Assembly: GCA_964547855.1 (NCBI GenBank)
Contig: CAZJPG010000001.1
Span: 82,632 to 146,631 of the forward strand
Reading direction: 5' to 3'
Source of the DNA: an uncultured Gammaproteobacteria bacterium
GTDB taxonomy: Bacteria; Patescibacteriota; Patescibacteriia; Patescibacteriales; WJLG01
Length of the DNA: 64,000 bases
Shown here: piece after piece, positions 1 to 64,000 of the stretch
Numbering within the stretch: the stretch's first letter is position 1
Layout of the letters: each line of letters begins with the position of its first letter
Notes under the pieces: model-generated
Databases searched by the model: none
The model's input: the letters and a program-made list of their open reading frames with translations, nothing else
What the model was told of the DNA's origin: nothing
Position numbers and translations under genes: made by a program

Positions 1-495
1 GTTAACGCCTAAAACCGATAGATCCAAATAAACCGGGAAGTTAGTGAAATCACCATCCACCTGACCATCTAAAGCCGTCAAACGAGTGCGATATTTATAA
101 CTGGAGTTAAACCACTTAGTCGAAGAGGCTGTGGTGTTGCGCCAAACCTTCGAAGTACAGGAATTGTATGGGGTATTATTTTCACAAGCATTGGCCGGCT
201 GATCGGTAGAAGTCAAAAGGGACGAGGCGTTAGCGATAAATTGATAATACAAATCGACGTTGTTTTTATCCACGTCAGACGAAGTGGCGTAAAGATGGAC
301 AGTTTGAGTGTTTATCCAAGATTGGTTGGGGTAATTCGACCCAGTCGTCGTGGCCGCACCGTATTGTCCAAGACTTGAAGGATTAGCTGGCACGGCGGCA
401 ATGGCGATCCAAACACCGACGAATAGCAAAAAACCGACGGCCAAGGCCGCTGTTAGAAGAGTTTTTTTATTCGTATTGGTGAAAAACTTAAACAT
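1..495 (-). CDS. Membrane-anchored surface protein, N-terminal 165 aa only (gene runs off the left edge); DUF2341-like opening
   Basis: Absent from the ORF track because it has no stop in the window. ATG is at 495-493, and I checked all 165 codons down to nt 1 and found no stop. MFKFFTNTNKKTLLTAALAVGFLLFVGVWIAIAAV is an N-terminal TM/signal anchor. ...YKYRTRLTALDGQVDGDFTNFPVYLDLSVLG resembles the start of DUF2341 domains. Confidence 0.6.
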   Translation of the reverse strand, partial: MFKFFTNTNKKTLLTAALAVGFLLFVGVWIAIAAVPANPSSLGQYGAATTTGSNYPNQSWINTQTVHLYATSSDVDKNNVDLYYQFIANASSLLTSTDQPANACENNTPYNSCTSKVWRNTTASSTKWFNSSYKYRTRLTALDGQVDGDFTNFPVYLDLSVLGVN

Positions 496-605
496 TTAAC
501 TATTTCCCCTTGTTTCTAAATCTCAAATTTACGAACCATGCCATTCTTTTATGTGGACAGGATCCAAATCTTACTAGAGCAAGTTACTCTTAATTCTTAA
601 TTGAA

Positions 606-3600
606 CTATCCTCCGCCATCGTCATTTCTCCATCGATAATGGATTTGATCGAGCCAAGTCTTTCTGACCTGGAAAATATCAGGATAAGTATCCTCGTCTG
701 TGTGAACAGGAATGTCGGTGTCAGATGAATAAAGTTGCGCGGAATAATCAGTCGAAGTAGCGACAAAATTCTTACTAAAGATCAATTTGAAATAAAGATA
801 GCAGGTCCCGTCCGAACAGTCTGAATAACTTGATCCGTCGACCGAAGCCATGCTATTAGCATCGGTCCCCACTTCAGAGAAATCATCGCCCGCCCTGTCC
901 CACTTAAATTGCAAATCATCGAATGGCGCGGAATTATCACTGGAATTAGCCATGCGCAATATCACATAATCAAGGGCGCCCCATCCATCACTGTCTTGCA
1001 CCTGGGCGCGGAAAGTGAAAATTCCATCGGCCACAGCTATATTAGTAGAAGTCCCTAATGATTGCGGATCCATGAAAACTAAACCCTTATTGGTTACGAT
1101 GCCATCGGTCGATCCAGTCACTTCAGTAGACGACGTCTTGTTACCGTAGGCGTCATAAGCCCAAAGATTAAAGACATAATTACTCCCCTGCACTAGACCA
1201 GTGACCATAGTAGACGTGGCGCCACCAAAATCATAGGCATCCAAGTAAACTGAATCATGTTCATCATTGGCCTTGGTCACACCCGAAGTGCCAAGTTTGT
1301 AAAAGATCTTATAAGCATTCGATCCTGGCTCGCTATCATCTACGGCACGCTGTGAATATGGTAAAGATAAAAGTATTGAATCATAGGCGGTATCGATTAT
1401 AGCCATATTGCCAGCTGCCTGTGGAGGGGCATTATCTATCGAGATCGTGGTAGTAGCCGGGATTAACTGATCATCAGAACCGTCGTTCGCGGTCAATCGT
1501 AAGCAATAAGTACCAGTGGCCAGCCCCACATCATCCTTAGACAGCCAGCTAAAACTGACAGTATTAGGTCCGGCCGATGTCAGTATAAAGAATGATGTAG
1601 TACCGATTTGATAAGATTCATTATTATCGGCCTGAACAGAACCGAAACTAGAAACGATACTTGTCAGATCAATAGTATTTTTAGAAGGAGAGGAAAAATC
1701 ACAATGTCCACTACCAGGATAAACCGAATACTCCAGCTTAGCGCGCACAGTATTATCATCATTGGCGTCATCGACCTCTATCGATACATTAACCGAACCA
1801 GAGCCATCAGTTTCCTGTGTGACAGAATTGAAATAAGCTATCGGCGCATCATTGGCTATCACCTGCAGGGGCGATGTCGAGCTGGCCTTATTTCCATTAT
1901 CGTCATAAGCAAAAATATTGAACACATAAATAAGACCTGATGTCAGTCCAGTAACGGTAGTAGTCGCCGCACCGTTAAATTCAATATTCGACAGGTTAGC
2001 ATCGGACGACGAACCCCAAGCGTAATCATTTTCGGTCACAGGATTGCCGTCATACACCTTGTAAAATATCTTATACTCTGAAAAATGATTTTCTGTACTA
2101 GTAGCTCCCAAATCCAGAGAGGCTGTACTTCCAGTCTTACGAGACAACGTCAAAGGTCCTGGCATGGTCGGAGCCACATTGTCTATAGCTAAAGACGTCG
2201 TCGCTGGAACAGTTTGATCGTTTAATTGATCGTTAGCCGTCAATTTCAAACAATAAGTCGCATCGGCATTAGGAATATCCGCCTTAGAGTCCCAAGACAG
2301 CAGAACCGTATTAGTTCCAGATGCTGTCTTGATCCAACCAGTCGACGTTCCGATCTGATAAGTATCTTTGATGTTAATTTTTGGATCTCCGAAGTCAGCG
2401 GTAGTGGAAGCATCAGTCTCGGACAAGGTCGGTCGAAGCGGAGAGCCATGACAATTGGCATCGGCATAATATTCCAATTTAGCTCGGCAATCATCATTGG
2501 TGGAGTCGTCTATTTCAATGGAAACATCTACTCGTCCAGTGCCGTTAACCTTAAGGGAGGCCGAATTGAAGGAACCAGTTGGTGGCCCCTTGATCTCGTG
2601 AGCACCAAAAGAAAGCAACGGTGCAGGATAGGCATATTTACGAGCTTGGACAGCACCCCAAAGGTTTGTCTCGTCACCACCGGCATAACCAGTAGCTTCT
2701 ATGTCTTCATAATAGACGCCGAAAGGTTTTCCAGAAGAAGAGAAGATGCGCGATCCAGCCTGATACGACAAAGCATCATCAGCACCAAAGCGAACCATGC
2801 CAGGATAACGTCCGCTTTGTGGCGTGCAAGTAGAGCTAGCGACAAAATAATTATCTTGATCATAGACATTGATCACAAGCGTTCCGGTCTCTGGAGAACA
2901 AACGACATCCACATAAGCGGCATCGGTCGGTAACATATACTCCGAATTGAACTCTCGAAAAGGCAAGAACATAGTTTCCTGACGTCCATCGCTATCGTCT
3001 TGTTGTATAGACGATAAGGAACCGCTCTTGATATCAAGTCTAACGGCATTACCATTGCCCTCTACTCCACCAGAACAAGTAGTATTGTTCTGTCTTGACC
3101 CAGCGGCCATATTAGAGACAGAAGAAGAAGCTCGCGACGAGCACAAAATGTCAAAGGACGAAAGACTATGAGCAGCGATAATGTTGTACTGCGACTTGAC
3201 ACCAAAGAGATCTTCGCCGGTCGGCGGATAAGCCACAATGCCATCACCAGGGAAGTTAGTCGTTAAAGAGACTAGGACTGGGGCAGTGACTGAAATAATG
3301 GCCAAAGAATCAGTGGCAATGCTATTGATCACTGTCCTTGAATGACCGGAGACTATCGACTGTTGCCATTCCTGACTAGCCCCATCATACAAAGTCACAG
3401 TGGCATCGGACAGCACCGGCAAAAAATTAAATATCTCTAGGTCGCGATCGAATGGCAAAGTAAAATCTGTAGCCGCAAAAGATATCGGCGCGGCTGGCGG
3501 CGTAGCTGGACCACCTGAAACCTTAACGGCGATAGGTCCCTTGGCGCTGATCGTCGAGGAAGCGGTATAAGTAGTGAAAAAAGTTTTTCCTTGTCTATCA

Positions 3601-6575
3601 AGATTGACACTAGAACCTCCATCCACCTGAACTGAATTACCGTCTATTAAACTGACGACCTCTATGCTAGTGGAAGTTGCGGCCGAATTCACAAAATAAA
3701 CGCCTTGAACCGAAGAATAAGTGAATGGAGCATATTGATCGGAGGTGGTTGTAGCGGAAGAATTACCATAATACAGATATATCTTGGTCGTGGAAGCTGC
3801 CGGAACAGATGGAACTTTAACCCAAAACTTAGCCGAAGAAGCGGTGCGGTCAAAAGTTTGAGTCCAGAAATCCAACTCACTGGTCTCTGAATAATCAAGG
3901 AAACGTATATCTCCTCCATCGGTCCTGATATTGCGCCAAAGATCGGCCGTAGTAGACGATACCTGTATGTACACCTGCTGATCGGTCAAAGTCTGAGAAC
4001 CAGAACGATTGTCGACGGTTATTGGCATTCTAAAATTCCAACCTGAATTCCACCATGGATCCAAAAGGCCATAGCCGTCTTTATCGCCGACTGCTTCGAT
4101 GTAGAACTCTCCTTCGCTATTCGGTGAAAAATATATCGAAGCCTTATAATAGCGAACTTCGCCTGGAGCTATCAGATCCACGCTATCAAGGGTCGATCTA
4201 TCAACTTCAAGTTCGTCCGGCACATCTTTTGTCTGAGGACCTAAGGCCAAGATCTTATCCAAGAAACCCTTATCGGTCGATATCGGGAAATTACTCAAAG
4301 GAACCTCGGCCCAGCGATGTTTATAACGAACCTCTTGGCGAACGCCGGAGCGATATTCCTCTATTCTGCAATAACGGCGATTAGGGCTTACTTGATCGCA
4401 AACCCTGCTTTCACCGGTCGGATAACATTCGTAGTGATCATCTCTAGCGTCCCAACCATTATCACACTCAAAGACCGCTGGCTCGTAATAAGGGACCTCG
4501 GTTATATATGGCGAATTCTTGATCAGCTTTTTAAGACTGGCTACTCCGGATGTCGCCGAAGGGAAATAAAATTGTAAATTTATCTCCTCGTCACGAACAC
4601 CGACGTTCTCGACGCTAAAATAGACATCGGCATTGGAAAGCCCGAAATAACTTTTCTTATTGGTACGAATGATCAAATTCTCGTCTACATTATCATCGGT
4701 ATTTTCAAGATATATCCTTTGACCATCAATATCCAGAAAGTCCTTATCAGAAGAAGTAGAAACTCTTTCTATTGGAGGAGCTTTGACCTGATCATAGTCG
4801 GCCTCGACCCAAACGGCATCGAGATAGAAAAAATAATTTTCTCCTAAAGGAGTCTTGCCTTGGAATTTTATTTTCAAATTATCTATATCCTTCCACTTTT
4901 TAAGGAATGGAGCTGGCAAGAGCAAATAACCTCCATCTTCGGCATTGGACAAATCTCCAGCAGGAATGGAATAAAGCTCTTCCCAAGATTGATCTTCGGT
5001 CGAAGTCGAAAGCGAATACCAAACGACAATTTTATCTTCGCGTTGTTCTTCCTGTGCCTTAGCTTCCCTTAAACCGATGATATTAAAAAGCTTGCTGATT
5101 GGCGACTCCGATTCTGTGCTTGGTGCAGACTCTTGCGCCGGCTCTGGTGCTTGTTCTGAAGGCTGAACGACTTCTTCCGCTGATGATGGAGAGTCTATTG
5201 TTTCACTCTCTACCACGGTATTGGTATCGATCGTAACCTCGTTAGTGACAGTATCACTGCTACCCTGTTCGCCATTAAAATCATTCGAAACTACCGAATC
5301 GCTACCAACATCCCCAGCCGATGTCGCATCGTTAACACTAACATCTTCAACGGATGATTCGCCTTCGACATCAACATTACCGGCACTAGTAGACGTATCA
5401 TCGATTTCTGGTTGATCGGTCTGGTCGACTTGTTGTTCAGTGGTTTCAATGATTTCGCTTTCACCAGTGATCGCGCTAGCGTCCTGCTCCGCATTATCCC
5501 AGGCCTTATTGAAAGAAGCTAAAGATATTTTTATACGTGCCGAGCGGAAACGCCCAAAGGTTTCGTCGCGGTCATCGGTCTCAAGCAAATCTTGAGCCAT
5601 GGCTGGAGCTGGCAAAAAGACCTTGGCTAATTCCTTAAGGAAAGCATCGGTCTTAGATACTGGACCATCTACGACCGGCTCAGATGAAGACGATGAAATA
5701 TCGGCTACTGGTTCAATGTCCTCATTAATTGGCAAATGATTGCCAACTTCTTCGATTACCTGATCTTCCGTTACCGGCGTGGCATCCTCTTCGGCCTGAA
5801 CATCTGAAGATGACGAATCTAAATTTTGATCTAATTGTTGAACTTCTCCCATTCCTTCGCTAGAAACGATAGGCTCTATGGCCGAAGTATCGATACTGTC
5901 ATCGGAAGACGATGAAATAATAACAACCGATTCAGGGGAAGACGTCGATATGATCGACTCCTTGGTAGAAGTCCCTGTCGAAAATTCAGTGGATGAGGCT
6001 TTGATATCTTCTGTGAATATTTCCTTAAGAGCCGATTCGGATGTGGATGCGAAATCATCTTGCTCGCCTTCTTGCTGAGCCACTTCGGTGCGAATGAATT
6101 CGCGGGTAGTAAAATTCTCAGCGATCAAAGAATAATCGCCACCTTCATAGATGGCCGAATTCTCGGAATTGAAATCATCACGACCACCAACAGGAGCAAC
6201 CTCAGCTTCGCCCAAGACGCGATCGACCCCCGACCATCCACCACGCTCCTCAGCACGAACGGTGTTGGCAAAAAATTCAACGTGCGCAGTCTTCTGATCG
6301 AACGCGGAAAAAGCTTGTCTCAAGACAAAGACCGAAGCCACTAAACCAATGACATAAAACAGCAAAGGGATCGTGCGCAAAAATTCCCCATGAGCACCAG
6401 CCTTGGACTGAACAATTTTTTTATCCTCTGGCTCAATTATTTTTTCATCGCAATTTTTTTCAGACTTGTTTCTAAAACGTAAAACGCTCCCCTTCATCGC
6501 TGAAGGAGAAATATCAAAAACCAGAGGCTTTTTTCTTTTCTCGATTGTAGGGTTTTTCCCCTTTGCCATATACAT
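606..6575 (-). CDS. Giant (1989 aa) membrane-anchored surface protein with an acidic Ser/Thr-rich tract, a DUF2341-like module and two Ig-like+FN3-like modules
   Basis: Single uninterrupted ORF. It has one TM helix (LRTIPLLFYVIGLVASVFVL, near aa 66-88). DUF2341-like signature: WNFRMPITVDN...DGGDIRFLD...KFWVKVPSV...KIYLYYGN (nt ~3720-4045). FN3-like segments: YKIFYKVYDG...VTGLTSGLIYVFNIFAYDDNGN and YKIFYKLGTSG...VTGLVQGSNYVFNLWAYDAYGN. Confidence 0.85.
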   Translation of the reverse strand: MYMAKGKNPTIEKRKKPLVFDISPSAMKGSVLRFRNKSEKNCDEKIIEPEDKKIVQSKAGAHGEFLRTIPLLFYVIGLVASVFVLRQAFSAFDQKTAHVEFFANTVRAEERGGWSGVDRVLGEAEVAPVGGRDDFNSENSAIYEGGDYSLIAENFTTREFIRTEVAQQEGEQDDFASTSESALKEIFTEDIKASSTEFSTGTSTKESIISTSSPESVVIISSSSDDSIDTSAIEPIVSSEGMGEVQQLDQNLDSSSSDVQAEEDATPVTEDQVIEEVGNHLPINEDIEPVADISSSSSEPVVDGPVSKTDAFLKELAKVFLPAPAMAQDLLETDDRDETFGRFRSARIKISLASFNKAWDNAEQDASAITGESEIIETTEQQVDQTDQPEIDDTSTSAGNVDVEGESSVEDVSVNDATSAGDVGSDSVVSNDFNGEQGSSDTVTNEVTIDTNTVVESETIDSPSSAEEVVQPSEQAPEPAQESAPSTESESPISKLFNIIGLREAKAQEEQREDKIVVWYSLSTSTEDQSWEELYSIPAGDLSNAEDGGYLLLPAPFLKKWKDIDNLKIKFQGKTPLGENYFFYLDAVWVEADYDQVKAPPIERVSTSSDKDFLDIDGQRIYLENTDDNVDENLIIRTNKKSYFGLSNADVYFSVENVGVRDEEINLQFYFPSATSGVASLKKLIKNSPYITEVPYYEPAVFECDNGWDARDDHYECYPTGESRVCDQVSPNRRYCRIEEYRSGVRQEVRYKHRWAEVPLSNFPISTDKGFLDKILALGPQTKDVPDELEVDRSTLDSVDLIAPGEVRYYKASIYFSPNSEGEFYIEAVGDKDGYGLLDPWWNSGWNFRMPITVDNRSGSQTLTDQQVYIQVSSTTADLWRNIRTDGGDIRFLDYSETSELDFWTQTFDRTASSAKFWVKVPSVPAASTTKIYLYYGNSSATTTSDQYAPFTYSSVQGVYFVNSAATSTSIEVVSLIDGNSVQVDGGSSVNLDRQGKTFFTTYTASSTISAKGPIAVKVSGGPATPPAAPISFAATDFTLPFDRDLEIFNFLPVLSDATVTLYDGASQEWQQSIVSGHSRTVINSIATDSLAIISVTAPVLVSLTTNFPGDGIVAYPPTGEDLFGVKSQYNIIAAHSLSSFDILCSSRASSSVSNMAAGSRQNNTTCSGGVEGNGNAVRLDIKSGSLSSIQQDDSDGRQETMFLPFREFNSEYMLPTDAAYVDVVCSPETGTLVINVYDQDNYFVASSTCTPQSGRYPGMVRFGADDALSYQAGSRIFSSSGKPFGVYYEDIEATGYAGGDETNLWGAVQARKYAYPAPLLSFGAHEIKGPPTGSFNSASLKVNGTGRVDVSIEIDDSTNDDCRAKLEYYADANCHGSPLRPTLSETDASTTADFGDPKINIKDTYQIGTSTGWIKTASGTNTVLLSWDSKADIPNADATYCLKLTANDQLNDQTVPATTSLAIDNVAPTMPGPLTLSRKTGSTASLDLGATSTENHFSEYKIFYKVYDGNPVTENDYAWGSSSDANLSNIEFNGAATTTVTGLTSGLIYVFNIFAYDDNGNKASSTSPLQVIANDAPIAYFNSVTQETDGSGSVNVSIEVDDANDDNTVRAKLEYSVYPGSGHCDFSSPSKNTIDLTSIVSSFGSVQADNNESYQIGTTSFFILTSAGPNTVSFSWLSKDDVGLATGTYCLRLTANDGSDDQLIPATTTISIDNAPPQAAGNMAIIDTAYDSILLSLPYSQRAVDDSEPGSNAYKIFYKLGTSGVTKANDEHDSVYLDAYDFGGATSTMVTGLVQGSNYVFNLWAYDAYGNKTSSTEVTGSTDGIVTNKGLVFMDPQSLGTSTNIAVADGIFTFRAQVQDSDGWGALDYVILRMANSSDNSAPFDDLQFKWDRAGDDFSEVGTDANSMASVDGSSYSDCSDGTCYLYFKLIFSKNFVATSTDYSAQLYSSDTDIPVHTDEDTYPDIFQVRKTWLDQIHYRWRNDDGGG
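1095..2590 (-). repeat. Two tandem ~740-nt (~246-aa) divergent coding repeats inside the giant gene
   Basis: Unit 1 starts at GSFNSASLKVNGTGRVDVSIEIDD (nt ~2577) and unit 2 at AYFNSVTQETDGSGSVNVSIEVDD (nt ~1838). Landmarks are colinear: RAKLEY, YQIGT, YCL(K/R)LTAND, IDN(V/A)(A/P)P, YKIFYK, VTGL, YVFN..AYD..GNK. Confidence 0.75.
5100..6070 (-). other. Low-complexity acidic Ser/Thr/Asp/Glu-rich tract (~320 aa) of the giant protein
   Basis: The translation is dominated by S, T, D, E and V runs, e.g. STSSPESVVIISSSSDDSIDTS, DSSSSDVQAEEDATP, ADISSSSSEPVVDG, DDTSTSAGNVDVEGESSVEDVS. Confidence 0.8.
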
Positions 6576-6580
6576 CTATT

Positions 6581-6589
6581 ATTATAACA
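6581..6589 (-). promoter_or_regulatory. Possible extended -10 element (TGTTATAAT) 5 nt upstream of the giant gene ATG
   Basis: The minus strand reads ...gagagTGTTATAATaatagATGTATATGGCA, so the A of ATG lies 6 nt after the -10 hexamer. No convincing -35 box was seen. Confidence 0.3.
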
Positions 6590-6840
6590 CTCTCGGGTGC
6601 CTTTTTTTAGGGTTTTACAACGATTTTTTATAATTTTTTTTTGTTTATTATTAGATAAAAAAAATTTTAACTTTACAAGCGCTAAAAAACATTTTTTAGC
6701 TTTTTTAAAAACCAAAGAAAAGATGACCAAGGATGTGGATAATTTGTGCCTAGTTTAAAAAGAAAAAACTAGCGAGAGAAAGACGAAAAAGTTGACAAAA
6801 AGTAAAAAAATAGAAGAAAAAAATAAAAATAATTCAATAC

Positions 6841-6871
6841 AAAAACAGACCCCACCCGGGGGTCTGTTTTA
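6841..6871 (-). terminator. Rho-independent terminator after groEL (sequence is symmetric, could act in both directions)
   Basis: aaaaaCAGACCCCacccgGGGGTCTGtttta: 8-bp GC-rich stem flanked by an A-run and a T-run, ~95 nt downstream of the groEL stop. Confidence 0.7.
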
Positions 6872-6963
6872 TATCTGGATAGCTAGAGTAAAAAGTTGCT
6901 ACACACCTATAAGCGACTGATATTTTGACGATGATCCCTTTAGAATTCTTTTGACCTACGATC

Positions 6964-8613
6964 TTACATTCCCATAGCCTCTCCGCCGGAGCAAGAACAA
7001 GCTTTATCGTCTTTTGGTTTCTCGACCACAACGGCCTCGACAGTTAGGAACATAATAGCGGCCGAAGCGGCATTCTCTAAAGCCGTACGTACAACCTTGG
7101 TCGGATCGACGATGCCAGCATCAAAAAGATCTTCGAATTTATCGTCCATGGCATTGTAACCAATATTGCGCCTCGTATCATCTTTGACCAAGCTGTTCTC
7201 ACGAATGATGTTGTAGAGGATCAATGATCCATCCTTGCCGGCATTCTTGGCTATCTGTTTTATTGGTTCCAAAATAGCGTTATCAATGATCCTGGCACCA
7301 GGATCGGACTCCTTTTTACCACCCAAAAGAGATGTAAAAATATCGCTAGCCTTAGCCAAGGCTAAACCGCCGCCAACAACTATACCCTCTTCCAAGGCAG
7401 CCCTAGTGGCGTGCACGGCGTCGTCTATGCGATCCTTCTTTTCTTTCATTTCTGTCTCGGTAGCAGCGCCGACTTTGATGACGGCCACACCACCAGAAAG
7501 TTTCGCTAAACGTTTTTTCAATTCATCCTTATCATAATCGGAATCAGACAACTCGATCTCTTTTTTGATCGACTCGACTCGCGAAGCGATCTCTTTAGTG
7601 TCACCCTTGCCGTCAACGACGACCGTATTATCTTTAGTGGCGATGACACGACGAGCACGACCGAGATCAGTGACCTCTACGTTCTCTAACTTTATACCCA
7701 TTTCTTCGGACACCACATTACCACCGGTCAAAATAGCGATATCTTCAAGCATGGACTTGCGACGGTCGCCAAAACCAGGAGCCTTGATCCCAAGAACATT
7801 GAACACACCACGAATTTTGTTAAGGATAAAAGTTGTCAAAGCCTCGCCATCGATACTTTCGGCGATGATGACCAAATCCTTTTTACCTGCCGCGACCATT
7901 TTTTCCAAAAGAGGCAAGACCTCACCGAGAGAAGATATCTTCTTGTCGGTGATGAGTATATAAGGATCATCCATTTCAGCCTTCATAGTGTCAGCATTGG
8001 TAACCATGTGAGGAGAGACATACCCTTTATCGAACTGCATACCCTCGACGACTTCGACCTCGACACCGAACGATTGGCCTTCCTCGACAGTCACCACGCC
8101 CTCCTTACCAACCTTAGATATAGCCTCGGCTATATGAGAACCAATTTCTTTATCATTAGCCGAAATAGAGGCAACTTTGGCGATCTCTTCCTTTGTCGCA
8201 GGAATCTTCTTACTAGAGGCTTTGAGTTTTGCGACTACGTCAGCCACTTTCTTTTCGATACTGCGGCGAAGCTCGATAGGATTTACTCCTGAAGAGACCA
8301 ACTTCAATCCTTCACTAACTATCGCCTGAGTTAAAATGGTAGAGGTAGTGGTACCATCTCCAGAGACATCGTTCGTCTTAGAAGCGACTTCTTTCACCAT
8401 CTCGGCGCCGATATTTTCCAGTTTGTCATCAAGCTCGATCTCTTTGGCTACTGACACTCCGTCCTTGGTAATGGTTGGGGCGCCATAAGATTTTTCTATT
8501 ACGACGTTGCGACCTTTTGGCCCAAGAGTAACTTTTACGGCCTCGGCCAATTTATCGATGCCGTTCTTCAAGGCCTCGCGACCTTTATCAGAAAATACTA
8601 TTGTCTTGCTCAT
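6964..8613 (-). CDS. groEL: Chaperonin GroEL (60 kDa)
   Basis: 549 aa. Carries [40 protein letters not shown] and a C-terminal GGEAMGM tail. Lies directly downstream of groES. Confidence 0.98.
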
Positions 8614-8646
8614 AGATTTAAATTATTAAATTGAAAAATTTAATTT

Positions 8647-8934
8647 CTAAAGAATGGCTAAGATGTCCGACTCGCCCAAGATGAGATGAGTCTCTCCGTC
8701 GATCTCGATCTCGTCCGGAGAATATTTTTTAAAGACAACCTTATCACCGATTTTAAGAGACATCTTGGCGCATTGGCCATTCTCCAAAAGTTTGCCTGGA
8801 CCAACCGCAACCACAGTCCCTTGCTCTGGTCTACCCTTGTCCACGGTATCGGGCAAAACGATGCCAGACTTAGTGGTTTTTTCGGCTTGAGCCGGCTTGA
8901 GCACGACATTGTCGTGAAGTGGTTTTATAGACAT
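8647..8934 (-). CDS. groES: Co-chaperonin GroES
   Basis: MSIKPLHDNVVLKP...GIVLPDT...GTVVAVGPG...VVFKKY is a typical GroES. The ORF track begins at a GTG (8943). ATG at 8934 matches the usual GroES N-terminus and has aagggtg upstream. Confidence 0.93.
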   Translation of the reverse strand: MSIKPLHDNVVLKPAQAEKTTKSGIVLPDTVDKGRPEQGTVVAVGPGKLLENGQCAKMSLKIGDKVVFKKYSPDEIEIDGETHLILGESDILAIL

Positions 8935-8998
8935 AGCTTTCACCCTTATCTCTAAAATTAAATATTTAATATTAGAGATAAAAAATAAATATTTTTTA

Positions 8999-9025
8999 TT
9001 AGCACTCTTTATAGCTAAGTGCTAA
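8999..9025. promoter_or_regulatory. CIRCE inverted repeat (HrcA operator) upstream of groES
   Basis: TTAGCACTC-TTTATAGCT-AAGTGCTAA against the consensus TTAGCACTC-N9-GAGTGCTAA: left arm 9/9, right arm 8/9, exact 9-nt spacer. Confidence 0.85.
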
Positions 9026-9035
9026 ATCACCTACT

Positions 9036-9063
9036 ATCTTACCACTTGACGCCTTATTGTCAA
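9036..9063 (-). promoter_or_regulatory. Sigma70-type promoter of groES-groEL
   Basis: Minus strand: TTGACA (9063-9058), 16-nt spacer, TAAGAT (9041-9036). CIRCE follows about 10 nt downstream, the same arrangement as in Bacillus-type groESL operons. Confidence 0.55.
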
Positions 9064-9144
9064 GAAACCGATCGATCGCTATCGCTAGCGTCTTTAAAAA
9101 ACAAAAAATGACATTAGCGAACTAAGTCATTTCGATCTCGAATC

Positions 9145-9996
9145 TTAATTGATATTAAAGAGTCGACAGGCATTGGCAGTGCTCGCCTCCGCTATCTTCT
9201 CTACATCGGTCTCGCGGATCTGTGCGATGCGCTCGGCAACATAAGCTACAAGCGCCGGCTCATTGCGATGACCTCTATATGGTTCTGGTGTCATGAATGG
9301 GCAATCGGTCTCGACCATGAACTTATCGATCGGCATCTTCCTGATCAAGTCATCCCATTGCCGTGAAAAAGTTATAATACCGGTGAACGATACCAGAAGA
9401 CCGAGTTGAAAATATTGCCAAGCCAAATTCTCGTCGCCAGAAAAACAATGTATGACGCCCCATTCCTTGCCATGAGGTATAAGGTCTCTATGTTCTTCTC
9501 GAAACTCCTTTAAGGTTTTAAGTAGATCATCATGTGCTACCCGACAATGAATTATGGCTGGCAGATCCAAATTCCTTGCTAAGAGCAATTGCTCGACCAA
9601 AACTTCCTTTTGTCTTTTTTTAGCCTTTACCAAGTCGGAATTCAACTTTAAGTGATAATAGTCCAGGCCTATTTCGCCAATAGCGACGACCTTTTCGAAA
9701 GAGGCTAACTTTTCATAACTATCATAATTAAATTCCTCTGCCCTAACCCTAGTGACCTCTCTACCATTCTCACCCTCCTCTGTCACATCCTCAAGGTGAG
9801 TCGGATGCAAGCCGACCGCGGCATAAACACCTCTTTCGTATTTATTTGCTAAATCCAAGGCTTTTTTCGACGTCTTATAATCGGTTCCGACCAAAATCAA
9901 ACCAGTGTCATTATTAAGAGAATTCAAAATGACCTCTTCGGCATCGTCGGAGAATTTTTTAAAATTCACATGGGCATGCGTATCGATCAAATACAT
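9145..9996 (-). CDS. tatD: TatD-family metal-dependent hydrolase/DNase
   Basis: 283 aa. MYLIDTHAHVNF, GEIGLDY, IHCR, and a C-terminal ETDCPFMTP motif set typical of TatD/YcfH. Confidence 0.88.
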   Translation of the reverse strand: MYLIDTHAHVNFKKFSDDAEEVILNSLNNDTGLILVGTDYKTSKKALDLANKYERGVYAAVGLHPTHLEDVTEEGENGREVTRVRAEEFNYDSYEKLASFEKVVAIGEIGLDYYHLKLNSDLVKAKKRQKEVLVEQLLLARNLDLPAIIHCRVAHDDLLKTLKEFREEHRDLIPHGKEWGVIHCFSGDENLAWQYFQLGLLVSFTGIITFSRQWDDLIRKMPIDKFMVETDCPFMTPEPYRGHRNEPALVAYVAERIAQIRETDVEKIAEASTANACRLFNIN

Positions 9997-10055
9997 AAAG
10001 ACATATTATCATTAAAGCAACATAACATCAAAAATACTTAACTTTAATTAGACAT

Positions 10056-10088
10056 AAAAAAAAGTCCAAGCCTTTAAGTGCCTGGACT
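10056..10088 (-). terminator. Rho-independent terminator after the small acidic ORF
   Basis: Minus strand: AGTCCAGGCacttaaagGCTTGGACTtttttttt (9-bp stem with one mismatch, followed by a T8 run). Confidence 0.6.
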
Positions 10089-10106
10089 TTTCAATGCTCT
10101 TGAAAA

Positions 10107-10325
10107 CTATTTTACTTCTTCTGAAGATTCAGTGGATGGTGTCTCAACTGAATCGGAAGCAACCTCTTCGTCACCGCCGGTCATGTCCTGAGCAGGAGCC
10201 TCGGGCATAGCTGGAGCAACAGATTCTTCGGTCGGAGCGGCAGGCGTAACTGGAGCAGCGGCCGGGGCGGCATTCTCCGTGGCAGCCTTATTGCCGCCAA
10301 ACAAACCCTTGAGCCAATTTAACAT
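10107..10325 (-). CDS. Small (72 aa) Ala/Pro/Glu-rich, probably disordered protein with an N-terminal amphipathic segment
   Basis: MLNWLKGLFGGNKAATENAAPAAAPVTPAAPTEE...SSEEVK. The ORF track starts at a GTG (10355), but ATG at 10325 is more plausible. Its own terminator lies downstream. Coding status is uncertain because of the low complexity. Confidence 0.4.
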   Translation of the reverse strand: MLNWLKGLFGGNKAATENAAPAAAPVTPAAPTEESVAPAMPEAPAQDMTGGDEEVASDSVETPSTESSEEVK

Positions 10326-10675
10326 ATTTTTTGTTATGTTGCCTTTGTCAGGCACTTCCTAAAAGAAAGCCCTCATAACGGCAACTTCTTTACTTTTGGC
10401 CTATCAGCCTTAAGTTATAATAATACCAATAAATCAGCTCAAAATCAATATTGACAAAAGACTCCGTTTTTATTGACCATAATTGACCATTTTATAGCAT
10501 TTTTATGGTTATAAAAATAAAAAATACTAATATTAGCTAAGAGGGATTGAATTTTTAAAAAAGATGGGTTATGATATTCATACAATTAAAGTTAAAAAAC
10601 CAAGAATTAAAAACATAAGGCTAAAAGCTATTTTTATTTTTTACTTTTAATTTTTCATTTTAAATTGTTTCTATT

Positions 10676-11962
10676 ATGTCAAAATACATAATCAATGGAC
10701 CAGCGAAACTACACGGAGAGATCGATGTCAAAGGGGCAAAAAATCACGCACTAAAAGTGATTCCAGCCGCCATACTATCTTCGGAAAAGATAACCATTAA
10801 AAATCTTCCTGACATAGAGGACGTCAAGCAGTCTTTATCTTTAATATCCGACCTTGGGGCCAAGATAGAAAAAAAAGACAACGGCGATGTCGTTATCGAT
10901 CCCAGTGAAGTGAACAAAACAGAATTGTCTCCATCCTTCGCCAATAAATTTCGCGCGTCGATAATGTTCGTCGCACCACTTCTCGCCCACTTCGGACACG
11001 TTCGTTTTCCTCATCCTGGTGGTTGCGTGATCGGCGCTGGCGAAAGACCGATCGATCTTTTTCTCGAAGGCTTCGCCGCTCTTGGTGCCGAAGTCGGCGT
11101 TGACAATGGATTCTATGACATAAAGACATCTGGCCGGCTATCTGGAGGTAATTTTTTCTTTCCAGTGGTCAGCGTCACAGCCACTGAATCTTTAATGATG
11201 GCAGCGGTCTTGTCCGACGGAAAGACCACTTTAAAAAATTGTGCCATGGAACCAGAGATCAAAGCTCTGGCCGACTACTTAAATGAGAACGGAGCTAAGA
11301 TATCAGGGGCTGGAACTCCCAATATGACAATAGAGGGAGTCGAGAAGATATCAGCTTCCGAGTGCCACGTAATACCAGACCGTATAGAAACTGGATCATT
11401 CATGTGCTTGGCCGCAGCCGCTCATTCGGAGATCACCATTAAAAAATGCGTCCCCGAACATGTCGAATCGCTTTTAGAAATATTCAAAAGATCGAACATC
11501 GGTTTTGAAGTAGGAACTGATTGGATCAAAATACTCGCCACTGAAAATTTTGAACCTTACAGTATAAAAACCCATGAATACCCAGGATTTCCCACGGATC
11601 TACAGTCTCCATACACAGTTTTAATGACACAAGCCAACGGCGCGTCGATAATTTTCGAAACGATCTACGACCGTCGCTTGATATACACCGACCTTCTGTC
11701 GCAGATGGGGGCGGATATAATAATGTGCGATCCTCATCGCGTCGTCGTCAATGGACCGTCGCCTCTTCATGGCCGCCGACTAACCAGCCCAGACCTTAGA
11801 GCGGGCATTGCCCTGATCATCGCCGCCATAGTCGCTAAAGGAAAGACCGAAATCGACAACATCTACCAAATAGAGCGCGGCTATGAAGATATAGTCGGTA
11901 GATTGTCGTCATTAGGAGCTGATATAAAAAGAGTCGAAGATTGCCCGACTTCTTGCGATTAA
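10676..11962 (+). CDS. murA: UDP-N-acetylglucosamine 1-carboxyvinyltransferase
   Basis: 428 aa, colinear with MurA: GAKNHALKVIPAA, catalytic-loop PGGCVIGAGERPIDL, PDRIETGSF, FPTDLQ, DLRAG, IERGYEDI. Confidence 0.95.
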   Translation: MSKYIINGPAKLHGEIDVKGAKNHALKVIPAAILSSEKITIKNLPDIEDVKQSLSLISDLGAKIEKKDNGDVVIDPSEVNKTELSPSFANKFRASIMFVAPLLAHFGHVRFPHPGGCVIGAGERPIDLFLEGFAALGAEVGVDNGFYDIKTSGRLSGGNFFFPVVSVTATESLMMAAVLSDGKTTLKNCAMEPEIKALADYLNENGAKISGAGTPNMTIEGVEKISASECHVIPDRIETGSFMCLAAAAHSEITIKKCVPEHVESLLEIFKRSNIGFEVGTDWIKILATENFEPYSIKTHEYPGFPTDLQSPYTVLMTQANGASIIFETIYDRRLIYTDLLSQMGADIIMCDPHRVVVNGPSPLHGRRLTSPDLRAGIALIIAAIVAKGKTEIDNIYQIERGYEDIVGRLSSLGADIKRVEDCPTSCD

Positions 11963-11963
11963 T

Positions 11964-13313
11964 ATGACAAAGATAAAAAGAAAGATATTATTTTTTATAT
12001 TCTTAACGGCCTTTTTCGTATTGACGCCGTATATTTTACTTTACGCCTCTGGCTACCAATTCGATTGGCGTCGGCCATTCTCGCCACTAATGATCCAAAA
12101 AACCGGTATGGCCATAGTCTACTCGGAACCGTCAGGCGCCAGCATTTATTTGAACGACAAGAAACAAAAAGACCTATCGCTGTCTTTAAATTTTGGCCAT
12201 GACAATTCCTTGAAGACCCCGGTAAAAATGAAAAATCTTCTTCCTGGCTCATACGACCTTAGAGTCGAACTTCCTGGGTATTGGCCCTGGACAAGACGAA
12301 TAACCATCCACCCTGGACAGATAACCCATGTTCTTGATATAAATCTTTTCCGCAAAGACTTGCCTGTTTTAATCGCTAAATCTTCTGTCGGTGACATATA
12401 CCCATCGCCAAACCATAAAAAAGCCTTACTTGAGAACGGAGATTTGATCGACCTTAAGACCGAATCCGTCGAAATGAAATTAGCCTCGTCAACCCCGGCA
12501 TCATGGTCGTCCGATGGAAACAGGATCATCGGCGGAGGCGAAGCTATCAATTTAAAAGACAGGACCAAGGACGTCTCACTCAAAAATGTCATTGGCCCCG
12601 ATATATCGAATCCAAAATGGCTATACGGAGACAGTGGGCAAATCGCCTATATCTATAACGAAGGTCTTAATCGTTTTGACTTAGACAAAAAGACTGATTA
12701 TGTGATCGATGACAATGAAGAGATATTAGACCATGCATCTCGCAATGGCGAAGTTGTCTATGTCGCGAAAAATGGCTTTTCGGCTAAATTGAAGATATAT
12801 TCTTTATCAGAAAAAAAGATCAGCCAAGAGATAGACTTGCCACCATCCGATGGTTATACTTTTCTAGACAACGGCAATAGTTTGGTAAACCTATACGATT
12901 CTAAATATAAAATATTATATTTGATCGATCCGTCATCTCAAATCACTCCTTTGGTCGAGATAGTCAATAACGCCAAATACTTCGAATGGTTCGACGACAA
13001 AACACTTTTCTTCGCCAATGATTCGGAAATATGGTTGCTAGACCTCAAAAGCGACTCTCGCCGCTTGCTGCTGAGATGGAGCGAGCCTTTAAAAGGCATA
13101 GTTAAAACTAAGAGCGACAACTACCTGCTCTTTCATACCGACAACAGTCTCAAAGTCTTAACATGGGATAAGGGCGATGAAAAATTACAAGTGACGGAAA
13201 TATTAAAACTAGAAAAGATTGCCTCTCCTTTCTTCTCAGAAAACGAAAACTCTATATATTTCTCCGGCAAGATCGGAAATCAGGAAGGTCTCTACAAATT
13301 GAATCTGAAATAA
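11964..13313 (+). CDS. Membrane-anchored PEGA-domain protein with a C-terminal beta-rich region
   Basis: N-terminal TM (ILFFIFLTAFFVLTPYILLYA). PEGA-like segment: SGASIYLNDKK...LLPGSYDLRVELPGYWPWTRRITIHPGQ. Start is 1 nt after the murA stop. Confidence 0.65.
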   Translation: MTKIKRKILFFIFLTAFFVLTPYILLYASGYQFDWRRPFSPLMIQKTGMAIVYSEPSGASIYLNDKKQKDLSLSLNFGHDNSLKTPVKMKNLLPGSYDLRVELPGYWPWTRRITIHPGQITHVLDINLFRKDLPVLIAKSSVGDIYPSPNHKKALLENGDLIDLKTESVEMKLASSTPASWSSDGNRIIGGGEAINLKDRTKDVSLKNVIGPDISNPKWLYGDSGQIAYIYNEGLNRFDLDKKTDYVIDDNEEILDHASRNGEVVYVAKNGFSAKLKIYSLSEKKISQEIDLPPSDGYTFLDNGNSLVNLYDSKYKILYLIDPSSQITPLVEIVNNAKYFEWFDDKTLFFANDSEIWLLDLKSDSRRLLLRWSEPLKGIVKTKSDNYLLFHTDNSLKVLTWDKGDEKLQVTEILKLEKIASPFFSENENSIYFSGKIGNQEGLYKLNLK

Positions 13314-13315
13314 AC

Positions 13316-13348
13316 AAAAAACCGCTGGCCGAATGGCTGGCGGTTTTT
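13316..13348. terminator. Bidirectional terminator between convergent genes
   Basis: aaaaaaCCGCTGGCCgaatGGCTGGCGGttttt: 9-bp stem (two G-U pairs) with an A-run upstream and a T-run downstream. Confidence 0.6.
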
Positions 13349-13367
13349 AGCTTTGAACTTGATATAT

Positions 13368-14231
13368 TTAACCGATCTCTTTTTTACAAAAATCCTTCAA
13401 CTTATCCTTTAGATCTTCTCGATCCAATGCATACTTTAAAGTCGCCTTTAAGTAATTCCACGGATCGCCGGTGGTCAACCACTCACCCTCCTCGACCTTC
13501 TTAGCATGGACCTCGCCTCCTTTTTCGATATACTTACCAATGGCATCGACGATCCATAGTTCGCCTCCTTTACCAAGAGGAGTCTTAGCTAGTTCATCGA
13601 TTATATTTTGATCCAACACCATGCGACCAAAGTCGGCTAAACGAGACGGAGCCTCTTCGATCGAAGGTTTCTCGATTATCCTCTTTATCCTATTCGACCC
13701 ATCTTCTAGCTCGGCGATACCGTAACGACTGACCTCCTCCAATGGAACCTCCTGAAAGGCCATAATAGGCTTGCCATCGCGCTCATAATCCTCGACCATC
13801 GACTTAGTAAATGATGTTTTTGACCTAACTAAGTCATCGCCAAAACAGAAAACGAACGGCTCATCCTTGACTAAATTGGCCGCAGAAAGTATCGGCACTC
13901 CATTGCCGTATTGCGGGCGCTGGCGAACATAGATAAAATTGGCTAAATTAGCGACCCTCTCTATTTCTTCGGCCAAAGAATCCTTGCCGGCTTTCTTGAG
14001 ATCGTAAAGCAAGGAAAGGTTATGATCGAAATGATCCTCTAAAGGCTTTTTATCCCACTTAGTCACCAATATTATATCAGTTATGCCGGCCTCGACTAAC
14101 TCCTCGACGACCAACTGAATTATTGGCTTGTCGATGATCGGTAACATTTCCTTAGGCATCGCCTTAGTTGCTGGCAAAAGACGTGTGCCAGAGCCAGCGA
14201 CGGCCACGATGGCCTTAGTTATTTTAGGCAT
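13368..14231 (-). CDS. galU: UTP--glucose-1-phosphate uridylyltransferase
   Basis: KAIVAVAGSGTRLLPATKAMPKEMLPIIDKPIIQ is the GalU N-terminal signature. 287 aa. Confidence 0.88.
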   Translation of the reverse strand: MPKITKAIVAVAGSGTRLLPATKAMPKEMLPIIDKPIIQLVVEELVEAGITDIILVTKWDKKPLEDHFDHNLSLLYDLKKAGKDSLAEEIERVANLANFIYVRQRPQYGNGVPILSAANLVKDEPFVFCFGDDLVRSKTSFTKSMVEDYERDGKPIMAFQEVPLEEVSRYGIAELEDGSNRIKRIIEKPSIEEAPSRLADFGRMVLDQNIIDELAKTPLGKGGELWIVDAIGKYIEKGGEVHAKKVEEGEWLTTGDPWNYLKATLKYALDREDLKDKLKDFCKKEIG

Positions 14232-14232
14232 A

Positions 14233-15018
14233 TTATCGACTTAAAAAATATTTAAACCAGGACTTAAGATGTTCCCTGGTCAATTTATCCGTCAAAGGAG
14301 CTATGTACCATGGCTTATCGGCGCTTTGTCTGGCATGGTCGTGAACCACTGCGGCTTCCGGCAAATAAATAACTTTCATTCCGTGTTTTTTCTTTATACG
14401 TCGGCAGAGATCGGTATCTTCGAAATACATAAAGTACTTCTCATCAAAAAGAAAACCATCCTTATCGGCGATCTCCCGCTTAATCATAAGACACGAGCCC
14501 ATCACCCAATCCACTTCCCTTACCTCTTTATGATCGTAGTCCTTCATTAAAAATTCATTCAAATGCTCTCCGGCTAAACCGCCGAAAAAAGTACGGCGCA
14601 ATATTGGGGTGTGAAATTTAGGGAAACGTAAACATGAATATTGCAAGGTTCCGTCACTATTCAAAAGCTTCGGCCCAACCAAACCAACGTCTTGGTGCGC
14701 ATCCAAATAAGCGACCATTTTTGGTATGGCATCGCTCTTTATCAAAGTATCTGGGTTTAATATCAATAGATATCTTCCGCTTGCCGACCTAACCCCAAGA
14801 TTGTTGCCGCCGCCCATGCCTAAATTCTTCTCACTAACGATAATCCTAACTTCAGGGAAAGCACTAGCTATGGCCTTGGCATCGCCATTACCAGAAGCAT
14901 TATCCACGACTATCGTCTCATGCAAAAAACCGCCCCAATCCGCATTTTTAAGCGAATCTAGGCACTTTAAAGTCTTTTCCAAGCTCTTAAAATTGACTAT
15001 TATTACACTAACATCCAT
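14233..15018 (-). CDS. Family 2 glycosyltransferase
   Basis: VSVIIVNFKS...VVDNASGNGD...LNPDT...FMYFEDTDLCRR is a GT-A/GT2 pattern with DxD-like and ED motifs. Confidence 0.85.
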   Translation of the reverse strand: MDVSVIIVNFKSLEKTLKCLDSLKNADWGGFLHETIVVDNASGNGDAKAIASAFPEVRIIVSEKNLGMGGGNNLGVRSASGRYLLILNPDTLIKSDAIPKMVAYLDAHQDVGLVGPKLLNSDGTLQYSCLRFPKFHTPILRRTFFGGLAGEHLNEFLMKDYDHKEVREVDWVMGSCLMIKREIADKDGFLFDEKYFMYFEDTDLCRRIKKKHGMKVIYLPEAAVVHDHARQSADKPWYIAPLTDKLTREHLKSWFKYFLSR

Positions 15019-15101
15019 ATCATTAAAAGGGCCTTACGGAGCCCTTACTTTAAGAATACTTCCTTGTTTTTCTAAAGTCAACCGAACGAACAATCGCAAA
15101 G

Positions 15102-15140
15102 TAAAAAAATAAAAAGACTGCCGATCATCTACGGCGGTCT
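15102..15140 (-). terminator. Rho-independent terminator after the 349-aa GT2 gene
   Basis: Minus strand: AGACCGCCGtagatgatCGGCAGTCTttttatttttttac: 9-bp stem then a T-rich run, 20 nt after the stop at 15161. Confidence 0.7.
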
Positions 15141-15160
15141 TTTTAAAACGCGATTTTTTC

Positions 15161-16210
15161 CTACAAGATCTTCTTAGCGATCGACCAATACGCCTCAAAA
15201 AACGGATTGGCGAATTTTCTCAATATGACATTGTCGACTTCCTGAGAAACGATCTGCCCGACCATAGAATCGGTTAAATCCTTATCAGGAACTCGGCGCA
15301 AAGTTTGAATGCGCTTTCTTTCAATCAAAAGCCGACGCCAAGAACCAGGACGCAAAAAATAAATATATGACCTTAGCTTCTCTTTAAACCAGCCGCGCAA
15401 AACAGCGAAGGCGATCTGCCCCATCTCCATGATAATCAGGGCCGGCAATATAGATAAAATAGTTGTCAGCTCGTAAAAAGAAAAAATAAAAATAAAACGG
15501 TTCCTTTCCATTAGGTATATCTTTTTAATACTGCGAGAAAACTCGAATTTATGGAAACAGACCGATTTCGGAACTAAGATAATGCGGTAACCCAAAAGCC
15601 TGACTTTCCACCCAACTTCGACATCGTCATGATACATAAAATAATCCTCGTTGTAGCCACCGATAGATTCAAAGACTTTCTTTTTTATAGCCAAACTACA
15701 ACCGCTGGCATAGCCTTTTATTTCTGGACACCCTTCGATCTCGCGATCCTCTTCCATGTAAGCCGAAGTGAACCCGAACCCCAGAAAATGCAATCTATTG
15801 CCCAAACTATTTATTCTAGCTTTATTACCATCTTCAGGATATACCAAGATCTTCGATTGGGCGATGCCGACCGACTCATCTCTTTCAAGTGCTCCGACCA
15901 ATTCCGAAAGCCAACGCTCGTCAAAGGCCGTGTCCATATTGGCGATAACTATCGTTTCGGCGCCATCGGCTATGGCCGCTTTAGCGCCAGCATTGTTGGC
16001 CGCGGAATAATTGCCATCGTCGCGGGAAATTATCGACGCTTCTGGATACATTTTCACCAAAAAATCGCGACTCTCCTGGCTCGAAGCGTTATCCACTATA
16101 TATACTTTAAAATCTTGGCGATCTTGAGAACGCAAAGAATCCCGACACTCGGACAAGAATTTCTTGGCATATTCTTTGTAGTTCACTAAAACTATTCCGA
16201 CTTTATTCAT
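15161..16210 (-). CDS. Family 2 glycosyltransferase with a C-terminal membrane segment
   Basis: VGIVLVNYKE...VDNASS...FMYHDDVEVGWK, plus a hydrophobic C-terminal stretch FIFIFSFYELTTILSILPALIIMEMGQIAFAVL. Confidence 0.85.
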   Translation of the reverse strand: MNKVGIVLVNYKEYAKKFLSECRDSLRSQDRQDFKVYIVDNASSQESRDFLVKMYPEASIISRDDGNYSAANNAGAKAAIADGAETIVIANMDTAFDERWLSELVGALERDESVGIAQSKILVYPEDGNKARINSLGNRLHFLGFGFTSAYMEEDREIEGCPEIKGYASGCSLAIKKKVFESIGGYNEDYFMYHDDVEVGWKVRLLGYRIILVPKSVCFHKFEFSRSIKKIYLMERNRFIFIFSFYELTTILSILPALIIMEMGQIAFAVLRGWFKEKLRSYIYFLRPGSWRRLLIERKRIQTLRRVPDKDLTDSMVGQIVSQEVDNVILRKFANPFFEAYWSIAKKIL

Positions 16211-16225
16211 TTCAAAATATTGTTC

Positions 16226-17113
16226 CTAAGTCTTACTCCTTCCCTTGATCCCTAGCACAGAGAAAAACTTAGTCAAGAAGAATCCGATCTCCCAGGCAAA
16301 ATTCAAAACTAAACCCTGCCAAGACGGATGCCATTTTTTAAAATAAGAGAGCATCGAAGCGCGAAAATACCTCTGTGTAGAAAGACGCGGCAACTGCACG
16401 AAACTTTGGCCTACGAAATCGACACAAGAAGAATCCGGTGTATACCAAACTTCCTCCTTGGCCTGTTTAGCGGAACGACAAAGATCGACCTCTTCGAACC
16501 ACAAAAAATACCGCTCATCCAAAACCTCGCCTTTATCCAATCTATCCTGACCGATAATCTTAAGCAAAGACGAACGACGGATGGCCATGAAACCGCCGCG
16601 AACCGAATCGACTTTCTGCGACTTTTCATAGTCAAAATCCTTTCTTAGATAACCGTCGAGCACGGCCGGAAAAATATGCGGCACCTTTAAAACCACCATT
16701 AGCTGATCAAAAAGCGTCGGAAATCTCCTGACATGGCGCAGAATTTCCCCTTTCTCATCAATTAATCGCGCACCAGCGATAGCCGCCTGCGGATTATTAT
16801 CTAGCCATTTTGCCAAGTCATCAAAAGTACTTTTATTCGGCAAGGTGTCAGGATTCAAAAGCAAGACATAACGGCCGACTGACTGACGAAAAGCCTGATT
16901 ATTGGCTTTGGCAAAGCCTAAATTATCTGAATTGGCGATCAGCTTAACTTGAGGAAAATCACGCTCGACCATTTCAGCCGTTCCATCAGCCGAATGATTA
17001 TCGACTACAAAAACCTCGAATTTAAATCCGGTCTTGCTCAAAAAAATACGAGATAGATTATCTTTCAATTTTTCTTTGACGTTCCAAGAGACTATTATTA
17101 TCGATAAATCCAT
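16226..17113 (-). CDS. Family 2 glycosyltransferase
   Basis: LSIIIVSWNVKE...VVDNHSADGT...LLNPDT...FLWFEEVDLCRS. Confidence 0.85.
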   Translation of the reverse strand: MDLSIIIVSWNVKEKLKDNLSRIFLSKTGFKFEVFVVDNHSADGTAEMVERDFPQVKLIANSDNLGFAKANNQAFRQSVGRYVLLLNPDTLPNKSTFDDLAKWLDNNPQAAIAGARLIDEKGEILRHVRRFPTLFDQLMVVLKVPHIFPAVLDGYLRKDFDYEKSQKVDSVRGGFMAIRRSSLLKIIGQDRLDKGEVLDERYFLWFEEVDLCRSAKQAKEEVWYTPDSSCVDFVGQSFVQLPRLSTQRYFRASMLSYFKKWHPSWQGLVLNFAWEIGFFLTKFFSVLGIKGRSKT

Positions 17114-17128
17114 TTGATATTACGAATA

Positions 17129-17770
17129 TTAATCCCCCTTTAAAACATGCCCTTTCCTCATGTGGCTATATATACCGATTAAAAATAGAGAGCCAAAGAC
17201 ATTGAGTAAGCTTACGACTATAAACAAAGCTTTAAATCCATACTCATTGGCCAAAAATCCGCCCAAAGAAGCGCAGGCCGCCATGGACAACCCCGAAGCC
17301 GTCTGGTATATCCCCCATTCATATCCTTCTCTTTGTTTGTCGATATGGCGCGTAAAGATCGCTAACCAAGTCGGCAAAGCGGCAGCAGAGAATAATCCAT
17401 ATAAAAATTGCACGGCATAAAGCTTTGTCGGCGTATCGCAAAAAATATAAAGTATCGGCACCAAAGCGAGCATTAAAGAGCTTACGAACATAAACCAAAA
17501 ATCATCGCGTTCTCCTTTGATCTTGTCTATCATCCAGCCAAACGGAATTTGCATCAAACTGCGAACGGTCAATAATATACCCTCGGCGATACCCACGACT
17601 TCCACCGAACCGCCGACTATTTGACCAGTGATGAAAACAGCGAAGATCGGACCAATGAAAGAGAACCCACCCATGATCATTATGTCCGACAAAGTTAAAA
17701 ATTTTATCACCGGATTCATCTTCTTGATGGCTCCGACTTCCTTAATGGTCTTGACTTGATTTTGGCTCAT
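17129..17770 (-). CDS. Six-TM membrane protein, MFS-like half-size transporter
   Basis: 213 aa with about 6 hydrophobic helices. An MFS-like loop (FGWMIDKIKGERD) sits between helices 2 and 3. No second half is adjacent. Confidence 0.5.
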   Translation of the reverse strand: MSQNQVKTIKEVGAIKKMNPVIKFLTLSDIMIMGGFSFIGPIFAVFITGQIVGGSVEVVGIAEGILLTVRSLMQIPFGWMIDKIKGERDDFWFMFVSSLMLALVPILYIFCDTPTKLYAVQFLYGLFSAAALPTWLAIFTRHIDKQREGYEWGIYQTASGLSMAACASLGGFLANEYGFKALFIVVSLLNVFGSLFLIGIYSHMRKGHVLKGD

Positions 17771-17771
17771 T

Positions 17772-18038
17772 TTATTTTTTGATCCTTATTAACTTAACAC
17801 GGTCGCCCGCGCCAGCCACCAGGGCCAAGGAGTCTTTAGGCACTCCGAATTCTTTAGCCAAAAAACGTAATAACTCGATATTGGCCTTGCCTCTTTCTGG
17901 TTGAGCGGCCACGGAAATCTTAATAGTCCCGTCGGCCATCACATCTTTAACCTCTGTCTTTGCGGCCCCAGGAATCGCCTTTATCTTAAGATAGACGCTG
18001 CCTTTTTCGTCCAACTCCACTCTCTCCTTAGAAAACAT
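17772..18038 (-). CDS. DUF167 (YggU-like) protein
   Basis: LKIKAIPGAAKTEV...ISVAAQPERGKANIELLRFLAKEFGVPK...AGAGDRVKLIRI matches the DUF167 pattern. I prefer ATG at 18038 (MFSKER...), 1 nt after the upstream stop, over the ORF-track start at 18134. Confidence 0.75.
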   Translation of the reverse strand: MFSKERVELDEKGSVYLKIKAIPGAAKTEVKDVMADGTIKISVAAQPERGKANIELLRFLAKEFGVPKDSLALVAGAGDRVKLIRIKK

Positions 18039-18039
18039 A

Positions 18040-19272
18040 CTATTTAGCCACGAACAACAAAGCGTTCGGTATGCTACGACCAGGACCGATCTTATATTCG
18101 TTGTTGTAATAAAGGGCGGTGGAATTTCCTCCATCTAAATTCATGGCATAATCCATCTTTAAAGCCTTCATCACTGCCGCCAAATCTTCTACTGTAGCGT
18201 TTCTAACGAATACTAGATATATGGTGCCGGCAGGATTGATACCAGCCTTGGTATAACCAATGGCGTTGCGCCAAGTCTTGGTCGTTCTTTGTCCATAATC
18301 CATATCAGAGGACTTAAGCACCACTGAGCCATTCTCTATTAGGCCAGGCTTATTGCTTATGGCCGCTGAGACTTTTTTCCCAGTCAACGATTCGAAATTA
18401 TCTACGCTCCTAAAGTCGGAAGCGGCGGAAAAATAATAGAATTTATTATCTTCGTCGAAAACCATCATTGGTCCAGTGGTCGGATACTTAGTCTGATCTT
18501 CATTTACCATGGTCTTTGATAACGTGTTATACACTGGCGAAAAATAATATCCGAGCTTAGAGCCCGTGTCGAAATAGCTACCGTTAACAGCGGCGAAGGC
18601 TTTATGATTGGCCACATAATCATAAAGCGATTTGGTAGGGCAATTAGAAGAACACTTCTCCACTCCAGCGGTATCGGTAACGACTTTTAGACTTAATTTA
18701 CTCAAAGCTATTTCCACGATATCGACATAAAAATCACCGCGATCGGTTTTTACGGTTTGGCGATATTTATAATTGCTAAAATTATTAGCGGCGTCATCCT
18801 TTTGAGCCTTAGGTATGGTATTCAAATTAGCCTTAGTTATCCCAAGCCCCAAGCGACGCATCACGGAGAATGCATCAGAAGGGCGGCCAAGATAATATTT
18901 TTTCAAATCGACCGGATTGACATACCAAGACTCACCGTTCTTTTCGACGCGCAAAAGAATGCGGCCGGAAAGTTTTTTGGCGAAAGCACGGTCGCCGGAA
19001 GCTGACGTACCTTCCTGGGCGATTCTCTGAAAATCCGCTTCAGACACACCAAGAGCCATTGTGCGCATCAAATTGAAAGCATCGGTCGGCCGACCCAGAT
19101 AAAAACGCTCCTTACCAACTGGATCGATATACCAAGCCTCACCCTTGCCCTCGACATCCAGAAGGATTCGACCAGACAAAGAATCAGCTAGTCCAGCGGC
19201 ATAGACCGGTGTAGCTGCCTTTGGGATCACAAAGGAAAGTACCAAAAACAAGATAAAAAAACCTTTTTTCAT
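18040..19272 (-). CDS. Secreted phosphodiester glycosidase (NAGPA-like) family protein with two N-terminal ~55-aa repeats
   Basis: Signal peptide MKKGFFILFLVLSFVIPKAATPVYA (start at 19272 preferred over 19350). C-terminal part has AAVNGSYFD and AMNLDGGNSTALY. N-terminal part has the duplicated SGRILL.VE..GE.WY..PV....YYLGRP.DAF..MR..(A/G)LG(V/I) motif. Confidence 0.72.
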   Translation of the reverse strand: MKKGFFILFLVLSFVIPKAATPVYAAGLADSLSGRILLDVEGKGEAWYIDPVGKERFYLGRPTDAFNLMRTMALGVSEADFQRIAQEGTSASGDRAFAKKLSGRILLRVEKNGESWYVNPVDLKKYYLGRPSDAFSVMRRLGLGITKANLNTIPKAQKDDAANNFSNYKYRQTVKTDRGDFYVDIVEIALSKLSLKVVTDTAGVEKCSSNCPTKSLYDYVANHKAFAAVNGSYFDTGSKLGYYFSPVYNTLSKTMVNEDQTKYPTTGPMMVFDEDNKFYYFSAASDFRSVDNFESLTGKKVSAAISNKPGLIENGSVVLKSSDMDYGQRTTKTWRNAIGYTKAGINPAGTIYLVFVRNATVEDLAAVMKALKMDYAMNLDGGNSTALYYNNEYKIGPGRSIPNALLFVAK

Positions 19273-19305
19273 ATGATAGATTTTAATTTTCTCCCTGATA
19301 ATACT

Positions 19306-19334
19306 AGTATATACCCTAATATGGCAGTCGACAA
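19306..19334 (-). promoter_or_regulatory. Possible promoter of the phosphodiester glycosidase gene
   Basis: Minus strand: TTGTCG, 17 nt, TATACT, about 35 nt upstream of the ATG at 19272. Confidence 0.3.
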
Positions 19335-19335
19335 A

Positions 19336-19364
19336 TTGACAAAAAATCACTTTTTACCTAAAAT
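19336..19364 (+). promoter_or_regulatory. Near-consensus sigma70 promoter of the orphan two-gene cassette
   Basis: TTGACA (19336-19341), 17-nt spacer, TAAAAT (19359-19364). The SD sequence AAGGAGG follows at 19408-19414. Confidence 0.55.
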
Positions 19365-19421
19365 AACCAATGCTACTTTTTTAGACCTTTTTCAATTAAC
19401 AGTCCCAAAGGAGGGTGCTTA

Positions 19422-19892
19422 ATGGTTTATTTCGGGATTAACCCCAAGTTTAGCCCATTTTACGGAACAGTGATCTCTCAACAAGAGACATTAAATGGGG
19501 TGTATCTACCTCACCAGGTCATTAAGAATGGCCACGGCGATGTATTCTTTGCAAAGAAATTCTCCGGAATCATCACCGACGAAACCAAGAAAAAAGTTAA
19601 CGTCGAGGCATCGCCGAGAAACGATATGAGCCGCCTGGTGATCACGCCGGATATAGGCAACGTAACGGGCAAAGTTCTGGGGGCAGACAGTTTTGCATTA
19701 GGCCGAAACGCCTTCTTCAATTATCTGGAAATTAGTCTTCCTGATGGAGGGATAATTTACGTCGCCTTCAGGCCAAGACCGTCCGAGAGAAGAACTATGG
19801 CGCGTCCCCTTGTCGGAAAAACGATCGAAATCAAAAAAGATCAATTGTTCGTTTTGAGTGGCAAAGGAGAAAAAGAAGCATGGCCGAAATAA
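19422..19892 (+). CDS. Hypothetical protein (156 aa), no family recognised
   Basis: AAGGAGG lies 7 nt upstream of the ATG. The ORF is flanked by a promoter and a terminator and overlaps the next ORF by 13 nt. Confidence 0.6.
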   Translation: MVYFGINPKFSPFYGTVISQQETLNGVYLPHQVIKNGHGDVFFAKKFSGIITDETKKKVNVEASPRNDMSRLVITPDIGNVTGKVLGADSFALGRNAFFNYLEISLPDGGIIYVAFRPRPSERRTMARPLVGKTIEIKKDQLFVLSGKGEKEAWPK

Positions 19893-20173
19893 CTTGCACG
19901 GTTTGGAAAGTGAGCTATAACGGCCTTAGCCGGAAAAAATACACGGCTAAATTCCAAGCGATGCGGGGTGTCATAAAATGTCATGAACGCCTAGACGACG
20001 CGCTCTTGTTCACTATGACCTCTGTTAAAAGAATATTGGTCGGGAAGAAAAGGGCGCAGAAAAAGATCACCAGCTACTTCGCCGTAAAGTACGACGAACT
20101 TGAAGGTGAGACACCGCTTGAAATTCAAAACAAGACTGTCACGGTTAAGCCCAATGGGATAACGGTCGAATAA
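19880..20173 (+). CDS. Hypothetical basic protein (97 aa), no family recognised
   Basis: AAGGAGA lies 9 nt upstream of the ATG. Lys/Arg-rich (RKKYTAKFQAMRG, VGKKRAQKK). Followed by a strong terminator. Confidence 0.55.
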   Translation: MAEITCTVWKVSYNGLSRKKYTAKFQAMRGVIKCHERLDDALLFTMTSVKRILVGKKRAQKKITSYFAVKYDELEGETPLEIQNKTVTVKPNGITVE

Positions 20174-20185
20174 AAAACGACCACC

Positions 20186-20216
20186 TGCCGAACTCCAAAT
20201 CGAGTTCGGCATTTTT
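20186..20216 (+). terminator. Rho-independent terminator of the orphan cassette
   Basis: TGCCGAACTCcaaatcGAGTTCGGCAttttt: perfect 10-bp stem followed by T5. Confidence 0.78.
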
Positions 20217-20280
20217 ATTGCACGGCATTGGCTAAAAACAAAAAAGGCGGATATTATCCGTCTTTTTTATTTCTCATTCT

Positions 20281-21282
20281 TTATTTGTTGTCTTTGGCTA
20301 GCTGGCCACAGGCTGCTTTGATGTCGGTTCCGAACTTATGGCGCTGAACGACTTCAATGCCTTCTTTTTCCAGAATTCTTTTAAACGCAGCGACATCCTC
20401 TTTATCGGCTGGTTGATATTTCCCGGTCGGATTGTAGTTAACTAAATTAACCACAAATAATTTTCCCAACTCCCTATTCAAAACATCGGCCAACTCCAAA
20501 GCATGTTCCTCTTTTTCGTTTATGTGTTTAAGCATCACATATTCGATCATTACTTTCCGGTTGGTCTTTTTAATGTAATCAGCGATAGCTTTAAGCAAAG
20601 ATTTAAACGGATAGTTCTTAGATATCGGCATGATCTCGTTGCGGATACCTTCGTTCGGAGCGTGCAAAGAGATAGCTAAGTTCAACTGTAAAGGCTCGTT
20701 GGCGAATTTTTTTATACCATCGATGATGCCGACGGTAGAGATCGATATCTTGCGCGCGCCGATATTAAAAGTCTCTTCATCATTAAAGAAGCGAACGGCC
20801 TTCATAACTTCGTCATAATTCAAAAACGGCTCACCCATGCCCATGAAAACTATATTGGAAACGCGTTCCTCGGTTTTTTTTAAGCGACGAGCGAACAGAA
20901 GGACTTGCTCGACGATCTCATAAGAATCCAAATCACGAACAAAGCCATGGCGACCGGTATAGCAAAAAGTGCAGGCCAATTTACAGCCAAGCTGTGATGA
21001 CACACAGACAGTGTTTCTGTCATCGTGCTTCATTAAAACGGTCTCGACCACTCCGCCATCGACCTCGATAGCTGCTTTGGCCGACTGACCATTTTGGCTC
21101 TCCAAGACTTCAGCCTTAATATCGAGAGGTGCTTCGGCCTTCAATCTGTCGCGTAAAGCCGATGGTAGGTTAGTGGCCTCGTCCCAATCTTCGATAAATT
21201 TTGAAAAGACCGCCTCATAAACTTGCTTGGAGCGGAATTTTGGCTCATCTTTAAGTATTTCTTGTATTTTAGCGATATTCAT
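20281..21282 (-). CDS. rlmN: 23S rRNA/tRNA (adenine-C2)-methyltransferase, radical SAM
   Basis: 333 aa. FRSKQVYEAVF, VCVSSQLGCKLACTFCYTG (CxxxCxxC), MGMGEPFLNY, and the C-terminal catalytic Cys context DIKAACGQL. Confidence 0.92.
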   Translation of the reverse strand: MNIAKIQEILKDEPKFRSKQVYEAVFSKFIEDWDEATNLPSALRDRLKAEAPLDIKAEVLESQNGQSAKAAIEVDGGVVETVLMKHDDRNTVCVSSQLGCKLACTFCYTGRHGFVRDLDSYEIVEQVLLFARRLKKTEERVSNIVFMGMGEPFLNYDEVMKAVRFFNDEETFNIGARKISISTVGIIDGIKKFANEPLQLNLAISLHAPNEGIRNEIMPISKNYPFKSLLKAIADYIKKTNRKVMIEYVMLKHINEKEEHALELADVLNRELGKLFVVNLVNYNPTGKYQPADKEDVAAFKRILEKEGIEVVQRHKFGTDIKAACGQLAKDNK

Positions 21283-21361
21283 TGAATTTAGAATAGTGAA
21301 TCATGAATAGTGAATAATAATACTTTTTTTAAATTAAGTCAAATAACACATTTATATATCT

Positions 21362-21393
21362 AAAAACCCTTTTCCAGTAAGAAAAGGGTTTTT
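21362..21393 (-). terminator. Rho-independent terminator after the cyclophilin gene (symmetric)
   Basis: AAAAACCCTTTTccagtaagAAAAGGGTTTTT: 12-bp stem, 13 nt after the stop at 21406. Confidence 0.7.
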
Positions 21394-21405
21394 GATTCGA
21401 TTTCT

Positions 21406-22038
21406 TTATTTTACAAGCTCTATGTCTTTTATGACAATCTCTGATGTCGGGTGGTCATTTTCGTTCGTCGGCAGATTTTCTATCTTGTCGACAATATCCA
21501 TTCCCTTGATGACCTGACCGAAGTTAGTGTGCTTGCCGTCCAACCAAGGAGTCGATTCGGCAGTGACGATGAAAAATTGAGAGCCATTGGTATCTGGTCC
21601 AGAATTGGCCATGGCCAAAGATCCGCGGACCAACAAATGTGAATTGAATTCATCAGCAAAACGATAACCAGGGCCGCCGCGACCATCATTGCCCCAGTCA
21701 TCATCCTTAGAATTAGGATCGCCTCCCTGAATCATAAAATCCTTAATGATGCGATGAAAAGAGGTTCCATTATAGAGTCCTATTTTGGCCAAATTCATAA
21801 AATTATTTACCGTGAACGGAGATTCTCCGTTATAGAACTCAATCTCTATGTCGCCGAGATTAGTCTTTATGATCGCCCCTTTATATTCTTTATAGAGATC
21901 CTCAAAAGAATTAGGATCGGCCTTGTCTGGACTCTGCTTAGCAGTTTCGTTGTTCATAGTTTTTTCATTGATAGCGCCTTGGCCGGCACATCCAGCCAAA
22001 ACTAGAATGAAGAACAATGGGATAATTAATTTTTTCAT
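21406..22038 (-). CDS. Cyclophilin-type peptidyl-prolyl cis-trans isomerase, lipoprotein
   Basis: Lipobox LAGC after a signal sequence. FHRIIKDFMIQGGDP, LAMANSGPDTNGSQFFI, LDGKHTNFG. Confidence 0.92.
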   Translation of the reverse strand: MKKLIIPLFFILVLAGCAGQGAINEKTMNNETAKQSPDKADPNSFEDLYKEYKGAIIKTNLGDIEIEFYNGESPFTVNNFMNLAKIGLYNGTSFHRIIKDFMIQGGDPNSKDDDWGNDGRGGPGYRFADEFNSHLLVRGSLAMANSGPDTNGSQFFIVTAESTPWLDGKHTNFGQVIKGMDIVDKIENLPTNENDHPTSEIVIKDIELVK

Positions 22039-22060
22039 TCTTGATTTTTAATTCTTAATT

Positions 22061-23218
22061 TCAATTGACTATCCTCTCCCACAAGACCTTGAATTTGCCG
22101 GCCGCGCGAGAAATATCGTGTACGGTCACTAGGACCAATAGGGCGATAAGGAAAAAGAATCCAGCGTTATGTATAGCCGCTTCCCAATCGCGTCTAACAG
22201 GAGAGCCTTTGAATTTTTCGATAAGTAGAAAAATGATGCGTCCTCCGTCCATGGCAGGGAAAGGCAAAAAATTAATGACAGCTAGATTCAAGGATAATAA
22301 AGCGGTGAATTGCATCAAATAAATGAAACCAAGGCGAGCGTATTGTCCGGTCATGGAGGCAATACCGACTGGTCCTACGACCTCTGTGGTCAAGCCATGA
22401 CCCATGAATAGATTCTTTATTATATTCCAGAAAGCCACGATGATCATCCACATGGTCAATAAGGCAGTGACTACGCCCTTCCAAATCGCCAAATACCAAG
22501 GGTAACGCACTAAGCCAGCGTTGGTTATCATTATGCCGGCTTCGCCTTTGCCTTTATTATCATTCAAAGTCAGAGGATAATCGGCTGTCTCTCCGCTCTC
22601 CCTCTTTATCTTGTACACCGCCTCCTGTCCAGGACGCGAACCAGTGTATTCTCTGAGTTCTCCATCGTTCACAAAAGAATTACCGTCGATCGAGACGATC
22701 TCATCTCCATCCTTAAGACCAGCTTTCTCTGCTGGAGAATCGGCTACAACCTGAACGATGATTATCTTTTGATCGCTGACTATCGCCGCCTTATCATTCG
22801 GATCGACGCCTTGCGGCAACCCGACCATATATCCAACGGCGAATATCACGGCAGCCAAAACGATGTTCATTATGACTCCGGCCGAAATTATTATCAAACG
22901 GCGCCAAACAGGTTTAGACACGAAACTATCGGGATCCTTGTCGGAACCATCTTCGCCTTTAATACGACAGAAACCTCCCAAAGGCAACCAATTCAAGGAA
23001 TATATCGTATCAGCGGCATCCAAGACCTCGCCATTACCTTTGATCGTCGCCCATTTACCATCGACCTTCTTATAAATACCAAAAGCGCGCGGCGGGAAGC
23101 CGAAACCGAACTCCTCCACCTTGACCCCTAACTTCCTTGCGGAATAGAAATGCCCGAATTCGTGCACGAAAACTAACACAGACAGAACCAGCACGAATGT
23201 TATTATAGTGATAAGCAT
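22061..23218 (-). CDS. rseP: Site-2 (M50) zinc metalloprotease RseP/RasP family with a PDZ domain
   Basis: HEFGHF in the first TM helix. PDZ-like SPAEKAGLKDGDEIVSIDG. C-terminal NFLPFPAMDGG motif. Confidence 0.9.
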   Translation of the reverse strand: MLITIITFVLVLSVLVFVHEFGHFYSARKLGVKVEEFGFGFPPRAFGIYKKVDGKWATIKGNGEVLDAADTIYSLNWLPLGGFCRIKGEDGSDKDPDSFVSKPVWRRLIIISAGVIMNIVLAAVIFAVGYMVGLPQGVDPNDKAAIVSDQKIIIVQVVADSPAEKAGLKDGDEIVSIDGNSFVNDGELREYTGSRPGQEAVYKIKRESGETADYPLTLNDNKGKGEAGIMITNAGLVRYPWYLAIWKGVVTALLTMWMIIVAFWNIIKNLFMGHGLTTEVVGPVGIASMTGQYARLGFIYLMQFTALLSLNLAVINFLPFPAMDGGRIIFLLIEKFKGSPVRRDWEAAIHNAGFFFLIALLVLVTVHDISRAAGKFKVLWERIVN

Positions 23219-23299
23219 TTTATCTCTTTGAATCTCTGGTCATTGGAACCCTTATCTTCGTGACTAGGGATTCAAAATTCAGAATTCAAAATTCAAAAA

Positions 23300-23854
23300 T
23301 TATATTGTCATTATTTCTTGCTCTTTTTTGTCGCGGATAGCCTTGATCTCGTCATTTAATTTTTTAACCTCTGATTCAAGCTCACTGGAAAAACGCTCGG
23401 CCTCGTCCTCTCCGATGGCGCCTTCCTCTTCGGCGGCCTCGATGGCTTTCTTAACGGCCTCACGAACCTGGCGAACGGAGACGCGCGCGCCCTCCATCAT
23501 GTCATTGAGCTTCTTTACTAAGTTCTTACGATTTTCCTCGGTCATCGGCGGCACGGTCAAGCGGATCTTGTCACCTTCGTTGACGACGCCTAATCCCAAA
23601 TCTGCCTCTTGTATAGCCTTCTCTATGTCCTTAAGAATGCTCTTGTCCCAAGGAGCTATGGTCATGCTCTTGGCATCGGCCACGCTGACGCTAGCTATGG
23701 AAACAAGCTGATTCTTTATGCCGTAAGCCTCCACCATGACATTGTCCAACATGGCGGTGGCGGCACGACCCGTGCGCAAAGCCGATATTTCCTTTCTAAA
23801 AAATTCAATTGCCTTATCGAATTCCCCCTTCTTTTCCTGTAAATACTGGTTCAT
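23300..23854 (-). CDS. frr: Ribosome recycling factor
   Basis: 184 aa. LRTGRA...LDNVMVEAYG, ITIAPWDKS, LGLGVVNEGDKIRLTVPPMTEE.R..LVK. Confidence 0.95.
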   Translation of the reverse strand: MNQYLQEKKGEFDKAIEFFRKEISALRTGRAATAMLDNVMVEAYGIKNQLVSIASVSVADAKSMTIAPWDKSILKDIEKAIQEADLGLGVVNEGDKIRLTVPPMTEENRKNLVKKLNDMMEGARVSVRQVREAVKKAIEAAEEEGAIGEDEAERFSSELESEVKKLNDEIKAIRDKKEQEIMTI

Positions 23855-23890
23855 ATTTTTAGATGATTTAATAATTTCTTTATAACTGGT

Positions 23891-24946
23891 TTATTTTTTG
23901 ATCGTCCTCATACCCATATATATTATGTTGGGCTGATCGGGGCGGACCACGATCTTCCAACCGGCGCGGGAAGAAGGCAATTTCTTAGCCGACCAACTAA
24001 CGCCGCCATCGAACGAACTGTAAAAAGCTGTGCGGGTCGCATAATATATCTCTTTCGGATCTTTAGGATTCATCGCCACCGAATTAATGACCGCATCTTT
24101 CTCTGAAGTTATAAGCTCGATCTTCGACCAAGTCTCACCCTTGTCCTCTGACCTGATCATGCCTGTGGCGGTAACTGCCAACATCAAACTGTCGTCGGCC
24201 AAGGAAAGCGAGAAGTCCTCGACTTTATTGCTATTCTTAAAATCCTTCATCTTATCCTTCAAACCTTCCCAATTCTCACCATTGTCCGATGATCTATACA
24301 TGCCATTGCCATTGGTCGAAAGATATATAGTACGGCTATCTTGCGGGCTAGCCTCGATTTGTAATATGCGATAACCGGAACGCAACACTGGTCGCCAAGT
24401 AATTCCACTATCGGAACTTTTAAAGACATCTCCTTTACTGGTGCCTATGATAACCTTCTTAGAATCATAATGATCGACTATGACGGCCGTCACTTCAGTG
24501 GATGGGTCGTTGTCATAATATACTTGTTCATAGGTACGGCTGCAATCCTTAGAGAAGAAAAGTTTGTTGCCGATCGCGGCATAGATCGAACATTTATCAT
24601 CCGGAGTCACGGCCACGGAGTTTACCGTTCCCTGCGGCAGGGCCGAGGCTTTTTGCCAGCCATTATTGAGATCGTATGAGTAATACAGACCGTTCCCTAT
24701 GCTGCCAAAATATACGGCATTGACGTCGGATGGGTCAAGGACCAAGCAGGCGACATCCAACCCCTTGATACTATCGACGCCCTTGGTCGTCGGCACGGCC
24801 AAAGCCTGTCCCCAAGTCTGGCCTTTATTCGTACTGACGAAAAGTCCTCCGTCATATCCAGAAGTATCTTTGGTCTTTACAGACACGCTACAGCCAGACA
24901 AAACTAAACCCAAAATGGCTGAAACGATCAAAGCTTTTTTCTTCAT
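23891..24946 (-). CDS. Lipoprotein with BNR/Asp-box repeats (beta-propeller, Ycf48/sialidase-like fold)
   Basis: Lipobox LSGC. Five SxDxGxxW-type motifs: STNKGQTW, SSDSGITW, SSDNGENW, SEDKGETW, SFDGGVSW. Confidence 0.7.
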   Translation of the reverse strand: MKKKALIVSAILGLVLSGCSVSVKTKDTSGYDGGLFVSTNKGQTWGQALAVPTTKGVDSIKGLDVACLVLDPSDVNAVYFGSIGNGLYYSYDLNNGWQKASALPQGTVNSVAVTPDDKCSIYAAIGNKLFFSKDCSRTYEQVYYDNDPSTEVTAVIVDHYDSKKVIIGTSKGDVFKSSDSGITWRPVLRSGYRILQIEASPQDSRTIYLSTNGNGMYRSSDNGENWEGLKDKMKDFKNSNKVEDFSLSLADDSLMLAVTATGMIRSEDKGETWSKIELITSEKDAVINSVAMNPKDPKEIYYATRTAFYSSFDGGVSWSAKKLPSSRAGWKIVVRPDQPNIIYMGMRTIKK

Positions 24947-24947
24947 A

Positions 24948-26000
24948 TCATTGTTTAATATTGATAGCTATATTTTCCAAGACTAGCTTGGGATTAACGT
25001 TGGCGCGTACTTGCTCCTCTCCTACTCTTAGCAGGTCAAAAATCTTAAAAGCACCGGCCGCTCCGATACCACGCGCGGCTTTTTCCAAATCGTCGCGCCT
25101 ATCTTCATGTTGTATCCTGTCTCCGTTGTTCGAGAAAAGTAATAAAGCATCACGAGCCGCACCCTGCCAAATACTAATTATTCGCAAGGCTCTTTCAACT
25201 TTATCTTCCTCCCCGTCCTTGTCGAGCAATCGATCGACAGAGCTTATCCTATCGTTCAACCCTAAGCGGAATAGATCGATGAAGACAGAGGCCTTTTCGC
25301 GATACCCTTCGGCAAATTCCTTCTCCTCGACGAATCGAGCCGCCAAGGCTGGCCTACCAAGCGACAAACGCGAAGCTATCTTAGCCTCGCTGCGCCCAAC
25401 GCCCAATTTTTCGACCAGATGATCATGGATCAAAGAAGTGTCCACTGGCAAGAACCTTAGAACTTGGCTGCGAGAAACTATAGTGGCCGGCAATGAATCC
25501 AACCTAGAAGTCGTCAATATTATCACGACCTTATCTTGTGGCTCTTCCAAGGTCTTTAAAAGTGCATTAGCGCCATCCAGCGATAGATCGTCGGCATCCT
25601 TGACGATTCCGATCTTGTAAGAATTAAGAAAAGAACTCAAAGAAAGCGAATGTATGAATTCACGGACATCCTCGATAGAGATATTCTTTTTTCCCTCTGG
25701 TCTTTTAAGTAAATGCAGATCGCCATGCACCGAGGAAAGGTCGTTGCCCAATCCCTTGGTCTGACGACAAGAGACGCAAGAACCGCAAGGATGGGAAAAC
25801 GCGCCTTCTTTTCTTTTTTGGCAAAGCAAGCTCTTAGCAAAATAAGTAGCTGCGGCAGTTTTGCCGATATCTTTAGCGCCTAAGAATATATATGTATGGG
25901 AAAGTCGGTTAAAAGCAAGGCTTTTTTCCAAAAAATCCGTTACATTACGGTTCCCACAAAGAGGCCAATCGGTTTTATCATTAAAAACGCCTTTTTCCAT
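24948..26000 (-). CDS. holB: DNA polymerase III delta-prime subunit
   Basis: HTYIFLGAKDIGKT (degenerate Walker A), zinc-module-like CGSCVSCRQ, NALLKTLEEP, SRSQVLRF. Confidence 0.8.
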   Translation of the reverse strand: MEKGVFNDKTDWPLCGNRNVTDFLEKSLAFNRLSHTYIFLGAKDIGKTAAATYFAKSLLCQKRKEGAFSHPCGSCVSCRQTKGLGNDLSSVHGDLHLLKRPEGKKNISIEDVREFIHSLSLSSFLNSYKIGIVKDADDLSLDGANALLKTLEEPQDKVVIILTTSRLDSLPATIVSRSQVLRFLPVDTSLIHDHLVEKLGVGRSEAKIASRLSLGRPALAARFVEEKEFAEGYREKASVFIDLFRLGLNDRISSVDRLLDKDGEEDKVERALRIISIWQGAARDALLLFSNNGDRIQHEDRRDDLEKAARGIGAAGAFKIFDLLRVGEEQVRANVNPKLVLENIAINIKQ

Positions 26001-26111
26001 GCTTCCAGCTTATCATTTTAACGCCGGCATATCAAGGTCCTTTTACCTTGATTTTTCGATAAAATCCTGTTAAAGTTGGACTCATAGAAACATTAAGGTC
26101 TTCTATATAAT

Positions 26112-27470
26112 ATGAATAATAACATAAAAAAATTCTTGCTGATATTAGGAGATTTGGCTGTCATGTACGCTTCTTTGCTGTTTACGCTGATGATTCGCTA
26201 TGGCATAGAGCCCAATAAATACGACTGGGGGCTACATTTCATGCCTTTTACGACCACCTTCTTTTTATGGCTAATAGTCTTTTATATTAGCGATCTTTAT
26301 AATCTGCATGCGGCGGTGAACAATTCTCGCCTTTGGAAAACGATCCTTCGCGCTTTTATAGGGTCTTCCTTAATATCTGTGTTATTCTTTTACTTATCTC
26401 CGACCACTGAGATCGCCCCAAAGACCAGCTTGGCCATATTTATCGGCGTATTTTTCGCTATGTTCGTAGTTTGGCGCCGCCTATTCAACTGGGCTCTGGC
26501 GTCATATTTACCAAAAAATAATATCGCCATAGTCGGGAGAAACGGCTTGGTCGATGAATTGTTGGCCGAAATAAAGAATAAACCTCACCTTGGCTTCACC
26601 ATCTCTTTCATAGTCGACGACAAAACCACCGAAAAAGAGATCTCCGGCACGCCAATTTTTTCCAACCTCAAAGACTTACCCGAGCTAATAGAGAAGAAAA
26701 AAGTCAGTAATGTCATTTTAGTGGAAACACCGGACTCCGAAAATTTACGCGCCTTGCTGTTCGAATGTTTATCTCTAAAAATAAGTTTCATAAACCTAGT
26801 GAATTTCTACGAAGGAATTACTGGCAAGGTGCCGATAGAGTCGATCAGCAAAACTTGGTTCTTGGAGAATCTGAGCGAAGGAGACAAACTTGGCTTCGAC
26901 GCCATAAAACGCTTTGCCGATGTTGTCTTGGCCTTACTGATATTTGCCATCACTCTTCCCTTTTGGCCGCTCATCGCCCTGTTTATAAAAATAAGCAGTC
27001 GCGGCCCGGTATTTTTCAAACAAATCAGATCCGGAGAAAATGGTCACGATTTCAAAATGATAAAATTCCGTACCATGAAGATCGAGGACAATAACCATGC
27101 TCCGACAACTGACAAAGACAAGCGTATCACTGCCATAGGCAATTTTTTAAGAAAGACCCGCATCGACGAAATACCGCAAGTGATCAATATAATAAAAGGA
27201 GAGATGAGCTTCGTTGGTCCGCGCCCAGAACGTCCGGAGTTGATCGCCGAACTGGAAAAAAACATCCCTTTCTACCGCGAAAGGATGCTAGTCAAACCAG
27301 GGATCACCGGCGTAGACCAAACATCAGGAGAATATCATTCACCAAGTTACGAAGATACCTTAAAAAAATTACAATACGATCTCTTTTATATAAAGAACCG
27401 ATCTCTTTATCTCGATGTTTCAATTCTATTGAAGACGATCCGCACGGTCTTGTCGCGTGGCGGGAAATAA
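26112..27470 (+). CDS. Polyprenyl-phosphate hexose-1-phosphate transferase (WbaP/EpsB-type priming sugar transferase)
   Basis: 452 aa. N-terminal TM helices, a central Rossmann-like segment, and a C-terminal bacterial sugar-transferase domain (KRFADVVLAL..., FKMIKFRTM, DEIPQVINIIKGEMSFVGPRPERP, KPGITG). Confidence 0.88.
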   Translation: MNNNIKKFLLILGDLAVMYASLLFTLMIRYGIEPNKYDWGLHFMPFTTTFFLWLIVFYISDLYNLHAAVNNSRLWKTILRAFIGSSLISVLFFYLSPTTEIAPKTSLAIFIGVFFAMFVVWRRLFNWALASYLPKNNIAIVGRNGLVDELLAEIKNKPHLGFTISFIVDDKTTEKEISGTPIFSNLKDLPELIEKKKVSNVILVETPDSENLRALLFECLSLKISFINLVNFYEGITGKVPIESISKTWFLENLSEGDKLGFDAIKRFADVVLALLIFAITLPFWPLIALFIKISSRGPVFFKQIRSGENGHDFKMIKFRTMKIEDNNHAPTTDKDKRITAIGNFLRKTRIDEIPQVINIIKGEMSFVGPRPERPELIAELEKNIPFYRERMLVKPGITGVDQTSGEYHSPSYEDTLKKLQYDLFYIKNRSLYLDVSILLKTIRTVLSRGGK

Positions 27471-27504
27471 AACAAAAACTTCGACTATTTTTAGCTAACA
27501 AATG

Positions 27505-27538
27505 GCCGCCAGCTTAAATGCTGACGGCTTTGTTTTTT
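27505..27538 (+). terminator. Probable terminator after the priming transferase gene
   Basis: GCCGCCAGCttaaatGCTGACGGCtttgtttttt: 9-bp stem with one mismatch, then a T-rich tail. Confidence 0.5.
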
Positions 27539-27609
27539 CGTTTAGGAAATATATTTTAACAACATTAAAACATTTTTGTGTCAAAGCGTCTTTTTATTCT
27601 ATTTTCACC

Positions 27610-27638
27610 TTTACAAATTCATTTTAAAGAGATAGATT
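27610..27638 (+). promoter_or_regulatory. Possible promoter of the gmd-fcl unit
   Basis: TTTACA, 17 nt, TAGATT, about 40 nt upstream of the gmd ATG. Confidence 0.3.
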
Positions 27639-27678
27639 AACAGGTAAGAAATTCAAGGGAGAACCATAAGACATAACT

Positions 27679-28725
27679 ATGCCCAAGAAAGCCCTCATCA
27701 CCGGTATCACCGGACAAGACGGATCATACCTGGCCGAACTCCTTTTAGAAAAAGGCTATGAGGTGCATGGCGTAATTAGACGCGCCAGCACTTTCAACAC
27801 CGGCCGCATCGATCACCTCTACCAAGACCCTCATATAAACGGCGTCAACATGTTCCTGCACTACGGCGATCTGTCAGATAGCAGCAACATCAGCCGTCTC
27901 GTAGAAAAAGTTCGACCGGACGAAATCTACAATCTTGGCGCCCAAAGCCATGTTCGCGTTTCTTTCGATTTACCAGAATACACTGGAGATATCACGGGCT
28001 TGGGGTCTTTGCGCCTTTTAGACGCCATCCGCGAAAACCGCTTAGCTACCAAGTTCTATCAAGCATCTTCCAGTGAGATGTTCGGCAAAGCCGTCGAGCT
28101 ACCACTAAAGGAGACCACTCCTTTCTATCCTCGCTCTCCTTATGGCTGCGCCAAAGTCTTTTCATATTGGATCACCAAAAACTATCGCGAATCCTATGAC
28201 ATGTTCGCGGTCAATGGCATACTCTTCAATCACGAGTCTCCGCGTCGCGGAGAGACTTTCGTTACTCGCAAAATAACCAGAGGGCTTTCACGCATCAAGC
28301 TCGGCTTAGACACAAAACTATACCTTGGCAACCTTGATGCCAAACGCGATTGGGGACATGCCCGCGATTACGTCGAAGGCATGTGGCGAATGTTGCAGCA
28401 ACCCAAGGCCGATGACTACGTACTCGCTTTGGGCGAAACTCATTCGGTCAGAGAATTCGCCGAAGAGGCTGCCAACTATTTCGGCTATGATCTAGTCTGG
28501 CGTGGCGAGGGTTTAGCCGAAGAAGGTCTTGATGCCAAGACCGGACGCGTCCTGATCAAGATCGACCCTAAATATTTCCGACCAGCCGAAGTCGACGTAC
28601 TGCTTGGCGATCCAACCAAAGCCAAGGAAAAACTAAATTGGGAACCAAAGACTAGCTTTGAAAAACTGGTTCAAGAGATGTGTGAGGCCGATTTCGCCAA
28701 CGAATTAAAGAGTACGGCCATTTAA
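27679..28725 (+). CDS. gmd: GDP-mannose 4,6-dehydratase
   Basis: [70 protein letters not shown]: near-textbook Gmd. Confidence 0.96.
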
Positions 28726-28750
28726 GGAAGAAAAATAAAAATTTTCGACA

Positions 28751-29680
28751 ATGGATAAGAATTCAAAAATATATATCGCTGGTCACCGCGGGCTTGTCGG
28801 CTCCGCATTATTACGAGCCCTAAAAGCCCAAGGTTATAGCCGCATTTTAACTAAAGTCCGCCACGAGTTGAACTTATTGGATCACGGCGCCGTCCGCTCC
28901 TTCTTTCAAAGAGAGAAACCGGATTACGTTTTTTTAGCCGCAGCTAAGGTCGGAGGTATCGTCGGCAACAGCACTTATCCCGCCGATTTCATCTACGAGA
29001 ATCTAACCATCCAAAATCACATCATTCATAATGCCCATCTTTCCAACGTAAAGAAACTACTCTTTTTAGGATCATCATGTATCTATCCAAAGATGGCTCC
29101 GCAACCGATTCGTGAAGACTACCTCTTGTCCGGCCCCTTGGAAGAGACCAACATCGCCTACGCCACCGCTAAGATCGCCGGTATCATCGCCTGCCAATCC
29201 TACAACCGTCAACACGGCACAAACTTCATCTCGGTCATGCCAACCAATCTCTATGGACCTAATGACAACTTCGATCTGACCACTTCTCATGTCTTGCCCG
29301 CGCTTCTGCGTAAATTCCATGAGGCTAAAATAACAAAAGCCCCTAAAGTCGATGTTTGGGGAACTGGCAGCGCCAAAAGAGAATTCCTACACGTAGATGA
29401 TCTGGCCGACGCTTGCATATTCTTAATGAAGAACTATAACGACGACAAAATAGTCAATATCGGCACCGGCGAGGATGTCTCTATTAAAGAAGCAGCCGAA
29501 GCCATAAAAGAGATCGTCGGCTATGAAGGTGATATTTCTTGGGATATATCTAAACCGGACGGCACGCCCCGCAAGCTCCTCGACGTCTCCAAGATCAACG
29601 ACATGGGCTGGAAGCACAAGATAGATTTCCGCGACGGCCTCAAGTCCTATTACGAATGGTACCTAGCCAATAGGGCGTAA
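28751..29680 (+). CDS. fcl: GDP-L-fucose synthase (GDP-4-keto-6-deoxymannose 3,5-epimerase/4-reductase)
   Basis: IYIAGHRGLVGSAL, AAAKVGGI, LGSSCIYPK, YATAKIAG, PTNLYGPNDNF, HVLPALLRKF. Confidence 0.95.
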   Translation: MDKNSKIYIAGHRGLVGSALLRALKAQGYSRILTKVRHELNLLDHGAVRSFFQREKPDYVFLAAAKVGGIVGNSTYPADFIYENLTIQNHIIHNAHLSNVKKLLFLGSSCIYPKMAPQPIREDYLLSGPLEETNIAYATAKIAGIIACQSYNRQHGTNFISVMPTNLYGPNDNFDLTTSHVLPALLRKFHEAKITKAPKVDVWGTGSAKREFLHVDDLADACIFLMKNYNDDKIVNIGTGEDVSIKEAAEAIKEIVGYEGDISWDISKPDGTPRKLLDVSKINDMGWKHKIDFRDGLKSYYEWYLANRA

Positions 29681-29729
29681 AATTTTAAAAAATAAAACAA
29701 TCAAGGAGGGATTATTTATATTCTAATCT

Positions 29730-30599
29730 ATGTTCGAAAAAGGTAAGATCGGCTTCATCGGCCAAGGCTGGATCGGCAAGAACTATGCCGATGACTTCGA
29801 AGAACGCGGCTTCAATGTCATTCGTTACGACATCGAAAAATTCAAAGATAACTTAGAAAAGCTAAAAACCTGTCCAGTCGTTTTCGTGGCCGTGCCAACC
29901 CCTTCGACGCCTAATGGCTTTGACGATAGCATTCTGATCGACGCCATCAAAAGCGCCACTATAGACGGTCAGGTCATCGTCATTAAATCGACTATCAAAC
30001 TTGGCACCACCGACAAGATCCAAACCATGTTTCCAGAAAGATATATCATCCATAGTCCTGAATTCTTAACCGAGAAGACTGCCCGCCACGATGTAGCCCG
30101 CCCATCACGCAATATCCTTGGTTATACCAAAAAATCCCAACCGGTCTGTGGACGCATAATGAATATCTTGCCCATCGCACCATACGAGTCTATCGTCCCC
30201 TGCCGCGAGGCTGAATTCGTCAAATACATGGGCAATATTTGGTTCTATTTCAAAGTCATGGCCATTAACACTTTCTATGACGTCTCTCAAAAGAACGGCC
30301 TCGACTACGCCTCGCTCAAAGATATGTTGCATGCCGACCCGCGCGTCGGGCGCAGCCATAGCGACCCGGCACATCAAGGCGGCCGCGGTGCCGGCGGACA
30401 TTGCTTCATTAAGGATATGGCCGCTTTCCATGAAATGTACGAAGACCTTATAACCAACAGCCAAGATCTATCCAGGCCCGAACGCGAACAGTTATTCGCC
30501 GGACTAGAGATGATCAAATCGCTCGAGGAATATAATAAGACACTTCTCAAAAACTCCGGTAAATCTCTCGACCTTCTCAAAGGTGTTTACGGAGAATAG
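29730..30599 (+). CDS. Short UDP-glucose/GDP-mannose dehydrogenase-family protein (N-terminal and central domains only)
   Basis: IGFIGQGWIGKNYA (Rossmann fold), VAVPTPS, IKSTIKLGTT, SPEFLTEKTA, AEFVKYMGN, DPRVG, GAGGHCFIKD (catalytic-Cys motif). It ends at 289 aa, so the C-terminal sugar-nucleotide-binding domain is missing. A terminator follows. Confidence 0.62.
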   Translation: MFEKGKIGFIGQGWIGKNYADDFEERGFNVIRYDIEKFKDNLEKLKTCPVVFVAVPTPSTPNGFDDSILIDAIKSATIDGQVIVIKSTIKLGTTDKIQTMFPERYIIHSPEFLTEKTARHDVARPSRNILGYTKKSQPVCGRIMNILPIAPYESIVPCREAEFVKYMGNIWFYFKVMAINTFYDVSQKNGLDYASLKDMLHADPRVGRSHSDPAHQGGRGAGGHCFIKDMAAFHEMYEDLITNSQDLSRPEREQLFAGLEMIKSLEEYNKTLLKNSGKSLDLLKGVYGE

Positions 30600-30611
30600 C
30601 TAAAAATAAAA

Positions 30612-30642
30612 ATCAACCTTCTTTTTCGAGGGTCGATTTTTT
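30612..30642. terminator. Terminator hairpin shared by convergent genes
   Basis: ATCAACCTTCtttttcGAGGGTCGATttttt: 10-bp stem (one mismatch, one G-U pair), A-rich upstream and T-run downstream. Confidence 0.55.
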
Positions 30643-30653
30643 ATTGAAAGATA

Positions 30654-30815
30654 TTAATTTATCAACTTGAAAGACAGCCAAATACCCAACACTCCGCCAA
30701 CACCGGCACAGATTATCGAAGAAAAAGAGAAAGCTCCTGCACCCCACAATGTAGGGATCCAGCCACCAATAGCGGAACCAAAGAACATTCCGATCATTAC
30801 AACTTTCTTATCCAT
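30654..30815 (-). CDS. Small (53 aa) two-helix Gly-rich membrane protein; below the ORF-track size cutoff
   Basis: Hand translation, every codon checked: MDKKVVMIGMFFGSAIGGWIPTLWGAGAFSFSSIICAGVGGVLGIWLSFKLIN, ATG 30815-30813, TAA 30656-30654. The style recalls YeaQ/YmgE-type small membrane proteins. It ends just before the hairpin at 30612-30642. Confidence 0.45.
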   Translation of the reverse strand: MDKKVVMIGMFFGSAIGGWIPTLWGAGAFSFSSIICAGVGGVLGIWLSFKLIN

Positions 30816-30897
30816 GTCTTTTATTTTATCACAAAAACCTATTTTTAGCCTTTTTCTTGATTTTTGACCAAAAAAATGATAACTTTATAGCAGTTTT

Positions 30898-32328
30898 ATG
30901 CTATTCAATTCCCTCATTTTCCTTGCCTTCCTGCCCATCGTCTTCGCCCTGTACTGGTTCGTTTTTAAGCGAAGCCTAAAATGGCAGAATATATTCATTA
31001 TTGTCGCCAGTTACGTTTTTTACGGCTGGTGGGATTGGCGTTTTCTATTCCTGATCGGCTTCTCGTCGGTCATGGATTTCTTTTTTGGTTTGGCTATCGG
31101 CAAGACTGAAAAACAGAAAAAAAGAAAATGGCTCCTGATTGCCAGCCTGATAATAAATCTGGGTATATTAGGCTTCTTCAAATATTTCAATTTCTTCGTC
31201 GATTCGTTCGTCGCCGCCTTTTCTTTCACTGGACTTCAACTGCACGCCACGACCTTAAGGATAATTTTACCAGTCGGTATCAGCTTCTATACTTTTCAAT
31301 CCTTGTCATACACCATCGACATCTACCGCCGCCGCTTGGAACCGACTCGTAGCCTGATAAATTATTTAGCCTTCGTCAGTTTTTTCCCGCAATTGGTCGC
31401 CGGACCGATCGAGCGCGCCAAGCACCTCTTGCCTCAATTCGAGCGTCCGCGCGTCTTCTCCTATAACGAATCGGCCGATGGATTAAAATTAATGCTCTGG
31501 GGATTTTTTAAGAAAGTCGCAGTGGCCGATACTTGCGCCGTCTGGGCCAATGCTATTTTTAACGATTATGGCAAATTATCCGGACCGACCCTGTTTTTAG
31601 GCGCTATCTTCTTCACCTTCCAAATCTACGGCGACTTCTCCGGCTACAGCGATATCGCTCGCGGTCTATCAAAGCTATTCGGTTTCGACATAATGAAAAA
31701 TTTTAACTTGCCGTACTTCTCTCGCAACGTCAAAGAATTTTGGACGCGCTGGCACATATCGCTATCGACCTGGTTCAAAGATTATGTCTACATCCCTCTG
31801 GGCGGCAGTCATTGTTCTAAGCCTAGACAAATATTCAATACTCTCGTGACCTTCACTATCTCCGGCCTTTGGCATGGCGCTAACTGGACTTTCATATTCT
31901 GGGGCTTCTTGAACGGTCTTTTTATGGCCCCAGGGATAATGCGTGGACAAAAGATCGAAACCGATATCGTTGCCGGCGGCCGATTCTTTCCCAAAATAAA
32001 AGAATTCGCCCAACTGACAATAACCTTTGTCCTGACCGTCATAGCTTGGGTTTTCTTCCGCAGTCAGAGCATTGGTCAAGCCTTCAGCTATCTTAGTCAT
32101 ATGTTCTCTGCTGGGATGATCGACAGAGCCTATTTGCGTCCTGACGCTATTTTCTTGATCATGATACTCATCATGATCGAGTGGATACAAAAAGAAAAGG
32201 ACCATCCGCTAAAGGCCGAACGTTATCGCCTCTGGGCGCGCTGGGGATTTTATATTTTCATATTTTGCCTGATCCTATACTTCGGCAACTTCCGCAACCC
32301 GCAGACATTTATCTATTTCCAATTCTAA
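30898..32328 (+). CDS. MBOAT-family membrane-bound O-acyltransferase (AlgI/DltB-like)
   Basis: 476 aa, multi-TM. FFPQLVAGPIER, EFWTRWHISLSTWFKDYVYIPLGG (conserved His), SGLWHGANW. Confidence 0.9.
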   Translation: MLFNSLIFLAFLPIVFALYWFVFKRSLKWQNIFIIVASYVFYGWWDWRFLFLIGFSSVMDFFFGLAIGKTEKQKKRKWLLIASLIINLGILGFFKYFNFFVDSFVAAFSFTGLQLHATTLRIILPVGISFYTFQSLSYTIDIYRRRLEPTRSLINYLAFVSFFPQLVAGPIERAKHLLPQFERPRVFSYNESADGLKLMLWGFFKKVAVADTCAVWANAIFNDYGKLSGPTLFLGAIFFTFQIYGDFSGYSDIARGLSKLFGFDIMKNFNLPYFSRNVKEFWTRWHISLSTWFKDYVYIPLGGSHCSKPRQIFNTLVTFTISGLWHGANWTFIFWGFLNGLFMAPGIMRGQKIETDIVAGGRFFPKIKEFAQLTITFVLTVIAWVFFRSQSIGQAFSYLSHMFSAGMIDRAYLRPDAIFLIMILIMIEWIQKEKDHPLKAERYRLWARWGFYIFIFCLILYFGNFRNPQTFIYFQF

Positions 32329-32329
32329 G

Positions 32330-33265
32330 ATGAAAAAATTTCTGATAAAATCTTTTTCTTTCGCCATTGTCGCTCTGTTGGTGCTTATGATCATCAGTTC
32401 TGTTTTAGCTATGGCAATGAAAGATGATAAACAAGAAAAGATGTCATGGATCGCGGCCAAGCATGACCAAAATTACGGCTTCGCCTTTTTGGGATCGTCG
32501 CGCGTCTTGAATATGGTCGATATAAAATACTTGCAGGACGAATGGCTGACCAATGGTATAAACCTTGGTACTGCCGGCTCAGGTCTGGCCGATAACTACC
32601 TGACACTTTATCGCTTCTACGAAAATGGGAACGGGATCAATAATTTATTCTTACAGCTTGACGAACAATCGCTCGACCCAAGCCAAGGTTTCGGCTACCC
32701 TTTTCATGAATATCTATATTTCGATCTCTTGGGGGACAAAAACGCCGATACCGTCTACCGCGAACAATCCGGCGAATTCAAAACATGGTTATGGGAGCGC
32801 CTACCATTCACTCGCTACATAGAATTCAACAATCCGTTCAAAAAAGCCATACTGCACAACTTCGGCGAAGGTATTAATTACGACTCTACTGGCGGCAGCC
32901 AACTCCTTCCGGCGAAATCGATAGACAACTGGGCTGTAAAAGACCCAGCAAAACAATGGAGCGTCGACGAACAAAGCAAAAGATACCTAGATATGATCGT
33001 CGAACTAGCTCAAGATAATGGAACTAATGTGATATTTTATACCGCTCCTTATCCAAAAGACGCCAATGACAGCCCTTCGCTTCTGGATATTGAGGACTTC
33101 ATAATCAAGACCGCAGCTAAAAAAAGAATTGTCTTTCTTGACTTTCGTCAGACAGAAATATCGAATAAAAGAGAAAACTTCAGGAATCTAGAGCACTTAA
33201 ACGAAGAAGGTGTGAGGATATTCATGAAAGAATTCTCGCCAGAAGCCAAAAGAACACTAAGATAA
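32330..33265 (+). CDS. Membrane-anchored extracytoplasmic partner of the MBOAT, possibly SGNH/DltD-like
   Basis: N-terminal TM. FAFLGSSRV resembles the GSS(E) block I of DltD/SGNH proteins. C-terminal NLEHLNEEG resembles block V (DxxH). Start is 1 nt after the MBOAT stop. Confidence 0.45.
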   Translation: MKKFLIKSFSFAIVALLVLMIISSVLAMAMKDDKQEKMSWIAAKHDQNYGFAFLGSSRVLNMVDIKYLQDEWLTNGINLGTAGSGLADNYLTLYRFYENGNGINNLFLQLDEQSLDPSQGFGYPFHEYLYFDLLGDKNADTVYREQSGEFKTWLWERLPFTRYIEFNNPFKKAILHNFGEGINYDSTGGSQLLPAKSIDNWAVKDPAKQWSVDEQSKRYLDMIVELAQDNGTNVIFYTAPYPKDANDSPSLLDIEDFIIKTAAKKRIVFLDFRQTEISNKRENFRNLEHLNEEGVRIFMKEFSPEAKRTLR

Positions 33266-33266
33266 A

Positions 33267-33294
33267 CCGCCACCTTCCAAGGAGGCGGTTTTTT
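33267..33294 (+). terminator. Probable terminator
   Basis: CCGCCACCttccaaGGAGGCGGtttttt: 8-bp stem with one mismatch, then T6. Confidence 0.55.
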
Positions 33295-33314
33295 CTTGCT
33301 TTTATAGGCTAAAA

Positions 33315-34625
33315 ATGCTAAATTCTTATATTGAGAACAAGATGGAAAACATAAGACAAAAAGCCGTCGGACTACTTAAATGGACGGAAAAATGGACAAA
33401 AACCGACATGGTCTACATAGCCCATGGCGGATTTTGGCTAGGCATTGGCCAATTCCTGTCTAGCATGGCCGGCTTAATAACGGCTTATTTCTTTGCTAAT
33501 TATTTTCCTAGAGAGACATATGGCATCTACACCTACTGCATCTCTTGGATCGGTCTTTTTTCTCTCTTCGCTCTTCAAGGAATGAACGGAGCCTTGATAC
33601 AAGCCGTGGCTCGCGGCAAAGACGGTCTATTGGTTCCTGCATTCTGGGAAAGAGTGAAGTGGGCCTCGTTGGGCGGTGTCACCTCCTTAGGCTTTGCTGT
33701 TTATTATTTTATCAATGGCAACGCCATGCTCGGCTGGGCATTTGTCATAATCGCTTTATTCATTCCGATATTCGATCCATTGAATACTTACACTGCCGTG
33801 GTCAATGGACATAAAGATTACAAGACACTTGGGTTTTACAATTCAGTGACCAGACTAGGGCCAATGGTGCCAATAGTCTTGATATTATTCTTCACTGACC
33901 ACTTATTACTGATATTGTCCGTCTATCTGTTGGCCCACACTGGTTTTAGAACATTGCTTTTCTATTTGACCTATCGCAAGCACCGAGCCAAGGCCGAAAA
34001 CGACCCAGAGGTCATTGGCTTCGGCAAGCATCTAAGCATATTGAATGCCATCACCCTCGGAGCTGGCGAGATCGACAAAATATTGGTCTTCCAATTTCTC
34101 GGCCCAGTACAACTTGCCATCTATTCTTTTGCTATAACTCCGATATCACAATTAAAAAGACCTACCAGTATATTAGGCACCCTCACTCTGCCAAAGATGA
34201 GCGGCCGCAGCTTAGAAGAATTACAGAAACACATGGGCTGGAAAATATTTGTCTATGGACTCATAACCATATCGATGATCGCCGGCTACATCATCTTCGC
34301 TCCCTTTGCCTTCAAATGGCTATTTCCTCAATATCTTGATTCTGTGCCTTATTCTCAGGTCTTGGCCCTGTCTCTCTTGTCTCTCCCAACGACCCTTATA
34401 ACCCAGGCGATGATATCGCAGTCGGCTAAAAAAAGTCTGTATAAGACTAAATTAGCCCTTCCTGTCATAAAAATATTTTTATTACTGCTTCTGCTTCCTA
34501 GACTAAAGATTTGGGGAGTGATCCTTGCTACTGTTATAGCCGAAATAGGCTGGTCAGTCATCTCTTTCTTAGTTTTCAAAAACATAAGACCGCAAAATAA
34601 TGCCCAAGATCAAAAAAGCGCTTGA
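33315..34625 (+). CDS. Wzx-like oligosaccharide flippase (MOP superfamily)
   Basis: 436 aa with about 12 hydrophobic helices. Size, topology and position inside a glycan cluster are typical of polysaccharide flippases. Confidence 0.7.
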   Translation: MLNSYIENKMENIRQKAVGLLKWTEKWTKTDMVYIAHGGFWLGIGQFLSSMAGLITAYFFANYFPRETYGIYTYCISWIGLFSLFALQGMNGALIQAVARGKDGLLVPAFWERVKWASLGGVTSLGFAVYYFINGNAMLGWAFVIIALFIPIFDPLNTYTAVVNGHKDYKTLGFYNSVTRLGPMVPIVLILFFTDHLLLILSVYLLAHTGFRTLLFYLTYRKHRAKAENDPEVIGFGKHLSILNAITLGAGEIDKILVFQFLGPVQLAIYSFAITPISQLKRPTSILGTLTLPKMSGRSLEELQKHMGWKIFVYGLITISMIAGYIIFAPFAFKWLFPQYLDSVPYSQVLALSLLSLPTTLITQAMISQSAKKSLYKTKLALPVIKIFLLLLLLPRLKIWGVILATVIAEIGWSVISFLVFKNIRPQNNAQDQKSA

Positions 34626-35424
34626 GAGTCTTCGCATACTTATTAAAAGAGTCACCGACAATCCGGCCTGTCTGCCGAATTATTTTAAATTGGCCTTTTA
34701 CTATTTAGTGGGCACCGATCGTTTTCTCCCTTTCTATAACCGAATAAAGATATTAACGGCCCAGGAATGCATGGACCATATAACGTCTACTAGAAGATCA
34801 TTTGTTCGTTTCGGCACCGGCGAGGCTCAGATCGCCATGGGGATGGGTTTCTACGCCGGGCGCAGCGCTCAAAATGCCGATCGAAAATTGGTCAAAAGAA
34901 TGAATGATCTCTTCGAGCAGGACAAGGTCTTGGTTGGCATTGGCGCTCGCTTCTTGAGAGCGACCGACGAGGAACTCAAAAAAATAGGAAAATTCAATAT
35001 GTTCTTCCGCAACCGAGTATACCTACGCAAAAAATTAAAGGAAGGCCATGTCTATGGCGAGGCTTTCGCTTTCCGAGAAGATTTCGATTTCAATAAATTA
35101 CTTGATTATCTTAAGACGCAAAACATATACATAATATCTCGCGACAACCCGAACATCTCCGCCTTTAAAGGATCTTTTAAGGCTTCTCTTATAGAAGCAC
35201 CAGTGACCAACGCCTTCGGAGAATACGACGAAATACTCTCGACCATAAAACAAAAGATCGAGCTAGAGAGACCAAACCCGAAAGATAGCGTCTTCCTGGT
35301 CGCGCTTGGTCCAGCCGCTAAACCACTGGTCGTCGACATAGACGCCATGGGTTATACCGCCTGGGACGTCGGGGCCTTCTTCGAGGATTTCATCTTTGAT
35401 AAATATAAAAATCTGATTCAATAA
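34600..35424 (+). CDS. DUF1792/GT-D-fold glycosyltransferase-like protein
   Basis: SFVRFGTGEAQIAMG resembles the RFGDGE motif of DUF1792 (GT-D) enzymes. 274 aa, overlaps the flippase gene by 26 nt. Confidence 0.45.
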   Translation: MPKIKKALESLRILIKRVTDNPACLPNYFKLAFYYLVGTDRFLPFYNRIKILTAQECMDHITSTRRSFVRFGTGEAQIAMGMGFYAGRSAQNADRKLVKRMNDLFEQDKVLVGIGARFLRATDEELKKIGKFNMFFRNRVYLRKKLKEGHVYGEAFAFREDFDFNKLLDYLKTQNIYIISRDNPNISAFKGSFKASLIEAPVTNAFGEYDEILSTIKQKIELERPNPKDSVFLVALGPAAKPLVVDIDAMGYTAWDVGAFFEDFIFDKYKNLIQ

Positions 35425-35451
35425 AAAACTGGCCTTTAAAAGCCAGTTTTT
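35425..35451. terminator. Bidirectional terminator at the convergence point of the two halves of the glycan island
   Basis: AAAACTGGCctttaaaaGCCAGTTTT: perfect 9-bp stem with an A-run and a T-run, lying between the + and - gene blocks. Confidence 0.68.
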
Positions 35452-35476
35452 GAATATTCTAATTATACAGTGGATC

Positions 35477-36256
35477 TCAATCTCCTTTCTTCTTTAAAAC
35501 CAATAAAACCGTATGCCCAAAGAAAAAAGACAATGGATTTATCAATCTCTTAATAACGCGGGAGATTTTTGGCAGCTTAGCCAATGGTGCTAATACCGAC
35601 TCCTCTTTCACCGCTTTAAAACCATTGGTGTAGCGCCTATACTCCAGCTCGAACCCTAAATTTTCCAAGTCAGACGCGACCGTCCTCCAAGATAAGGCGA
35701 ATTGATAAAAATTAGACTTATTAGATTCTGACTCTAAAAATTTTGGATAAAGTCCCAGGGCAGCCTTTAATCTACGATAAGGAGAGAAGGCTGGAAAAAC
35801 TAAAAATAACTTTCCACCTGGTTTTATCACCCTAGACATTTCACTTAATATCTCACCATATCCATCATAGAAATGTTCGATGACGCCCAAGGACCAATAG
35901 CCGTCGAATTCGTTATCAGAGAATGAGAGTTTGCGTACGTCTCCCAAATAGACTTTCAATTCTGGAAATTCTTTGTTTATTCTCTCGACCATCTCCTTAG
36001 CGTAATCTATTCCCAAAGCATCGTAACCGTTGCGCTTTAAGGCATATACATACTGTCCTCTTCCTCATCCTCCTTCGAGAACTTTGGCCGGAGACGGCAA
36101 GAAACGCTTAGTCGTGCGAACCACTAATGAATCGTCCGACACCCCTTTGACCTCGTTGGCAAAATCATCGCCCCAAAGCTCATCCCAGAATTCTGGCGTA
36201 GCTCCTTGGCCGACAAAGACCAGCCGCTTATTATTTTTATCGTAAAATCTTTTCAT
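35477..36256 (-). pseudogene. Class I SAM-dependent methyltransferase interrupted by a single in-frame TGA in motif I
   Basis: ORFs 36065..36256 and 35477..36016 are in the same frame (780 nt total). Read-through gives ...PAKVLEGG*GRGQYVYALKRNGYDALGIDYAKEMV..., so the TGA at 36067-36065 sits at the x of the ExGxGxG motif (usually Cys, Ala or Ser). Downstream motifs (IKPGGKLFLVFP) are intact. Confidence 0.7.
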
Positions 36257-36279
36257 ACTTATGGCAGTTTCACAATATA

Positions 36280-37359
36280 TTACTTTAATATATCGCCGAT
36301 TTTTTCTTTAAAATATTCCAAAGAATGCCTCTCTTGAGCGATAACGAAAGCATTCCTCCCCATCTTTAATAAAGTCTCGCGATCCGACACGGCCATTTCG
36401 ATCTTAGCCAAAAGGTCATTGGCGTCACCGCTCTTAAACACATAACCATTAACGCCATTGTCGATATAGCAAGAGGTTCCACAAGTATCGCTGGCTATGG
36501 CCGGAAGTTTATGAGCGAAAGCCTCGACAGGAGAATAAGCCGCCGGCTCATTACGGGACGGCAAAACGAACAGATCGAATTCGTCATACATCTCTAAAAC
36601 TTTCTTGTAGGCGACATTCTCCAAAATCCTAACGACATCCGACAACCCATTGTCGTTTATATATCCTTTTATTAGGGCCAACTCCTTATTATCGTGATGC
36701 TCGCCAACTATCGTCAACCTTATCGGATATTTGTCTTTTAATGATTTGACCGCCCCCAACAACAAAAGATGGTCTTTGCGTCCCTGAAATTTTCCTATAT
36801 CAAGAATATTTATATTGTCACCCTTAAAATTCGTCTTAGAGACATCTTTAACGTCAATGACGAACGGCAAATAATTGAACCAAGGATCGGATTGAGGCAG
36901 AACATTCTTAAGAGGAGAGATTATGCCACTGATGCCCAAAATATTTTTTAAAAAAACAGCGATCATTTTTTTAACCAGGCCTCTAACAGCATATCTTTCC
37001 GTTTGAACTAAGGCAAAAGCTTTCTTGGCATAAAAACGCCCCAAAAGAAAAGAAAAGAACGCCAGTCCGCCTTGAAGATTCTTCACTAATAATACGTCGG
37101 GCTTGATTCTAGATAGTTCACGATTCAAGTCTAAAAAACACGGCCATTGATGCATAGGCTTTTTATATTTGGCATCAAAGATCGCAAATAATCTATTCAG
37201 CGGATGTGGACTGATAACGATCGGTTCGACATCTTCATAGTCCTCGGAATTCGATTTATACATCGCCAAAAAAAAGACCTCATGGCCCATTTGCTTGAGA
37301 CCCCTCACATAAGCATGCATATTCGTGTGAAAACGCGGAGCTATGAAAACTATTTTCAT
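36280..37359 (-). CDS. GT4-family glycosyltransferase (SDTCGT subfamily, copy 1)
   Basis: MKIVFIAPRFHTN..., RKDH, LFVLPSRNEPAAYSPVEAFAHKLPAIASDTCGTSCYIDNGVNGYVF (the EX7E region of GT-B/GT4). Confidence 0.88.
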   Translation of the reverse strand: MKIVFIAPRFHTNMHAYVRGLKQMGHEVFFLAMYKSNSEDYEDVEPIVISPHPLNRLFAIFDAKYKKPMHQWPCFLDLNRELSRIKPDVLLVKNLQGGLAFFSFLLGRFYAKKAFALVQTERYAVRGLVKKMIAVFLKNILGISGIISPLKNVLPQSDPWFNYLPFVIDVKDVSKTNFKGDNINILDIGKFQGRKDHLLLLGAVKSLKDKYPIRLTIVGEHHDNKELALIKGYINDNGLSDVVRILENVAYKKVLEMYDEFDLFVLPSRNEPAAYSPVEAFAHKLPAIASDTCGTSCYIDNGVNGYVFKSGDANDLLAKIEMAVSDRETLLKMGRNAFVIAQERHSLEYFKEKIGDILK

Positions 37360-37396
37360 GTACTAGTATTAGGACTTAATTTTTGCAACTTTAAAA

Positions 37397-38071
37397 TTAC
37401 GACTTTACGACTACAGCCCAAGTCTCACCGAATTGAACCGAAGAGGAAGCGATCTTCCAACCTGCGGCCGTTAATTCGGAGTTTAAGGTTTGGCCGGTAT
37501 ATTCGATAAAATGCTCAGGATCGAGACGATACGGAAAACCATTATCCCTGCGCCAAACCGCTAACCAATCACGATCGATCATTGGCACGCGAAGCAATAT
37601 CTTATCAGTGGCTTTGGCCACCCCCTTCAAAAAACTAATTCTATCCTCTAAATGCTCCAAGACATTAGAAAGAATGACCGCATCGAAACGATCGACGCCC
37701 AAGGCGCCAAGATCCAGAGAGGCGGCATTACCTTCGATGAATTTTATATTCGATTGAGAGTACTTAGCTTTGGCTAGGTCTATATATTCCTTTTTAATGT
37801 CTATGCCGACCACAAAAGCAGCCTTAGCCGCTAAACGAGAGGCCATCTCACCAGTATTGCAGCCAACATCCAAGATCTTGTCGCTAGGGGCGATATTCTG
37901 CAAGAAAAAACCATGATAATCCAAGATAGAATGTTTAGGATGCTCCTCGCCTGGTGCAGCTATCAATTTCTTCACCCAAAAATAAGAACGATAGTTAAGC
38001 CAAAGGAAAAAACCCAAAAACATTTTACGAAAAGGACTCTTTTTTATAACTTTAATCAACTTTCCCAACAT
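37397..38071 (-). CDS. Class I SAM-dependent methyltransferase
   Basis: ILDVGCNTGEMA (motif I), VVGIDI, FDAVILSNVLEHLED. 224 aa. Confidence 0.85.
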   Translation of the reverse strand: MLGKLIKVIKKSPFRKMFLGFFLWLNYRSYFWVKKLIAAPGEEHPKHSILDYHGFFLQNIAPSDKILDVGCNTGEMASRLAAKAAFVVGIDIKKEYIDLAKAKYSQSNIKFIEGNAASLDLGALGVDRFDAVILSNVLEHLEDRISFLKGVAKATDKILLRVPMIDRDWLAVWRRDNGFPYRLDPEHFIEYTGQTLNSELTAAGWKIASSSVQFGETWAVVVKS

Positions 38072-39168
38072 ATTCTATCTAGCTCTCGAGCGAAATCGGC
38101 CGGCGAATGCCACTCCTTGACCAAATCAAAACTCCTTGAGCCCATTTTAATTAAATTATCTCGATCGGCTATAGCCGCCTCGATCTTGGCGGCCAAATCT
38201 TTGGCGTCCTTACTTTTAAAGACGAATCCATTCCCTCCCTGCTCTATATAACAGGAAGTGCCGCAAGTATCACTGGCGATGACTGGTAGTTTGGCGGCCA
38301 TAGCCTCTAAAACAGAATAGGAGGCCGGTTCATCATAGGATGGCAGCACGAACAGGTCGTGACCGCGATACCATTCCTCCATCGATTCGTTCGGCAGATT
38401 ATCCTCAAGCTGTACGATTTCGCCAAGTCCATCGATCTTTACCACTTCGGCCACTTCTTTTCTTATATCTTCTGTTTCAGGAGTATTATACTGACCGATG
38501 ATCGTAAGCCTTATATCATATCTGTCTTTCAATGATTTAATAGCCTCGAGCAAGCTGAAATGATCTTTTCGCCTAATATATTTTCCGACAGCGATGATGT
38601 TCACATGCCCGCCGGAAAAATATTTTTTTTCAAAGTCCTCGGCAGGGATGACAAATGGCAGATATTTAAAAAATGGATCGGCCACAGGCAATCTGTTCTT
38701 GAGCGGAGTTATCATGCCTCGGATATTGAACATTTTCCGAGCGGTCTTGACCAAAGCGCTTTTGGGAAATTTACCAAAAGAATAATTCTCCGTTTGCGCC
38801 TCGGCAAATAACTTAGTCTTCTTTTTATCGGCGTAATGAAAAGCGGCCAAGGTGCGAAGACTGTTGATATTGCGAGCGATTATGACATCCGGGGAGATGC
38901 TATTTATCTTCTCTTTAAGGTCTTTAAGGTCAGGGATGTCGAAATATACCGTATGATTCCAACTTGATAACCAACGCCAAAATCCCTGATTCTTCGGTTC
39001 TTTCAAAATAATAAAATTTATTTTAGGGTCACGCCTTTCTCCGTCTTTCTCTTGGTTAGCCAAAACAAATACTTCGTGCCCCATATTGGCCAACCCCTTC
39101 AATCTCCAGTATAGATTAGTATGAAATCTTTGAACTATATAAACTATCTTCATATTATTTTTTCCCAT
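38056..39168 (-). CDS. GT4-family glycosyltransferase (SDTCGT subfamily, copy 2)
   Basis: MKIVYIVQRFHTN..., LFVLPSYDEPASYSVLEAMAAKLPVIASDTCGTSCYIEQGGNGFVF. The true start may be the ATG at 39153 (MKIVYIV), which overlaps the upstream TGA as ATGA. Confidence 0.88.
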   Translation of the reverse strand: MGKNNMKIVYIVQRFHTNLYWRLKGLANMGHEVFVLANQEKDGERRDPKINFIILKEPKNQGFWRWLSSWNHTVYFDIPDLKDLKEKINSISPDVIIARNINSLRTLAAFHYADKKKTKLFAEAQTENYSFGKFPKSALVKTARKMFNIRGMITPLKNRLPVADPFFKYLPFVIPAEDFEKKYFSGGHVNIIAVGKYIRRKDHFSLLEAIKSLKDRYDIRLTIIGQYNTPETEDIRKEVAEVVKIDGLGEIVQLEDNLPNESMEEWYRGHDLFVLPSYDEPASYSVLEAMAAKLPVIASDTCGTSCYIEQGGNGFVFKSKDAKDLAAKIEAAIADRDNLIKMGSRSFDLVKEWHSPADFARELDRICWES

Positions 39169-40271
39169 TCTTTAATTACGTTCTCCGGTTTAAATCGATC
39201 GTCAACCGCGATCTTCCTTTCCATGCCAATGGCATCGATCATGGCCCGAGAAAGCATAGCCTCATCATCGACTCTGACCAAAGCGCCTCTATCGGTCTTG
39301 ATGGGCAATTCTCCCTGGTCGCTCTCGGCGATTATCTCTCTGGGGCCAGTGGGGCAATCGGTCGAAACGACCGGGGTTCCAACGGCCAGAGCCTCAAGGA
39401 TGACATTGGGCATCCCTTCCCATCTAGAACTTAAGACCAAGGCCGCCGCCGCTTTAATAAAAGGAAAGACATTGTCTTCTCGACCCAAGAAAACCACTTT
39501 ACCCTTAAGTCTTTCTTCTTCTGATATTTTAGACAGGCGCTCCAAATCCTTGCCTTCGCCGATTATGGCCAAACGCGAATCCGGCTCTTTGTCGACCACA
39601 AGCTTAAAAGCCCTAATTAAAACATCCTGCGCCTTCTGTTCGGTCAAACGACCAATATTTAAAAATGTTCTATCGCCAGCAAAAAAATCTCTATATTCTT
39701 CAGGCAATGGCTTGTCGGCAAGATCAGAAATGCGATCATAGAAAACCGGATTATAGATGGCTATCGTTTTCTTAAGGCCAAAATCATCGGCGGCTATCTT
39801 AACTAAAGCGGAAGAATTAGCTACTACCAAATCAGCAAAACGATAAAGCGACTTGATCATGAACTTGGCCATTGGCTTTTTCCTTTTGGGGTTATTGCGC
39901 AAACAGCATATGATCTTAGATCTATTTCCAAAGAATAATTTACTAGCCACGGAAGAAAAATTCGCCTCTTCCATAAAACCTATGCAAGTATCTATTTTAT
40001 TCTCGCGACAAAAAGAGGTTATTTGACGGCCACGCTTAAAGACCGCCGACAAGGCTTTAAGACTGGAAGATGGCGCCTTTCCGTCCCCTATCAAAAAAGT
40101 GTCGACAGACGAAAGATATTTCAAGCCAGAATCATCGAACAATAAAAAAGCCACCTCATGCCCCCTGTCTTTAAGACTATCAGCGACATAAGTTGCTACT
40201 CTCTCGGCTCCACCGCCGACTTTGAGCGTATTGATGACAATAGCTATTTTTTTACCCATATCATTCGTCAT
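39150..40271 (-). CDS. GT4-family glycosyltransferase
   Basis: KKIAIVINTLKVGGGAERV, GRLTEQKAQD, LVLSSRWEGMPNVILEALAVGTPVVSTDCPTGPREII. The start could be the ATG at 40259 instead. Confidence 0.88.
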   Translation of the reverse strand: MTNDMGKKIAIVINTLKVGGGAERVATYVADSLKDRGHEVAFLLFDDSGLKYLSSVDTFLIGDGKAPSSSLKALSAVFKRGRQITSFCRENKIDTCIGFMEEANFSSVASKLFFGNRSKIICCLRNNPKRKKPMAKFMIKSLYRFADLVVANSSALVKIAADDFGLKKTIAIYNPVFYDRISDLADKPLPEEYRDFFAGDRTFLNIGRLTEQKAQDVLIRAFKLVVDKEPDSRLAIIGEGKDLERLSKISEEERLKGKVVFLGREDNVFPFIKAAAALVLSSRWEGMPNVILEALAVGTPVVSTDCPTGPREIIAESDQGELPIKTDRGALVRVDDEAMLSRAMIDAIGMERKIAVDDRFKPENVIKEWEKII

Positions 40272-41952
40272 TAGGTTCGGAATCGTAATAACCCTTCACC
40301 TGAAAATGGCAAGGCTTAACTATGCGGCCCCGATCATTTCTCTCTAAAACCAAAACTCGGCAGGAAATACGGCAAGGCTCGAGACCAGGATCGACGGCAT
40401 GCCAATAAGGATAACGAGGGCCAGAGTCATAAAGAACGCCATATTCACCTGATAATTTATCTTGATAATACGAAAGTTTTTCGTATTCGACTATGTAAAT
40501 ATCTCTATCTGGAACTGGGGCCAATTCAGAACTGAAAAGCACTGACTTAGCCGACCAATTTGGGTCATCGGCTAATTTTTCCATTCTTGGTAAATACGTA
40601 TGATAACGATTAGATAGAACCTGGATATTCTTATCTTTGACGGCGGTCATAATAAAACGCTCGGCCTCATAACGACTATCATTGAACTTTCCCCAAACTG
40701 GCACGGCGGCCAAGATCAAGATCGCCGGGAAAAATATAGCAGCATAAAAACGCTTATCTCTCCCCACTCTTTCATAGACCATATTCAAGGCCAGAGCCGC
40801 TGGCACCGACAAGAAAAGAATGATGACCATTACATAACGAAGATATACCAAACCGACACTTGCTAAAGCCAAAAGGAAAAAACTTAATGGAAATAGCAAT
40901 ATGAAGGCCAAGAAACCCCTCCCCACCCTGCGGCGATGCAAGAATATTCCAACTAAAGAACCGATAAGCACGGCTGGAGCTCCTAATATCAAAGACTCTA
41001 ATGTCCTTAGAGACACCCCCAAGAAACCTTGGCGCTCATAATCATTCCAAGAGACCGAAGTCGGACCGATCCAGCGTTTTATGTGTGCCACATATCCGGC
41101 GAAATCCCAAAACATCCCCGTGAAGAACATAAAACAAATAAAGAAAAAAGAGATGCCAGCGAACATTTCCGACCAAATCTTCCTAAGCCCGCCTTTGCCG
41201 ACATACCCTTTACGGAATAAAAGAAAAAAGAATGGGATAATAAAAGTAAAGGCATTGGCCTCTTTTGTAGCCGAAATGGCGGCAAGAAAAAAGAAAAAGA
41301 CCATCCAGTTCTTAGACCTTGGACCACTATCACCATCAACGGAGAAATAAATATTAGACAAGGCCCAGAAACAAACAGCCGAAAAAAACATTATAGGAGT
41401 ATCGAGATTGCCGTAGGTCGAGAACTCGACCACCACTGGTGAGAGCATATATAGCGCCGCCGCCAAAAAAGCCACGCGACGCCCGAAACGTTTAGCGGCC
41501 AAATATAAAAAATATACAGCACCGATATACATGGCGAATGACAAAAGCCTCGAAACGACAATTAGCGCGCCGATCTGCCAATGAGGATCAGTAAAACCAA
41601 AATTAGGATATTTGGCACCAGACACATGCCACTGCCCGGTCAAAAGATAGAAGATCAAAAACGGAATATAAACGACCAGATTTATTATATAACCGAAAGC
41701 AGCATATTTATAAGCCCCAAATTTAGCGAAGCCGATGATGAACGGGCCAGACTGATCATCTGGACTCCAGGAGGCAAAATTCGGCATGCCCCAAAATATA
41801 GTAAAAAGGTCGGCGACCAAAAACACACCCAAGCACCAAATCAAAAATTTACCCCAACGACTTCTTTCATTATAAAAAGACCGCCAAGCCCCAGTCGCGG
41901 CTATGGCATAAAAAGCTGCCTTATTCTTTATATATGATACGATCTTAGCCAT
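40261..41952 (-). CDS. Polytopic membrane protein, probable GT-C-fold glycosyltransferase (ArnT/PMT, GT39/83-like)
   Basis: 563 aa. About 11-13 TM helices followed by a ~130-aa soluble C-terminal domain. Acidic motif WSPDDQSGPF sits in the first predicted external loop. The segment RLLSFAMYIGAVYFLYLAAKRFGRRVAFLAAALYMLSPVVVEFS..GNLDTP is typical of GT39/83 families. Confidence 0.5.
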   Translation of the reverse strand: MAKIVSYIKNKAAFYAIAATGAWRSFYNERSRWGKFLIWCLGVFLVADLFTIFWGMPNFASWSPDDQSGPFIIGFAKFGAYKYAAFGYIINLVVYIPFLIFYLLTGQWHVSGAKYPNFGFTDPHWQIGALIVVSRLLSFAMYIGAVYFLYLAAKRFGRRVAFLAAALYMLSPVVVEFSTYGNLDTPIMFFSAVCFWALSNIYFSVDGDSGPRSKNWMVFFFFLAAISATKEANAFTFIIPFFFLLFRKGYVGKGGLRKIWSEMFAGISFFFICFMFFTGMFWDFAGYVAHIKRWIGPTSVSWNDYERQGFLGVSLRTLESLILGAPAVLIGSLVGIFLHRRRVGRGFLAFILLFPLSFFLLALASVGLVYLRYVMVIILFLSVPAALALNMVYERVGRDKRFYAAIFFPAILILAAVPVWGKFNDSRYEAERFIMTAVKDKNIQVLSNRYHTYLPRMEKLADDPNWSAKSVLFSSELAPVPDRDIYIVEYEKLSYYQDKLSGEYGVLYDSGPRYPYWHAVDPGLEPCRISCRVLVLERNDRGRIVKPCHFQVKGYYDSEPNDE

Positions 41953-43072
41953 TCTTTTCTTTTAATATCCCCCTTATCATATCTTTCCATTTTTTAATGT
42001 TTTCGGCAATATCGCGCCCGTATAGCAAATTCTCTTTAGCTTTGGCGGCAGTAGTTCTCCGTAATTCATCGTCCGACAAAAGCCGCCCTAGGCCTTCTTT
42101 TAATCTTTCATATTTCCCGCCTTCACCACTAGGAGCGCAAACTAAGCCAGCTCCGCAGTTAGAGAGCAGACTGTCAGGATCTATGGTCAGGCTTAAGATC
42201 GGCGTGCCAGCGGCAGCGGCTTGCAAAAAGGTATTAGGAAAACCTTCGGCGAATGAAGTATTAACAAAGACCTTGGCGCGCGAAAACAATTCTTCGGTCT
42301 CAGTAAAAGGAGTCCTCCCTCTGATCTCAAGATTATCAAGACCAGCTGCCGAACGTTTTATCGTTCGGCTGATATTTTCGTCGCTTTCCGGCATGATCAT
42401 TAAAAATCTCTCTTCTGGAAAATCCTTAGCCAGGGCTAAAAAGTAACCAGGGCGCTTATCATCGACTCCGCGACCGACCCAAAGGATAATATCGCGCTCT
42501 TTAATGTCGCTGCCAGACACGCCAGGAAAGCTATTCGGTATCACTGGACCGGAATTTGAAAACTGTAGATTTTTAAAGACTTGGGCTTGCTTGTCGGTCT
42601 GAAAAATAACTTTATGAGCGTTCTTTAAACCAAACTTAAATATCCTTCCGCGCAAACCACGAAAATATTTACCGGACAGATCGTCGTCATGGGCCACGCT
42701 ATAAACAAATCTCTTTCCAAGCAACCTACAATAAAAAGCGGCTAGCCCTGCTTCTACGCCAGCGGCTCGTACGATCACGACATCGGGGCCGATCTTAGTA
42801 AGCAAGCCGATCAGGCGCAATGGGGCAACGATCGAATTCAAAATTCCGCGCCCCCGTTTATAGGCCGGGTGGACTTTTACCCCATCGAATTCTTTGTCGC
42901 CTTGTCCGGAATCAAGCACTGCGAAATGCGTATCAAAAGATTCGTCGCGAGCCAATTCCTTGGCCACCAACGACATTTGCCATTCCGCTCCGCCACCCAG
43001 TGGTTGGCTGTCGGCATCGAAAAATTGATAGGCAAAGATACTAATGAAGCAAACTTTTATTTTGCGAACCAT
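41945..43072 (-). CDS. GT4-family glycosyltransferase
   Basis: GGAEWQMSL, VGRGVDDKRP, VFVNTSFAEGFPNTFLQAAAAGTPILSL. Confidence 0.82.
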   Translation of the reverse strand: MVRKIKVCFISIFAYQFFDADSQPLGGGAEWQMSLVAKELARDESFDTHFAVLDSGQGDKEFDGVKVHPAYKRGRGILNSIVAPLRLIGLLTKIGPDVVIVRAAGVEAGLAAFYCRLLGKRFVYSVAHDDDLSGKYFRGLRGRIFKFGLKNAHKVIFQTDKQAQVFKNLQFSNSGPVIPNSFPGVSGSDIKERDIILWVGRGVDDKRPGYFLALAKDFPEERFLMIMPESDENISRTIKRSAAGLDNLEIRGRTPFTETEELFSRAKVFVNTSFAEGFPNTFLQAAAAGTPILSLTIDPDSLLSNCGAGLVCAPSGEGGKYERLKEGLGRLLSDDELRRTTAAKAKENLLYGRDIAENIKKWKDMIRGILKEKNG

Positions 43073-43219
43073 ATAATTTCATACTAAAGACTTTTTCTAG
43101 TTTCATTTTGAAAGACGCTCATTTTCGCTCCAGCAGCGAAACTTCGCTCTGTTCTTCTCTGATTTTCCCACGCCAAAGCGTGGGACCAAGCAAATCATTC
43201 GAAAAAATCTTATACAATA

Positions 43220-45055
43220 TTAAACGACTATCTCCTTCTCTAGCACCCATCTCTCGTACCACAAATTCAACATCAATATCGTCCAAATCGGCCGGGAATA
43301 ATCACGCTTCCAAGAACCTGACTCGAACTCGGCGCGGATAGACTCCAAAAAATCTTTCTTATACAGATCGTGGCCAGAATAATCAAAAACATATTTAAGA
43401 ACTAAACCTTTCAGCTCATTCTTGAGGTAATGCTTAAGCGGCACAGAAAAACCTTGTTTGCGGCGATAGATTATCTCATTAGGCAAAATACCCTCTAAAG
43501 ATTTTTTAAAGATGTATTTGGTCTCACCTTTTTTTATCTTCAATGAAGAAGAAATTCGGAAAGCCAATTCAACGAGATTATGAGCCAAGAGAGGTGGACG
43601 GCTCTCTAAGGAGTTTCCTAAAGAAGCGCGATCGACCTTGGTCAAAACGTCATCCGAAAGATAATTATGGAAATCACAATCCTCTGCTAAAGCTAAACCG
43701 TTCGTGGCGGAAAGTCCGGATAAATACTCCTTATATACATCAGCGGCGGGAACATCGATCAAGGATTTATACTCATCGGAATAGAACAAACCTCTAAACT
43801 CGGCAAAGGCCAAACCGTCGCGACGTGCAGCCAAAGAAAAAAATTTAGCTAAGCGCGGCTTACCCATCGACTTAAGCGATAAACCCAATAAAAAATTCAA
43901 TAAAGGCGGTAATTTAGCCGCTTTTCCAACTGCTGAATAAATACTATAAGAGCTATATCCGCCAAAAAGCTCATCTCCGCCATCGCCAGACAAAGATACT
44001 GTCACATGCTGGCGAGCGACCCAAGAGACCAAAAATGTCGGGATCATCGAAGGGTCGGACAATGGCTCATCATAATGATAGGCCAGTTTAGGGATCAATT
44101 TTTTAACGTCGTCGGCCGTAAAATTTATAACATGGTGCTTAGTGCCGAATTTATCGGAGACGATCTTAGCATAACCAGACTCATCGAAAGCGTTATGATC
44201 GAAGCTAACCGAAAAAGTATTAAGGTCTTTAGTATAGCGGCTCATCATCGCCACGACCGCCGAACTATCGACGCCACCCGACAAAAAAGCTCCCACTGGA
44301 ACGTCAGCCACTAAACGTGACTTGACCGCCTCCTCTAAAGACTTAAGGATCTCCTTTTTAGCCGTTTCCTCATTATCGATCTCTTCACTTGGAGCCACTT
44401 GCCAATAACGCCCTTGATCGACTATCGACTTAGTCTTAAGGCTAAACACTAAATAAGAGGCTGGTTCAAGTTTAAAACAATCCTTTAATATGGAACGGCT
44501 GCGTCCAGTGTGGCCATACATTAAATAATATGCGACCGCCGAACGATCGATCTCCTTAGCGATGCCACTCTCCATAATAACCTTCAATTCCGAACCAAAA
44601 ATGAACTTATCGTCTTTAATATAATAATACAAAGGATTGATACCTGCCCGATCGCGCGCCAAAAACAAAGTCTCAGCTTTCTTGTCGAAAACAACGAAAG
44701 CGAATTGACCATCCAACATTCTTAAGACATCCTTGCCATATTCCTTATATCCTAAAAGCAAAACCTCCGTGTCCGATTGCGATATGAACTTATGCCCCTT
44801 TGACTCCAGATCGAATCTAATGTCTTTATAGTTGAATATCTCGCCATTAAAAACTATGGTCAGTTCACCATTGTCGTCCGTCATCGGCTGTCTCCCCCTC
44901 TCGGAAAGATCTATGATCGAAAGCCTACGATGCGCCAATGACAAATTATCGCAAAAATAAAAACCGTCCTGATCCGGACCACGATGTTTTATCGACGAAG
45001 CTAGCTTTTTTGCCAAATCTTCATCCTTCCAGTTAAAACCCAATATTCCGCACAT
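43220..45055 (-). CDS. asnB: Asparagine synthase (glutamine-hydrolysing) family amidotransferase
   Basis: MCGILGF (Cys2 nucleophile), HRGPD, SDTEVLL, and the PP-loop LSGGVDSS. 611 aa. Confidence 0.9.
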   Translation of the reverse strand: MCGILGFNWKDEDLAKKLASSIKHRGPDQDGFYFCDNLSLAHRRLSIIDLSERGRQPMTDDNGELTIVFNGEIFNYKDIRFDLESKGHKFISQSDTEVLLLGYKEYGKDVLRMLDGQFAFVVFDKKAETLFLARDRAGINPLYYYIKDDKFIFGSELKVIMESGIAKEIDRSAVAYYLMYGHTGRSRSILKDCFKLEPASYLVFSLKTKSIVDQGRYWQVAPSEEIDNEETAKKEILKSLEEAVKSRLVADVPVGAFLSGGVDSSAVVAMMSRYTKDLNTFSVSFDHNAFDESGYAKIVSDKFGTKHHVINFTADDVKKLIPKLAYHYDEPLSDPSMIPTFLVSWVARQHVTVSLSGDGGDELFGGYSSYSIYSAVGKAAKLPPLLNFLLGLSLKSMGKPRLAKFFSLAARRDGLAFAEFRGLFYSDEYKSLIDVPAADVYKEYLSGLSATNGLALAEDCDFHNYLSDDVLTKVDRASLGNSLESRPPLLAHNLVELAFRISSSLKIKKGETKYIFKKSLEGILPNEIIYRRKQGFSVPLKHYLKNELKGLVLKYVFDYSGHDLYKKDFLESIRAEFESGSWKRDYSRPIWTILMLNLWYERWVLEKEIVV

Positions 45056-45145
45056 GCAAAGACAAAATTAAGATTCAAAAATTAAGATTCAAAAATTAAA
45101 TCCTAATTTATAAAACTTAAACGACCATCGCCGCTAGGCGAAAGA

Positions 45146-47398
45146 TCATATAATGTCTTTTATGTCCTGATAGAACTTTTCGGCCACGACACGAGAATCA
45201 AAATCTCTCTTTATCGTTTCCATCGCCGCTTTGCCCAAGCGCGCCCTTTTTTCCTTATCTGATAACTGGACTATTTTATCCGCTAAATCGAAATAATCAT
45301 AAGTCTTGAATATAAAACCGTTCTCGCCGTCTTTGACGTAAGTTTTGGCTCCGCAAGTATCAGAAATAATGGCCGGCAAGCCACAGGCCATGGCCTCAGG
45401 GACGACGATACCGATCGGTTCATCGACCGAAGGCAACACTATTACATCATTGCGATTATAAACATCAATAAGTTCACGGTTTGTGACTTTAGGAAGGAAA
45501 TTAACCTTATCTCTTATTTTTAGTTCGTCTATGAGACGATTTAAATCCGCCTCTAAAATTCCATTGCCACGGATATTTATGACAAAATCGAAAAAATTTC
45601 GGTCCTTAAGAGACTTGGCAGCACGAAACAAGTCCTCATAGCGCTTAAATGGGATCATCCGAGCAATGATAAGGAGCTTTAATTTGCCATCATCTTTATC
45701 CAGGTGCTGATCATAAAAAAGACGTGTATCCACCTCGGCCGGACAAAGCCTAATTTTATCTTTATCGAAAGTCGGAAATCTGTCGCGCCCAAAATTAAGA
45801 CAATCGGATGTATAGCAAAATATCCTTTTTGACATCATGAAGATAGGAAAAGCTAAATAAAGAGCGGCTAAAGACAAAAACCTCTTCAAACGACCACGCC
45901 CAAAGCCCTTTTTCTCCTCCCAAAGAACCAAAGGCTTGCGATGGATCAAGCAATAAAAAAGCGACTGCCAGCTGGTCGGCTGCAAATAAAGATTGACCAT
46001 GACCAAATCCGGATTCTCTCGGCGCAAGAATGAATAAAGTCCAAAATAAAAATCAAAATTCAGTGGATCGGCTTTCTTTCCTTTTATCTTGGCGATCATT
46101 ATCATCGGTAAAGAAATAGCCTTGAAAAACCAGCGCAAAGCGAATTTAAACGTCTTATAGCGATAGAACTTCTCTCGCCCCTCGTCTTCCTGGCGCGAAC
46201 CGACGGCCATGACCAAGTCGATCTCTGGATGGAGTTCGCCTAAGGCATTGAAAAAATTAACATAAATATCGTTGCTGTCGTTGGCGACCCATACGACTTT
46301 CTTTCTATCAGAAAGACGTTCGACGAAAAAAGCATCAAGGCGCTCTATTATTTTGACGACGTCGTAAGACTCGACTTTTTCCTTGGCCTTAACGCCAAAA
46401 CCTTCGGCCTCCTTCGGATCGGCGGCTAAGCGCAAAAGCTTTTCAGCTAAATCTGCGGCATCTCCGGTCTTGAAAGTTAGACCGGACATTTCGTTTTCTA
46501 TCAATTCGGCGTTCTCTGGTATATCGGAAACTACACAAGGACGACCCTCTTTCATGGCCTCAAGCAAGGCATTGCTCATGCCCTCATGTCGAGAAGGCAA
46601 AACAAAGACGTCGGCAGCTGCCAATAAAGAAGGGATGTCCTGTCTAACGCCCAAAAACCGCACTCGCTCCGATATGCCCAAGTCATAAGCCAAAGTCTCC
46701 AAAGACAAACGCTCCTCGCCTTGGCCGGCTAAAAGCAATTCGAATTTAAGATGAGGATTTTTATCCTTGACCATGGACAGCGCCCTAAGCAAGGTCGGCA
46801 GATCCTTTTGAGGATGCAAACGAGCGATGGATAAAATAGTAAGATCGTCGTCAGACAAACCCAGCTCGCGCACGACGACATCTTTGTCGGCCGACGACGG
46901 CGAGAGATCTATGCCGTTAGGGATACAGGTCGAACGTTCGGCTGGAAAACGATAAGCCTTGCGATAATGATTCAAGACCGCTTCGCTATTAGTCAGAAGA
47001 TAATCGACGGACGAAAGAGTTAAAAAATCTAAAACAGTGAAAAGCAGTTTAGTGTGGCGATTACGTATGTAAGAGAAGATCTTCTTAACGCCAGCTCGAC
47101 GCGCGAATAATCGACCAAAGAGATCGGCATGTATAAGATAATTGACCTGAATATCCGGAGCAAAGGCCCTGACTACGTTTTTATATCTAGAGATAATATT
47201 AAAATCGAACCAACCCGAGCATTCTAAATAAAAAACTTTGATGCCAGCCTTCTCTAATTCAGCCCCGATCGCTCCTTTACCCCTAAGGACACAAACGGCG
47301 TGTTCGGCCGACTTAAGATACGGCAAAGTCGCGAGAAGCATTTTTTCCGCTCCTCCGCCTTTCTCTATTCCAGTTATTAGATGCAATATCCTGTTCAT
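45146..47398 (-). CDS. Double-domain glycosyltransferase (two GT4 modules fused, 750 aa)
   Basis: N-terminal module: GGAEKMLL, ARLHPQKD, VFVLPSRHEGMSNALLEAMKEGRPCVVSDIPENAELI. C-terminal module: ARMIPFKRYED, VIVLPSVDEPIGIVVPEAMACGLPAIISDTCGAKTYVKDGENGFIF. Confidence 0.85.
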   Translation of the reverse strand: MNRILHLITGIEKGGGAEKMLLATLPYLKSAEHAVCVLRGKGAIGAELEKAGIKVFYLECSGWFDFNIISRYKNVVRAFAPDIQVNYLIHADLFGRLFARRAGVKKIFSYIRNRHTKLLFTVLDFLTLSSVDYLLTNSEAVLNHYRKAYRFPAERSTCIPNGIDLSPSSADKDVVVRELGLSDDDLTILSIARLHPQKDLPTLLRALSMVKDKNPHLKFELLLAGQGEERLSLETLAYDLGISERVRFLGVRQDIPSLLAAADVFVLPSRHEGMSNALLEAMKEGRPCVVSDIPENAELIENEMSGLTFKTGDAADLAEKLLRLAADPKEAEGFGVKAKEKVESYDVVKIIERLDAFFVERLSDRKKVVWVANDSNDIYVNFFNALGELHPEIDLVMAVGSRQEDEGREKFYRYKTFKFALRWFFKAISLPMIMIAKIKGKKADPLNFDFYFGLYSFLRRENPDLVMVNLYLQPTSWQSLFYCLIHRKPLVLWEEKKGFGRGRLKRFLSLAALYLAFPIFMMSKRIFCYTSDCLNFGRDRFPTFDKDKIRLCPAEVDTRLFYDQHLDKDDGKLKLLIIARMIPFKRYEDLFRAAKSLKDRNFFDFVINIRGNGILEADLNRLIDELKIRDKVNFLPKVTNRELIDVYNRNDVIVLPSVDEPIGIVVPEAMACGLPAIISDTCGAKTYVKDGENGFIFKTYDYFDLADKIVQLSDKEKRARLGKAAMETIKRDFDSRVVAEKFYQDIKDII

Positions 47399-47406
47399 TT
47401 TATTCG

Positions 47407-48537
47407 CTATTTTTTATTGGAATACTGCGATTCATAACAATCGGCCGTTCGTCTAAGTTCGAATTCTGGAACCATCTTTTCGTTGGCCGCAACCACCGCT
47501 TTCAAAACATCGACATCCTGCAACGCCTTGAACTTAGATAAGAATATCTTTTTATCGTCGAAAGGATATATTTGATCGTCGCTGCCGATCACTTCACGAT
47601 TTCCGCCGACATCGCTAGTCAGTATCGGCAAATCGGCGAACAAGGACTCGATCAAAGCTATGGACAAGCCTTCATAGCGCGAAGTTTGGACAAAAATATC
47701 GAAAGCCTTGAGATAGCGCCCGCCATTAGGGACGTCTCCGACCAAAAATATCTTATCCTTTAAACCAGCCTCCTCTATCATGGCCTCATACTTGCTTCGT
47801 TCAGACCCTTCGCCCATTATAACCGCTACCGCATCCGGCCTGATTTCCAACAATTCCTTAAAAGAAGATATTAAAAATTCATAATTCTTGGCATAGTCCA
47901 AGCGACCGATAGAGCCGATTATATAGTTGCCGCTAAGATCGACACCAGCCATAGACGACAATGATGTCTTCGCTTCATCTGCCGGCAAGAATGAAAAATT
48001 AGCGCGATCGAGGCCGTTATGGATCATTAATCCTTTTTTAGTCAACTGGCCACATCCGAATTTATCGAAATTTTCCTGTGACACGAAAACTGGTACATCG
48101 ATGAATAAAAGAAAAAATTTGAAGAACCAGTAATAAGCCATTCTTAACAAAGGATTGATTTGGTAATGTTCATCAAGCATAGACATCCCCCTAAAGGTAA
48201 AGACGGTTCTAACCTTAGGGTTAGATAATTTAGCCCCCAAGGCCCCAGGCAGAGCGTTCGAACTATTGAAATGGACGACGTCAAAATGATGTTCGGAGAC
48301 ATATTTCTTTATTTCCATCACAAAGAATAACGGCGAGAGTGGATTGTGCGTCCTTTTCAAAAAATCAAAACGCAAAAATGGTATCCCGACCTTATCCAGC
48401 TCGTTTGACAGAAAATCGCCCTCCCCAAAACCAACGAAGACCTCGTGTCCGCGAGCCTTCATCTCTCTTGCCAAATTAAGGACCGACATCTGCGCCCCGC
48501 CGACCACTCCTTTGGTTATGACAAATAATATCTTCAT
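47407..48537 (-). CDS. GT4-family glycosyltransferase
   Basis: MKILFVITKGVVGGAQ, GRLDYAKN, IFVQTSRYEGLSIALIESLFADLPILTSDVGGNREVI. Confidence 0.88.
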   Translation of the reverse strand: MKILFVITKGVVGGAQMSVLNLAREMKARGHEVFVGFGEGDFLSNELDKVGIPFLRFDFLKRTHNPLSPLFFVMEIKKYVSEHHFDVVHFNSSNALPGALGAKLSNPKVRTVFTFRGMSMLDEHYQINPLLRMAYYWFFKFFLLFIDVPVFVSQENFDKFGCGQLTKKGLMIHNGLDRANFSFLPADEAKTSLSSMAGVDLSGNYIIGSIGRLDYAKNYEFLISSFKELLEIRPDAVAVIMGEGSERSKYEAMIEEAGLKDKIFLVGDVPNGGRYLKAFDIFVQTSRYEGLSIALIESLFADLPILTSDVGGNREVIGSDDQIYPFDDKKIFLSKFKALQDVDVLKAVVAANEKMVPEFELRRTADCYESQYSNKK

Positions 48538-49502
48538 GAAAGTTTTTTATAATATTCCCTATACCATTCTACAAACCTCTTTATTCCCTCTTCTATGCCT
48601 ACTTTAGGCTCCCAGCATAACTTTTCTCTTGTGTGTTCGATATCGGCATATGTTTCCAGCACATCCCCTGGCTGCATAGGTTTCAATTCTTTTTTAGCTG
48701 TCTTGCCCAAAGTCTTTTCTAAGGTGTCGACGAAATAGGCAAGTTCCACGGGTCGATGATTGCCAAGATTAAAGACCTCACAAGGATAGGCGCGATCCAT
48801 GGCTTTAATTATTCCGTCCACTATGTCGTCGATATACGTGAAATCGCGCTTCATCTTGCCATAGTTAAATATCTCTATCGGCTCTCCAGCCACTATCTTC
48901 TTGGAAAAAGAGAATAGTGCCATATCTGGACGACCATAAGGACCGTAAACCGTAAAGAATCTCAAGCCGGTCGTGTTCATGCCATAAAGATGGTGATAAG
49001 TATGAGCGATCAATTCATTTGCCTTCTTAGTGGCAGCATAAAGAGATACTGGCCTATCGACATTGTCCTCGACGGAAAACGGTACTTTTTTATTGTCGCC
49101 ATAGACCGAGCTGGACGAAGCATAGATAAAATCCTTGATACCGGAATTTTTACATTCATCGATCAAATTAGTGAAAGCCGTTAAATTCGCCTTGATATAA
49201 GCATGAGGGTTAGTAAGCGAATATCGCACTCCGGCTTGAGCGGCCAAATGACAGACCTTATCGAATTTGTCTTCAGACAAAACTTTCTTAACGAACAGTA
49301 GGTCGGACAGATCGCCGCGCTGTAATTTGAAATTAGGATACTTAGCTAAAATAGCGTTTCTATCCTCCTTCAAGGAGACTTCGTAATAATCATTAAAATC
49401 ATCCACGCCGACCACAAATTCGCCGTTCTCTAAAAGATGACGAGAAAGATGGAATCCTATAAAACCAGCGCTGCCGGTTACTAAATATTTTTTACCGCTC
49501 AT
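48534..49502 (-). CDS. NAD-dependent UDP-glucuronate 4-epimerase-like SDR
   Basis: YLVTGSAGFIGFHL, HLAAQAGVRYS, YASSSSVYG, VSLYAATKKANELIAHTYHHLYG, GLRFFTVYGPYGRPDMA, GKMKRDFTYIDDI. This matches the uronate 4-epimerase (Cap1J/LpsL/WbnF-type) pattern closely. Confidence 0.82.
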   Translation of the reverse strand: MSGKKYLVTGSAGFIGFHLSRHLLENGEFVVGVDDFNDYYEVSLKEDRNAILAKYPNFKLQRGDLSDLLFVKKVLSEDKFDKVCHLAAQAGVRYSLTNPHAYIKANLTAFTNLIDECKNSGIKDFIYASSSSVYGDNKKVPFSVEDNVDRPVSLYAATKKANELIAHTYHHLYGMNTTGLRFFTVYGPYGRPDMALFSFSKKIVAGEPIEIFNYGKMKRDFTYIDDIVDGIIKAMDRAYPCEVFNLGNHRPVELAYFVDTLEKTLGKTAKKELKPMQPGDVLETYADIEHTREKLCWEPKVGIEEGIKRFVEWYREYYKKLS

Positions 49503-49537
49503 TATCTTGTGGTGTTTTAATTTGACGAGTTCAAAAT

Positions 49538-50767
49538 TTATTTCTTATAGACTGGGTTCATTTTTCTAAGCTTCTCGACGATAGGCGGTAAAACGGCTAA
49601 AACTTTTTTAATGTCTTCTTTAGTATTGTCTTTGCCCAAGGTAAAGCGCAAAGCATAATTAGAGTATTCCTCCTCTATGCCCATAGCCTCCAAAACATGC
49701 GAGCCTTTAAGAGATTTGGAGGCGCAAGCCGAACCAGTGGAAACGGCGATACCTTCAAAATCCAAAGAAATAAGCATTGATTCACCCTCAGCACCGACGA
49801 TGGTGAAATGAGCGTGCGACGGCGAGGAGTTGTCGCGATCGGTGTTCAATATCACATCAGGTATCTTTTTCACTAAACCGTCGACAAGCATGTCGCGCAA
49901 AGCGGCGATTTTCTTATTGTCTTTCTCGCGGCTTTCTGGCGTTATCAAAGATAAAGATTTTCCCAAACCGACTATACCGGGAACATTCAATGTCCCACTG
50001 CGATAATTGCGTTCATGATGTCCGCCTAAAACGATCGGCGAGATGGCCGAACCGCTCTTGATATATAATAACCCGACACCCTTGGGTCCGTATATCTTAT
50101 GTCCGGTCAATGATAATAGGTCGACATGGAGCTTGGTGACATCGCAATCGAAATAGTTGGCCGCCTGAACGGCGTCAGTATGGAAAAGCACTGGGCGAGG
50201 CTTCGGAATTTTTTTCGCCGCACCCTCTTTTTGCCAGGCGCTCATTCTGCCATCATTGACCTTCTTGATCGCTTTACCTATCTCGCGGATCGGCTGAGCT
50301 ATGCCAACCTCGCTATTAACGTACATAATGGAAACTAAAACAGTGTTATCCTTGATGGCCTTGGCCACCTCTTCGACATCGACGCGCCCCGTCTTATCCA
50401 CCGAAAGAATAGTGACCTCGACTCCTTCCTCCTTTAAAGCCGCTGCCGGTTCAAGGACGGCATCATGTTCCACTGCCGAAACTATGACATGGGGTTTTTT
50501 AACACCCCCCTTTAAGGCAGCTCTAACGGTGCCGCGCAAAGCTAAATTATTGGACTCTGTAGCCCCCGAAGTGAAGACCACTTCATCGTCATGGCAATTT
50601 AAAAAACGGGCCGCTTGAGAGCGAGCCGCGTCCACCCCGGCCACGGCCTTTTGCCCAGCGGAATGTATCGAGGAAGGATTGCCGAAAATATCGGAAAAAT
50701 AAGGCTCCATCGCTTTTAAAACCTTGGAAGAAACTGGCGTCGTAGCGCTATGGTCGAGATATATCAT
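49538..50767 (-). CDS. Cysteine desulfurase (NifS/IscS type, class V aminotransferase)
   Basis: MIYLDHSATTP, FTSGATESNN, HKIYGPKGVG (PLP Lys), SSGSACAS-like STGSACASK (active-site Cys). Confidence 0.92.
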   Translation of the reverse strand: MIYLDHSATTPVSSKVLKAMEPYFSDIFGNPSSIHSAGQKAVAGVDAARSQAARFLNCHDDEVVFTSGATESNNLALRGTVRAALKGGVKKPHVIVSAVEHDAVLEPAAALKEEGVEVTILSVDKTGRVDVEEVAKAIKDNTVLVSIMYVNSEVGIAQPIREIGKAIKKVNDGRMSAWQKEGAAKKIPKPRPVLFHTDAVQAANYFDCDVTKLHVDLLSLTGHKIYGPKGVGLLYIKSGSAISPIVLGGHHERNYRSGTLNVPGIVGLGKSLSLITPESREKDNKKIAALRDMLVDGLVKKIPDVILNTDRDNSSPSHAHFTIVGAEGESMLISLDFEGIAVSTGSACASKSLKGSHVLEAMGIEEEYSNYALRFTLGKDNTKEDIKKVLAVLPPIVEKLRKMNPVYKK

Positions 50768-50846
50768 AAAAACAAAATTTAGGAATTACGATTCAGGATT
50801 CAAGCCCAGCAAAGCTTAAACCCTTATTCTTAAGTCCTAATTTCTT

Positions 50847-51092
50847 TTAGCCGTTGACCACTTTTTTCACCTCCGGAACTTCTTTCTTTAAAACTTCACC
50901 GACCCCTTGCTCCAAAGTTATTTGTGACATTGGGCAATGAGCGCACATACCAATCATCTTAATGCGAGCTGTACCAGTCTTCTCATCAAAACCGACCAAT
51001 TCACAGTCGCCGCCATCGGCCTGAAGGCCAGGGCGAACGGATTCAAGAGACTCTTTGATCTTATCCTCGACTTTTTTTTCTTTTTTTTCCAT
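50847..51092 (-). CDS. NifU C-terminal (Nfu-like) Fe-S cluster carrier domain protein
   Basis: 81 aa. VRPGLQADGGDCELVG and GMCAHCPMS (CxxC). Confidence 0.85.
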   Translation of the reverse strand: MEKKEKKVEDKIKESLESVRPGLQADGGDCELVGFDEKTGTARIKMIGMCAHCPMSQITLEQGVGEVLKKEVPEVKKVVNG

Positions 51093-51093
51093 A

Positions 51094-51468
51094 TTAACTA
51101 TTTTTAATTTTTAATTGATAATTTTTTATCGCTTGATGCAAAGCGTCTACGCCAAGCATCGAACAATGGACTTTGACCGGAGGCAAACCGCCAAGGTCGC
51201 TGACGATATCATCTTTGGTTATTTTCAAAGCCTCATCTAAAGTCTTGCCTTTTACCATGTCAGTCAAATCAGAGGAGACGGCTACGGCCGCTGCGCAACC
51301 CAAAGTCTCGAACTTAACATCCTCTATGACGCCATTCTCGATTTTAAGATATATTTTCATAACATCTCCGCAAACAGGGTTACCTTCCTGTCCGACCGCA
51401 TCGGCGTCGGAAATACTTCCTTGATTATGGGGATTACGGAAATGATCTAAAACTTTTTGAGTATACAT
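51094..51468 (-). CDS. iscU: Fe-S cluster assembly scaffold (IscU/NifU N-terminal type)
   Basis: VLDHFRNPHNQG, NPVCGDVM, FETLGCAAAVAS-like, HCSMLGVDAL. The three conserved Cys residues are present. Confidence 0.9.
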   Translation of the reverse strand: MYTQKVLDHFRNPHNQGSISDADAVGQEGNPVCGDVMKIYLKIENGVIEDVKFETLGCAAAVAVSSDLTDMVKGKTLDEALKITKDDIVSDLGGLPPVKVHCSMLGVDALHQAIKNYQLKIKNS

Positions 51469-51627
51469 AAAATAATTAAGAATTAAAGATTAATAATTTT
51501 CAATTATGGTCTCGTTGGTTATTTTGCCACCTTTTTAAACAAAAGTCAATATTTAAACAAATATTAGCAAAAAATACCCAAATTAAGGGTATTTTATGAA
51601 AAATTCTTAATTCTTGATTTACAACTT

Positions 51628-52416
51628 CTACTTTATGACCACAGGTGTTCCGATTTCAGCCCAATTATAAAGCGTTTCGGCCTCGCCATTCCGTCCCATT
51701 CGAACGCAGCCATGTGATGCTGGATGTCCTAAGCTAGACTCACCTTCGCGGTGCCCATTAGGCCAGTACGGCAACTCATGAAGCCCCATCTTGCCGGTCG
51801 GAGTAAAAGACATCCAATACGGCATCCAAAGTCCGTAAGGAGACCAAGCATTGGGGATCTTGTTATATATTTTGAAGGTCCCGCGCGGAGTAGTGTTGCG
51901 CACCCCGGAAGAGACAAGAAAAGATCCGATCTTATAGTTACCTTGATAGTAAGAAAGAGTTTGGCTATTCAAATCGACTTCTATTCTCTTTTCCAGTTTC
52001 CCGTCTTCGACCGAATTAGGATCATATGAAGCGTCCATCTCCTCTTTATCAGAATGACCATCTCCATCTGTGTCGGCCTTGGTTGGGTCCGTTCCCCAAT
52101 TTATCTCCTGACGATCACTAAGTCCATCATTATCAAAATCCGTATCTTCCATTTTCTTGTCGGTCTTTTCCCAAGGAGAGTACCCGTTATTCAATTCTTG
52201 CCAATCGCTATATCCATCGCCGTCCGTATCCGAATTATTGGGATCGGTATGATAGATATTTATCTCGTCTTGGTCGGGAACGGCGTCCCTGTCTGCATCC
52301 GGCAAGGCGTTGGCTCTTGACGTCATAATACCCAAGAACAAAAACATCAATAAAAACAAGGCTAAAGCGATTAATTTAGTCTTAGTGTCCGTAATTTTTA
52401 ATCCTTTATTTTTCAT
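51628..52416 (-). CDS. L,D-transpeptidase (YkuD domain) with N-terminal thrombospondin type-3-like Ca-binding repeats
   Basis: Repeats TDPNNSDTDGDGYSDWQE and TDPTKADTDGDGHSDKEE. The YkuD catalytic region includes HPASHGCVRM. Confidence 0.88.
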   Translation of the reverse strand: MKNKGLKITDTKTKLIALALFLLMFLFLGIMTSRANALPDADRDAVPDQDEINIYHTDPNNSDTDGDGYSDWQELNNGYSPWEKTDKKMEDTDFDNDGLSDRQEINWGTDPTKADTDGDGHSDKEEMDASYDPNSVEDGKLEKRIEVDLNSQTLSYYQGNYKIGSFLVSSGVRNTTPRGTFKIYNKIPNAWSPYGLWMPYWMSFTPTGKMGLHELPYWPNGHREGESSLGHPASHGCVRMGRNGEAETLYNWAEIGTPVVIK

Positions 52417-52427
52417 CTTTGATCGCC

Positions 52428-54788
52428 TTAAAATCCTTGCTTTCTACTTTCCCAATAATTAAATACTGGACCAGCGGCAAAATATCTCTTTCCTCCTTTA
52501 TAATAAACTATGACTTCTAACTTTAATCCTTCCAACTTCTCTTGCATCGAACTCTTAGTGGAAGGAGATGATATTGTCAGAACTTTGATTCCGGTCTCCT
52601 TGACCGAGAATTGAGTCACAAAGCCGCCGAGGAATTTATAATCATCACTATTAAGGTCTTCGCCATTAAGCTCTTTTCTAACGATGCCATCAATGTCTTG
52701 AAAATTCTTTTTCATAGTGGACAGATCGGCCAAAACGGTATTTTCCTGCTCCCCGACTTTAAGCAGCTTCAACATTTCCAAAACCATATCGGTATTGGCC
52801 GATAACTCCTTGACCAAAGCTAGATTCGGCTCGACATAACCGTATTCGGCACTACCACCAATTTGATCGGTCCCCAAACGTCCAGACGGCTCCTTTTGGT
52901 AGGTAGTAAACTTGTCAGGTGGCAATTGCAGATCGACCCAAGCGGAGACAGCAGTAGATAATTCTTTCTTGCGCCACAATTCCGTCCTCATTAAGTCTGG
53001 ACGTTCGGAGTCTGGCGAAGACATCATCTTCTTCACTATATCCAAGGTCGACCAGTAACTATTATTATGCCAAGAACTATCTGTAAAATTAGCGAATTGA
53101 GACCTTAAAGCCTGGGCTTGATCGGTATACATCTCATAGGCCGTATTAGAGGCGAAATATGAGCCACCATAACCATCACGCATCTGACCCATGACGTTCA
53201 TGACATCAAAGGCCATCCCCAAACAACGATAAAAATCTTCTTTTTTATTGCAAGCTGTGGTCGCTTTCAAAGCACTATCTTTCGATCCCTGATAGAACCC
53301 GACCCGCGGGTAAGTCAACTCATTAAAAATGTAGCTAGTCGGCCAATACCCCTCTACCAACATTTTCATTCCTAAATATTTTCTAGTGGTCGTCGAATTC
53401 TTATCTAGCCCGCCCTCCACTCCGGAAAATTGTTTAGCCAAAAGAGTTTCTTGGAGCTTGGTAAGATTCTCATCCACCTTATCTTGTTCTGATAATGCAT
53501 CGGTGATGCTTTTATCCTCTCCAAAAAGATCAGTGAGCGCTTTTCGATAATCCAGATAACTAAGATCGCCGCGCAATCCCTGAAAGAATGACATTATCTT
53601 ATATATCTTAGCCCAACGATTTTGAATATCCTGATTGCCATTGATGTCGTCGGCCACTAAAAAAGCAGAATACATCGACAGCCTCCAATCATCCTTATCC
53701 AAAAGGCATTCTGGACAGGACTCGCTGCGATACAACAAGGGGAATGGCGAGTTCAACCATTTGGCTGCTAGAAAAAAATTATTTAAACGAGCATTATTCT
53801 TGTACTCCGCTGGAACAGCGAAGTCTTTATAATTCCTCTCATAAAGCAATACCGGTGACTTAGTCGAATCTTCTTTTGTCTTACGTATCAATTCTACTTC
53901 TCTCTCTACATCATTCTTAAGATAAGAAGGTAGTGCGAAAGAAAATTCCGAGGCTTCAGTTGGAGTGAATCCGACGGTCTTATTTAAAGAAGAATCACTA
54001 CCTATCTGACTCTCGGTCGGAGATAGGAGCGCTAACGTAGTGGCGAAAAAAGCCAATTCTCGACGCGAACCCTCAAGCGTCAAATCATTGGACAATCCAG
54101 TCTTATTAAGATCTGACTCATATCTTTCCTTGGCAATGGAATATAGTCTTTTGTTCGTGTACCAAAGATTGTCGTAAAAGACCGTGCCCTCTATATCTTT
54201 AAAGGCATTCTTTAAGACATTGTGATAATAATATATCAAGAAATCACTAGTCACTAAGGCAGGAACTTGTTTATCCTCTAAAAGAGAATAGGCGCCGTAA
54301 AAATCCTTGGCCTCGGACGGGAAAGGATTGTCGATGACAGCAAATCCGTTTTGATTCAAACTATCCAATCCAGTATCGAGATTTATCTTTCTAGAAAAAT
54401 CATAGTAGTTGGCGACATCGACTTTGACATTTTGAGGTAAAGAATATTTCGGCAAGGACAAATCAAGGCTTTCTTCGTTGTATTTATAAAAATCACCGAA
54501 AGAGGCATTCTGGGCCTCCCAACTATTATCGCCAAAACCATCGCCATTTCCAGTCTCAACATCATTTAAGGATGGCAATGACGGCCCTTCTTCAGAGGTA
54601 GTCGCTTTTTGTTCTTCGACAGGCACGGTTTGCGTCTCTTGTTGCCTGTTCTCTTGCGCCAAACGCTTATTTTCAGAGATCATGCGCATAGCGAAAAAGA
54701 CTATGACTATTATCGCCAAGAAGGCGATGAATATCCCTATGAACAAAATAAGAGTTTTATTGTCGCCACCTCCCTGATTGTTTTCCAT
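52428..54788 (-). CDS. Large (786 aa) membrane-anchored extracytoplasmic protein of unknown function (possibly DUF3160-like)
   Basis: N-terminal TM (LILFIGIFIAFLAIIVIVFFA). No motif I can assign firmly. Size and segments such as LVTSDFLIYYYHNVL and GYWPTSYIFNEL recall DUF3160 proteins, but this is a weak recollection. Confidence 0.55.
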   Translation of the reverse strand: MENNQGGGDNKTLILFIGIFIAFLAIIVIVFFAMRMISENKRLAQENRQQETQTVPVEEQKATTSEEGPSLPSLNDVETGNGDGFGDNSWEAQNASFGDFYKYNEESLDLSLPKYSLPQNVKVDVANYYDFSRKINLDTGLDSLNQNGFAVIDNPFPSEAKDFYGAYSLLEDKQVPALVTSDFLIYYYHNVLKNAFKDIEGTVFYDNLWYTNKRLYSIAKERYESDLNKTGLSNDLTLEGSRRELAFFATTLALLSPTESQIGSDSSLNKTVGFTPTEASEFSFALPSYLKNDVEREVELIRKTKEDSTKSPVLLYERNYKDFAVPAEYKNNARLNNFFLAAKWLNSPFPLLYRSESCPECLLDKDDWRLSMYSAFLVADDINGNQDIQNRWAKIYKIMSFFQGLRGDLSYLDYRKALTDLFGEDKSITDALSEQDKVDENLTKLQETLLAKQFSGVEGGLDKNSTTTRKYLGMKMLVEGYWPTSYIFNELTYPRVGFYQGSKDSALKATTACNKKEDFYRCLGMAFDVMNVMGQMRDGYGGSYFASNTAYEMYTDQAQALRSQFANFTDSSWHNNSYWSTLDIVKKMMSSPDSERPDLMRTELWRKKELSTAVSAWVDLQLPPDKFTTYQKEPSGRLGTDQIGGSAEYGYVEPNLALVKELSANTDMVLEMLKLLKVGEQENTVLADLSTMKKNFQDIDGIVRKELNGEDLNSDDYKFLGGFVTQFSVKETGIKVLTISSPSTKSSMQEKLEGLKLEVIVYYKGGKRYFAAGPVFNYWESRKQGF

Positions 54789-54790
54789 AA

Positions 54791-55843
54791 TTATCTCAAA
54801 TATTTATTTTTGTTGGCCAAGTGCTCATCGTAAGTCTTGGAGAACACGGTCTCGCCAGTATCTGGACGAGACAAGAAAAAATTATAATCGGTGTATATAG
54901 GATCTATAGCCGCTTCAATGGCCTGAATTCCCGGGCTTGATATCGGTCCTGGCGGCAAACCTTTGTATCTATACGTGTTATAAGGAGAATCTATTTGAGT
55001 GTCTTCAAGAGAATAAATGGACTTATTCACTCCAAGAATATAAGCCAAAGAGGCGCAAGATTCTAGTCCTTGTCCATATTTTATACGATCCCAAAAAATA
55101 CCGGCGACGATCCGCATATCCTCTTGGCTCCTAACCTCCTTCTCGACGATCGAAGCCATAGTCACTATCTCGTAGACAGTCTTCCCTTGCTCCTTGATCT
55201 TTTCGCGTAGTTCGGGAGTCAGTTTGTCGTCGAAATTCTCTAACATCTTTAAAACCAAGTCTTCAGTGGAAGCGTTCTTATATAAGCGATAGGTGTCAGG
55301 AAAGAGATATCCCTCAAGTCCACGACAAGCTGGCTTGTCGGCTAAAAAATCAAAACGGGCGGAATAATCTTTGGCTGATGGCGAGTTCTTTCCGCATTCA
55401 TTCATTGGCTCTCCTGCCAAAGAATACAAACTCTGCTCATCGCCCAAACCCCACTCGGACACCTTCTTGGCCAAATCGCGCCTAGTCCAGCCTTCGATGG
55501 CTGTCACCGTCATCTCATCCCTAATAACTTTTCCCGAAGCCAATCTCTCGGCTATCTCTTTGCCGTTCATAGAAGATGAGAGTTCGTATGCCCCGGCCTG
55601 TAATTTTTTATCTAATCCCGACAGCTTGGCATAAAGACGAAAGAAGTATTCCGATCTTGTTAGGCCAGCTTCCTTTAGGCCAAGACTAACCTGTTCCAAT
55701 GACTCGCCTTTTTTAACCGCAAATACCTTATTCTCGCCTTTAGGATCGATCGGCTTATTGACTGCCGCTTCATAAGAGAAATACCCCCAAACACCAAAGG
55801 CTATTATAAAAAACAAAAATATTTTAAAAAGATTTTTAAACAC
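54791..55843 (-). CDS. mltG: Endolytic murein transglycosylase MltG (YceG-like)
   Basis: N-terminal TM. LEGYLFPDTY, MASIVEKE (catalytic Glu context), SPYNTY...GLPPGPI.SPG. GTG start. Confidence 0.9.
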   Translation of the reverse strand: MFKNLFKIFLFFIIAFGVWGYFSYEAAVNKPIDPKGENKVFAVKKGESLEQVSLGLKEAGLTRSEYFFRLYAKLSGLDKKLQAGAYELSSSMNGKEIAERLASGKVIRDEMTVTAIEGWTRRDLAKKVSEWGLGDEQSLYSLAGEPMNECGKNSPSAKDYSARFDFLADKPACRGLEGYLFPDTYRLYKNASTEDLVLKMLENFDDKLTPELREKIKEQGKTVYEIVTMASIVEKEVRSQEDMRIVAGIFWDRIKYGQGLESCASLAYILGVNKSIYSLEDTQIDSPYNTYRYKGLPPGPISSPGIQAIEAAIDPIYTDYNFFLSRPDTGETVFSKTYDEHLANKNKYLR

Positions 55844-55863
55844 AATATTGAAAATTTAAATTA

Positions 55864-56904
55864 TCAAAGATACTGCTCCAAGCCTTCCTCTCTCATTTTC
55901 TTAAGAAGTTTCGTTATGTGTACTACTTCGTCCTTGGGGGCGACTAAGATGGCATCCTTAGTATTGACCACTACCATTCCCTTAAGACCTACAGCGGCCA
56001 AAACCTTACTGTCATCAAGATTATAGAGCAAAGAGTCCTCGGAATGAATCGCGCTCACTTTTCCGTGAATGACATTATCCGTCTGGCTTTTTTCCAAAGC
56101 CTCTTTTAAGGCATAAAGAGTGCCCGGGTCGCTCCAACCCATATTGGTCTTAAGGACCACGGCATTGGACAGATCGAGTCTTTCGATAATAGCTTCATCG
56201 AAATGTAAAGCTTCGGCCAATTCATAGCGTCCAGCGGCGATATGATCATATATCTCCGGGGCTAAGTCCTTATAGCTGTCGAGTAAAAAATCTATTGAAG
56301 TTACGAAATACCCCGGGTTCCAGAAAGCGTTGCCGCTTTTATACATCTCATCGCACTCATCCTGCGGAGGCTTATACTTCCAACCCTCAAAACCATGAAT
56401 ATCACGTCCAGATGATTCCGACCTTCTTTTGCCCACCTTGATCCAACCTAAATTGTTATTAGCGAATCTAGGGCGCTCGGCCAAAAAGATAAAACGTTTT
56501 CCATCCTCTCCTATCAACTGATCGGCCACCAACAAGGCGTCGGTGAACTCATCGGTCCTTTCCATTAAGTGATCTGCCCAGAGCAAGGCGACCGACCCCT
56601 CCTGTCCTCTTTTTTTGAGTTCGTTCATGGCGAAACAAACGGCTGGACCCAAGTCGCGACGATCTGGTTCGACAAAAATATTGTCCTTAGGTAGACCAGG
56701 CAACTGACCGGCTATGGCATCCTTGTATAACGGCGACGTCTGGATGTAGACGTTTTTCGCCCCGAAAGTCGGAGCGATACGATCAAAAGCCAATTGCAAA
56801 GTCGATTTACCACCAAAGATCTTATCGAACTGTTTAGGTGAGTTGACCCTAGAAAGAGGCCAAAGGCGGGTTCCTATCCCGCCAGCGAAAATTACTAATT
56901 TCAT
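55864..56904 (-). CDS. manC: Mannose-1-phosphate guanylyltransferase (nucleotidyltransferase domain only)
   Basis: MKLVIFAGGIGTRLWPLSRVNSPKQF, DHLM, GYFV. 346 aa, no cupin/PMI domain. Confidence 0.82.
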   Translation of the reverse strand: MKLVIFAGGIGTRLWPLSRVNSPKQFDKIFGGKSTLQLAFDRIAPTFGAKNVYIQTSPLYKDAIAGQLPGLPKDNIFVEPDRRDLGPAVCFAMNELKKRGQEGSVALLWADHLMERTDEFTDALLVADQLIGEDGKRFIFLAERPRFANNNLGWIKVGKRRSESSGRDIHGFEGWKYKPPQDECDEMYKSGNAFWNPGYFVTSIDFLLDSYKDLAPEIYDHIAAGRYELAEALHFDEAIIERLDLSNAVVLKTNMGWSDPGTLYALKEALEKSQTDNVIHGKVSAIHSEDSLLYNLDDSKVLAAVGLKGMVVVNTKDAILVAPKDEVVHITKLLKKMREEGLEQYL

Positions 56905-56992
56905 GTTAAAACATCTATTACTAGAACATCGATCATGATATCCATGAAAGGCATTCTAACTAATATGCTTATTTGCTCTTTGTTGTATCCTC

Positions 56993-58906
56993 CTATTTTT
57001 TTGTCTTTATAAAAACTATAGCCTGGTCGCCAGCAGCTGCGCCACTAACTACCTCAATGACCCCACCATCACCCCTAAGGCCGGTCTTGACCGGAGATTC
57101 GACCATCTGGCCATTGCGCAAAAGCCTAATGACTTTACTACCATCGGCTTTATCGACGATCCCTCTTTCGGAGGCCACGGTAACTTGTTCTCTTTTAGCC
57201 GTCACGATCGTTACGTTAGCGGTCATACCAGGCTTGACCATAGATATTTTATCCAAGCCCTCTGTGAATCTTAAAGTTACCTTATAATAAACCACTTCCT
57301 GAATAACGGTCTCAGCTGGATCGATAAAGGTCACGGAAGCTTTGAACTTAACATCTTCACCGAACGCGTCCAAAGTTATCTCCGCCTCGTCACCGACTTT
57401 TACCTTGGCTATATTCGATTCTGATATATCAACTTCTATCTCGTAATTATTCTGACCCAAAAGGGAGAACACGGTCTGTCCAGGGGAGACTTGCTCTCCG
57501 ACCTCGAAATTATCTTTGACTATCTGACCGTCTATAGGAGCCTTCAATAAACTGTCATCGATCTGTTTGTTGACCAGTTCTAAAGCTGCTTGCGCTTGCG
57601 CCACTTGAGAATCGGCTAAAGCCACGTCTTCGCTTCTGGCTGGAGATTTTAATTTTGACAACTGATTTTTAGCCACCGCAAGACCTTCTTTAGATGTCTT
57701 CGTGGCCGAATCGGCGGAAGCGATCTTAGCTTCTCCGCTTAGAGTGACGCTAGACAAGGTATTCTTGGCCGCGGTTATGGCATTATCCAAAGCCACCTGT
57801 GCGCTGCGCAAAGAATTCTCCGCCGTAGAGACGTTAGTGCTATAAGCTATGTAAGCACCATCAAGAGACTGCTTATCTCCTTGCATTAAAGATATAGCTC
57901 CATTAACCGCTGATATTTGAGTGTTGATAGTCGCTTTATAGGTACTCAAAGCTGAAGCGGATATCGTACTAGCCTCAAGCGCCTCATAAAGACTATTCAA
58001 TGAATCAGAAGTGCGATTCAAATAAGCTAAAGTATCGGCCACCGACTTTTTGACTTTATCTTCTACTTTATTCTGTATGGCATTATAAAGAGAGGTATTA
58101 GCCGTAACACCCAAGGCCTCGGCCTCGATATAGGCTGTCTTAGTGTCCTCTAAATATGTTTTATTCTTAGTGCTCAGAGAATCCTTGAGGTCGTCATTGC
58201 TAACTATGGTATCGACATTGTCCAAGGCAGTGTTAGCTATAGCCAGCTTGGCACTGACATCGGCTATGGAATTATCGATAGCATTGTCGATCGCTTTTTG
58301 ATAAGTGGTCTTAGTATTATCGAGCGATGTCTGGGCTGAAGCTACGGCCTGCTCGTAAGTAGTCTGATCAGATGACAATGACGACTGTAAATCATTCAAA
58401 TTCTTCTGCGCCTGACGTATATCTTCAGCAACGGTCTTGTTGACCTTGTCTAAATTAGTAACGGCCGAATCATATGACTTCTGGGCCTCATCGACCTGCG
58501 CCTGCACAACGGCGATATCTGAAGCGGTGGCTCCAGTCAACAGCTTGCTTAAACTAGCCTTAGCCGAAGACAGGCTAGATTCCGCCTGCTGTTTCTGTAT
58601 CAACAACGACTTGTAATCCAATTCCGCCAAGACAGAACCGGCCCTGACCTGGTCTCCGACCTTGACCCACTTGCTGGCAAGTCTGCCGCCAGATAAAAAA
58701 CCTAACTTTACGTCTTCGTTCGCCTTGACCACTCCGACTTCGCTGATGGTTTGTAAGAGATTGACCTTCTTCACCTGCTCGGTCACATACTCCTGATCAT
58801 TTCCCTTCTTCATGAACTTAGCAGAAACAAAAACACCGGCCAACAATAATAAAATGACCGTCACCAATACTTTAAATCTTTTTTTAGTGAAGAATTTCTT
58901 ACTCAT
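56993..58906 (-). CDS. HlyD/MacA-type membrane-fusion (periplasmic adaptor) protein with an unusually long coiled coil
   Basis: N-terminal TM. Lipoyl-like half VVKANEDVKLGF..GRL....VKVGDQVRAGSVLAELD, then ~340 aa of Ala/Gln/Ser/Leu-rich heptad-like sequence, then LKAPIDGQIV..NFEVGEQVSPGQTVFSL and a beta-barrel/MP region. Confidence 0.78.
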   Translation of the reverse strand: MSKKFFTKKRFKVLVTVILLLLAGVFVSAKFMKKGNDQEYVTEQVKKVNLLQTISEVGVVKANEDVKLGFLSGGRLASKWVKVGDQVRAGSVLAELDYKSLLIQKQQAESSLSSAKASLSKLLTGATASDIAVVQAQVDEAQKSYDSAVTNLDKVNKTVAEDIRQAQKNLNDLQSSLSSDQTTYEQAVASAQTSLDNTKTTYQKAIDNAIDNSIADVSAKLAIANTALDNVDTIVSNDDLKDSLSTKNKTYLEDTKTAYIEAEALGVTANTSLYNAIQNKVEDKVKKSVADTLAYLNRTSDSLNSLYEALEASTISASALSTYKATINTQISAVNGAISLMQGDKQSLDGAYIAYSTNVSTAENSLRSAQVALDNAITAAKNTLSSVTLSGEAKIASADSATKTSKEGLAVAKNQLSKLKSPARSEDVALADSQVAQAQAALELVNKQIDDSLLKAPIDGQIVKDNFEVGEQVSPGQTVFSLLGQNNYEIEVDISESNIAKVKVGDEAEITLDAFGEDVKFKASVTFIDPAETVIQEVVYYKVTLRFTEGLDKISMVKPGMTANVTIVTAKREQVTVASERGIVDKADGSKVIRLLRNGQMVESPVKTGLRGDGGVIEVVSGAAAGDQAIVFIKTKK

Positions 58907-58914
58907 CTCTAATT

Positions 58915-59343
58915 TTAAAATTGATATGTATTGCTATCCCCGCCTTCCATGGCCTCACGATTCTCCATTATCCTTTTGACCTTCTCGGCGAACTCTTCGA
59001 CTGAAAAATCATCCTTTAAAAAATATTGATTGGCACCGATAGACAAACCGCGAGCGCGACTATCCTCATCTGAAACATCCGTAAAGACGAATATGTATAT
59101 ATCGGCTATCTCGTCATCCGCCCTGATGGCCTTAATGATCTCGAAGCCGTCCAACTTGGGTAGGATCAAATCCAAGATCACGATCTCGGCGTCGACCTTC
59201 TTGATTTCCATTATAAGATCTTCGATCTCGGTCTCGCCGCCGCGATTCATCTCGGAGAAGAACCCTTTAAGATTGAGTTGATTCTGCAACCCCTTAGAGA
59301 TATTAATGTCATCTTCAATTATAAAAACATTCTGTTTGTCCAT
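58915..59343 (-). CDS. Single-domain response regulator (receiver only)
   Basis: VFIIEDD (acidic pocket), VILDLILPKLDG (phospho-acceptor Asp), VFTD and a conserved Lys in YFLKD. 142 aa, no output domain. Confidence 0.88.
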   Translation of the reverse strand: MDKQNVFIIEDDINISKGLQNQLNLKGFFSEMNRGGETEIEDLIMEIKKVDAEIVILDLILPKLDGFEIIKAIRADDEIADIYIFVFTDVSDEDSRARGLSIGANQYFLKDDFSVEEFAEKVKRIMENREAMEGGDSNTYQF

Positions 59344-59466
59344 ATTTTTAAAGCTTAAAAATGTATTATGATACTTAATAATTATAACACGTACTGAAAA
59401 AATTTGAAAATAAAAAAATAAACGCAGAAACTAAGAAATCAATAGCACAAACACATCGCTCCATTA

Positions 59467-59495
59467 TTGACTTTAAGACAGTTTTATGATATAAA
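59467..59495 (+). promoter_or_regulatory. Sigma70-type promoter of the NUDIX-like gene
   Basis: TTGACT (59467-59472), 17 nt, TATAAA (59490-59495). The TTG used as the ORF-track start is the first three bases of this -35 box. Confidence 0.45.
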
Positions 59496-59538
59496 AAATT
59501 CTCAAGTATTTTTGCACCTTTTAAATCAGGAGGAAGCC

Positions 59539-60186
59539 GTGAATGGATCTATAGAAGCATTTCAGAAAATCGCAAGACAAAAGAAGTTTCAAGGCTGGCC
59601 AATGGTCGATGGATTCGAATTAGGTGAAAAAATTCCTTTTTTCGGACAAGTCCTTAAATATACCTTGCAAACGGGAAATGGCCGAGAAGACTACTATTCT
59701 CTGTTAAGGAATTTTGGCTGGGCCGTAGTATTTGGGGTCACAAAAGAAGAAAAGGTACTAACTTTAGTTCAGTGGAAACCAGGAGTCAACCAGGCTAGCT
59801 GGGAACTCCCGCCTGGTGGCATCGGCAAAATACCAGCAGGCACCAGTGAAGCGGAAATAACCGCTACGACCAAGGAGATATTCTTACGCGAAACCGGTTA
59901 CGGAAAAGGAGATTTCTGCCTGCTGCAAAAAATGTTAGTCGAAACTGGAAAGTATCGCGGCCCCGGACCAAACGACCATGGCCTTCCTGCATATCTCTTC
60001 ATGGCGACAGGGCTTGAAAAAATTCAAAATGCCCGCAGCCCAAATCGCAACGAGATAATGGAAACACTGGAAATACCATTGTCGGACATGCCAGCGGTCA
60101 TCGAATCCGGATTATTCGATGAGATCAGTGCCGTACCTTGTGCCCTTTTAGCTATGATGAAACTTGGCAAATTAAAATGGGTTTAA
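59539..60186 (+). CDS. NUDIX-hydrolase-like protein
   Basis: WELPPGGIGKIPAGTSEAEITATTKEIFLRETGY approximates a Nudix box (GX5EX7REUXEEXGU) with an extended loop. I prefer the GTG at 59539, which has AGGAGG 5 nt upstream. Confidence 0.55.
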   Translation: MNGSIEAFQKIARQKKFQGWPMVDGFELGEKIPFFGQVLKYTLQTGNGREDYYSLLRNFGWAVVFGVTKEEKVLTLVQWKPGVNQASWELPPGGIGKIPAGTSEAEITATTKEIFLRETGYGKGDFCLLQKMLVETGKYRGPGPNDHGLPAYLFMATGLEKIQNARSPNRNEIMETLEIPLSDMPAVIESGLFDEISAVPCALLAMMKLGKLKWV

Positions 60187-60193
60187 AGAACTT

Positions 60194-60228
60194 AAAAGGC
60201 CTCTCCCCCTCAGGGAAAGGCCTTTTTT
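60194..60228. terminator. Strong bidirectional terminator between convergent genes
   Basis: AAAAGGCCTCTCCCcctcaGGGAAAGGCCTTTTtt: 14-bp stem with one mismatch. Confidence 0.78.
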
Positions 60229-60236
60229 ATTTTGTA

Positions 60237-60638
60237 TCAACTCAAAACTTTTTTGATCTTCTCCGCCGCGTCGGCCATTTCATCCGAAGAGAATGATTTA
60301 ACATTTTTCAAATCCAAGCCCTCGTCATGTCCATCGCCCGGAAAACGCGGCACCAACCAGACATGAGCATGAGGAACTTCCTGCCCCATGACTAAGGACA
60401 CGACATAATCGGTTCCGAAAGCTTTCTTTTGAGCATTGGCGATCTTGCCGACGACCTCATAATACGCCCCGATATTCGGTACATCCCAAACCCAGCGATA
60501 ATGTTCTTTTGGTATTACCAAGGCGTGTCCAAGATTTCTTGGTCTAATATCTAAAAAGGCTAAAAAAGAATCATCCTCATAGACCTTGTGGCACGGAATC
60601 TCTCCAGCGACTATTTTACAAAAAATACAATTTTCCAT
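60237..60638 (-). CDS. HIT-family (histidine triad) nucleotide hydrolase/transferase
   Basis: CIFCKI, and the histidine triad HAHVWLVP. 133 aa. Confidence 0.92.
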   Translation of the reverse strand: MENCIFCKIVAGEIPCHKVYEDDSFLAFLDIRPRNLGHALVIPKEHYRWVWDVPNIGAYYEVVGKIANAQKKAFGTDYVVSLVMGQEVPHAHVWLVPRFPGDGHDEGLDLKNVKSFSSDEMADAAEKIKKVLS

Positions 60639-60650
60639 AGTAACTTAAAA

Positions 60651-61631
60651 TTAATTGATCTTCATTAGCCCATTCTGCGCTCCTAGTTTCTTAAGTACTC
60701 CAGCGGCATTCTTCATAGCCATCTTCATGGATTTTTTAATATCGCCGTCAAAGGTCTCCAGGCCGGCTAAAAAGGTGGAGAAGAACGCATCGCCCACGCC
60801 GCAAGTGTCGACTATCTTACTCTTTGGTATGCCTAAAGAAATTTCATGATAATGTCTCTCGCCATCGAAATAATCAGCTCCTTTATCTCCAGAGGTGATG
60901 ATAACTTGTTTTGGGCCCAAGTCCTTTACGGCAGAGAGCAACGATTTCATGTCCTTAGATAATTCTCCTGCTTTTCTTTTGTATTTCCCTTCAGAGATGA
61001 CCAACTCCAAAGCTTCGTCTTTATTCAAGCAAAGCAATTCGGTCCTTTTGAGCCATTTGCAAAGCTTTCCAGCCCCTTCGGCCAATTGAGTCCCGCCAGG
61101 ATTCCAAGCTACCTTAGCGCTTTTGACCGAGAATACTTTATCCAAAATATTTCCCCACTCCCCAGACAAAGAAGAGACAGATATCCACTTAGAATACGAG
61201 AGCATATGGGCTTCAATCTTGTTAAGAGACAGATCATCATTAGCCCCGCGATAAGTAAAGGCGACGTGTTCGCCAGAAGGAGATATCACGATAAGCGAAA
61301 AGCCGGTGTCGCGATGGCGCGCCACTTTTACCAATCTAGTATCGACGCCATTATCGTCTAAATTCTTGATCAATTTCTTGCCGACTTCATCGTCGCCCAC
61401 GGCTGCCGCCAAGCCAACAGTAAACCCAAGCCGCGACAATGACACGGCCACATTATTGGCTCCGCCTCCAGCGAAACGCCCTAAAGCGCTGGCTTTTATT
61501 TTGGCTCCATACTCAAAGCCCAAAAGCCTCTGCCGTAAAATATCTTTGGGGTTTTCTATGATCTGCCCCTCACTAGTATAGAAAGAAATGTCTTCGACCG
61601 CGCCCCCAACAGTTATAAAATCATATTTCAT
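60651..61631 (-). CDS. PfkB-family carbohydrate kinase (ribokinase-like)
   Basis: GGGANNVAV (GG motif) and the C-terminal DTCGVGDAF (anion hole/catalytic Asp). 326 aa. Confidence 0.88.
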   Translation of the reverse strand: MKYDFITVGGAVEDISFYTSEGQIIENPKDILRQRLLGFEYGAKIKASALGRFAGGGANNVAVSLSRLGFTVGLAAAVGDDEVGKKLIKNLDDNGVDTRLVKVARHRDTGFSLIVISPSGEHVAFTYRGANDDLSLNKIEAHMLSYSKWISVSSLSGEWGNILDKVFSVKSAKVAWNPGGTQLAEGAGKLCKWLKRTELLCLNKDEALELVISEGKYKRKAGELSKDMKSLLSAVKDLGPKQVIITSGDKGADYFDGERHYHEISLGIPKSKIVDTCGVGDAFFSTFLAGLETFDGDIKKSMKMAMKNAAGVLKKLGAQNGLMKIN

Positions 61632-61687
61632 AGTTTTATCGTCTAATAATCAGTGTTATGCCTTAATTATAACAAAAATATGCCCAA

Positions 61688-61725
61688 AATAAAAAGCGGC
61701 CACCCATCTAGATGATGAGTGGCCG
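61688..61725 (-). terminator. Rho-independent terminator after the 245-aa orphan gene
   Basis: Minus strand: CGGCCACTCATCatctaGATGGGTGGCCGctttttatttt: 12-bp stem with one mismatch, then a T-run. Confidence 0.72.
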
Positions 61726-61737
61726 TCAAAAGAACGT

Positions 61738-62475
61738 TTAATTACCTTGCATGAATCGCATATTCTCAAACTCCAGAGAATCATCGGGAGGATTGATGTT
61801 GATCCGACCTGCAGGCACGACTTCTTTGGGTGTCGGCTGTTTTGCACCGACTTTCTCGAGAGCGTTGTCGATCAGACTAAGCACCTGGTCATACTGTATC
61901 GCCGCTGTCTGAGCAGTCTCGAAGGAGAGAATGTGATACTGATCGCGAATATGGAACGGAATGTCGTCAATACTGAAAGTAAAGTCCCTGTCAAAATTGA
62001 AGATCGGTCCTGACCCGATGCCATAATCCTCATCGATGTCCATGACCAGCCCCATTGTTTCCTGGGAATCATCGAAAAACTCGTCGATCATAATCCTTGG
62101 GTGCTTGTCCGCACACTTGGCATCGACCAGTTCGGCGATCTCTTTTTCAAGTCCAAGCGACATAATCACGGCTTCCTGTTTTGCCTCCTGCAAAGATTCA
62201 GAGAGATCATCGACGTCATCAAGATCAAGACGATGTCCAACTCTTGTTAGCGGCAAATCAACTATTCTGCCTTCGGACGCTTCGACCCTGCAATCTTCGC
62301 GCATCGTATCAGCATAACCCGGAGAACAAAGGGTGGCGACTATCTCACCGATCTTTTCCCGTGTGGGAAAGCGATAGAACCTCCCTAGTTTGATGTCGAT
62401 AAGATGCAATACGTGGTCTCTTCGACCGTTCTCCTCGACTTCGACTCCGCCGATAAAAAATCTTTTCTTGGTCAT
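61738..62475 (-). CDS. Hypothetical acidic protein (245 aa), no family recognised
   Basis: AAGGAGG lies 8 nt upstream of the ATG at 62475 (MTKKRFFIGG...), which I prefer over the ORF-track start at 62568. Own promoter-like element and terminator. Confidence 0.6.
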   Translation of the reverse strand: MTKKRFFIGGVEVEENGRRDHVLHLIDIKLGRFYRFPTREKIGEIVATLCSPGYADTMREDCRVEASEGRIVDLPLTRVGHRLDLDDVDDLSESLQEAKQEAVIMSLGLEKEIAELVDAKCADKHPRIMIDEFFDDSQETMGLVMDIDEDYGIGSGPIFNFDRDFTFSIDDIPFHIRDQYHILSFETAQTAAIQYDQVLSLIDNALEKVGAKQPTPKEVVPAGRININPPDDSLEFENMRFMQGN

Positions 62476-62558
62476 GATAATGACCTCCTTCTTGGGGTTT
62501 TGATTATTGAAAAAAACGATCCGCACCCTATTTAGCGTACGGAAAAAGCAATACTTAA

Positions 62559-62587
62559 TATATAACACATAAAATGATTTTTGTAAA
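62559..62587 (-). promoter_or_regulatory. Possible promoter of the 245-aa orphan gene
   Basis: Minus strand: TTTACA (62587-62582), 17 nt, TATATA (62564-62559). Confidence 0.35.
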
Positions 62588-62593
62588 TACTAA

Positions 62594-62620
62594 TAAAAAA
62601 GAACCGTTTTGACACGGTCC
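62594..62620 (-). terminator. Probable terminator after the 130-aa orphan gene
   Basis: Minus strand: GGACCGTgtcaaaACGGTTCttttttatt: 7-bp stem with one mismatch, then a T-run. Confidence 0.5.
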
Positions 62621-62644
62621 TAATAGTCGCGATCCCTCTCTCGA

Positions 62645-63037
62645 TCAATCGCTTTTTAAAGATACTTGCTGAATTATTTCAGCAGCGTCATCGGCCGTCA
62701 TGTTTCGGACGTAAAACCCGACATACATTTTCTTTCCTTTAAGCGCAACGCTACCGAAGTGGCCTTTTATCGGTCCATTGCCATTACTTCTATCCACGCA
62801 CCTTACTTCTGTGCCCCTGATCGCCTGCTTGGCTTGAACATTGGCAATATGAAGCAAATGGTCGGAACACCCGCTTGCTGCGGCCTGCGCTAAAACTTTA
62901 CCATCATACCCAATTACGGAGATGGCACGAAACTTTTCCTCGTCGTACTTGCCGATAAAATGATCGACAAAATAATGAACCAAGGAGATGGCATTACTGG
63001 TCTTAATGATGCTGTCAAAAGTTGTTTCTTCAGTCAA
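62645..63037 (-). CDS. Hypothetical protein (130 aa), no family recognised
   Basis: TTG start preceded by AAAAGGGGG with 4-nt spacing. There is no in-frame ATG until near the C-terminus. FRAISVIGYDGKVLAQAAASG faintly recalls Roadblock/LC7 or GlcG-type small alpha/beta domains; this is not a call. Confidence 0.5.
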   Translation of the reverse strand: MTEETTFDSIIKTSNAISLVHYFVDHFIGKYDEEKFRAISVIGYDGKVLAQAAASGCSDHLLHIANVQAKQAIRGTEVRCVDRSNGNGPIKGHFGSVALKGKKMYVGFYVRNMTADDAAEIIQQVSLKSD

Positions 63038-63113
63038 AATACCCCCTTTTTTTATCTTCTATTTAAAAATGTCCAATTTGTAATGAATATAATCGCATAA
63101 TAAATAAAAAATG

Positions 63114-64000
63114 TCAAGAGCTGGACGAACCGATTATGCCGCGGCGACGCTTGCTTTCAGCCCTTTTCGGCATAATGCCATTCTTTATATTATAGGCAGC
63201 CTGGATGCGGCGGCGGCGCTCTGTCTCTTTAATAGCATAGCGCATGGCCGGAGTGACCGAATCGGCGTACATAATGACCTTGCCATTCTCATGGCGTGCG
63301 GCGCGCCCCATGGTCTGGATCAAAGAAGTTTCATTGCGCAAAAATCCTGACATGTCGGCATCTAAGATCGCCACTAACGAAACCTCTGGCAGATCTAAAC
63401 CTTCGCGCAATAAATTTATCCCGACCAAACAATCGAATTTTCCTTCGCGCAGATCGGCCAATATGTCGACTCTTTCCAGGGTATCGACCTCACTATGCAA
63501 ATAACGCACTTTCAACCCTTTATTCGAAAGATACTCCGTAAGTTCTTCGGCCATGCGCTTAGTCAAGGTCGTGACCAAAGTCCTTTCTTTTTTCTTTGCT
63601 CGCTCTTCTATCTCTTTCTCTAGATCAGAAAGCTGCCCCTCGGTCGGACGCACTTCCACTTCTGGGTCAAGAAGCCCAGTCGGGCGAATGAGCTGTTCGA
63701 CGACTTGCTCCGAAACATCCATCTCGTAGTTGCCTGGGGTAGCCGAAACATAGACCGCCTGATTGATCTTCTTTTCAAATTCATCGAAGGTCAAAGGACG
63801 ATTGTCTCGCGCCGATGGCAGACGAAAGCCGAAATTTACGAGGTTGTCCTTGCGAGCACGATCGCCGCCGAACATCGCCCTTACCTGTGGCAAGGTCACG
63901 TGCGACTCGTCTATGAACATTAAAAAATCTTCAGGAAAAAAATCTATCAAAGTGGCTGGCGGTTCGCCGGCCTTGCGCCCAGTCAAATGACGAGAGTAAT
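63114..64000 (-). CDS. uvrB: Excinuclease ABC subunit B, C-terminal part (gene continues beyond the right edge)
   Basis: [46 protein letters not shown], helicase motifs [35 protein letters not shown]. The frame is open to nt 64000. Confidence 0.95.

Follow-up and report, generated by a model that had tools for sequence, protein, structure and literature searches.

A clade-restricted two-gene operon at a fixed locus in Patescibacteria, possibly encoding a nucleic-acid-binding hetero-oligomer

Background

Patescibacteria genomes are small and rich in unannotated genes, and which of these genes define a lineage and which are accessory is largely unsorted. A pair of small genes, here called A and B, raises this question in a bacterium of this group (also called CPR) that comes from anaerobic digesters. 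They lie in a stretch of 64,000 nucleotides that we analysed as a whole (hereafter, the window). An initial annotation, made from the sequence alone, described them as an orphan cassette inserted among housekeeping genes, and suggested a toxin-antitoxin-like or small accessory/defence module. Here, we ask whether A and B are genuine genes, where relatives of them are found, how they evolve, and what their products may do.

Results

Anatomy of the operon

The promoter, both Shine-Dalgarno sites, the gene sizes, the 13-nt overlap and the 10-bp terminator reported by the initial annotation were each confirmed in the sequence (Table 1). The terminator folds at -17.2 kcal/mol (z -5.6), and none of 200 shuffles did equally well. 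The second hairpin likely terminates transcription of convergent rlmN and may be bidirectional. Between 13.4 and 26 kb, all long ORFs other than A and B are on the minus strand, so the pair is indeed the only plus-strand unit there. Around it lie genes for glycan/envelope functions together with rlmN, PPIase, RseP, RRF, and holB. The B protein is Lys/Arg-rich, as first described, and A has the same pI. Codon usage falls at the lower margin of the host's range, which fits poorly with high expression, as the A-B promoter would suggest.

Table 1. Features of the A-B locus, in window coordinates
Feature	Coordinates	Strand	Details
Gene A (ORF A)	19422..19892	+	156 aa, pI 9.66, all-beta
Gene B (ORF B)	19880..20173	+	97 aa, pI 9.66, 18 Lys+Arg, beta-rich
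A/B overlap, ATGGCCGAAATAA	19880..19892	+	13 nt; A ends W-P-K-stop, B starts M-A-E
Sigma-70-type A-B promoter, TTGACA-17-TAAAAT	19336..19364	+	consensus match 11/12
-35 box region, ATTGACAAAA	19335..19344	+	counterpart of a direct repeat found twice in L090 and L084
Shine-Dalgarno of A, AAGGAGG	19408..19414	+	7 nt 5' of ATG
Shine-Dalgarno of B, AAGGAGA	19864..19870	+	inside the conserved C-terminal K-G-E-K codons of A
Intrinsic A-B terminator	20186..20219	+	stem 20186..20211: perfect 10 bp, 6-nt loop; T-run
Divergent promoter-like site, TTGTCG-17-TATACT	19306..19334	-	for the NAGPA/DUF167/MFS/GT2 operon; adjoins the A-B promoter in back-to-back orientation
Second hairpin, between A/T runs	20240..20268	.	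minus strand dG -13.5 kcal/mol, z -5.4

A and B as coding genes

A and B are real coding genes. With a codon model trained on window genes, each ORF scored higher in its own frame than in the other five, and exceeded the 99th percentile of chunks read off-frame. Both reading frames are kept across seven lineages, at amino-acid identities of 23-67%. Three independent assemblies differ by a single SNP within the cassette, a synonymous one, and pN is far below pS in every pair compared. In the one unsaturated comparison (L090 vs L099), omega was 0.22 for A, 0.33 for B, and 0.045 for rlmN.

A fixed locus across lineages

Seven lineages, the window included, offered readable DNA, and the order NAGPA, A, B, rlmN recurs wherever the flanks can be read. 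Downstream of A-B, rlmN is convergent in L090-92, L083-88, L093-96, L098, and L099; L089 terminates in the rlmN C-terminal motif CGQLAR. Upstream, NAGPA is divergent wherever that flank is present.

The signals are conserved together with the order. The A-B promoter is shared by four lineages, with the same hexamers and 17-nt spacing at L090 (9905), L084 (638), and L093 (9894). In the relatives, the conserved Shine-Dalgarno of A is AAAGGAGG or AAAGGGG. The 13-nt overlap, of the form ATGGCN(G/A)AANT(A/G)A, is common to six lineages (window, L090, L084, L099, L098, and L089), and all six keep a purine-rich, Shine-Dalgarno-like tract 5' of B. In L093, where the B copy was confirmed by profile (E 4.6e-8), a TAATG stop/start overlap replaces the 13-nt overlap. 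A GC-rich hairpin and then a T-run lie 3' of B in L090, L084, L089, L098, and L099; L093 has an apparent hairpin and T-run there as well.

We found no insertion signature around A-B: no flanking or bounding repeats, tRNA, Rfam element, or integrase. Since the same slot, promoter, overlap, and terminator are conserved, vertical inheritance rather than insertion accounts for the locus, and the term 'inserted' finds no support. The survey of gene neighbourhoods proposed by the initial annotation returned a single context wherever the flanks of homologues were readable, against a mobile module. Its view of a self-contained, translationally coupled unit is upheld, and the layout recurs in six other lineages. 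Altogether, A-B is very probably a vertically inherited, clade-restricted bicistronic operon.

Size of the family

The products of A and B lie outside every described family. Neither had a match in Pfam, NCBIfam, PHROGs, or PADLOC (the latter at E up to 1). In the family libraries, A, B, their homologues, and the third gene described below gave sub-threshold noise only (Rep3_C, APG6, SM-ATX, and YtfE; E 0.03-0.06). PDB sequence and profile searches with A and B were empty. This agrees with the initial annotation, which recognised neither protein and saw no catalytic motif: the alignment of A also lacks conserved catalytic-type residues.

The label 'orphan' held in an indexed search of 5.8 billion clusters, where A and B matched only themselves and the profile version added only P0014 (B). 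However, it did not hold in an exhaustive HMMER search of 1.84 billion representatives, which gave a small family: five homologues of A (P0003, P0004, P0005, P0008, and P0011) and three of B (P0006, P0007, and P0009). Relatives were not found in phages, plasmids, or IMG/VR viral contigs, and JGI metagenome contigs contained none beyond one contig already known. Around rlmN in 80 more distant Patescibacteria loci (rlmN 41-57% identical), tblastn and profile HMM detected no A-B homologue; in L039 and L037, the gap that follows rlmN is as large as the cassette, but a superoxide dismutase occupies it. The window has no second A-B copy.

Several candidate relatives were rejected. The giant repeat protein P0010, whose repeat we take to resemble a malectin-type carbohydrate-binding repeat, reached a phmmer E of 2.6e-7 as a sum over seven repeats. 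A single repeat scores 31 bits, the A-family profile gave a hhalign probability of 0.3%, and the match covers the variable part of the family, so that we consider it a repeat-inflated chance similarity. The P0012 match spans the artificial A+B junction of a concatenated query. P0013, a repetitive protein of presumably cadherin-like appearance, matched over 30 residues and was set aside.

Structure and conserved residues

The AlphaFold model of A, from a six-sequence alignment, is confident (pLDDT 91.5, pTM 0.84). In it, two small beta-barrels follow one another, at about residues 1-62 and 70-118, and a three-strand unit forms the C-terminus. Aromatic, Gly, Pro, and aliphatic residues make up nearly all conserved positions of A, along with R117 and K133; conserved Asp, Glu, His, Cys, and Ser are absent from the family alignment. 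For B, by contrast, the model has a pLDDT of 57.5 and is unreliable. B has a conserved H-E-R motif, which is lost in the L093 lineage. On direct reading of the sequences, neither protein has a signal peptide or a transmembrane segment.

The profile and structure searches suggested by the initial annotation gave no family and no significant fold. Foldseek returned nothing significant for A against PDB and BFVD (best E 0.05) or for B against PDB. The weak neighbours of A were eIF5A, the LigE OB domain, Thermus SSB, RPA, Teb1, EF-Tu beta-barrel domains, the DnaE OB domain, and phage SSB-like proteins; those of the low-confidence B model included PriB and SSB. Because no structural match is significant, 'OB-like' is a trend among weak matches, not a test.

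Whole-profile hhalign found no homology between A and B. At module level, the first two domains of A showed weak similarity to each other (P 4e-4 before correction for about 10 comparisons). The first domain of A against B, the third gene against the first domain of A, and the third domain of A against the B C-terminus gave P values from 1e-3 to 3e-3, weak after correction for the same number of comparisons.

Rate of evolution

A and B are under purifying selection, yet they evolve several times faster than each neighbouring gene. Flanking proteins of the window are 72-92% identical to those of the closest relative, whereas identity is only 36-47% for A among the syntenic lineages and 59-62% for B in the two nearest ones. 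Between the window and L090, A has a dN of 0.62 and B one of 0.32; the values for rlmN, RseP, RRF, NAGPA, PPIase, and MFS lie at 0.08-0.14. The dN of A is 5-9 times that of rlmN.

Residues 25-85 of A presented the highest omega (0.4-0.67), and all measured regions were below 1 in the one usable pair. The positive-selection test was limited to that pair, and the selection tests are weak because dS is saturated in most pairs. Between L090 and L099, pS was 0.34-0.51 in the cassette and 0.70 in the adjacent rlmN. Moreover, the identity pattern of A departs from the rlmN tree.

A third gene and an indel in the spacer

Two sister lineages, L090 and L084, carry a third small gene, C. The repeat around the -35 box occurs twice in these lineages, and its copies flank C. 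The presence or absence of C coincides with an indel of ~380 bp (window vs L090 and L084) bounded by a duplicated promoter, with its junction at the -35 box region of the window. Positions 10-72 of the window spacer align to 10-70 of the L090 spacer, and 63-98 to L090 448-483. The stretch containing the divergent promoter-like site is 89% identical to L090, and the overlapping -35 regions of the two divergent promoters are conserved in the window, L090, L084, and L093.

Discussion

The explanation that we favour overall, and hold tentatively, is a clade-restricted operon for a non-enzymatic A-B hetero-oligomer that binds nucleic acid. The near-consensus sigma-70 promoter would yield one A-B mRNA with a leader of ~50 nt. 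A would be translated from its strong Shine-Dalgarno, B would start 13 nt ahead of the A stop, and the strong hairpin would end the transcript ahead of convergent rlmN. The conserved overlap suggests coupled translation and near-equimolar synthesis of both proteins, which would then assemble into a hetero-oligomer. In the sister lineages, this hetero-oligomer may add C, a small paralogue-like protein. We take the complex to be a scaffold for binding rather than an enzyme, given that the conserved positions of A include no Asp, Glu, His, Cys, or Ser.

The ligand is a guess, and a rather doubtful one: RNA or single-stranded DNA, or else some other polyanion, perhaps bound in a small-barrel/OB-type manner. 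The pI of both proteins supports a nucleic-acid ligand, and basic charge alone is weak evidence. Against it, such fast evolution is unusual among core nucleic-acid-handling proteins.

Several known systems bear some likeness to A and B. OB-fold proteins (SSB, the two-OB Thermus SSB, RPA, PriB, Teb1, and DnaE/ligase OB domains) are weak structural matches (E 0.05-1, TM at most 0.3-0.35); A and B are basic, and several aromatic positions of A are conserved. However, Pfam SSB and tRNA_anti gave no match, and the strand/helix order of the A model is not clearly a canonical OB topology. As in RPA subunits, A, B, and C show hints of a duplicated barrel module. The best Foldseek match of A was Leishmania eIF5A (1xtd; E 0.054 over 161 columns), which is similar in size and also pairs two small beta-barrels in tandem; the weak matches further included ribosomal barrel proteins and domains 2 and 3 of EF-Tu. 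Nevertheless, the eIF5A match has a TM of 0.27 and a non-significant E, no EF-P/eIF5A match appeared in Pfam or NCBIfam, and the fast evolution of A is out of keeping with translation factors. We rejected A as eIF5A/EF-P. Those factors have a conserved basic residue at the tip of the domain-I loop, which receives a hypusine, beta-lysyl or rhamnosyl modification; the hairpin loop of A at residues 35-39 (K-N-G-H-G) bears only a superficial likeness to the hypusine loop and is variable in the family (KNGHG, RNGRG, KNGKP, KDDNQ, and ETEGG).

Among the alternatives, it is scarcely credible that A and B are spurious ORFs or a non-coding/RNA feature. Nothing favours this except the absence of annotated homologues, and it conflicts with the frame-specific coding signal, the frames conserved in seven lineages with pN below pS, the confidently predicted fold of A, and the lack of an Rfam match. 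The toxin-antitoxin or small defence/accessory module of the initial annotation, with one growth-inhibitory product, a neutralising partner, and a ratio fixed by coupling, is improbable. Like type II toxin-antitoxin operons, A-B consists of two small, briefly overlapping genes, has a promoter and a terminator of its own, and diverges rapidly; its products are basic, its codon usage is slightly atypical, and B alone models poorly, as partner-dependent antitoxins often do. Mobile toxin-antitoxin and defence modules are, as a rule, patchily distributed and found in varying contexts. By contrast, A-B is inherited vertically at the same locus wherever flanks are readable. Neither paralogues nor copies in another context turned up, genes for defence or mobility are absent from its neighbourhood, and plasmids, phages, and viral contigs gave no match. 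Neither PADLOC, Pfam, NCBIfam, and PHROGs nor the PDB (MazF/CcdB, RelE, HicA, or another toxin/antitoxin fold) provided a match, and A lacks conserved catalytic-type residues. The initial annotation had also considered that homologues could be conserved core genes of known housekeeping function: conservation within the clade is core-like, but no known housekeeping role accompanies it.

Bacteria often place a regulator divergently from its target, and A and B, both basic, could be a pair of DNA-binding regulators of the divergent envelope operon (NAGPA, DUF167, MFS, GT2, GT2) acting at the shared promoter region, where overlapping -35 regions are kept in four lineages. This is quite improbable: HTH, RHH, AbrB, Phd/YefM, or other DNA-binding domains were not detected in A and B with the family libraries (and a low-confidence B model), and a near-consensus promoter with strong Shine-Dalgarno sites is atypical of regulators. 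The spacer has no clear operator-like palindrome (the best inverted repeats in it, all AT-rich, reach 74-90% complementarity), and sequence-specific recognition is hard to square with an A protein that diverges fast and a promoter region that is 89% conserved. Unlikely as well is a rapidly diversifying conflict or host-association module (anti-phage, anti-host, or effector/immunity-like) of an epibiont lineage, with alleles exchanged by recombination. The rate of A relative to its flanks and its omega peak are in line with such a module, as are the presence or absence of C and the A identities off the rlmN tree, and a cassette pS below that of rlmN is compatible with allele exchange. Yet omega stays below 1 in all regions measured, relaxed constraint gives the same numbers, dS saturation weakens the tests, and neither protein has a signal peptide or transmembrane segment.

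Returning to the nucleic-acid-binding hetero-oligomer, a further-reaching version of it can be formulated, and we regard it as a long shot. A, B, and C would be paralogous small-barrel subunits that arose by duplication of a module and its promoter. They would form an undescribed RPA-like or Sm-like heteromeric nucleic-acid-binding complex of one Patescibacteria clade, highly expressed and diversifying fast through phage/host conflict, possibly with allele exchange between lineages.

Conclusions

A-B is a positionally fixed, clade-restricted operon with strong expression signals. Its divergence is 5-9 times faster than that of the housekeeping genes beside it, and the fold of A is confidently predicted without a significant structural relative in PDB or BFVD. 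The practical value of these findings is mostly negative: architecture alone is no ground for cataloguing A-B as a toxin-antitoxin or defence candidate. If A and B do not form a new heteromeric nucleic-acid-binding complex, they are one hypothetical pair among many. If they do, they would represent a new protein family, with small-barrel subunits born by local duplication.

Operon anatomy and coding evidence

Genes A and B make up a genuine operon: its expression signals are strong and its coupling junction is conserved. All the anatomy described in the initial annotation (promoter, SD sites, two ORFs, 13-nt overlap and terminator) is present in the sequence, and the pair is, as stated there, the sole plus-strand unit between 13.4 and 26 kb, every other long ORF lying on the minus strand. 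AAGGAGG stands 7 nt 5' of the ATG of A, and AAGGAGA 9 nt 5' of the ATG of B, within the final codons of A. In the overlap (ATGGCCGAAATAA), A ends with W-P-K-stop and B starts with M-A-E. Both proteins have a pI of 9.66.

A codon model trained on 43 long window ORFs gave the top score to the annotated frame of A and B (0.11 and 0.15 bits per codon), and both values exceed the 99th percentile for off-frame segments. These scores are near the bottom of the host in-frame distribution (5th percentile 0.14-0.18), so codon usage is somewhat atypical. L001 and L002, which represent the same organism and were assembled independently from anaerobic-digester metagenomes, show 14 differences and 1 difference from the window, respectively; the lone SNP within the cassette is synonymous. 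The possibility that A and B are spurious ORFs is refuted. The samples with sequence identical to the window are anaerobic-digester metagenomes.

Features of the A-B locus and its surroundings (window positions unless a related locus is named)
Feature	Position	Strand	Details
Promoter upstream of A	19336..19364	+	TTGACA-17-TAAAAT, 11/12 matches
ORF A	19422..19892	+	156 aa
ORF B	19880..20173	+	97 aa
Perfect 10-bp hairpin and T-run, 3' of B	20186..20219	+	dG -17.2 kcal/mol, z -5.6
Second hairpin, of the convergent rlmN	20240..20268
rlmN	20281-21282	-
Cyclophilin-type PPIase	21406-22038	-
NAGPA ORF as listed	18040-19350	-	436 aa, GTG start
DUF167 (YggU) ORF as listed	17772-18134	-	overlaps NAGPA 3' end
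Giant ORF	606-6575	-	1,989 aa
NAGPA-to-A spacer	19273-19421		149 bp
Direct repeat ATTGACAAAA	19335..19344
C-bearing spacer, L090	L090:9457-10000
C-bearing spacer, L084	L084:186-735
Tandem heptamer array (TTGCTAT)n	L089:900-1020		between B terminator and rlmN end

Among the neighbours, the NAGPA-domain protein likely starts at ATG 19272 (410 aa), matching the L001 and L090 calls; the N-terminus then resembles a signal peptide, MKKGFFILFLVLSF. Internal repeats of about 60 aa in the N-terminal region of the protein (about residues 30-190) also match proteins in distant Patescibacteria loci. For DUF167, an internal start is called in relatives (88 aa, window ~17772-18038). The syntenic gene of the giant ORF in L090 and L091 encodes at least 2,335 aa, with no recorded Pfam domain. 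The PPIase has a lipoprotein-type signal (LPAM_1-like N-terminus), which makes export or anchoring of this foldase probable. Its L090 orthologue is longer by 24 residues.

Homologues and conservation of the locus

Neither A nor B had a match in Pfam, NCBIfam, PHROGs or PADLOC, sequence and profile searches against the PDB gave nothing meaningful, and a k-mer-indexed search of 5.8 billion clusters returned only the proteins themselves. Exhaustive phmmer with a concatenated A+B query against 1.84 billion representatives retrieved five homologues of A (P0003, P0004, P0005, P0008 and P0011; 28-47% identity) and three of B (P0006, P0007 and P0009; 33-52% identity), and a profile search added P0014. 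Three further matches were discarded as artefacts: P0010, a 3,617-aa repeat protein whose score sums seven weak repeat matches in the variable part of A, without support from the A-family profile; P0012, which crosses the artificial A+B junction; and P0013, another repeat protein with a 30-residue match only. Sensitive sequence and profile searches on these proteins, neither of which the initial annotation recognised, revealed a tiny family and no described one. The view taken there of an autonomous, coupled and unrecognised cassette was right.

Wherever DNA was available, the homologues of A and B stand side by side, with unchanged order, in the identical chromosomal slot. Synteny is full in L090-L092 and L093 (minus-strand GT2-GT2-MFS-DUF167-NAGPA, plus-strand A and B, then minus-strand rlmN-PPIase-RseP-RRF and onward). 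On the short contigs L083-L088, L098 and L099, rlmN is downstream and convergent, with NAGPA also upstream and divergent in L084; L089 terminates in CGQLAR, the rlmN C-terminal motif. The promoter hexamers and 17-nt spacing are kept in four lineages and the 13-nt overlap in six, L093 having a TAATG overlap instead, and the other lineages examined have a GC-rich hairpin with a T-run after B. Between the B terminator and the rlmN end, relatives (L089, and also L084 and L099 directly past the terminator) contain the tandem heptamer array and related TTGCTAAT/ATCGCTAATCATTA repeats; the window has neither kind there.

Profile searches detected neither a paralogue in the rest of the 64-kb window nor a homologue in 80 loci of more distant Patescibacteria (rlmN 41-57% identical), where the comparable gap holds a superoxide dismutase in two genomes. 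Plasmid, phage, IMG/VR and JGI metagenome scans gave nothing new, and the cassette has neither repeats at its borders nor tRNA genes or Rfam elements around it. With the same slot in all readable lineages, the pair is therefore vertically inherited within a narrow clade; it is neither an insertion, as initially proposed, nor a mobile module. The survey of homologue neighbourhoods suggested at that stage found the slot conserved, and the homologues are core-like genes of the clade that are not known to have a housekeeping function.

Among 185,579 GTDB species representatives, no rlmN exceeds 57% identity, whereas copies 74-89% identical come from metagenome contigs and one MAG (GCA_964395625.1), so the pair-carrying clade seems absent from that collection.

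A third gene in sister lineages

In L090 and L084, the NAGPA-to-A spacer reaches about 545 bp and contains a third gene, C (84-85 aa), which has its own promoter and terminator and precedes a second copy of the A promoter. Aligned to a C-bearing relative, the left part of the window spacer corresponds to the promoter-1 flank and the right part to promoter 2. Both alignments share ATTGACAAAA, and the window thus differs from those lineages by an indel of about 380 bp with this direct repeat at its boundary. C is missing from the outgroup L093 too, and a gain on the L090/L084 branch is slightly more parsimonious than two losses. C could have arisen by duplication of the promoter and the 5' part of A, as a collinear but weak alignment to the first domain of A suggests (55-68 columns, P 3e-3 to 6e-3). 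Identity of C between L090 and L084 is only 36%.

Evolutionary rate

Most flanking proteins are 72-92% identical between L090 and the window (rlmN 87%, NAGPA 85%, RseP 87%, RRF 87%; exceptions GT2a 56% and DUF167 67%), vs. 40% for A and 62% for B. Against L083/L084, the values are 87-89% for rlmN, 46% for A and 59% for B; against L093, 81% for rlmN, 76% for RseP, 59-61% for NAGPA, 36-39% for A and 23% for B, which the family profile still matches (E 4.6e-8). Between the window and L090, dN reaches 0.62 in A and 0.32 in B vs. 0.08-0.14 in six flanking genes (dS saturated). The least saturated pair, L090 and L099, gives omega values of 0.22 (A), 0.33 (B) and 0.045 (rlmN); along A, omega is about 0.1 at residues 86-157 and 0.4-0.67 at residues 25-85. 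A and B are thus under purifying selection, which is either much looser than that on the neighbouring genes or in part diversifying. Despite the higher dN, pS in the same pair is lower in the cassette (0.34-0.51) than in the adjacent rlmN (0.70), which could reflect allele exchange between lineages or synonymous-site constraint.

Structure and possible function

The AlphaFold2 model of A, from a six-sequence alignment, is confident and all-beta (pLDDT 91.5, pTM 0.84), with five strands at 3-61, four at 71-116, a short helical turn and a three-strand unit at 134-154. Foldseek found no significant neighbour in the PDB (best eIF5A, E 0.054, TM 0.27) or BFVD (best E 0.09); the matches, all non-significant, were mostly small-barrel/OB domains (LigE OB domain, Thermus SSB, RPA, Teb1, EF-Tu domains 2 and 3, DnaE OB domain and phage SSB-like proteins). 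The B model is unreliable (pLDDT 57.5) and its matches, PriB and SSB among them, are noise. Weak but mutually consistent domain-level hhalign results (first vs. second barrel domain of A, P 4e-4; first domain vs. B, P 2e-3; C-terminal unit of A vs. C-terminus of B, P 1e-3) hint at a duplicated module. The invariant residues of A are of scaffold type (F4, F10, F13, G15, G26, P30, G83, V85, F91, G94, F98, F99, L102, F116, R117, P118, L130, K133 and W154), and the A-family alignment has no conserved acidic, His, Cys or Ser position, which argues against an enzyme.

A and B are thus a clade-specific, positionally fixed and fast-evolving pair of basic beta-proteins of undescribed families. The conserved overlap suggests that they would be co-translated and probably form a hetero-oligomer. 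As the most likely function, we tentatively propose that they may act as a non-enzymatic nucleic-acid- or polyanion-binding complex, given their basic charge, a small-barrel architecture and no catalytic residues. The fixed, non-patchy distribution and the absence of both family and fold matches speak against the toxin-antitoxin- or defence-like module proposed in the initial annotation. As for a regulator of the divergent envelope operon, the promoter is too strong for a typical one, and no DNA-binding domain was found in A or B. A conflict-driven, recombining interaction module is a less probable reading, compatible with the rate and dS anomalies.

None of the membership tests placed A and B in a known family, and they represent new families of a familiar general kind: small beta-barrel proteins encoded by a coupled operon. 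Hypothetical pairs restricted to one clade are common in Patescibacteria. Three features of this one are noteworthy: its locus is fixed yet contrasts in rate with the neighbours, A has a confident fold for which no structural relative was found, and the paralogue-like third gene C was gained or lost in an event bounded by promoters.
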